IMG/VR virus record: IMGVR_UViG_3300047294_000020 | Span: 1-32,319 of that record | Source of the DNA: a virus | Lineage: Duplodnaviria; Caudoviricetes | Strand: one strand, 5' to 3' | DNA: 32,319 nt | Shown: piece after piece, positions 1 to 32,319 of the stretch | How positions within the stretch are numbered: the first letter of the stretch is position 1 | How the letters are laid out: every line of letters starts with the position of its first letter | Notes under the pieces: model-generated | Seen by the model: only the letters and a program-made list of their open reading frames with translations | Told to the model about the DNA's origin: nothing | Database searches by the model: none | Position numbers and translations under genes: made by a program

Positions 1-126
1 GGAGCTGGTTTCCGAGGCCTTGGCCATGACTGGCGACAGGGACTACGACTACCAGGTGCCACCTGCAGACATGATTGATTTTGTGCAGAACTTACGCAGA
101 GCGGGGCAGCTATGAGTGAAACAATA
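1..126 (+). repeat. Terminal direct repeat, left copy (circular assembly overlap)
   Basis: 1-126 identical to 32193-32318; next base differs (G127 vs C32319). Confidence 0.95.
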
Positions 127-582
127 GTAGCGATTGACTTGGGCACCACTACAGGCTGGGCGTGCCGGCCACTGCATGGTCCGATCGCATACGGGTACGC
201 TACCTTTAAGCCTGGCAGATACGAGGGCGGCGGCATGCGCTACTTGCGCTTTAAGCAGTGGTTGACTGAGCTGAAGGGTACGGTGGGTGGCGAGATCCAA
301 TCCATCTACTTTGAAGAGGTGCGCCGGCATGCCAGCACAGACAGCGCGCATGTCTACGGCGGCCTGATGGCCACGCTGACCAGCTGGTGTGAGCACCACA
401 AGATCCCATACCAAGGCGTGCCGGTTGGCACCATCAAAAAGCACGCTACGGGAAAAGGCAACGCGAGCAAGGAAGACATGATCGCTGCCATGGTTGGCAT
501 GGGCTACCAGGTAACAGATGACAACGTAGCAGACGCGCTATCGCTGCTGCACTGGGCACTATCGGAGGTGGACAATGCTTGA
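112..582 (+). CDS. RuvC-like Holliday junction resolvase (RNase H fold)
   Basis: IVAIDLGTTTGWA, central FEEV, KKHATGKGNASK and C-terminal DNVADA acidic motifs typical of phage RuvC-like proteins. Confidence 0.85.
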   Translation: MSETIVAIDLGTTTGWACRPLHGPIAYGYATFKPGRYEGGGMRYLRFKQWLTELKGTVGGEIQSIYFEEVRRHASTDSAHVYGGLMATLTSWCEHHKIPYQGVPVGTIKKHATGKGNASKEDMIAAMVGMGYQVTDDNVADALSLLHWALSEVDNA

Positions 583-682
583 GACTGTATTGATTGTTGT
601 TGCGCTGATGTTGATCGGCGTGATGGTTGGTGTCTTTGTGGCCATCGCGCTGATAAACAGCTGGATGGACAGGGACGACTGA
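575..682 (+). CDS. 35-aa single-TM peptide (not in ORF track)
   Basis: MLETVLIVVALMLIGVMVGVFVAIALINSWMDRDD; GGAGG upstream; TGATG coupling with ORF at 682. Confidence 0.7.
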   Translation: MLETVLIVVALMLIGVMVGVFVAIALINSWMDRDD

Positions 683-903
683 TGCACATTAGTTACGTGA
701 AGATTGTCAGAGATGACGAGGGCACGGTCATTGACACGCAGGAGGCCAACGGCGAGATGCGCAGGCTCAACTACCAGATCGAGGTCTTGAAGGCTGCGCT
801 CGAGATCGAGATGGATCGGGTGTACGACTTGAAGGAACTACTGGACGAGGTGCGCCGGTTGGCCTTTGAGCTCAACGAGGAAGTCTTGAGGGTGCAGCCA
901 TGA
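682..903 (+). CDS. Hypothetical coiled-coil protein
   Basis: Coupled start/stop overlaps at both ends; heptad-like C-terminal half. Confidence 0.7.
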   Translation: MHISYVKIVRDDEGTVIDTQEANGEMRRLNYQIEVLKAALEIEMDRVYDLKELLDEVRRLAFELNEEVLRVQP

Positions 904-1124
904 AGTGCCCGATCTGCAGCACGTGGACGTCAATCAAAGAGACACGCAAGCGAGAGAACAACATTACAGTGCGGCGGTATGAGTGTGCCAACCTGCACAC
1001 ATTCAAGACCTCTGAGCAGATCACCCACATTCTGGACGCTACACACATGGAGCAGCTTAAGTTAGCCAGGTTAGAAAACCTAGCCAAGGCCAGCAGGAGC
1101 CGCAAGAAGGCAAGCAATGCATGA
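900..1124 (+). CDS. Zinc-ribbon protein (NrdR-N/Ogr-like), possible transcription regulator
   Basis: MKCPIC...RRYECANLHTFKT pattern; ATGA overlap. Confidence 0.7.
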   Translation: MKCPICSTWTSIKETRKRENNITVRRYECANLHTFKTSEQITHILDATHMEQLKLARLENLAKASRSRKKASNA

Positions 1125-1348
1125 AGAGGAAGTACATCTATCGCAAGGCAAGCAACGCGCCGTCACCCAGCCTGGAATGCCTGCTGATGGCGTGTGGGCG
1201 AGAGTTGTTGACGACCTGGGAAGTGCTCAAAGACAAGCAGCTGGTGGACAGGCACCTGGCGAGTCTAGACAAAGTCTATGGCGTAAACGCAGAGCAGAGG
1301 GTCAGGCAGTACATGCGAGAGATCAAGAGGAATGAGCGCGGTGGCTGA
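1121..1348 (+). CDS. Hypothetical protein
   Basis: ATGA coupling to upstream gene, overlaps next start. Confidence 0.65.
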   Translation: MKRKYIYRKASNAPSPSLECLLMACGRELLTTWEVLKDKQLVDRHLASLDKVYGVNAEQRVRQYMREIKRNERGG

Positions 1349-2174
1349 CAATGTGGTGAGCTTTGAGATACCAAAGCCACCAAGGCTGAGGTTGAAGGAG
1401 GCACCACCAGACCAGCGCAAGTTAGTAGTGCTGCCGATCAAGGCGGTCTTTGACCAACGATTGCATCACGGTGCAGTGAGAGTGCTGGCAGCGCTGTGTA
1501 GTTACTGCAACAGAGCCGGCATCACATGGGTGAGCCAGACAAGGCTAGCCAAGGACTTGAGCATCACCCAGCAAGCGGTATCAAAGCAGTTCAAGCAGCT
1601 TAGAGAGTGCGGCTACCTGGAGACAGTAAGGAAGGGTTTTAAAGGAGAGAGGACAGACACGCTACGGGTTATCTTTGGCGCAGACATAGACGCAGAGACA
1701 GCCATAGCAGTGACGAGCAGTATTGAGGACACTAGAACACCACAGATGAAAAGGGAGCAAGACATGCAAACAGACAAACCAGAGCCAGCAGCAGGCAAGC
1801 GCAAAGTAGTCAAAAAGAGTCAATCAAAGCGTGGACAACCTGTGCATAAGATACCTAGCACTAACAACCCGCAGGTTGTGCAGCAATCACAACCTTATCA
1901 CAACGTAGAGGTTGTAGATAACACGGAAGAAGACATGAGAGGTCTTCCTGTTATAAGTAGTCTTGTTACAAGTAAACTTCTTAAAGAGAAAGAAGCAGAC
2001 ATGTTAGTACTGAACAACTTAGAAGTTAACGAGTTGAAGTCGGATGGCATGACAGACACGCAGATCGCTGACAGCCTCAACACGCTGCTGCCGTTGTACA
2101 AGGCCGAGGGCATCACACCCACATCCAAGGTCTTGATGGCTGGAATACGTCAATTGCAGGCAGATGCCCGATGA
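1332..2174 (+). CDS. HTH replication initiator-like protein
   Basis: VLAALCSYCNRAGITWVSQTRLAKDLSITQQAVSKQFKQLRECGYL winged-HTH typical of phage Rep proteins; low-complexity linker carrying iteron-like repeats. Confidence 0.75.
   Translation: MSAVADNVVSFEIPKPPRLRLKEAPPDQRKLVVLPIKAVFDQRLHHGAVRVLAALCSYCNRAGITWVSQTRLAKDLSITQQAVSKQFKQLRECGYLETVRKGFKGERTDTLRVIFGADIDAETAIAVTSSIEDTRTPQMKREQDMQTDKPEPAAGKRKVVKKSQSKRGQPVHKIPSTNNPQVVQQSQPYHNVEVVDNTEEDMRGLPVISSLVTSKLLKEKEADMLVLNNLEVNELKSDGMTDTQIADSLNTLLPLYKAEGITPTSKVLMAGIRQLQADAR
1831..2030. promoter_or_regulatory. Putative replication origin inside initiator gene
   Basis: DnaA-box match TTATGCACA on - strand at 1841-1849; palindromes ACAAC-N6-GTTGT at 1864-1879 and 1900-1915; ACAACC half-sites at 1835 and 1889; AT-rich stretch downstream. 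Confidence 0.6.
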
Positions 2175-2473
2175 TTGAATGCCCTCTCCGCGGGTTCTGT
2201 GGTACCTACAAGCCACGATCTAGGGTCGGTCTAGGCAAGGGTAGCCACTCGACCTCTCAGCTCGTTGTAGAGGCTCTGGCACAAACCTGTGCAAAGACCA
2301 AACGAACGTATGGATTGTGCTCAAGCAAAGGCACGGCACATGTGCAAGGCGTGGCAGGCAGGCAGCGCCTGCAGCTGGCCAAGCAAGAGGCACCCTTGCC
2401 CCCCGCCCCCTACGGTAGCGTAGCGGGGGTTCCCCTCAATTTTTCCCCTGTTTTTAACCAAGGAGTTGTATGA
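2171..2473 (+). CDS. Possible hypothetical protein (may be non-coding)
   Basis: ATGA overlaps at both ends, but no recognisable motif and it spans a C-rich hairpin element. Confidence 0.35.
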   Translation: MIECPLRGFCGTYKPRSRVGLGKGSHSTSQLVVEALAQTCAKTKRTYGLCSSKGTAHVQGVAGRQRLQLAKQEAPLPPAPYGSVAGVPLNFSPVFNQGVV

Positions 2474-2724
2474 CTGATGATCGTGAAATAAAGCCTAGTG
2501 AGGGCAAGTGCTGGAAGAATGCTGAGAAGACTGAGTCTTGGCATGGAGACTACAAGGGCACCTTTGTGATGCCAGATGGGACTAAGCACTTCCTTGACCT
2601 GTATGTGAACAAGACTGCTGATGGTGCAGTGTGGTTCAAGATCAAGGTGGGTGTGGCTAAGACTGCTCAGGCTGCTGCGCCTGTTGCCAAGGTAGCTTTG
2701 CTTGACGAGGATATACCTTTCTGA
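2470..2724 (+). CDS. Small SSB-like protein with acidic DEDIPF tail
   Basis: AAGGAG RBS; beta-rich core (GDYKGTF); ends LDEDIPF like the bacterial SSB C-terminus. Confidence 0.7.
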   Translation: MTDDREIKPSEGKCWKNAEKTESWHGDYKGTFVMPDGTKHFLDLYVNKTADGAVWFKIKVGVAKTAQAAAPVAKVALLDEDIPF

Positions 2725-3161
2725 TGGCACGGGTTAAATCTCGCTTATCTGAGCAGATCCCTAGTGTGAAGAACTGGGGTGGTGTGCGCTCGATTGAGAG
2801 GCGCTTAGAGCGCAGTGCTACGCTTGAGAGCAATCGTGAGGCTGTGGCCTATGCGTTGCTGTCTATGGCCAACACGAAGATCACAGACATTATGAGCTGG
2901 GATGAGAGTGGCAATGTGACTGTGAAGGCTAGCCACCTGATACCAGAGCATGCGTTGCACGCGATTAAGTCTATCAAGGTCAACAGCAAGAAGGACTCTG
3001 ACGGCAATGTGTACTCCACGCTTGACATTGAGCTGTACGACAAGGTGGGAGTCTTGAGGTTGCTGGCCAAGGCTAGTGGACTGCTGGATAACCCAGATGA
3101 TGGCAGCAGCAAGCCATCTGTGATTGACATCAATGTGGTGGCGCCGAGGGGTGAGACATGA
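2724..3161 (+). CDS. Terminase small subunit
   Basis: AIKSIKV...IELYDKVGVLRLLAK resembles the TerS C-terminal motif; lies upstream of TerL. Confidence 0.7.
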   Translation: MARVKSRLSEQIPSVKNWGGVRSIERRLERSATLESNREAVAYALLSMANTKITDIMSWDESGNVTVKASHLIPEHALHAIKSIKVNSKKDSDGNVYSTLDIELYDKVGVLRLLAKASGLLDNPDDGSSKPSVIDINVVAPRGET

Positions 3162-3316
3162 TGGATGAGTACGACATTGAGGAGCTCAAGGCACAGGACA
3201 GGCACGAGCGTAGGCATAGGAGTATGCTTATGGCTCACCCTAACTGCAGGGATCCGGATCACCCAGGTTGCGACTTATGTGAGGAGGTTGACGATGATGA
3301 AACAGCACATAACTGA
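3158..3316 (+). CDS. 52-aa His/Cys-rich peptide (not in ORF track)
   Basis: MMDEYDIEELKAQDRHERRHRSMLMAHPNCRDPDHPGCDLCEEVDDDETAHN; ATGA coupling with TerS stop. Confidence 0.7.
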   Translation: MMDEYDIEELKAQDRHERRHRSMLMAHPNCRDPDHPGCDLCEEVDDDETAHN

Positions 3317-3503
3317 TGACCACCCAACTGTGCGGGTGTTCCCGCGCACTCTGGAAGAGGCTTGGCCTAAAGAGTACGTCAATAAAGACATCATTACTGG
3401 ACCGCACCGAGACCCACCACTAAGTGACTTTGCAATACTCCTGGCGCTTATTGCTGTGGCGAGCTTTTTCTTTTACATGTTTAACAAATACATTTGGATC
3501 TGA
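3294..3503 (+). CDS. Hypothetical membrane protein (start revised from 3165)
   Basis: GAGGAGG at 3281-3287 precedes ATG 3294/3297; FPRTLEEAW motif and C-terminal TM helix. Confidence 0.65.
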   Translation: MMKQHITDDHPTVRVFPRTLEEAWPKEYVNKDIITGPHRDPPLSDFAILLALIAVASFFFYMFNKYIWI

Positions 3504-5056
3504 GCGTGAAAACAAAAGAGCATTCAACTAAAGCTATTCCCGTTGGTGGGCTAAACCTTGACTTCAGCGAGTCGCCTGTCATCTATGACTTCATCCAGAG
3601 CAAAAACTTTGTACAAGGCATCATGGGGCCTGTGGGCTCGGGCAAGAGTTACGGGTGTGCAGCCAAGATCTTTATCAAAGCTGTGCAGCAAAAGCCCTCA
3701 CCCATTGACAACATACGCTACTCGCGCTGGGCTATCGTGCGAAATAGCTACCCCATGCTCAAGACCACCACGATCAAGACATGGATAGACCTCTTTCCCG
3801 AGAGCACATTTGGTAACTTGCTGTGGACACCGCCTATCACACACCACATCCGACTGCCAGCTCGAGGAGAGGCCTGCGGTATTGACTGCGAGGTGATCTT
3901 TCTAGCACTTGATCAACCTAAAGATGTACGCAAGTTGCTGTCTTTGGAGCTCACAGGCGCTTGGGTGAATGAGGCGCGTGAGTTACCCAAGGCAGTTATT
4001 GACGGGTTGACCCACCGTGTTGGCCGATACCCTACCCAGCGAGATGGCGGCGCCTCATGGCACGGTATCTGGATGGACACCAACCCGTGTGATGATGATC
4101 ATTGGTATCACCGCATGGCTGAGAAGGAGAAAATGAGCGGTCCACACGCCTGGAAGTTCTTTCGACAGCCTGGCGGCGTGGTGCCTGTAGACGTAGAGCA
4201 CCTGCCGGAGAACCCAGAGGCCAACGATCATGTCTTTGCGTCTGGCAAGTGGTGGAAAGTTAACCCCAAAGCAGAGAACATACACAACCTGCCAGCAGGC
4301 TACTACCAGCAAATGCTGCTTGGCAAGAACTTAGACTGGATCCGCTGCTACGCCGGTGGCGAATACACCTATGTGCAGGAAGGCAGACCCGTCTGGCCAG
4401 AGTATGAAGACTCGACCATGTCGGGAGAGACCGAAATCGACCCCAATGTGCCCATCCAAGTGGGCTTGGACTTTGGTCTAACCCCAGCTGCCACCATTGG
4501 ACAGCGTTTGCCCAACGGCAGGTGGCTCATACACCAAGAGATCGTCACCTTTGACATGGGTCTCGAGCGCTTTGGCCACCAGCTGCTCGGAGAACTGAAC
4601 CAACGCTACCCCAACCACCAGGTATTGGTCTGGGGAGACCCAGCCGGCATGGCAAGGGACGGTATATACGAGGTCACAGCCTTTGACTACCTTAAAACAC
4701 TGGGCTTGCGTGCGCAGCCGACAGCGTCCAATGACTTTAAGGTGCGTCGTGAGGCGTCAGCCGCCCCTATGCAGCGTCTTATCCAAGGCCGACCAGGTCT
4801 TATCGTCAACCGAGAGTGCAAGCTGCTGCGTAAATCACTTGCCGGTGGCTACCACTTTAAGCGCATAGCCATTGGCGCAGGTCAAGAGCGCTTTAGGGAT
4901 GCCCCAAACAAGAATGAGCACTCGCACATTGGCGACTCCTTTGGCTACCTGATGCTGGGTGGCGGTGAATACAACCGCATGACACGCACACACCAGCTCG
5001 GCGGTAGACCTATGGGTCAATCCAGCGCCAGCACCGACTTTGATGTGTTTGCGTAG
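3494..5056 (+). CDS. terL: Terminase large subunit
   Basis: Walker A GPVGSGKS, Walker B AWVNEARE, DTNP motif, nuclease GLDFGLTP and C-terminal HIGD; start may be GTG 3506. Confidence 0.95.
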   Translation: MDLSVKTKEHSTKAIPVGGLNLDFSESPVIYDFIQSKNFVQGIMGPVGSGKSYGCAAKIFIKAVQQKPSPIDNIRYSRWAIVRNSYPMLKTTTIKTWIDLFPESTFGNLLWTPPITHHIRLPARGEACGIDCEVIFLALDQPKDVRKLLSLELTGAWVNEARELPKAVIDGLTHRVGRYPTQRDGGASWHGIWMDTNPCDDDHWYHRMAEKEKMSGPHAWKFFRQPGGVVPVDVEHLPENPEANDHVFASGKWWKVNPKAENIHNLPAGYYQQMLLGKNLDWIRCYAGGEYTYVQEGRPVWPEYEDSTMSGETEIDPNVPIQVGLDFGLTPAATIGQRLPNGRWLIHQEIVTFDMGLERFGHQLLGELNQRYPNHQVLVWGDPAGMARDGIYEVTAFDYLKTLGLRAQPTASNDFKVRREASAAPMQRLIQGRPGLIVNRECKLLRKSLAGGYHFKRIAIGAGQERFRDAPNKNEHSHIGDSFGYLMLGGGEYNRMTRTHQLGGRPMGQSSASTDFDVFA

Positions 5057-5081
5057 GGTATAACGCCACGATATACAGGTG

Positions 5082-5110
5082 TTGCTAGTCTAGTTTGTGG
5101 TTTATAAAAT
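5082..5110 (+). promoter_or_regulatory. Sigma70-like promoter for virion genes
   Basis: TTGCTA (5082-5087), 17-nt spacer, TAAAAT (5105-5110). Confidence 0.65.
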
Positions 5111-5116
5111 TAGGTT

Positions 5117-5590
5117 ATGAGTAATGACTTGATTGAGTTGCCACCAGCTAACTTGCCTGCACCGGTTGCACGGCAAAAGATCATGGCTATACAGATGGCG
5201 TGCCAAGCGCTGCCAGATGGACAACGCATGGACGAGTCGCCACCGCTTAAGCACTGGTTAGCGCCTGGCATCTATGCGCGTGAGATCTTTTTGCCAGGCG
5301 GCACGGTTGTTGTTGGCAAGATCCACAGGCACCGCCACTTCAACATCATTAGCAAGGGCAGCATTACTTGCTACACAGAATTTGGTCTAGAGACACACAC
5401 TGCGCCTGCATCTTTTATCTCAGAAGTTGGAACTAAGCGCGTTGTGCATACGCATGAGGATGCAATTTGGACAACTATCCATCCCAATCCAACCGATGAA
5501 ACTGATATTGGAAAACTAGAAGAAATGTTTACTGCTCTTGAGTATTACGAGCTTGGTATGGAAGTTTACAAACATGAGGAGTTAGCTTAA
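5117..5590 (+). CDS. Cupin-like phage protein
   Basis: APGIYAREIFLPGGTVVVGKIHRHRHFNIISKG and KRVVHTHED fit a His-liganded beta-barrel. Confidence 0.6.
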   Translation: MSNDLIELPPANLPAPVARQKIMAIQMACQALPDGQRMDESPPLKHWLAPGIYAREIFLPGGTVVVGKIHRHRHFNIISKGSITCYTEFGLETHTAPASFISEVGTKRVVHTHEDAIWTTIHPNPTDETDIGKLEEMFTALEYYELGMEVYKHEELA

Positions 5591-6039
5591 TGACCTATTT
5601 TATTTCTGGCGCAATACTTTTAAGCACTGCAGTAAGTGCTGATCAAGCGCGCAAATCACGCAAGCAAGCGGAAGCAGACCAGCGCACCTTGCTAGCGCAG
5701 CAAGCCGTTGACCAGGCTGCCATGCGCACTGAGCTGCAGCGACAGACAGGTGAGTACGCCAAGCAGGGCGCGTCCCTCGAGCAGCAGGCACAGACCGCTC
5801 GCCAGCAGTTTGAGCAGTCACAGCAGACATACGCTACCAACAAGCTAGAGATGGACAGGAAAGCCAAGGAAGTGCAGGAGGCTGCCGACGAAGAGCGTCG
5901 CAAGGCAGCATCAGCGGAGGCCTCGGCACTTAGAGCACGCACCCGTGGTGGCCGCCGGTCGCTACTCTCAGGTGAACGCATGGACGCAGAGCTGGGTGTG
6001 CCTATTAACTTAGGCGCTGGTGGCATGAGGTTGCAGTAA
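5590..6039 (+). CDS. Pre-portal virion assembly/ejection protein
   Basis: Ala/Gln coiled coil then GGRRSLLS; position comparable to T7 gp6.7/7.3; TAATG coupling. Confidence 0.55.
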   Translation: MTYFISGAILLSTAVSADQARKSRKQAEADQRTLLAQQAVDQAAMRTELQRQTGEYAKQGASLEQQAQTARQQFEQSQQTYATNKLEMDRKAKEVQEAADEERRKAASAEASALRARTRGGRRSLLSGERMDAELGVPINLGAGGMRLQ

Positions 6040-6641
6040 TGGCTACCCTACCCCAGTTTAAACAGCGCCAGATAGCACGGCGCAGCACATCAGACATTGA
6101 TCGACTGGCTAAACAATACAAATCCAGCATCGACGCTATAACAGGTGAGTACCAAACGGCATTTACTGGCTACCAAACAGGCGTGGCAGAGAAGATGAAA
6201 CCCTTTGAGGCCGAGCTGGCCACATACAAAGAGTCTCTGCTGCCAACCTATGAAGCTCAAAAGACGAGCTACCAAAAAAACCTAGAAAACTACAACAAGC
6301 TGCTAGCCGATATAGAGGCCAACCCCGTAACCGAGGCCACTGGTTATAAGCAAGTTAAAAAACCAAGATATGGTTTATTTGGTTTAGCTGGTTACAACAC
6401 TGTAAATGAGCCGTTTACTTATTACATACCAAAAGAGATCCCCAAGTTTACAGAGACAGCACCCACACCGCCGGCAACACCTATGGCACCTACGGTAGAG
6501 GCGTTTGACTCTGGCGAGTTTGCTGCCAAGAAGGAAGAAGTCGAGGGCAGGTTCAAGCGTGAGCTCGGTGAGCGACGCGCTGCCAAGATAGGCGCCGTAT
6601 CTCGCAGAATGACTAGACCACTTTTACAGGGAGAGAAGTAA
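6039..6641 (+). CDS. Hypothetical, probably virion-associated protein
   Basis: TAATG coupling at both ends; coiled coil, Pro-rich linker, basic C-terminus. Confidence 0.65.
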   Translation: MATLPQFKQRQIARRSTSDIDRLAKQYKSSIDAITGEYQTAFTGYQTGVAEKMKPFEAELATYKESLLPTYEAQKTSYQKNLENYNKLLADIEANPVTEATGYKQVKKPRYGLFGLAGYNTVNEPFTYYIPKEIPKFTETAPTPPATPMAPTVEAFDSGEFAAKKEEVEGRFKRELGERRAAKIGAVSRRMTRPLLQGEK

Positions 6642-6814
6642 TGCCAGGCCACTACGAAACAAAAGACGGAAAGATGAAAGACAAAGTCTCTAAGGTCATG
6701 CGCGAGTACAAGGCCGGCAAGCTCAAGAGCTCTAGCGGTGACAAAGTCACCAGCCAAAAGCAAGCCGTTGCTATTGCAATGTCTGAGGCTGGCATGTCAA
6801 AGGGCAAGAAATGA
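6641..6814 (+). CDS. 57-aa basic protein, DUF6496-like (not in ORF track)
   Basis: KVMREYKAGKLKSSSGDKVTSQKQAVAIAMSEAG; family recalled from memory; coupled at both ends. Confidence 0.75.
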   Translation: MPGHYETKDGKMKDKVSKVMREYKAGKLKSSSGDKVTSQKQAVAIAMSEAGMSKGKK

Positions 6815-6969
6815 AAGAGGTCTGGGACAAGCCAAGGCCTAAGGAGCTGGGAAAGCCAAAGGAGCTCTCTGCTGCCGACAAGCGCAACGCTATGCGCCGT
6901 GCAGCTAAAGCTGGCCGTCCATACCCCAACCTCATTGACAACATGGCAGCAGCGCGAGACAAGAAGTGA
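6811..6969 (+). CDS. 52-aa basic protein (not in ORF track)
   Basis: MKEVWDKPRPK...AAKAGRPYPNLIDNMAAARDKK; ATGA and GTGA overlaps. Confidence 0.75.
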   Translation: MKEVWDKPRPKELGKPKELSAADKRNAMRRAAKAGRPYPNLIDNMAAARDKK

Positions 6970-7289
6970 GCAAGTACAAAGATCCAGAGGGTGGGTTGAC
7001 CGAAGCCGGTCGACGCAAGTTTGAGAGCTCCGGTGAGAGCAAGAACCTGCAGCCTGGTGTCAAAGACAAGAGCCCTGCAGGCCAAGCACTGCGTCGTAAA
7101 GGATCTTTCCTGACTCGGTTCTATACCAACCCTAGCGGCCCACTGGTAGACGACAAGGGCAAGCCAACCAGGCTAGCGCTCGCAGCCAACGCATGGGGCG
7201 AGTCGCCACCACGCACTGCAGGTGCAGCAGCTAGGCTCGCGGCCAAGGGGCGCAACATGTTGCAGAAGTACGAATTGCAAAAGGATTGA
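6966..7289 (+). CDS. Basic phage protein, DUF6321-like
   Basis: KDPEGGLTEAGR...NLQPGV...RRKGSFLTRF; family recalled from memory. Confidence 0.65.
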   Translation: MSKYKDPEGGLTEAGRRKFESSGESKNLQPGVKDKSPAGQALRRKGSFLTRFYTNPSGPLVDDKGKPTRLALAANAWGESPPRTAGAAARLAAKGRNMLQKYELQKD

Positions 7290-7290
7290 T

Positions 7291-8907
7291 ATGGAATACG
7301 AAAAAAACAACCCGTCTGGCGGCATGCGCCTAACACCAGAGCAGATCTTAAAGCGGCAGGCCACAGCCCAAGCAAAGAAGGACGAGTTCCAACAGCTGTA
7401 TCAAGATGCCTATGAGTTTGCCCTACCCCAGCGTCAGCTCTACGGTGTGTGGGAAGGCGGCGCCGTAGGCTCCAAGAAGATGCAGCGTGTCTTTGACTCG
7501 ACCGCCATCAACTCTACCCAGCGCTTTGCCAACCGGTTGCAGTCTGTGGTGTTCCCACCGCAGCGTAAGTGGGCTAAGTTGGAGGCTGGCTCTGATATAC
7601 CACCAGAACAAAAGCAACAAGCCCAAGCAATCCTTGAGGTCTACCAAGACAAGATGTTTACCATGCTCAACCAGAGCAACTTTGACATTGCTATGGGTGA
7701 GTTCTTGCTAGACCTGGCAGTTGGCACGGCCTGCATGATGGTGCAGCCTGGTGACGATGTGCAGCCGCTGAACTTTATCCCTGTGCCTCTCTTTCTAGTG
7801 AGCTACGAGGAAGGCGCAAACGGCCAAGTGGACAACGTCTACCGTCGCATGCGCATGAAGGGTGAGTCTATCCAGCGCCAGTGGCCAGATGCTGAGATAT
7901 CAGACGATCTAAAGCGCCGCATAGAGAACAAGCCTACCGATGACGTAGAGTTGCTAGAGGCAACCATCTATGACTACAAGCGTGGCGACTACTGCTACCA
8001 CGTTATTGACAAAGTATCTAAGACAGAGATTGTCTACCGCCGCAGGAAGATGAGCCCTTGGGTGATCTCTCGCTACATGAAGGTGGCTGGAGAGATCTAT
8101 GGGCGTGGACCCTTGATGACTGCGCTGCCAGACATCAAGACGTTGAACAAGGTTAAGGAGCTGCTGCTCAAGAACGCATCGCTTGCTGTGGCCGGTGTCT
8201 ATACCGCCGCCGATGATGGAGTACTCAACCCCAACACTGTCAAGATCGTGCCTGGTGCCATCATCCCTGTTGCGCGCAATGGTGGCGCACAAGGCCCAGC
8301 CCTGCTAGCCCTGCCCCGCTCTGGTGACTTCAACGTCAGCCAGCTGGTGATCAACGACATGACGCAAAGTATCAAGCGGATCTTGCTAGATGAGTCGCTG
8401 CCACCTGACAACATGAGCGCACGCTCGGCTACCGAGATTGTCGAGCGCATGAAGGAGCTGGCTCAGAACTTAGGCTCTGCCTTTGGCCGCCTGATCAACG
8501 AGACCATGATCCCAGTCACAGCCAAGATCTTGGAAGTGATGGACGAGCGCGGCCTGATTGACATGCCTCTGCGTGTTAATGGCTTAGAGGTCAAGGTAAC
8601 CCCAGTGGCACCGCTTGCAATGGCTCAAAACATGGAGGAGGTTAACTCCATCATGCAGTACATGCAGATTAGCCAGAGCCTGGGCACCGATGGCCAGCTA
8701 GCTATTAAGACAGATGTGCTGGTGGACTACCTAGCCGACAAGCTAGGGGTGCCAGCAGCTGTGAGAAACACCGCAGCAGAGCGTGCCGTACTCATGGAAG
8801 AGATGAAGAACCAGCAGCAGCAGCAAGCCATCGCACAGGCCATGGCCATGCAAGCCCAAGCTGGCGCCGGCATGCAGGCTCTACCGGCACCAGAAGGGGT
8901 TATGTAA
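7291..8907 (+). CDS. Portal (head-tail connector), T7 gp8/BPP-1 type
   Basis: VFDSTA, GEIYGRGP, ALPDIKTLN, SATEIVER motifs; ATG 7291 after AAGGA preferred over track start 7222. Confidence 0.95.
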   Translation: MEYEKNNPSGGMRLTPEQILKRQATAQAKKDEFQQLYQDAYEFALPQRQLYGVWEGGAVGSKKMQRVFDSTAINSTQRFANRLQSVVFPPQRKWAKLEAGSDIPPEQKQQAQAILEVYQDKMFTMLNQSNFDIAMGEFLLDLAVGTACMMVQPGDDVQPLNFIPVPLFLVSYEEGANGQVDNVYRRMRMKGESIQRQWPDAEISDDLKRRIENKPTDDVELLEATIYDYKRGDYCYHVIDKVSKTEIVYRRRKMSPWVISRYMKVAGEIYGRGPLMTALPDIKTLNKVKELLLKNASLAVAGVYTAADDGVLNPNTVKIVPGAIIPVARNGGAQGPALLALPRSGDFNVSQLVINDMTQSIKRILLDESLPPDNMSARSATEIVERMKELAQNLGSAFGRLINETMIPVTAKILEVMDERGLIDMPLRVNGLEVKVTPVAPLAMAQNMEEVNSIMQYMQISQSLGTDGQLAIKTDVLVDYLADKLGVPAAVRNTAAERAVLMEEMKNQQQQQAIAQAMAMQAQAGAGMQALPAPEGVM

Positions 8908-9308
8908 TGGAACCTTTAAAACTAGACGAAACAGAAGAAAATGCTTTTCAAATATGGATTAGAAAAACAGATTGGTTTAAAGAATTTGTCAATGACTATG
9001 ACGAAGAGCCAGATTTAAATATAGAAGACTATGACTATCGTTTAGCTTGGAAAAGCGGCATTAAACCTGTAAGAGATCCATTTGATAAAGATAAATATCA
9101 TTGGCCATCAACGACAGAAGATGACATGCCTCTAAAGTCAGAAAAGCATCCTACTGTTTGGAAAGAATATTTTATGCGTGAGACAGGTAAAAATCCAGAT
9201 GCTTTAGGAATAGCAAGTAAGGAAGAGGCAGAAAATAAACTTGGTATTTCATTAACCCCAAGATCAATAAAAAGGCCTCTATTGATGAATAACAAGTTAG
9301 AGGAATAA
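8907..9308 (+). CDS. AT-rich inserted hypothetical protein
   Basis: TAATG coupling; visibly more AT-rich codons than flanks; DYDYRLAWKSG, HWPS, KHPTVW motifs. Confidence 0.75.
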   Translation: MEPLKLDETEENAFQIWIRKTDWFKEFVNDYDEEPDLNIEDYDYRLAWKSGIKPVRDPFDKDKYHWPSTTEDDMPLKSEKHPTVWKEYFMRETGKNPDALGIASKEEAENKLGISLTPRSIKRPLLMNNKLEE

Positions 9309-9310
9309 CT

Positions 9311-9574
9311 ATGTCATGGGACGAACTAGACGCCATTGGCCAGAACACCGACATCCGAGATGTTGACCAAAAGAGAGAAGATCTTGCCAGGCTAACCCTG
9401 CGGGTATTTAGCTCTGAGGACGGCCAGAAGCTACTCCAGTGGCTTAAAGACATGTATGTGAATGTGCCCATCGCCGTGCCGGGCACAGACCCCTCACACG
9501 CTTTCTTTGCTGAAGGGCAGAGAACAGTGGTGCGGGACATCGAGGTACGGATTAACACTGCAAGGAAACTATGA
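9311..9574 (+). CDS. Bbp19-like portal-adjacent protein
   Basis: VFSSEDGQKLLQWL...AFFAEGQRTVV motif and position between portal and scaffold. Confidence 0.75.
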   Translation: MSWDELDAIGQNTDIRDVDQKREDLARLTLRVFSSEDGQKLLQWLKDMYVNVPIAVPGTDPSHAFFAEGQRTVVRDIEVRINTARKL

Positions 9575-10347
9575 CAGACACAGCAACAGTCGAGCCCGGT
9601 ACATCCGGCCTACTTGACAACGTGCAAGCAAGTGACGAAAGCCAGCCAATCAACCCCCAGTCGGTCGAGATCGACCACAAGGCTGCAGATCCAAGCGCGC
9701 CAGCGCCAGAGGATCCTCTAGAGAGACCCGACTACTGGCCAGAAAACTTCTGGAAGAAGGACGACAACGAGCCAGACCTAGAAGGCATAGCCAAGAGCTG
9801 GACAGATCTGCGTAAGCAAATCAGCCAGGGCAAACACAAGGCACCAGCTGACGGCAAATACAACCTAGAAGTATTTGGAGAGGAAGCCGAAACCAACCCC
9901 ATGGCAACCACTCTCTCCAGCTGGGCAAAAGACAATGGATTATCCCAAACTGCCTTTGACGACCTAGTCGGTAACCTGCAGACACAGGCCAAAGAGCTCA
10001 TGCAAGGCGACATGATTGACCCAGCTGTAGAGATGAAGCAGCTAGGACCCAACGGTGGCGCTATAGTCAACGGCATGGTGGACTGGGCACGTGGCCTGGT
10101 CAACAAGGGCGTGTGGTCAAAGGATGACTTTGAAGAGTTCAAGATCATGGGTGGCACAGCCAGGGGCATCACAGCTTTGATGAAAGTCAGAGAGGCCTAC
10201 GAGGGCAGGGTGCCAACACAGAGCGCACCGCTCGAGGGCGCGCCAAGTAAGGATGAGCTCTATCAAATGGTTAATGATCCTAGATATAAAACAGACACTG
10301 CCTACAGACAGAAGGTAGAAAAGATGTTCCACGCTACAATCAAATAA
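9571..10347 (+). CDS. Capsid scaffolding protein
   Basis: Acidic; ERPDYWPENFW and DPRYKTD motifs; upstream of capsid. Confidence 0.8.
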   Translation: MTDTATVEPGTSGLLDNVQASDESQPINPQSVEIDHKAADPSAPAPEDPLERPDYWPENFWKKDDNEPDLEGIAKSWTDLRKQISQGKHKAPADGKYNLEVFGEEAETNPMATTLSSWAKDNGLSQTAFDDLVGNLQTQAKELMQGDMIDPAVEMKQLGPNGGAIVNGMVDWARGLVNKGVWSKDDFEEFKIMGGTARGITALMKVREAYEGRVPTQSAPLEGAPSKDELYQMVNDPRYKTDTAYRQKVEKMFHATIK

Positions 10348-10370
10348 CTGCTACAGGAGCAGTTGCCTTT

Positions 10371-10397
10371 AGCCCCTACTTGCTAGGGGCTTTTTTT
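10371..10397 (+). terminator. Intrinsic terminator after scaffold
   Basis: AGCCCCTA-cttgc-TAGGGGCT stem followed by T tract. Confidence 0.85.
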
Positions 10398-10411
10398 GTG
10401 TATAATCCAAA

Positions 10412-10505
10412 CCGTTGTAGTCGTTCACAACAAATTGAAAACCGTTACTCATGCATTAGCCCTCTTAGGAGGGGAACGACCTAGTGCAGTAGTAACGGTT
10501 TTTTT
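10412..10505 (+). ncRNA. Candidate small structured RNA with loop-bulge pairing
   Basis: TATAAT at 10401-10406; hairpin 10414-10431; long interrupted stem 10438-10502 ending in T7; GTCGTTC/GAACGAC complementarity. Confidence 0.55.
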
Positions 10506-10509
10506 ATTG

Positions 10510-10755
10510 TCTCGACTCCAGCCGCACCCCACGCGAAAGCAGTGCATTTACATGGATGGCTTGGGATAGAACATAGGGCAGCGCATCACCCCGCTGTTAA
10601 CCCTACCGAACTGTGTGCGAGGTATCGGGCAAGATAGAGGGACAAGGTGAGACAAGACCTCTATCGAATGAATCGCATCCTTATGGGGAAGCTAGTGTGC
10701 TTACGCACATGGGCTTGGGGGAGTACTTCTCACCCTTGGGGAAGTCATGCCCAAA
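10510..10755 (+). ncRNA. Candidate multi-hairpin non-coding RNA or DNA element
   Basis: No ORF of 60 aa or more; at least six stems (see findings); strand is an assumption. Confidence 0.4.
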
Positions 10756-10762
10756 ATAAATG

Positions 10763-10793
10763 TTGACAACAAGTAAAAAGAAATATATATAAT
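10763..10793 (+). promoter_or_regulatory. Sigma70-like capsid promoter
   Basis: TTGACA 10763-10768 and TATAAT 10788-10793 (19-nt spacer) with A-rich upstream tract. Confidence 0.7.
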
Positions 10794-10933
10794 GGTGCAA
10801 GGCTTATCTGGCAACAGACCCTGACCACTGCGAGATGCAGACGACTGGCTAGCGTAACTAGCAAGCATTGGCCCAGATTACTGGCTTACCGGCGCGAGAA
10901 CCCTGTTTTTAATTAACCGAATGAGGTATCCCA

Positions 10934-11776
10934 ATGAGCATTTCTTTAAGCAATGCCTTTGTCACTCTATTCGACGCGGAAGTCAAACAAGCCTACCAAG
11001 GTATGGCAAAGTTGGTTCCGGCGGTTCGCCAGCGTCGTGGAGTAGAAGGTTCAACTGTTAAGTTTCCTAAAGTCGGTAAGGGTGTTGCGACTATTCGCGT
11101 TCCCCAAACTGATGTCACCCCTCTGAATGTTGCATTCAGCTCAGTCACTTTGACTTTGGCTGACTACAACGCAGCAGAGTACTCTGACATTTTCAGCCAA
11201 GCCAAGGTCAATTTCGACGAGCGCCAAGAGTTGGTGCAAGTTGTTGCTGGCGCTATGGGCCGTCGCCAAGATCAGATGATTCTGGATGCACTTACCGCAT
11301 CTAGCACCAGCTTGACCGTCAGCAATGACATTGGTGGCACAGACTCCAACATGAACATTACCAAGCTGCGCGAAGCTAAGCGCTTAATGGACAAGAACAA
11401 TGTTCCACCTGATGGCCGCAACATCATCATTCACGCAAATGGCTTGGCCAACTTGCTGTCTGAGACCAGCGTGACCAGCTCCGACTTCAACAGCGTTAAA
11501 GCGCTGGTGCAGGGCGAGCTCAACACCTACTTGGGCTTTACGTTCCATGTCTTGGGTGACCGCTCTGAAGGCGGCTTGGCTATTGATGCCTCACTTGATC
11601 GCAGCTGCTTTGCATTCCACAAGGATGCAGTTGGCTACGGTGAAGGCATTGCCATGAGAACTGAGATCAACTACATCGCTGAGAAGACTTCTTGGTTGGT
11701 GAACGAGGTCTTCAGTGCTGGCGCTGTTGCCATTGACGATGAAGGTATCGTCAAGATCACCTGCCGTGAAACTTAA
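10934..11776 (+). CDS. Major capsid protein
   Basis: Position after scaffold; AMGRRQDQMILDAL, SSDFN..KALVQGE..TYLGFTF motifs of podovirus capsids; GAGG RBS. Confidence 0.92.
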   Translation: MSISLSNAFVTLFDAEVKQAYQGMAKLVPAVRQRRGVEGSTVKFPKVGKGVATIRVPQTDVTPLNVAFSSVTLTLADYNAAEYSDIFSQAKVNFDERQELVQVVAGAMGRRQDQMILDALTASSTSLTVSNDIGGTDSNMNITKLREAKRLMDKNNVPPDGRNIIIHANGLANLLSETSVTSSDFNSVKALVQGELNTYLGFTFHVLGDRSEGGLAIDASLDRSCFAFHKDAVGYGEGIAMRTEINYIAEKTSWLVNEVFSAGAVAIDDEGIVKITCRET

Positions 11777-11790
11777 TCTAGGAGACTGAC

Positions 11791-12066
11791 ATGGCATTTT
11801 CAAGCACTGGTTTTGTAACCGTATGCGCTGCCAAATCTGGCAATGCACCATCAATGTATCTGTACAAAACAACAGATACCCAAGCCACGGTTAACACTGT
11901 GAGCTACTTTGACAGCATCGCATCGCTGTTAAAAGTCGGCGACATTATTTTTGTCTATGACGCTACTACCCCCAGCCTAGTGTTGACTTACGTCAACGCT
12001 GTGTCTTCAGCTGGAGTGGTTGACATTGCTGACGGTACAACCGTAAGCGCAACAGATACCGACTAA
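11791..12066 (+). CDS. Small virion (decoration-like) protein
   Basis: Directly after capsid, AGGAG RBS, beta-rich, upstream of the same hairpin terminator. Confidence 0.6.
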   Translation: MAFSSTGFVTVCAAKSGNAPSMYLYKTTDTQATVNTVSYFDSIASLLKVGDIIFVYDATTPSLVLTYVNAVSSAGVVDIADGTTVSATDTD

Positions 12067-12084
12067 ATCGGGTCTGCTGTAAAG

Positions 12085-12121
12085 AGGCCAACTTCTGCCA
12101 TTAGCGGAGGTTGGCCTTTCT
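12085..12121 (+). terminator. Hairpin / probable leaky terminator after capsid operon
   Basis: AGGCCAACTTCTGC-catta-GCGGAGGTTGGCCT then short TTTCTC. Confidence 0.7.
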
Positions 12122-12138
12122 CACATTGAGAGGTTCAA

Positions 12139-12753
12139 ATGGCTGCTGGTGACACTGGTGTATCGATCTGCTCTGATGCCTTGCTCTTAATAGGAGCGAA
12201 GGCTATATCGTCTTTTAACGACGGCACCGACGCATCGAGCGTATGCGACCGACTCTATCCAGATATTAGAGACTCCACCTTGGTGATGTACCCGTGGAGC
12301 TTTGGCATGAAGAAGGTGCAGCTGGCACAGCTCATCACAACCCCTACATCTTTCTGGCGCTATGAGTATCAGCTGCCAGGCGACAAGCTAGCCAACCCAC
12401 GCTTGGTATACAACAGCTCTACGCAGAGCAGCCCCATACAAAAAGACTGGGAGATCCAAGGCGACAAGCTGCTCACAAACCTGACTAGCGTTTTTATTGA
12501 CTACCAGTACAGCGTGCCTGAGTACGCCATGCCTCAATACTTTGTGCAGTTGCTCAAGTACATGGTTGCCTGGCACATTGCAGAGACCGTGACCGAACAA
12601 CAGGACAAGGCAACCAAGTGGCAGCGTGTGGCCACTGGTGACATTTCTGAGAATGGCCGCGGTGGGTTCTTTCGCACAGCTGCCCAGATCGATGGACAAA
12701 ACAACCCTGTGCGTGTCATTGAAGATTATTCACTTATTGCGGTTAGAAACTGA
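12139..12753 (+). CDS. Tail tubular protein A (adaptor)
   Basis: SICSDALLLIGAKAISSF, YPWSF, YEYQLPGD motifs of T7 gp11-like proteins. Confidence 0.85.
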   Translation: MAAGDTGVSICSDALLLIGAKAISSFNDGTDASSVCDRLYPDIRDSTLVMYPWSFGMKKVQLAQLITTPTSFWRYEYQLPGDKLANPRLVYNSSTQSSPIQKDWEIQGDKLLTNLTSVFIDYQYSVPEYAMPQYFVQLLKYMVAWHIAETVTEQQDKATKWQRVATGDISENGRGGFFRTAAQIDGQNNPVRVIEDYSLIAVRN

Positions 12754-14966
12754 TGCCACGCTTTGTAGAGTTCACAACCAACTTTGCAACCGGCGAGCTC
12801 GACCCCTTGTTGCGTGCTCGGGTTGACCTGGCTGCATACGGCAATGCGCTGGCCAAGGCGACTAATGTATTGATCCAGCCCCAAGGTGGGCTGCGTCGCA
12901 GGCCTGGCACTAAGCACGTTTTTGCGCTGCCAAACACCAGCACCGAGTCTGCCGGCAACGGCGTGCGCTTGGTGCCGTTCCAGTTTTCTGTGGACGATAG
13001 CTACATGTTGTGCTTTACCCACAACCGCATGCATGTTGTTAAAAACGGTGTGGTGCAGACAAACATCAACGGCACTGGTAACAGCTATCTAACAACCACT
13101 ATTGGCAGCACGATAGTGGACGACATGTGCTGGACTCAGTCTGCCGACACATTGATTGTTGTGCACCCAGACCTGCAGCCAGTACGCATTACTCGCACAA
13201 GCGACACCGCTTGGACGGCCACATCAATCACGTTTGATGCAATTCCTAAGTACGCCTACGACATTGACTTTCACACCAACACTGGATCAACGCTAACACC
13301 GTCTGCTGTGTCTGGTAATGTGACTCTCACGGCCTCCACCACACACCATGACTCTGGCACAGCGCAAGCTGGCACCAGCACGACCATCACACTCAAGACA
13401 ACAGCAAGTGCAACAGATGACATCTACAACGGCATGTACGTCAACATCACAGGCGGCACAGGCTCTGGGCAAACGCGCTTGATTGAGGACTATGTCGGCA
13501 GCACCAAGGTGGCAACGGTGGGTGAGGCTTTTACTACCACACCAGACGCTACAAGCACCTACACCACAACCACGTTTTCAGCTTTGTCTGTTAACCAGTA
13601 CATCAATGCACAGCCGCAGGGACGCGCAAGGATTATTCGCTATGTCTCGGCTACCGTTGTTGAAACGGTGACCGAGTACCCGTTCTTTAACACAACAGTT
13701 ATTGACGCAGGCCGCTGGGAGCTAGAGCACGGTTATGTGGATGTGTGGTCAAGCGCCAAGGGATGGCCACGCTCGGTGTCGTTCCATGAGGGGCGGCTCT
13801 ACTTTGGTGGCAGCAAGTCTCGCCCATCCACAATCTGGGGATCCAAGATTGGACTCTTCTTTGACTTTGTGCCAAGCGAGTCGCTAGATGATGATGCGGT
13901 TGAGGCAACGCTTGATACTAACGACCTCAACGTCATCACCGACATAATCAGTGGCCGTGACTTCCAAGTGTTTACCACTGGCGGTGAGTTCTTCATACCG
14001 CAGGCCGGCACCGACCCTGTCACTCCGCTGACCTTTACATTCAAAAATGTAAGTCGCAATGGCATCAAGCCTGGCACTCGCGTGCAATCGGTTGACTCTG
14101 GCTCAATCTACATCCAGCGCCAGGGCAAATCGCTCAACGAGTTTATCTTTAGCGACACCCAGCTGACCTACATCACACAGCGTATATCGCTACTGTCTGG
14201 GCACCTATTAAAGGGTCCACAGCGGGTAGCACTGCGCAGGGCATCGAGCACTGAAGAGGCCGACCTGCTCTTGATGACTAACACTGATGATGGCAGCATT
14301 GCAGCGTTTAGTATCATGCGCAGCCAGCAAGTCACTAGCCCATCTGAGTTCACTACCGATGGCGAGTTCATCGATGTGGGCGTGGATGTAAACACTATCT
14401 ATGTGGTTACCAAGCGCACGTTTAACAGCGTGGTTAGGTACTTTATTGAGATCTTTGGCTACGAGTACTTTACAGACTGTGCCTTTGTTGGTGGTGCAGC
14501 AGCAAGCGCTAGCGGCCTACCCCATGTGGCCAAGGTGCTGAATGTCATTACAGACGGTTCACCGCAAGGCAACGAGACCGTGAGCGGCGGTGGCTCGGTA
14601 ACCTTTGACCGATCAAGCACCACCAGCTATGAGGTTGGCCTGCCTATCACTGTCTATGTCAAGACCATGCCTGCCGAGGTCAAGCTGCAGACTGGCAGCC
14701 GAGTCTCTTTCAAGAAGCGCATCGTAGAGATTAGCGCAGTGCTTAACGAAACACAGAACCTGATTATCAACAACCAGCCGGTAGCTTTTAGGCTCTTTGA
14801 TAATCCATTATTGGATGATCCAATACCAGAGTTCACCGGCATCAAGCGGGTCAATGGCGTGCTTGGCTACAACCGCGAGCAGAGTATTGAGGTATCCCAA
14901 GACCTACCAGTGAAGATGAACCTGCTAGGCTTGGACTACCGTGTAGCGGTTTTCTCAGGAACATAA
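12753..14966 (+). CDS. Tail tubular protein B (nozzle)
   Basis: NFATGELDP, QGGLRRRPGT, GWPRSVSFHEGRLYFGG, WGSKIG..FDF motifs of T7 gp12/P22 gp10-like proteins. Confidence 0.9.
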   Translation: MPRFVEFTTNFATGELDPLLRARVDLAAYGNALAKATNVLIQPQGGLRRRPGTKHVFALPNTSTESAGNGVRLVPFQFSVDDSYMLCFTHNRMHVVKNGVVQTNINGTGNSYLTTTIGSTIVDDMCWTQSADTLIVVHPDLQPVRITRTSDTAWTATSITFDAIPKYAYDIDFHTNTGSTLTPSAVSGNVTLTASTTHHDSGTAQAGTSTTITLKTTASATDDIYNGMYVNITGGTGSGQTRLIEDYVGSTKVATVGEAFTTTPDATSTYTTTTFSALSVNQYINAQPQGRARIIRYVSATVVETVTEYPFFNTTVIDAGRWELEHGYVDVWSSAKGWPRSVSFHEGRLYFGGSKSRPSTIWGSKIGLFFDFVPSESLDDDAVEATLDTNDLNVITDIISGRDFQVFTTGGEFFIPQAGTDPVTPLTFTFKNVSRNGIKPGTRVQSVDSGSIYIQRQGKSLNEFIFSDTQLTYITQRISLLSGHLLKGPQRVALRRASSTEEADLLLMTNTDDGSIAAFSIMRSQQVTSPSEFTTDGEFIDVGVDVNTIYVVTKRTFNSVVRYFIEIFGYEYFTDCAFVGGAAASASGLPHVAKVLNVITDGSPQGNETVSGGGSVTFDRSSTTSYEVGLPITVYVKTMPAEVKLQTGSRVSFKKRIVEISAVLNETQNLIINNQPVAFRLFDNPLLDDPIPEFTGIKRVNGVLGYNREQSIEVSQDLPVKMNLLGLDYRVAVFSGT

Positions 14967-14969
14967 GAC

Positions 14970-15611
14970 ATGGCAACATTACCACCATCAGCAGCTGGAA
15001 TGGTCGCAGGCGCAGGCCTGATAGCTAGCTATGCCGAAATGGAGGCCAGCAAAGCCGCAGCCATCAATCAGCAGACTAGCTACATGCTGCAGGCAAGAGA
15101 CACCCTGGCAGTGGCCGAGGTGCGCGCTGACATGGCAGAGCAGTACTCCACCATCCAAGCTGGCCGCACAATCAGGAAGGCCGAGCTGGAGGCGCAGAAC
15201 TACACCATTGCTGGCAATACCCTGCTAAAGAACATGCGCGCCACTAACGCAGCTGTACGTGCCAGGGCGGCTGCATCTGGCGTGGTGCTGGGTGAGGGAT
15301 CTATACAGAGTGTGATTAACCAAAACATCCAAGGCACTATGCGCGACGTTGGCATATCAGACCTCAACGCTTTGACAGCTCGGGTGCTGGGCTTTGAGGA
15401 TGCAACGGCTATGCTGCAGTCTACTGAGTACCAGAACACGCTCAACCTTTACAGCGCAAGGAGCCAGGCAGGCCAGCTCACGTTTGCTGGAGAAGCTGGC
15501 CGCAGAACAAGTGGTCTGCTTGCTGGCGCCAAGCTAGGCAAGGCTGGCATTGACTATCTCAGATTGACTGCGTCACCTGCTGCGCCTAAAACACCAACAT
15601 CTACGAGCTGA
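14970..15611 (+). CDS. Internal virion (ejection) protein, gp14-like
   Basis: Ala/Gly-rich; RARAAASGV..GEGS motif; follows nozzle gene. Confidence 0.7.
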   Translation: MATLPPSAAGMVAGAGLIASYAEMEASKAAAINQQTSYMLQARDTLAVAEVRADMAEQYSTIQAGRTIRKAELEAQNYTIAGNTLLKNMRATNAAVRARAAASGVVLGEGSIQSVINQNIQGTMRDVGISDLNALTARVLGFEDATAMLQSTEYQNTLNLYSARSQAGQLTFAGEAGRRTSGLLAGAKLGKAGIDYLRLTASPAAPKTPTSTS

Positions 15612-15612
15612 T

Positions 15613-17370
15613 ATGGCAACACAAAGACTTGAATCAGGACAAATGCAACTGCGCTCTGTGGGCGGTGTGCCTATGGTGCAGCCACAGCAGCAGGCGGTAG
15701 ATTTTGTCGGACCAAGGGCTGCGGCACAAGGCGCCAGCCAGCTAGCCCAAGTTCTTGACAGGATGAGCGCCAGCGCTTTCCAAACAGCTGCACCTATGCG
15801 CCAAGCAGAGGGTTTGCAGTACGCTGCAGACAACCCACTGACAAGCGAACAAATACAGATGGCCAAAGATGGCATCCCATTTGGCGCCGGCAGCACCAGC
15901 TCGCTGAACTACTTTGACCAGGCGGTAGCCAAGGCTCGCAGCCTAGAGCTGTCTGGACACTTTGAGATTGAGGGTCGCAATGAGTTAACCAAATTGCTGG
16001 CCGACGTCAAAGACGGCAGGGCTACGTCTGCGCAGGTAAGCTCAAAGATTAGAACCATGACCGATGGTTTATCTAAATCTCTGTCAAGCATAGACCCAGA
16101 GGCGTCTATCAAGTTTCGCGCCACCATGGCCACGCATGGCCACACAGTACTTAACGCTGCATACACCGCAGAGCTAGAGCGTGAAAAGTCTAAAAGATAT
16201 GCATTGGTTGATTCAGACATTGACAATCAATTTCGCATATTGGAGGAAACAGTTTCGCAGGGCAGCGTGACCATAAACGGAAAGCCGTATTCAGTAAATG
16301 AAATTGGCGATGTAATTAGAAAAAACATCTTGACACAGTCTATGCTGCTAGGCGACAAGGCTATACAAAAAGAATACAGCACAAAGTTTGAGGTAGCGTT
16401 TCGCAATGCCAAGATCAACGGTGTGACCAAAGAGTTAATGACAGACGCAAACATGGCAGATCCAGAGTTGACCTTGCAAAAGCTAAGAAGCGGTGATCTT
16501 GGAAAAATGAGCCCCGTGCTCAAAGACTTAATTACCAACGACTTTGATGCCGTTGCTAAAGTGACTGCCAACTACATGGTGGCCGTCAATAACCGCAAGT
16601 CAATCAAGGACGCAAAGATAGCAGACGAGAAGCGAGTTGGCGAAGGCAAAGCCATCAACTTGCTGGAGCAGATCTTCCCGCTGCCAGAAAATAGCCCTAA
16701 ACGCAAAGACCTAATTAACCAGCTCATTGCTTTGCCAGAGGGTTCGGTGCCTATTGGCATGCTAAAAGACATCCTAAAACCCAGCGGAGATGGCGACTCA
16801 GCTCTCAACTTTAATCTTCTTGCCGGCATCTACAACAACACGATCACTACCCCAGACCAGATCTACTCGCTAGTTGGTAAAGGCCTCACCGCCAAAGACG
16901 CTGTGGCTGCGCTCAAGATAATGCAAAGCGAAGACAGACGCGACAGCTCAACACTTGATCGCGGTATATCTCAGCTCTCTGGTATTCCTGTCATACCTGG
17001 TAGCGTGGTGGTAATAGATCCAAAGGGTGAGGAGTTTAAGCGCCGCACCCAGCTGCAGGCAGAAGCGCTGCAGATCCAATCAGCTGCAATTGCTGAAGGT
17101 AAGACGCTAACACCGCGTCAGATATTGACGCAGCTTGAAGACAACATTGCCAAGCGCAGAAATACTGAAGACGCCAAGGCTGCTACCAAGCAGCTCGAAG
17201 AGTTTGCCAAGCGCCCAGATGGAACTTACAAGCCAGGCCGTGATTGGATTACTGGGCCAGTGACACGCGACAATTTGCCAGCTCTGCGTCAAAAGGCTGG
17301 CAACGACGCAAACAAGTTAAGACAAATAGCAGAACTTGAAAAGCTGCTAAAAAGATCGGAAGGTAATTAA
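15613..17370 (+). CDS. Internal virion (ejection) protein
   Basis: Large helical protein in ejection-module position. Confidence 0.6.
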   Translation: MATQRLESGQMQLRSVGGVPMVQPQQQAVDFVGPRAAAQGASQLAQVLDRMSASAFQTAAPMRQAEGLQYAADNPLTSEQIQMAKDGIPFGAGSTSSLNYFDQAVAKARSLELSGHFEIEGRNELTKLLADVKDGRATSAQVSSKIRTMTDGLSKSLSSIDPEASIKFRATMATHGHTVLNAAYTAELEREKSKRYALVDSDIDNQFRILEETVSQGSVTINGKPYSVNEIGDVIRKNILTQSMLLGDKAIQKEYSTKFEVAFRNAKINGVTKELMTDANMADPELTLQKLRSGDLGKMSPVLKDLITNDFDAVAKVTANYMVAVNNRKSIKDAKIADEKRVGEGKAINLLEQIFPLPENSPKRKDLINQLIALPEGSVPIGMLKDILKPSGDGDSALNFNLLAGIYNNTITTPDQIYSLVGKGLTAKDAVAALKIMQSEDRRDSSTLDRGISQLSGIPVIPGSVVVIDPKGEEFKRRTQLQAEALQIQSAAIAEGKTLTPRQILTQLEDNIAKRRNTEDAKAATKQLEEFAKRPDGTYKPGRDWITGPVTRDNLPALRQKAGNDANKLRQIAELEKLLKRSEGN

Positions 17371-17372
17371 GC

Positions 17373-19247
17373 ATGGCCTACAGTCCAATCGAAGACAAAT
17401 ACTTGTCGGCGCTGACTGCTATGCAGTTTCCTGATGAGCCGCCAATGCCAGAGCCAATGGCACCAGAGCAAGCAGCGCCAGCTGGCCAACGTCCAGGCGA
17501 TGTGCTAGTGGCCGAGGCTGGCTCACGTAATCTCCCAGAGCAGGCCTACAGTGGTCGCTACCCTGACAGCATAAAAGCTATTGATCCAACCGTGCGTGAG
17601 CGCTTGGCTAGCATATTGCAGTCTAGCTTTGAGGGATTGGGCATGGATCGCTACAAAGCCCGTCAGAATGCTCAGACGTTGATTGGCGGTGGCAGTAGCA
17701 ACCTGCCCTTAAACATAGGGTTAGCTGACTTTGTACCGTTTTTGGGTACAGGCTTGCAGACTGAAGAAGCCGCAATCATGGGTGGTGAATCTATTGAGTC
17801 TGCCAAGCGTGGCGACCTTGGCACAGCTGCGATGCAGGCTGGCGGTGCTGTGCTGGGATTGGTGCCTGGTGTAGCTGGAACAGTCAAAGCTGGCAAGACG
17901 CTGGTGCCAAAGGCTGGCGAGATGGCCATCAAGAGCATGGAGATGTTAGGCACTCCAGTGCAATTAAATATCGTAGAGCCATCTAAATTTAATCCTAAAG
18001 TTGAGTTGCCAAAAGCTGTAGATGCTGTTGCCAATGATCCAGCTTTAAGCGTTTATTTACCACAAGCGCAGCGAGCACCATCAGTTGCGCTGCGTTTGAC
18101 TAGGCCAGAGATTAAAGGTACTGGAAAAAATGATACCTTGGTTGTAAGTGATATTGGTTTAGTTTTAGAAAAAGCGCAGCTAGCTCTTAATAAAGGCAAA
18201 CCGCTTGACCCAACAAAACCTAAAGATCTTGTCAAGATGGTTGACTCAGCTACAGCAGAAGCTCAATACCAAATGTCGCAGCCAATCAGTGGCGCGACGT
18301 GGTATGAAGATGATGTTTTCCAAGCCTTTTCGCTTGGGTCAAAGATTGTCCCAGAGCTTGCAACAGATGAGCCATTGCGTGTATTGACAACCGCTTTTGC
18401 AGCGTCTACTAGTTACAACAAGCGAGCCTCTGAGAATTGGTCTGTAGCAATGCGGATCACTGAAGATCTAATGAAAACTGGAAAGGTCGCCTCTAGAAAC
18501 CCAGACAATGGCAAGCTATGGGGCGGCACTACTGGGCCAATTATGGAGCAGCAATTAAAGCTGCATGAATTCATGATTGGCAAAATGGGCATGGATGGCT
18601 ACGCAGAGTGGCTGCTAACGCCGCATACCGTCAAAGAGATTAGCAGCATGAAAGAGGCCTCTGGTTTATATAAAACGCCTGGTATACCCGGCAAAGCAGC
18701 CGATCTCAAAATGGGCTCTTTCATCATGGGTGAAAAGGGTGGCGCTTTCTTCCTAAACCTAAACGGCATCAAGGAAACCACCGCAGACAAGTGGTTTACT
18801 AGAACATACAACCGACATACCGGAACACTAACCACCGGCCCAATCAGCGAGCAAGGCTTGGTTGATGCACCGCGCAATGAGGCTGAGCGCTCAGTAATGA
18901 AAGAATTTAATAGATCTGTTGCTACCAACATGAAGCTAGACGAGCAGGCAAACCAAGCGGTATTGTGGTACTACGAGCAGAGCTTGTACTACAATATGGG
19001 AATTAAATCTGCAAGATCGGAGAGTTTTTCAGATGGAGCAAAAACCTTACTCAATGCCAGAGGAATCACCTTCACAGAAGCAGAGCTCGCTGGAGCTAGA
19101 GGCCGCGGCAATGCGGGTCAAGTTGCAGCAGAACCGCCAAGCGCTGCAGGAGCAGGGAATACAGTCGGCGTCGGACAAGCTGCGCCAGCTGAGCCAGCAA
19201 CAACCGTAACACGGGGCCGTGGTGCTCCTAAGTCTGGAGCCAAATAA
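17373..19247 (+). CDS. Ejection-module protein with putative HhH-GPD glycosylase-like domain
   Basis: Position; hydrophobic Gly-rich segment ADFVPFLGTG...VLGLVPGVAG; C-terminal WY...GEK...TADKWFTR...QAVLW. Confidence 0.5.
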   Translation: MAYSPIEDKYLSALTAMQFPDEPPMPEPMAPEQAAPAGQRPGDVLVAEAGSRNLPEQAYSGRYPDSIKAIDPTVRERLASILQSSFEGLGMDRYKARQNAQTLIGGGSSNLPLNIGLADFVPFLGTGLQTEEAAIMGGESIESAKRGDLGTAAMQAGGAVLGLVPGVAGTVKAGKTLVPKAGEMAIKSMEMLGTPVQLNIVEPSKFNPKVELPKAVDAVANDPALSVYLPQAQRAPSVALRLTRPEIKGTGKNDTLVVSDIGLVLEKAQLALNKGKPLDPTKPKDLVKMVDSATAEAQYQMSQPISGATWYEDDVFQAFSLGSKIVPELATDEPLRVLTTAFAASTSYNKRASENWSVAMRITEDLMKTGKVASRNPDNGKLWGGTTGPIMEQQLKLHEFMIGKMGMDGYAEWLLTPHTVKEISSMKEASGLYKTPGIPGKAADLKMGSFIMGEKGGAFFLNLNGIKETTADKWFTRTYNRHTGTLTTGPISEQGLVDAPRNEAERSVMKEFNRSVATNMKLDEQANQAVLWYYEQSLYYNMGIKSARSESFSDGAKTLLNARGITFTEAELAGARGRGNAGQVAAEPPSAAGAGNTVGVGQAAPAEPATTVTRGRGAPKSGAK

Positions 19248-22093
19248 TGGCCATTGAACAAAAGCCCCTAGAGCAGAGACTTGGCCAGCTCCTACCGAGT
19301 GCAGAGCCTGTCACCCCAGCTGAAGACATCCCCTTAGAGCCAATGCCAGCCGCCGATCAAGGCGTTGCTGAGATGCCAACCACGACCGAGCCAGGCACGC
19401 CCACCATGGAAGAGGGTGTGCAGATAGCTGGTCCAATGGACGCGGCAATTCGTAAACTAATTACCAAGCAAGCAGCCAAGGCCGAGCGCAACTTAGTGCC
19501 CGAGGCTGCGCGCATGCCAGAAGGGGAATTGCCAGAGGCTGCCAAGGCTGGCCGTTTTAAGCTGATTCCCGAGGCCGACCAAACCCTGACTGATGAAGTC
19601 AGTCGTGCTGTCAGTCGCAGGCAGACATTTGGCATCACTCAGGGCAAGCCTGGTGGCACGCCAGACGAGCCATTTAATCTATCACGTTATCAGACCGAAG
19701 ATGCTGCAGCCATTGTGGGTGGTGTGGCTGACGCGCTAAACATCAAGACCAAGGCGGTCACATTCCAAGAGATCAAAGACAAGGCTGCAGAGTCTGGTAT
19801 CAGCGAGGCATTCCTGTCTCGGCTGCTTGGCACTGACGGCAAGATGATGGCCAACGCCGTCGACACCTACAAAGCGCTTGAGGTGCTGGAGTCCAGCGCC
19901 AACGAGCTGGATCGCTTGTTCAAGATGGTCAACAGTGGCCAGGCTACTGACGTAGACAAGCTGGTGCTACGCCAGCAGATCGCATTCCATGGCCTGATTC
20001 AGCGCGGTGTTAAGGGTATACAAACCGAGACTGCTAGAGCGCTAGCTGTGTTTCGCATTCCACGCGATGGCAACGCTGCCATTGTGCGGCAAGTCATTGA
20101 CGAGTACGGTGGCGACGCTGCGCTGTCTGACTTGGCTAAGTCTTATCTGACTATTGAGTCGCGTGCAGCTCGCAATGCTTTGGTAGAAAAGTCAATGATG
20201 TCAAGTGTGAAGGATGTCTGGTTCACCACCTACATCAACGGGCTGCTATCTAGCCCCGTATCACACGCAAAGAATGTTGTGTCCAACGCCAGCTTTGGCC
20301 TGTACCAGATCCCCGAGCGTTTGATGGCTGCCTTTTACAGCAATGTATTGCCACCAGGCGTGCGCTCATTTAAGGCGCTGGTGCCTGGCAGTGAGTCTGA
20401 CAAGATCGCCTACGACGAAGCGCTGACCATGATTCAGTCGCTGCGCAATGGCTTGGTTGAGGGCTTTGACTTGGCCACTACGGCATTCAAGAAAAACCAA
20501 CCAAGCGACTTGATGAGCAAGATTGAGGCGCAGCGTGGCACTGACATGCCAGCCATTAGTTCAGCAGCCTTTGGCATTGAGCAAGACAAGTGGCTGGGCA
20601 AAGCCATTGACTTCTATGGCACAGCGATCACTATGCCTGGTCGCATGCTGATGGCAGAAGATGAGTTCTTTAAGGGCACGCTCTATCGCATGGAGCTCAA
20701 CACCCAGATTACTCGCCGCAGCAAGTCGGTATACCGCGATGCAATTGACTCTGGAATGTCAGAGGCAGACGCGCTAGCCAAGGCAGAGGCAGAGGCCGTT
20801 AGCCTGTTCCAAAACCCACCCCGTGATCTGGATGAGGCAGCAGCTTTGTTTGCACAAAAGGGAACCTTTACCGCTGAGTTACCACCAGCTCTAAAGAATC
20901 TGCAACAAACCTTTAACCACCCAGCTCTAAAGATTGTGGTGCCGTTCTTTAAGACCCCTGCCAACATTGGCTTGCAGGTTATAGAGCGCACACCGTTTGC
21001 CCCGCTGTCATCACAGTGGCGCGAGGAGATCGCTAAAGGCGGCGTGTACCGAGATATGGCATTGGCCAAGGTAACACTAGGCTCGGCAGTGCTAGCCACC
21101 TTTGCGGCCTTGTCTGGAGAAGGCAGCATCACTGGACGCGGCCCAGCTCGCAAGGCAGACCGAGATGCGTTGACCCGCGATGGATGGCAGCCCTACTCTT
21201 TGAAGATTGGCGACAAGTACTACAGCTACAGCGGCATGGAACCGGTCTCTGCTCTGATGGCCATTGCTGCTGACTACGCTGAATATGCCAAGCATGAGCA
21301 AGACGCCAGCAAGATTGAAGAGGTTTTCTTGGGTGCTACATACGGGTTGTATGAGTACCTAAAAGAGCAGCCTTACTTGCAAGGGGTGGCTGATATAGGT
21401 AAGCTGATCGGCACTAGCCAACAGGGGGAAGTAGACGGCAAGAAGATTGTGGATGGCCTGGTTAAACAGCTCGGTGGCTTTGTGATTGGTGGCTCGCCAG
21501 CTGGCGCCTACAGCTCACTGCTGGCCGGCATCGAGCGCTTGTCAGATCCAACCAACAGAGACACTCGCGCTAGTCCAGATCTACCCATGGGTGTGCGTGG
21601 CTTTATTGAGGCATTCAACAAGTACAAGTCGCGTATACCGTACTTCAGCGCTGACTTGCCAGAAACGCTTAACCTGTGGGGTGACCCAACCAAGTCAGGC
21701 ACCGGTGCAGCCTACGAGATGGTGCTACCAACCCGCGTGACGCCACAGCAATTCTCTGAGGTGGACGACTTGCTAGTGCGCATGGGCTCACCCATTGGCA
21801 TGCCAGATCGCAAGATTGATGGTGTTGAAATAGATGCATTCCAAAACAACCGTATGCTGACTATTTACGGCAAGGAGCTGCCATCCAAGCAAGAGATCTT
21901 AAACATCATGCAGATGCCAGGCTTTGATCTGCTGTCGCTAGATGATCAACAAAAGACTGTGCAGCGCGTGCATTCCAAATACATGGATGCAGCCAAGCAA
22001 CAACTCAAGTCAGAAGACACCAGTTTGCAGGCCAAGATTGATGAGCTCAAAGAGCTCAAAAAGGCCAATGGACTCTACTACAAACCGGACTAA
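19247..22093 (+). CDS. Large internal virion (ejection) protein
   Basis: 948 aa; VVPFFKTPANI, GWQPYSLKIG, YSGMEP motifs seen in large podovirus ejection/polyvalent proteins. Confidence 0.7.
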   Translation: MAIEQKPLEQRLGQLLPSAEPVTPAEDIPLEPMPAADQGVAEMPTTTEPGTPTMEEGVQIAGPMDAAIRKLITKQAAKAERNLVPEAARMPEGELPEAAKAGRFKLIPEADQTLTDEVSRAVSRRQTFGITQGKPGGTPDEPFNLSRYQTEDAAAIVGGVADALNIKTKAVTFQEIKDKAAESGISEAFLSRLLGTDGKMMANAVDTYKALEVLESSANELDRLFKMVNSGQATDVDKLVLRQQIAFHGLIQRGVKGIQTETARALAVFRIPRDGNAAIVRQVIDEYGGDAALSDLAKSYLTIESRAARNALVEKSMMSSVKDVWFTTYINGLLSSPVSHAKNVVSNASFGLYQIPERLMAAFYSNVLPPGVRSFKALVPGSESDKIAYDEALTMIQSLRNGLVEGFDLATTAFKKNQPSDLMSKIEAQRGTDMPAISSAAFGIEQDKWLGKAIDFYGTAITMPGRMLMAEDEFFKGTLYRMELNTQITRRSKSVYRDAIDSGMSEADALAKAEAEAVSLFQNPPRDLDEAAALFAQKGTFTAELPPALKNLQQTFNHPALKIVVPFFKTPANIGLQVIERTPFAPLSSQWREEIAKGGVYRDMALAKVTLGSAVLATFAALSGEGSITGRGPARKADRDALTRDGWQPYSLKIGDKYYSYSGMEPVSALMAIAADYAEYAKHEQDASKIEEVFLGATYGLYEYLKEQPYLQGVADIGKLIGTSQQGEVDGKKIVDGLVKQLGGFVIGGSPAGAYSSLLAGIERLSDPTNRDTRASPDLPMGVRGFIEAFNKYKSRIPYFSADLPETLNLWGDPTKSGTGAAYEMVLPTRVTPQQFSEVDDLLVRMGSPIGMPDRKIDGVEIDAFQNNRMLTIYGKELPSKQEILNIMQMPGFDLLSLDDQQKTVQRVHSKYMDAAKQQLKSEDTSLQAKIDELKELKKANGLYYKPD

Positions 22094-22122
22094 AACCCTA
22101 CAATTAGGACAGGAGAAATATT

Positions 22123-25100
22123 ATGCCAGTGCCAATTAGTAACGTAACCAGACGCGCAGTCTATTCGCCTACCGGAACCGGTGGCGAAGGCCCCTATGCG
22201 TTTACCTTTGAGATCTTGGCCAACACCGACATCGCTGTCTTCAAGGACGACACGCTGCTCACCTTGACCACCCACTACACCGTGACCATCAACGCGAATG
22301 GCACAGGCTCTGTGACCATCACAGCGACTGGCCTGGCGCTTTCCCCTACCTCGCCCACTCAGTACGCCATTGTTGGCAACCGGACTATCTCTAGGTCTAC
22401 AGACTTCACCACTGGTGGCGACTTCTTTGCTAACACGCTGAATGACGAGCTCGATCAGCAGACCATCTTTGCCCAGCAAAACGCTGAAGGTATTGTTCGA
22501 TCATTGCAAGCGCCTCAGACTGATCCGACAACTATCAATATGATATTGCCTAGATCTACAGTACGAGCTAGTAAAGTGCTGGCATTTGATTCCAGTGGAA
22601 ACCCAACGGCCACTGAGTTTATTGGCTCAAATCGTGGTAATTGGGCGACTTCAACAATTTACTATGTGCGCGATATTGTTAAGGACACTAGCAATAGCAA
22701 TATTTACAACTGTCTAACACAACATACATCCACAGGTAGTCAACCCATTAGCAGTAATGCTGATGTTGCCAAGTGGTCGCTGTTAGTTGATGCTGCAGCT
22801 GCTGCGACAAGTGCTGCTGCAGCTGCCACATCTGCAACAGCTGCGGCTAGCAGTGCCAGCGGTGCGTCCACCTCCGCGACTAACGCTTCAAACTCTGCCA
22901 GCACTGCCAGCACTCAAGCCAGCAATGCGAGCACCTCGGCCACAAGCGCCAGCGGATCTGCAAGCACAGCCACCACGCAAGCTACTGCTGCTGGCACCAG
23001 TGCCACAAGCGCGGCAGCCAGCGCTACATCTGCAACAGCTTCTGCAACTACCGCCACAACACAGGCAACAACAGCCACGACGCAAGCAACCAACGCATCA
23101 ACCAGTGCGACCAATGCTGCGACAAGCGCAACCACTGCGACGACTCAAGCAACAACGGCCACAACTGCGGCCACAACTGCAACAACACAGGCAACTGCGG
23201 CTAGTACGTCGGCTACCAACGCGGCCACCTCGGCTAGTAACGCATCGACCAGTGCAACAGCTGCCGCCGCATCTGCTACCGCCGCTGCTGCCAGCTTTGA
23301 TGCGTTTGATGACATCTACCTTGGTGCCAAAGCAAGCAACCCCACTGTTGATAATGACGGCAACGCGCTGACTACTGGCGACCAATACTTCAACACCGTG
23401 TCCAATGAATTGCGTGTGTGGAATGGCAGTACATGGCAGGCAGCCTCTACTGTTGGTGGCACTGTGGCAAGTCTGAGTGTGACTGGCAACACCACGCTTG
23501 GCGATGGGTCTGCGGACACTCTAACAATCAATGCAACAGTGCAACCTGGAATGATTATCTCAGGCACCGACAACACCAACGCTGCCCTTCGCATCACTCA
23601 GCTTGGTACAGGCAATGCTTTGTTGGTTGAGGATTCAAGCAATCCTGATTCAACACCATTTGTGATTGATGCAACTGGCGCTGTAGCTGTTGGAGCAACA
23701 ACTTCGGCGGCATTAACTATTTCTGGTACACCACAGCTATCGCAAGGTGGAGCATCAGCAACAAATTCTAGAAATGCTTTTTCTCGATGGGACGCAAGCG
23801 CAACTGGATTTGCTATGCAATTTGGCAAATCTAGAAGTGGAACAGTCGGGACTTTTGGAATTGTTTCGTCTGGCGACTCTGCTGGCCAACTGCAATTTTT
23901 TGGTGATGATGGAGCGGCATTTGTTCAATTAGCAACTATTGGCGCTAACGTAGACGGCACACCCGGCACAAACGACATGCCCGGTCGCCTTGTCTTCAGC
24001 ACAACTGCTGACGGTGCAAGTACAGTTACTGAACGTATGAGGATTGATAGTGCTGGTGACGTAGGTATTGGTACGACTGCCCCTGTAACCAAACTTGAAG
24101 TTGCTGGAAATAATACTACCGATTTTTCATCCACTGCTAGTTCAATTTCTGGAACAACATTAACTATTGGCGGGACAGTAACAGGAACAGTTGCGGTTGG
24201 TAGTGCAGTGTTTGCTGCAGGAATGCAACCATACACAAGAATTACTGCTTTTGGTACTGGAACAGGAGGAGCGGGTACTTATACAGTTAATATTTATCAG
24301 ACATTTGCATCAGCGGCAATTTCAGGAAGCGCAACAGACAGCGGTACAGTTATCAGAATAACTGATACAGATACATCTCAAGCGGCTGGTCAACCAACAG
24401 GTGGTTTGCAGTTTTACACGTCTGATGCCTCTACTCCTACTGCTGGTGTAGGTGCTTATGTTGCCGCAGTTGCTGAAAGCAATACACCAGACACAGCACT
24501 TGTATTTGGTACTAGGGACAATAGTGGTGGTGGCATAGACGCTAATGAGCGTATGCGTATCGACTCCAGCGGTAATGTGGGAATTGGTACAAGCTCTCCT
24601 GCTTACCCGCTTCAAGTTTCTACTGCATCAGAAACAAATATTGCTATAACAGGTGGAACATCATCAGAAACTAACATATTCTTTGGTGACTCAGGCAGCG
24701 CAGTTATTGGGCGCATTACCTACAATAACAACGGCGATTACATGCGGTTTTATGTAAACGCAGCAGAACGTATGCGTATCGACTCCAGCGGTAATGCGGG
24801 GATTGGCAATACAACTCCATCTTCTTATAATGCGGTGGCTGATAATCTTGTAATTGGCACTTCTGGAAGTAACGGTCTTACTATTGTTTCTGGGACTGCA
24901 AACGATGGGTCTATTCACTTTGCCGATGGCACTAGCGGCGCAGACACTGATCGTGGACAGATTTTCTATTCACACGCCGGAAACTACATGGTATTTGGTA
25001 CAGATGCCACAGAGCGTATGCGTATCAACTCCAGCGGTAACTTGCTGGTGGGGACTACGAGTTCTACTGTAGGGGGTCAAACTCCAAAATTAGGCGTTGT

Positions 25101-25605
25101 TGGAACTAATAACGCAACGATTGCAGTTGATTGCACGGCATCTTCTGGGGCTTCTGGAATTCATATTAGACGTTCTGTGTCAGGAACGGGTGAAGTTATG
25201 ACTTTTGACTCTCTAACAACCAGAGTTGGAAGCATTTCAATTACAGGTTCTGCTACTGCATATAACACTTCATCTGACTATCGTTTAAAAGAAAATATTA
25301 CGCCTATGACGGGCGCATTGGCTAAAGTCGCACTATTAAAACCAGTTACATATAAGTGGAAAGTAGATGGTTCTAATGGAGAAGGTTTTATAGCGCATGA
25401 ATTGGCAGAAGTTGTTGAAGGTTGCGTAACAGGCGAAAAAGACGCAGTAGACGCTGATGGTAATCCTAAATACCAAGGCATTGATACATCATTCCTAGTA
25501 GCAACACTAACAGCGGCAATCCAAGAACTCAAAACGATGAACGACACACAAGCCGAAACAATCAACGCACTAACCGCCCGTATTACGGCATTAGAAAATG
25601 CTTGA
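22123..25605 (+). CDS. Tail fibre with C-terminal S74 intramolecular chaperone
   Basis: T7-like N-terminal anchor (YAFTFEI...LNDELDQQTIFAQQ); Ala/Thr/Ser coil; ERMRIDSSGNVGIG repeats; SDYRLKENI...GFIAHEL...AAIQEL. Confidence 0.92.
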   Translation: MPVPISNVTRRAVYSPTGTGGEGPYAFTFEILANTDIAVFKDDTLLTLTTHYTVTINANGTGSVTITATGLALSPTSPTQYAIVGNRTISRSTDFTTGGDFFANTLNDELDQQTIFAQQNAEGIVRSLQAPQTDPTTINMILPRSTVRASKVLAFDSSGNPTATEFIGSNRGNWATSTIYYVRDIVKDTSNSNIYNCLTQHTSTGSQPISSNADVAKWSLLVDAAAAATSAAAAATSATAAASSASGASTSATNASNSASTASTQASNASTSATSASGSASTATTQATAAGTSATSAAASATSATASATTATTQATTATTQATNASTSATNAATSATTATTQATTATTAATTATTQATAASTSATNAATSASNASTSATAAAASATAAAASFDAFDDIYLGAKASNPTVDNDGNALTTGDQYFNTVSNELRVWNGSTWQAASTVGGTVASLSVTGNTTLGDGSADTLTINATVQPGMIISGTDNTNAALRITQLGTGNALLVEDSSNPDSTPFVIDATGAVAVGATTSAALTISGTPQLSQGGASATNSRNAFSRWDASATGFAMQFGKSRSGTVGTFGIVSSGDSAGQLQFFGDDGAAFVQLATIGANVDGTPGTNDMPGRLVFSTTADGASTVTERMRIDSAGDVGIGTTAPVTKLEVAGNNTTDFSSTASSISGTTLTIGGTVTGTVAVGSAVFAAGMQPYTRITAFGTGTGGAGTYTVNIYQTFASAAISGSATDSGTVIRITDTDTSQAAGQPTGGLQFYTSDASTPTAGVGAYVAAVAESNTPDTALVFGTRDNSGGGIDANERMRIDSSGNVGIGTSSPAYPLQVSTASETNIAITGGTSSETNIFFGDSGSAVIGRITYNNNGDYMRFYVNAAERMRIDSSGNAGIGNTTPSSYNAVADNLVIGTSGSNGLTIVSGTANDGSIHFADGTSGADTDRGQIFYSHAGNYMVFGTDATERMRINSSGNLLVGTTSSTVGGQTPKLGVVGTNNATIAVDCTASSGASGIHIRRSVSGTGEVMTFDSLTTRVGSISITGSATAYNTSSDYRLKENITPMTGALAKVALLKPVTYKWKVDGSNGEGFIAHELAEVVEGCVTGEKDAVDADGNPKYQGIDTSFLVATLTAAIQELKTMNDTQAETINALTARITALENA
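22790..23300 (+). repeat. Ala/Thr/Ser low-complexity heptad-like repeat in tail fibre
   Basis: ATTATTQ and ASTSATN units. Confidence 0.85.
24550..25040 (+). repeat. Three near-identical DNA repeats encoding RMRI(D/N)SSGN
   Basis: 28-nt identity at 24550-24577 and 24769-24796; 25/26 match at 25015-25040. Confidence 0.9.
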
Positions 25606-25795
25606 GGATACTGAGACACGCCTGGCCGTGCATGAGGCGCTCTGCTCTGAGCGTTACAAGCGCATTGATGATTCTCTGTCGCGTGGTGACAAGCGCATGG
25701 CCAAGATTGAATACCTCATCTATGCGGTGATGCTGTGTGTTCTGCTTGGACCAGGTGTGGCTGCAGACTTTGTTAAGAAGATGCTAGGCATCTAG
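25598..25795 (+). CDS. Small membrane protein (holin-like candidate)
   Basis: HEALCSERY coiled segment then one TM; first gene of lysis region. Confidence 0.55.
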   Translation: MLEDTETRLAVHEALCSERYKRIDDSLSRGDKRMAKIEYLIYAVMLCVLLGPGVAADFVKKMLGI

Positions 25796-25797
25796 AT

Positions 25798-26522
25798 ATG
25801 GACCCATTTTCAGTCTCCTATTATTGGCACAAGGGGCTGTCTCTGCTATCAAGCAGGGGGTTGATTTTTTGCACCAGGGCAGGATTGCTCTTGAGTCAAC
25901 TAAGAAAACAGTTGATGGAGTGGTGGCAGACGTCAAGGCCATTAAGAATATCTTTGATTGGTTCATTGGCCTCTTCATATCAAAGCCTAAAGCTGAGACT
26001 GCAAAGCCTCTTGCAAAAACAGCAGCTAAGTCAAAGCCAAGTGCAGCCAAAGAAAAATCCTACCAGCAGCTCGAGAGTGAACTTATCAGAGACATTGGAG
26101 AAAACCTCGGACTCCTCTTTGACACCCAGCAGCAAATCAATACCTACTATGAAGAGCTTGAAGAAGACTCTAAAACCAACTATGACCCAACCCAAAACAC
26201 AAGCAAGAAAGCAATCCAAAGAGTAATCATTCAGCTCGAACTTGAAAAACTCATGGAGGCTACTCGTGAGGCGATGGTGTACAGCCCTCCGGAATGCAAG
26301 GATATGTACAGCAGATTTCTTTTGATGTACGGCAAGATTGAGCAAGAGCAGAAGTGGGCTAGAGCAGAGATGATTCGCAGGGCTAGGTTAGCTAGGTGGC
26401 GTAAAGAGCAAGATGAGATCAGGCATATTGAAATGATTAGTGGAGGCATAGCAGTGACGTTTATATCTCTAATTTTTGGGTGGCTCATGTGGCAACTACG
26501 CGTCTTGTCTGGTGGATTTTGA
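25798..26522 (+). CDS. Coiled-coil protein with C-terminal TM; frameshifted near its start
   Basis: ATG 25798 (MDPF) is out of frame with the 232-aa ORF from TTG 25824; a -1 shift in the T4 run gives MDPFFSLLLLAQGAVSAIK. Confidence 0.6.
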
Positions 26523-26677
26523 TGGCAGTCATGCTGTGCGTTGTCGTGGGTACAACAAGCATGGCATACATCGAGACTCTCTACATGAAAGCCCAGCTCA
26601 AGAAAGAGATGAAAGAGTTAAGAAAACTAAAGGCAGAGATAAAAAAAGTACAGAATCCAAATGGAACTAATGAATGA
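26522..26677 (+). CDS. 51-aa membrane-anchored coiled-coil peptide
   Basis: TGATG coupling gives start 26522 (in frame with track ORF 26480). Confidence 0.6.
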   Translation: MAVMLCVVVGTTSMAYIETLYMKAQLKKEMKELRKLKAEIKKVQNPNGTNE

Positions 26678-26898
26678 AATACGCACTGTTACTACTGCTA
26701 TTGCTCACGGCCTGCGATGACCGATATCGCTACTTCTGCCAAGACCCAAAGAACTTTGTGGCCAAACGCTGCCAGCGCCCTGATTGTCTTTTTACCCAGG
26801 ATTGTCCTGATTACCTTGTAGCCCCAGTACTGGAGAAATCAATTGTCCAACCCGCACCGATTCCAAGTCAACCGTCTTCTGACTCAGGAAGAAATTGA
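26674..26898 (+). CDS. Cys-rich lipoprotein
   Basis: MKYALLLLLLLTAC lipobox; four further Cys (YFCQDP, RCQRPDC, DCPDY). Confidence 0.8.
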   Translation: MKYALLLLLLLTACDDRYRYFCQDPKNFVAKRCQRPDCLFTQDCPDYLVAPVLEKSIVQPAPIPSQPSSDSGRN

Positions 26899-27343
26899 AA
26901 TTAGAGTTTGGGCCTTTGTGGTCCTACTTGTCACTTTCATTCTTGCTGGCATTGTGATGTTCATGCTGTACAGCCTGGCCTTTGTTGTGCAGCCGATCAA
27001 GTCTATGGCGCCCATTGACCAGGCGTTTGCCAAGATGTTGAACGACATAGTGTTATTGATAGTCGGTGGAATTGGTGGCGTGATGTCTCGCAAGGGTGTG
27101 CAGACTATTGCTGACAAGGTGTCTCAAGCAAGTAACCCAACAGCACCTACCCCGCCTGCTCCAGCTGCAGCGCCTGCTACATCTACTTGGACAGCACCAG
27201 CTGGTGGCCTGCCTGCTTGGGTAAACCCAGTGCTCGATGAAGAGTGGAGAGCTCCACCACCACCGACTACACCGCCAGACTTTATTGATCCGGCCAAGGA
27301 AGAGATCGCACAAGAGCGCTCTGCTGCGAGGACTGAGACATGA
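26843..27343 (+). CDS. Two-TM membrane protein with Pro-rich tail (holin candidate)
   Basis: Two hydrophobic helices; GGAG RBS before TTG; ATGA coupling to spanin. Confidence 0.65.
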   Translation: MSNPHRFQVNRLLTQEEIEIRVWAFVVLLVTFILAGIVMFMLYSLAFVVQPIKSMAPIDQAFAKMLNDIVLLIVGGIGGVMSRKGVQTIADKVSQASNPTAPTPPAPAAAPATSTWTAPAGGLPAWVNPVLDEEWRAPPPPTTPPDFIDPAKEEIAQERSAARTET

Positions 27344-27834
27344 TTCCAAACCCTTGGATGATTGTTGGTGCCATCGTGGTGGCTGTAAGCCTGTACTTCT
27401 ATGGCCATCACAAGGGATGGGCAGAGCGCGACGCAGAGATGCAGGCAGAGATCGCCATCAAGAATGAAGAGGCTCGCACTAAAGAGCAGGAACTAACCAA
27501 ACAACTTAACGACAATTCAACTAAATTGCAGGAGGCCAACAATGCCATTACTGAAAAACAGTCTTCTCTTGATCGTGCTATCAGGTCTGGTAGCGTGCGG
27601 CTCCCGGCCACAAGTTGTGTTCAAGCCACCCCAAGTGCCGCCGCTCCCAGCGGAGATAGCAGCAAAGCGGGAAGTCAACCTGACAGACAGGCTAACCAAG
27701 CTGCTGATGCCGACCGAGCAACCCTCGCAGCCATCGCAGAAATTGTCGCCCAGGGAGACAGGAACACAGCCCAGCTCAATGCCTGCATCGACAGCTACGC
27801 CAAAGTGATGGAGACAATAAATGTTAAACGCTGA
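27340..27834 (+). CDS. Rz-like inner-membrane spanin
   Basis: N-terminal TM, coiled coil, SGSVRL, QLNAC C-terminal motif. Confidence 0.85.
   Translation: MIPNPWMIVGAIVVAVSLYFYGHHKGWAERDAEMQAEIAIKNEEARTKEQELTKQLNDNSTKLQEANNAITEKQSSLDRAIRSGSVRLPATSCVQATPSAAAPSGDSSKAGSQPDRQANQAADADRATLAAIAEIVAQGDRNTAQLNACIDSYAKVMETINVKR
27542..27808 (+). CDS. Rz1-like outer-membrane spanin embedded in Rz
   Basis: +1 frame inside Rz; GGAGG upstream; signal peptide with LVAC lipobox; Pro-rich mature part. Confidence 0.8.
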   Translation: MPLLKNSLLLIVLSGLVACGSRPQVVFKPPQVPPLPAEIAAKREVNLTDRLTKLLMPTEQPSQPSQKLSPRETGTQPSSMPASTATPK

Positions 27835-28417
27835 GAAACTTTCTAAGCTGCACATCAGTGCCGACTGGGTTGACCCGCTCAACGAAACCTTTGAGCGCTT
27901 TGGTATCGTGACACGCAATCAGCAGGCGGTGTTCATTGGCCAGGCTAGCCATGAGTCTGGCAACTTCAAGCTGCTTGAGGAAAACCTAAACTACAAGGCT
28001 GCAACGCTGATGCGGATCTGGCCCAAGCGCTTTCCTAATTTGGAGAAGGCTAATGAGTATGCGGGAAATCCTAAGAAGATTGCAAATAGCGTCTATAGCT
28101 CGCGCATGGGTAACCGTGACGAGAATTCTGGCGACGGTTATAGGTTTCGCGGTCGCGGAATTTTTCAGCTCACTGGCCACTCAAATGTGTTCCATGCTGG
28201 CAAGGCCTTGGGTGTGGACTTTGTTAAAGATCCTGACCTTATTGCTACTCCTCGGTTTGCTGCTCTCACAGCTGGTTGGTTCTGGTCTACCCATAACCTC
28301 AATACACCAGCGGATGCCCTTGACCATGCGCGGGTGACCAAGATTATTAACGGTGGACAGATAGGCCTGGAGGATAGGATTAAACATACCCAGCAGGCCT
28401 TGTCGGTGCTAGCCTAG
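27821..28417 (+). CDS. GH19 (chitinase-like) endolysin
   Basis: FIGQASHESG, EENLNY, DGYRFRGRGIFQLTG, TKIINGG..GLEDR. Confidence 0.92.
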   Translation: MLNAEKLSKLHISADWVDPLNETFERFGIVTRNQQAVFIGQASHESGNFKLLEENLNYKAATLMRIWPKRFPNLEKANEYAGNPKKIANSVYSSRMGNRDENSGDGYRFRGRGIFQLTGHSNVFHAGKALGVDFVKDPDLIATPRFAALTAGWFWSTHNLNTPADALDHARVTKIINGGQIGLEDRIKHTQQALSVLA

Positions 28418-29361
28418 CTAGCTGCCAGCGACTCGGTACGCTTTTGGTAAGCGGCCAAGTGTCGGATGCGCTTGGTTAGATCTATCTTGAGCAGCGTCTG
28501 CTTGTTGGCCTCGCGCAGCTGGTTAAGCGCTGTGATCCGGTCTTGTGCGCTGCGCTTGCCTGCCGTGTAGGTTTTCTCTGCAAGGTTCTCATAGGCATCT
28601 TGCCAATCATCTAAGGTGGCGTGTGTGCTGAAGGGCTGCTCCTTGCCTGGCACCATCACAGCAAACCCAACATCTGCAGCTGGTGCCTGCTCTTGGATAA
28701 CCTCTGGCTCAACTGTGTCTGCCATGGCTGCCTCGATCTGTATGTGATTACTCACAGGCTCACTGGGTGAGCTTGAGATCCGATCCAGCGGGTTACGAGG
28801 TGGCGTGATGTCAACAGCTGGCTTGGCCTCATCTGGATAATCTTGTGCCTCCTCCGCTGTGATCAAGCCTTTGAGCACATCAGGGAAGGCGTCGCGCAGT
28901 GCAAAGCCGCGAGCTCGCATCTGCATCATGCGCTTGGGGTATGCCTGCCACGGTCCCTGTTTTCCCCACAGGCCAGCGCGCTTGGCGTCCTCAACCGAGA
29001 AACGCACGGTAACTGGGCTACGATTTTTTCGCTTGGCAACGCAGACAGCCACGGGGTTGGGCGTGCCCTCGTCTTCCATGGTTTCTTGCACATCTTCACA
29101 GACCGGACTGGCCTGCACCAGCGCGAGTGCAGCATCACCGTAGACCGATGGCTTGCCATTTATGACCGCGATGTTTTGCAACGCCTGCATGGGTGCCAGC
29201 CCCATCTCATAGCCCCACTGCACGCACACCAGAATATCCTGGGGCTTGCCTTGGTAGGCCTTGGGCACCATGCTGGAGTTGGCCAGCATCTCTGAGAACT
29301 GAATGGCCTCGGTGAGGGTGGCAGGAGCAAAGCCCTTGTTATTTGTCGTTGTTAATTGCAT
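28414..29361 (-). CDS. RecT-like single-strand annealing protein
   Basis: GLAPMQALQNIAVINGKPSVYGDA, AKRAGLW, WQAYPKRM..RA..FALRDAFPDVL; next to exonuclease. Confidence 0.75.
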   Translation of the reverse strand: MQLTTTNNKGFAPATLTEAIQFSEMLANSSMVPKAYQGKPQDILVCVQWGYEMGLAPMQALQNIAVINGKPSVYGDAALALVQASPVCEDVQETMEDEGTPNPVAVCVAKRKNRSPVTVRFSVEDAKRAGLWGKQGPWQAYPKRMMQMRARGFALRDAFPDVLKGLITAEEAQDYPDEAKPAVDITPPRNPLDRISSSPSEPVSNHIQIEAAMADTVEPEVIQEQAPAADVGFAVMVPGKEQPFSTHATLDDWQDAYENLAEKTYTAGKRSAQDRITALNQLREANKQTLLKIDLTKRIRHLAAYQKRTESLAAS

Positions 29362-29527
29362 GGATATCTTTCTCGGTTAAGTAGGTTTGCATGGTGGTAA
29401 AAATAAGGTTAGTCATTGCATCGACAAAGGCCTCAGCCTCTACCTCGTTGCAATCGGTGATGTTGAGCAGCTCGACCACGGCCTGCTCATAGGCGTGCCG
29501 GATCGCTGGCTTATCTGGCAGGTTCAC
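29339..29527 (-). CDS. Hypothetical protein
   Basis: Overlap-coupled between exonuclease and annealase. Confidence 0.6.
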   Translation of the reverse strand: MNLPDKPAIRHAYEQAVVELLNITDCNEVEAEAFVDAMTNLIFTTMQTYLTEKDIHAINNDK

Positions 29528-30480
29528 GACTTCACTTCCTTAATGTTGAGCGTTGACTGGCGCACAGAGTAGGCCTCTTTGGCAGGTGTCACGCGCTCTG
29601 CTGCAGCTTTGAAGTTACGCATTGGCCAGCTGATAACGTACTTGCCAGCACGGCCACGCTCTGCGTCGCCTAGTCTGATCTTGATCTGTCTCTCAGACTC
29701 CTCGATGGCGTCTTCTACTTCACGCATGGTTGCCTTGCTGGAGAGAATGGCTTGCGCCAGGTCAGCTACTGCGCTGTCGAGCTCGATCTCTTCTTTGTTG
29801 GCAAACGGGTGGATGCGGTCGAGCTCCTTGCTGGAGGCCGGTGGATACCAGTCGATGGCGCCGGTCTCACGATAGGTCTGCAGCTTGTGCTCAAAGGCCA
29901 GCACAGCTTTGATGATCTCCTTTTGTGTGTCGTGGTGTGGTGCAAAGAGGAACACGCGCAGCTCGATGCCCTGATACAGCACGCAGACAGCGCCCCACAT
30001 GTTGTTGGTCACTAGCATCTGGCCTTGCAGCTGGATGGGACCGCGTGCCAGGTGAGGGGTCTGCTCTGGCAGCGCCTTGGTTAGCTTGGCCTCGAGCACC
30101 CCTGGTCCAATGAGCTTGATGGAGTCTTGGCCAACCACATAGATGCCATTGTCTGGGTCGTGCTTGATCTCCTGGTTGTCGCCGTAGCCAATGCCGTCCA
30201 GGCTGCAGGAGAGCTTGCAGCTGCTGTGTGTGAATGCCTGGTTGATCTCTACGTCAAACTTGGTAAGCCCCAAGCGCTTGGCTGCCTCGGTCAAGATCAC
30301 AGGCTCCAAGGTATTACCCCAGCCCATGGCCTCGTTGCCAATGTCGGGGCGCTCTAGCCCTTTGATCGCGTTGATGCTGAACTGCAGCTCATCATTAGGC
30401 GTGCTGTAGTTGCTGTAGCCCATGAGGCCGGGTAAGCGCGAGGCGCTCATCTCTTTGTCGTCTGTTAGTTTGCCTGCCAT
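29524..30480 (-). CDS. YqaJ/lambda-exonuclease family nuclease
   Basis: SAS, MGWGNTLEPVI, SLDG, LEAK, QLQGQM motifs (PD-(D/E)XK). Confidence 0.88.
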   Translation of the reverse strand: MAGKLTDDKEMSASRLPGLMGYSNYSTPNDELQFSINAIKGLERPDIGNEAMGWGNTLEPVILTEAAKRLGLTKFDVEINQAFTHSSCKLSCSLDGIGYGDNQEIKHDPDNGIYVVGQDSIKLIGPGVLEAKLTKALPEQTPHLARGPIQLQGQMLVTNNMWGAVCVLYQGIELRVFLFAPHHDTQKEIIKAVLAFEHKLQTYRETGAIDWYPPASSKELDRIHPFANKEEIELDSAVADLAQAILSSKATMREVEDAIEESERQIKIRLGDAERGRAGKYVISWPMRNFKAAAERVTPAKEAYSVRQSTLNIKEVKS

Positions 30481-30780
30481 TTATAGCTCCTGTAGTTGAT
30501 AAACGCGCACAATGCGTGCGTGTGCCTGGGGATGGTTGGCCTCTGTAAAACCAATCATCTTAAATTGTTTGCCTTTGAAGACCGCTCCGAGCACTGAGGG
30601 GTGCAAGTTGGCGGGTAGTTGGATGCGCTCGCGCACATCGTTGATGCTGACGCTGCCTTGCTGGCGGCAGACTTCAGCTGCAATAGTTCTGCAGCGCGCC
30701 AGGAAGGTGGCATCACGCTGCTCAAACAGGTTGAGCTGGGCGTCGCGGATTACTTGGCCGACGTTGACTGTCATCAGCAT
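30481..30780 (-). CDS. Hypothetical protein (possible winged helix)
   Basis: VSINDVRE...HPSVLGAVF; start may be ATG 30774 by TGATG coupling. Confidence 0.65.
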   Translation of the reverse strand: MLMTVNVGQVIRDAQLNLFEQRDATFLARCRTIAAEVCRQQGSVSINDVRERIQLPANLHPSVLGAVFKGKQFKMIGFTEANHPQAHARIVRVYQLQEL

Positions 30781-30851
30781 GTGAGCCAGACAACCAGCAA
30801 GGCCACCAGGCCGAGCCAGTAGATGACTATGTCATAGAGTTGATTACGCAA
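30774..30851 (-). CDS. 25-aa hydrophobic peptide (TTG start; not in track)
   Basis: AAGGAG upstream; MRNQLYDIVIYWLGLVALLVVWLTC; fills gap and couples to next ATG. Confidence 0.5.
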   Translation of the reverse strand: MRNQLYDIVIYWLGLVALLVVWLTC

Positions 30852-31509
30852 GTGAGGTCTCCTTTAGGTTAAGACGTTTGAGAAGGTTAGATACTTGGGT
30901 TGTGCCCCAAGTAATATTGCCACGGGGCGTGGTCACTGAGCGAGCTTGCAACGCTGCAGCAATATCTCTGATGGTGCGTGCGCCGGTGATGGCGAGAATG
31001 TCACGCACGATTGGACCAACGCGCTGGCAGTAGCTGTCAGCATTGGCCTTGATGACTAGGACGCCGGCTGCGGAGCCGATCTCTGGTGTCGGGCACCCAA
31101 GTACTACACCGCGTGCTTTGGCCGCTTGTAGGGCTTGCTTGGTGCGCTTGGAGATCTCTTCACGCTCATGCTGGGCAACCACTGCGCGCACACCAAACTC
31201 TAAGGTGCCTGCGTGTGGCATGTCGGCAGCCACAATGTCTACACCAGCTTTACGCAGTGTCAACAGGAAGGCTGCATCGCGGGAGAGGCGGTCGATCTTG
31301 GCAATCAGGATGGCTGCACCATGGCGACGGCACTGCTCAAGTGCGAGCTCGAGTTGTGGGCGGTTGTCGATCTTGCCTGACTCAATCTCTGTGTACTCGC
31401 CAATGATGTCTGCTTGGTATGAGCTGACCAGCTGGCGCTGTGAGTCGAGGCCAAGGCCAGAGTGGCCCTGCTTGGCGGTTGAAACGCGGTAATAGGCTAC
31501 GTATTTCAT
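30844..31509 (-). CDS. Serine recombinase (resolvase/invertase catalytic domain)
   Basis: YYRVST with catalytic Ser, ESG..DNRPQL, KIDRLSR, EREEISKRTK..L.AAKARG..LG. Confidence 0.92.
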   Translation of the reverse strand: MKYVAYYRVSTAKQGHSGLGLDSQRQLVSSYQADIIGEYTEIESGKIDNRPQLELALEQCRRHGAAILIAKIDRLSRDAAFLLTLRKAGVDIVAADMPHAGTLEFGVRAVVAQHEREEISKRTKQALQAAKARGVVLGCPTPEIGSAAGVLVIKANADSYCQRVGPIVRDILAITGARTIRDIAAALQARSVTTPRGNITWGTTQVSNLLKRLNLKETSLA

Positions 31510-31518
31510 GGCAGCCCC

Positions 31519-31806
31519 TTACTTAGTTGAAATAAGGCGATTGGCAACCTTGATTGCGCCATCAAGTGTTTTCGCAGAGCTCAGAATATTTAATGTTCTA
31601 GCACCACGAATGATAAATGGGCGAGATCTTTCCTCGTATCCCCAGTTGCCTACATCACGGCCTCTGCTGTAGTCAATATATAAAGAATCGCAACGCTCTT
31701 GTAAATTGTGGCAAAAAGATTGCCATGGCTTAACTAGGGATTCAAGGCCTGCTGGTACTTGACCTGTGATTGCAGCTGCTGTGCTAATGATGATATGTTT
31801 TTTCAT
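31519..31806 (-). CDS. AT-rich hypothetical early protein
   Basis: AAAGGAG RBS; first gene of leftward operon. Confidence 0.7.
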   Translation of the reverse strand: MKKHIIISTAAAITGQVPAGLESLVKPWQSFCHNLQERCDSLYIDYSRGRDVGNWGYEERSRPFIIRGARTLNILSSAKTLDGAIKVANRLISTK

Positions 31807-31939
31807 GTTTAACTCCTTTAGGCTTTATCTGCCCGTTGAACATGAACGTATGTTACACGACATTTGTATATCGGTTTTCTAGGGAGTTTCCCTAGTGCTA
31901 CTTCTTGATTGATATCGCGGTGATATACACTCGGCGCCT
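31807..31939. promoter_or_regulatory. Divergent control region
   Basis: Between divergent operons; IR CTAGGGA-gtt-TCCCTAG 31879-31895; IR ATATC-gcggt-GATAT 31912-31926; -10-like TACACT (+, 31926-31931) and TAACAT (-, 31850-31855). Confidence 0.7.
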
Positions 31940-32134
31940 ATGAAACCCAAACTCAAACCTTTTATGATGCGGCTGCACCCACTCACGCGGGAGCTGTTAG
32001 ACAAGGCGGCTGCCGACCAGGGGCGCAGTGTGTCGTCTTTGATTGACCAGAGTGTGCGCGAGCAGCTGCAACCCAAGTACGGCGAGTTGCAACCCAGACT
32101 GCAGCGCTTTCTCTCTGGAGTGCGCCAGCCATGA
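31940..32134 (+). CDS. Ribbon-helix-helix (Arc/CopG-like) DNA-binding protein
   Basis: Beta strand PFMMRL followed by helices LLDKAAADQGRSVSSLIDQSV. Confidence 0.75.
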   Translation: MKPKLKPFMMRLHPLTRELLDKAAADQGRSVSSLIDQSVREQLQPKYGELQPRLQRFLSGVRQP

Positions 32135-32307
32135 CTTATGAAGAGGCAGTGCGCTTGCTGGCCAGAGTGCGTGAAGGCATCTACTACCCTGTGGAGCTGG
32201 TTTCCGAGGCCTTGGCCATGACTGGCGACAGGGACTACGACTACCAGGTGCCACCTGCAGACATGATTGATTTTGTGCAGAACTTACGCAGAGCGGGGCA
32301 GCTATGA
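32131..32307 (+). CDS. 58-aa hypothetical protein crossing into the terminal repeat
   Basis: MTYEEAVRLLARVREG...ALAMTGD; ATGA coupling to the RHH gene and to the RuvC-like start. Confidence 0.75.
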   Translation: MTYEEAVRLLARVREGIYYPVELVSEALAMTGDRDYDYQVPPADMIDFVQNLRRAGQL

Positions 32308-32318
32308 GTGAAACAATA
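32193..32318 (+). repeat. Terminal direct repeat, right copy
   Basis: Identical to 1-126. Confidence 0.95.
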
Positions 32319-32319
32319 C

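Follow-up and report, generated by a model that had tools for sequence, protein, structure and literature searches.

An optional phage cassette in which a key-lock hairpin attenuator probably governs an RNA-based replication origin

In pT181 and pIP501, expression of rep is attenuated by an antisense counter-transcript, which controls the amount of Rep protein. In P4, pairing of the CI RNA in trans causes termination (PMC4825925), and this is the polarity proposed here as well. The ColE1 and MRB plasmids are described as replicating from protein-free origins a few hundred bp long that involve a long RNA together with a small inhibitory one (PMC5043065; PMC3035462), and in the prophage origins of cluster A mycobacteriophages the RepA of related genomes is replaced by a non-coding RNA (PMC7157519). 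Here we describe a phage locus that shares features with several of these systems. A preliminary description, made from the letters alone, had drawn a parallel with P4 CI and P1 C4, and these are indeed its closest kin. No description of the cassette was found in the accessible portions of the literature; the supplement of PMC5737381 and the alignments of PMC10690425 may list such motifs without a function. The locus is best read as a P4 seqA/CI-like attenuator that would set the copy number and incompatibility of an RNA-based origin.

The window—that is, the whole stretch of 32,319 nt analyzed (IMG/VR record IMGVR_UViG_3300047294_000020)—is a podovirus-like phage genome of ~32 kb, 97% complete, with genes for an O-like initiator, terminase, portal, scaffold, capsid, RecE/RecT, and a resolvase-type recombinase. 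A terminal overlap of ~126 nt (1–126 versus 32193–32318) suggests a circular, complete assembly, and the GC skew of the window shows no clear switch. The region 30844–32134 holds the resolvase-type recombinase together with a weak Arc-like repressor match; with neither a CI repressor nor a tyrosine integrase among the 48 ORFs scanned, this is compatible with a plasmid-like state. The switch sits in the 586-bp gap between the scaffold and capsid genes, and the features of the locus are as follows.

9571-10347: scaffold gene
10365..10397, + strand: intrinsic terminator of the scaffold operon (terminator scan), the 5' boundary of the cassette
10380..10406, + strand: predicted sigma-70 promoter of the cassette, with a perfect -10 and a weak -35 at 15 nt
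10414..10431, + strand: hairpin 1, with the key (10420-10426) in its loop; counterpart of the isrK/seqA a1 hairpin
10438..10505, + strand: hairpin 2, predicted intrinsic terminator and trans-acting inhibitor; 13+8-bp stalk, then T7
10519..10750, + strand: non-coding multi-hairpin RNA of ~235 nt (type 8), predicted initiator or primer RNA plus origin
10763..10793, + strand: capsid-gene promoter TTGACA-19-TATAAT, the 3' boundary of the cassette; present here also in relatives without the cassette
10934-11776: capsid gene
1332..2174, + strand: HTH_36/O-like replication initiator of the window phage, context outside the cassette

The promoter hexamers, the two hairpins, the T7, and the complementarity of loop and bulge all lie where the preliminary description had placed them. 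The cassette promoter consists of a -35-like hexamer at 10380-85 and a perfect -10 at 10401-06, separated by a 15-nt spacer that falls outside the 16–18 rule of the promoter scan, which is why the scan missed it; transcription is predicted to start at about 10412–10414. In hairpin 2, the stalk (10438-59/10481-502) encloses an inner hairpin (10460-73) and the anti-key bulge (10474-80), which directly precedes the 3' strand of the stalk, and the T7 occupies 10499-505. The fold has a z-score of -4.77, none of 200 shuffles being as good, and folding of successive prefixes predicts a switch to key pairing at 10481, once the anti-key has emerged, with a duplex of -10.8 kcal/mol. In seven RNA runs (contigs only, picked through the capsid gene) the insert is without cover, which is uninformative because the runs were found via that gene; the contigs start at 10819–10839, a weak hint of the capsid promoter. 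The capsid leader itself (10797-10933, ~135 nt) is strongly conserved in the relatives shown and forms small hairpins; its coverage by lake RNA contigs begins at about 10819, it has no Rfam match, and it is a candidate cis-regulatory RNA. Two further elements were considered and rejected: a small ORF running through the RNA (10396-10569), which has no family match, most indels in the long RNA being frame-breaking, and a 5' AAACCGTT repeat as an antiterminator arm, which the homologues do not keep. A scan of the window found no reverse promoter inside the cassette.

Homologues were collected with a pattern built on the stalk alone, using neither key nor anti-key. This pattern is estimated to occur in 510 viral and 790 metagenome stretches, with additional matches in betaproteobacterial MAGs. 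The 199 pattern matches yielded 162 with a stalk and T-tract (37 were dropped) and, from these, 117 distinct cores, 116 of them with upstream sequence. A perfect loop-bulge match of at least 7 nt was present in 114/116 distinct homologues, which together carry 39 different keys, whereas only 53 of 1308 control pairings between homologues with different keys reached this length; in a held-out metagenome set the match was found in 98/100. Within an alignment of 83 rows, compensatory changes affect all seven key pairs (0/500 shuffles as high) and 15 of the 21 stalk pairs, with 98.7% of stalk cells paired. A -35/-10 signal recurs at a constant upstream distance across 105 homologues. All 114 homologues with matching loop and bulge have a lower stem of 11–15 bp and a T-run of 4–9, and in their terminated fold the key is 83% and the anti-key 90% unpaired. 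The earlier proposals that the loop-bulge pairing is functional and that the element is a genuine regulatory RNA or attenuator are supported. Rfam searches of the window and of 37 homologue loci gave no C4-clan match, and no Rfam model detects the switch. The RNA switch is real, abundant, and uncatalogued.

A second, two-part class of switch combines a constant loop key with a variable second key in a layout closer to that of C4/isrK. Its 52 cores (plus L451, L486, and L504) also co-vary and have no Rfam match, and the class precedes the same long-RNA types in 48/48 cases. The b'/b1 second site on the P3 hairpin is absent from class I, to which the window belongs; in class II, matches of at least 8 nt at this site were found in 44/52 cognate versus 15/408 non-cognate comparisons.

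The preliminary description had taken the RNA to be self-contained and had noted its place inside the head module; it is neither self-contained nor tied to that module. Among 80 capsid relatives, 74 had a measurable scaffold-capsid gap, which was short in 64 (193–259 nt) and long in 10 (586–627 nt). The short gaps hold a terminator (the one at the scaffold end is present in relatives without the insert as well), the capsid promoter, and the leader, and the switch is therefore the front of an optional insert. As read from sequence, it is the 5' part of a cassette of ~340-380 bp composed of promoter, key hairpin, anti-key terminator hairpin, and long RNA, or in some cases with an initiator gene behind the switch. 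Two of seven complete relatives carry the cassette and five do not, and six of the seven have an O-like initiator. The possibility that insert-less relatives carry the cassette elsewhere was rejected, none being found in the five complete records with the switch model, nor in two of them with 12 long-RNA profiles. Beyond the scaffold/capsid gap, cassettes occur at the start of the early operon or in the interval separating terminase from the large gene that follows it.

What lies behind the switch is almost without exception a structured RNA of ~235 nt or the gene of a replication initiator; 74/87 held-out examples lead into a known type of long RNA. At least 12 such types are distinguished; that of the window, type 8, is related to types 0, 2, 6, and 9 and ends in a conserved G-tract motif at 10731-44. 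In type 8, an alignment of 10 rows shows compensatory changes in 31 of the 49 predicted pairs (0/500 shuffles), the structure being derived from the same alignment as the count. Most indel lengths in the long RNA are not divisible by 3, and G-tracts are enriched near its 3' end. The first 120 nt of type 7 are the Rfam motif Betaproteobacteria-1 (RF02932; 83 and 58 bits), a model that matches neither type 8 nor anything else in the window and that occurs in 2/151 sampled bacterial genomes, there without the window's switch. These two bacterial copies (L602 and L603) have the same 3' extension as phage type 7, and one of them directly follows urease accessory-like genes. No sequence likeness to the ColE1 origin was seen in the cassette, three long-RNA types tested had no plasmid match, and blastn searches with the insert found nothing usable among phage and plasmid records. 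At one other locus (L731), a tRNA-like sequence lies directly behind the switch.

The function of the long RNA is suggested by what stands in its place and by what stands beside it. Where the switch leads into ORFs, five of six cases reach a replication initiator (the exception is L741), and these initiators are of three unrelated kinds: HTH_36 (L303), O-like (L758), DUF1376 (L835 and L784), and P2 gpA-like (L795). Of 13 held-out switches without a known RNA type, five are followed by ORFs, an initiator being reached in four cases and a small ORF and MazG in the fifth. Relatives of the L303 HTH_36 protein have long hairpin leaders with upstream complementary boxes, an association for which chance was not controlled. 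In low-GC phages (L606-L610), HTH initiators likewise stand behind long hairpin leaders with upstream complementary boxes of 8–12 nt.

In phages of lambdoid layout, the cassette occupies the place expected for O and its origin, and adjoining it are headless initiators—that is, proteins of 115–138 aa that match only the C-terminal part of initiators, whose full-length homologues have an extra N-terminal ~150 residues (HTH_36 or DUF1376 in some). The long RNA was present at 68/68 headless loci with at least 1.5 kb of upstream sequence, and the window's class of switch at 36/80 headless loci. A mixed scan found the long RNA near 39/39 headless versus 1/23 full-length initiators, a comparison whose Fisher p overstates independence because the headless proteins form one clade, indicating one origin of the pairing with the long RNA, and whose full-length controls came from phages more distant than those behind the long-RNA profiles. 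Within this clade the long RNA is never lost (64/64 rows), and its type and side change repeatedly. Five complete carriers had no HTH_36 and no primase-helicase match, three of them having only the headless initiator; some carriers encode a primase-helicase or DnaB nearby. Near-threshold Rfam int-alpA matches lie just upstream of the headless gene at four loci (L486:2685-2758, L477, L451, and L485). Because the switch of related phages fronts initiator genes, or the RNA is kept where the initiator has lost its DNA-binding half, the long RNA likely starts replication. As in RNA-initiated origins, a structured non-coding RNA stands in for an initiator protein, to judge from the comparison of genomes.

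The window phage differs from these in having its own initiator gene, with palindromic iteron-like sites near 1864-1915 and 2014 that resemble sites repeated in relatives, and no headless initiator protein was found in it, so that its cassette would be a second origin. The window's clade keeps its protein initiator with or without the cassette, which is therefore dispensable here.

We therefore propose, as a likely though not secure reading, that the key-lock hairpin attenuator determines how often an RNA-based replication origin directly behind it fires. In cis, the nascent anti-key would pair with the key while the 3' strand of the stalk is still to be transcribed, closing a ring around the 5' strand; the 3' strand, tethered to the polymerase, could not then wind two helical turns, and the stalk of ~21 bp would be unable to zip while its 3' end remains in the polymerase. 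The terminator would consequently fail, with read-through into the long RNA. Transcripts that do terminate would be RNAs of ~92 nt with an exposed anti-key, able to bind the key of new transcripts in trans and to force their termination, a negative feedback proportional to genome copy that would confer key-specific incompatibility or superinfection exclusion. The long RNA would take over the job of the initiator's DNA-binding head and open the origin, most likely by staying hybridized to the DNA or by serving as a primer, in the manner of ColE1 RNA II; instead of priming, it could recruit the headless protein or just expose DNA. In the window phage, such an origin might operate alongside the protein initiator, perhaps to sustain a plasmid-like state. 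The reading draws on the covariation, the prefix folding, the polarity shared with P4, the tie to initiators, the single copy per carrier record, the long-RNA types common to both switch classes, and the exact DnaA-like boxes of two type 10 RNAs. It is weakened by the protein initiator that the window's clade retains, by the single clade of headless initiators, by the lack of likeness to ColE1 and of plasmid matches for the three types tested, by the GC skew, by DnaA boxes that are not enriched in the family as a whole, by Betaproteobacteria-1 in bacteria that lack the switch, and by the primase-helicase or DnaB near some cassettes.

The anatomy and some of the key words match isrK/seqA–C4, the genes behind the cassette mostly run in its direction, and the preliminary description was right that no CI repressor is visible (no CI-type repressor was found among the 48 ORFs scanned in the window), all of which would suit P4-type immunity or an attenuator controlling downstream protein genes (here capsid and tail), with the long RNA as a leader. 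This we consider improbable, since the capsid gene has its own promoter and 64/74 relatives lack the insert, since the downstream genes are unrelated from site to site, and since the long RNA lies downstream of the headless initiator gene in 4/64 rows. A second key target is also missing: matches within the window are at chance level, and a seqC/a2-type target occurs downstream in 2/79 homologues versus 1.2 by chance. Classical P4-type immunity over a gene operon is thus unsupported, whereas key-specific exclusion acting on replication remains likely.

To about the same low degree we credit the idea of an accessory or selfish RNA module that spreads by recombination, its anti-key RNA shutting down co-infecting phages of the same key and its long RNA having some other role. 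The patchy distribution of the cassette speaks for such a module, as do the swapping of the switch as a block in near-identical phages (in L006 and L007 the switch is 65–66% identical, the flanks 95–100%) and the free combination of keys with long-RNA types. Against it, the cassette is present as a single copy in 50/50 carrier records and is never lost beside headless initiators, and the long RNA is intact wherever the cassette is an add-on; moreover, selfish spread can be a side effect of the origin proposed above.

More doubtful than either of these is a role of the long RNA as a switch-gated timer for long operons. HK022 put is a cis-acting processive antiterminator RNA, and the long RNA, richly structured and placed ahead of long operons (capsid-tail, portal, and early genes), could resemble it; such a function would leave unexplained both the strict tie to headless initiators and the initiator genes that take the RNA's place behind the switch. 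Type 10 deserves separate mention, in that three of its RNAs (L227, L249, and L312) have at their end two DnaA-like boxes in inverted orientation, which could form a hairpin, and two type 10 RNAs end in exact boxes; DnaA boxes are not enriched across the long-RNA family. We give least credence to a function of the long segment at the DNA level, in which a single-strand origin or a set of helicase-loading hairpins, and so still an origin, would be exposed by gated transcription, for although covariation cannot separate RNA from single-stranded DNA and the hairpin of type 10 holds DnaA-like boxes, G-U pairs on the transcribed strand and a dedicated promoter and attenuator in front argue for RNA.

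Returning to the replication origin gated by the attenuator, a broader generalization seems to us evenly poised: that freshwater betaproteobacterial phages share a widespread class of interchangeable RNA origins, in which at least 12 RNAs of ~235 nt replace the lambda-O-type DNA-binding head, perhaps recruit the headless protein, and are fired via a same-strand key-lock attenuator, dozens of keys defining incompatibility or superinfection groups. If true, this would explain how many abundant small freshwater phages replicate with no recognizable initiator, primase, or polymerase, would assign a role to Betaproteobacteria-1, an orphan Rfam motif, and to a dozen uncatalogued RNAs, and would add a further family of RNA-initiated replicons with a new control logic, inhibitor and target residing on one transcript. 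From an engineering perspective, cassettes of ~370 bp with at least 39 orthogonal keys could serve as RNA switches or as small replicons compatible with one another.

Compared to the plasmid systems, the switch is like pT181 and pIP501 in that a small RNA would force premature termination ahead of a replication function. As with RNA I/RNA II of ColE1 and with MRB, in which the loop sequence of a small inhibitor sets incompatibility, the key is proposed to do so here; in those plasmids the inhibitor is a full antisense RNA of the opposite strand, whereas the inhibitor predicted here is a prematurely terminated 5' portion of the target transcript itself, with a key of 7–9 nt. The mycobacteriophage origins are set apart by their description, being actinobacterial and parABS-linked, with no key-lock attenuator mentioned in the accessible text (PMC7157519). 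Betaproteobacteria-1 (RF02932) is an sRNA gene in Rfam, and the switch and the link to replication fall outside that model.

The closest comparison is with P4 seqA/CI, P1/P7 C4, and N15, in which, as here, the loop of an upstream hairpin pairs with a bulge that immediately precedes the 3' strand of a long stalk. One homologue (L288) has a key identical to the P4 loop, the loop of class II is similar to the isrK consensus, and trans pairing, which causes termination in P4, is predicted to do the same in the switch. The C4 (RF01695), isrK (RF01394), and c4-a1b1 (RF03163) models miss the switch while matching P4 and N15 as positive controls, and the switch model in turn does not match the P4 or N15 RNAs. 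The switch differs from C4/CI in having one recognition site rather than two and no P3 hairpin; in a stalk that lies 6 nt past the key hairpin and carries a terminal U-tract, so that it forms its own terminator; and in the absence of a downstream a2b2/seqC target, the region behind it being non-coding and the switch gating a long RNA or an initiator rather than icd/kil-ant. Judged by model match, second site, and downstream target, it thus appears to be a variant of the C4/CI kind that stands outside C4/CI, yet the shared bulge-before-3'-strand design and the coincidence of some keys with P4 and N15 indicate that it works alike and is probably kin of seqA/CI–C4.
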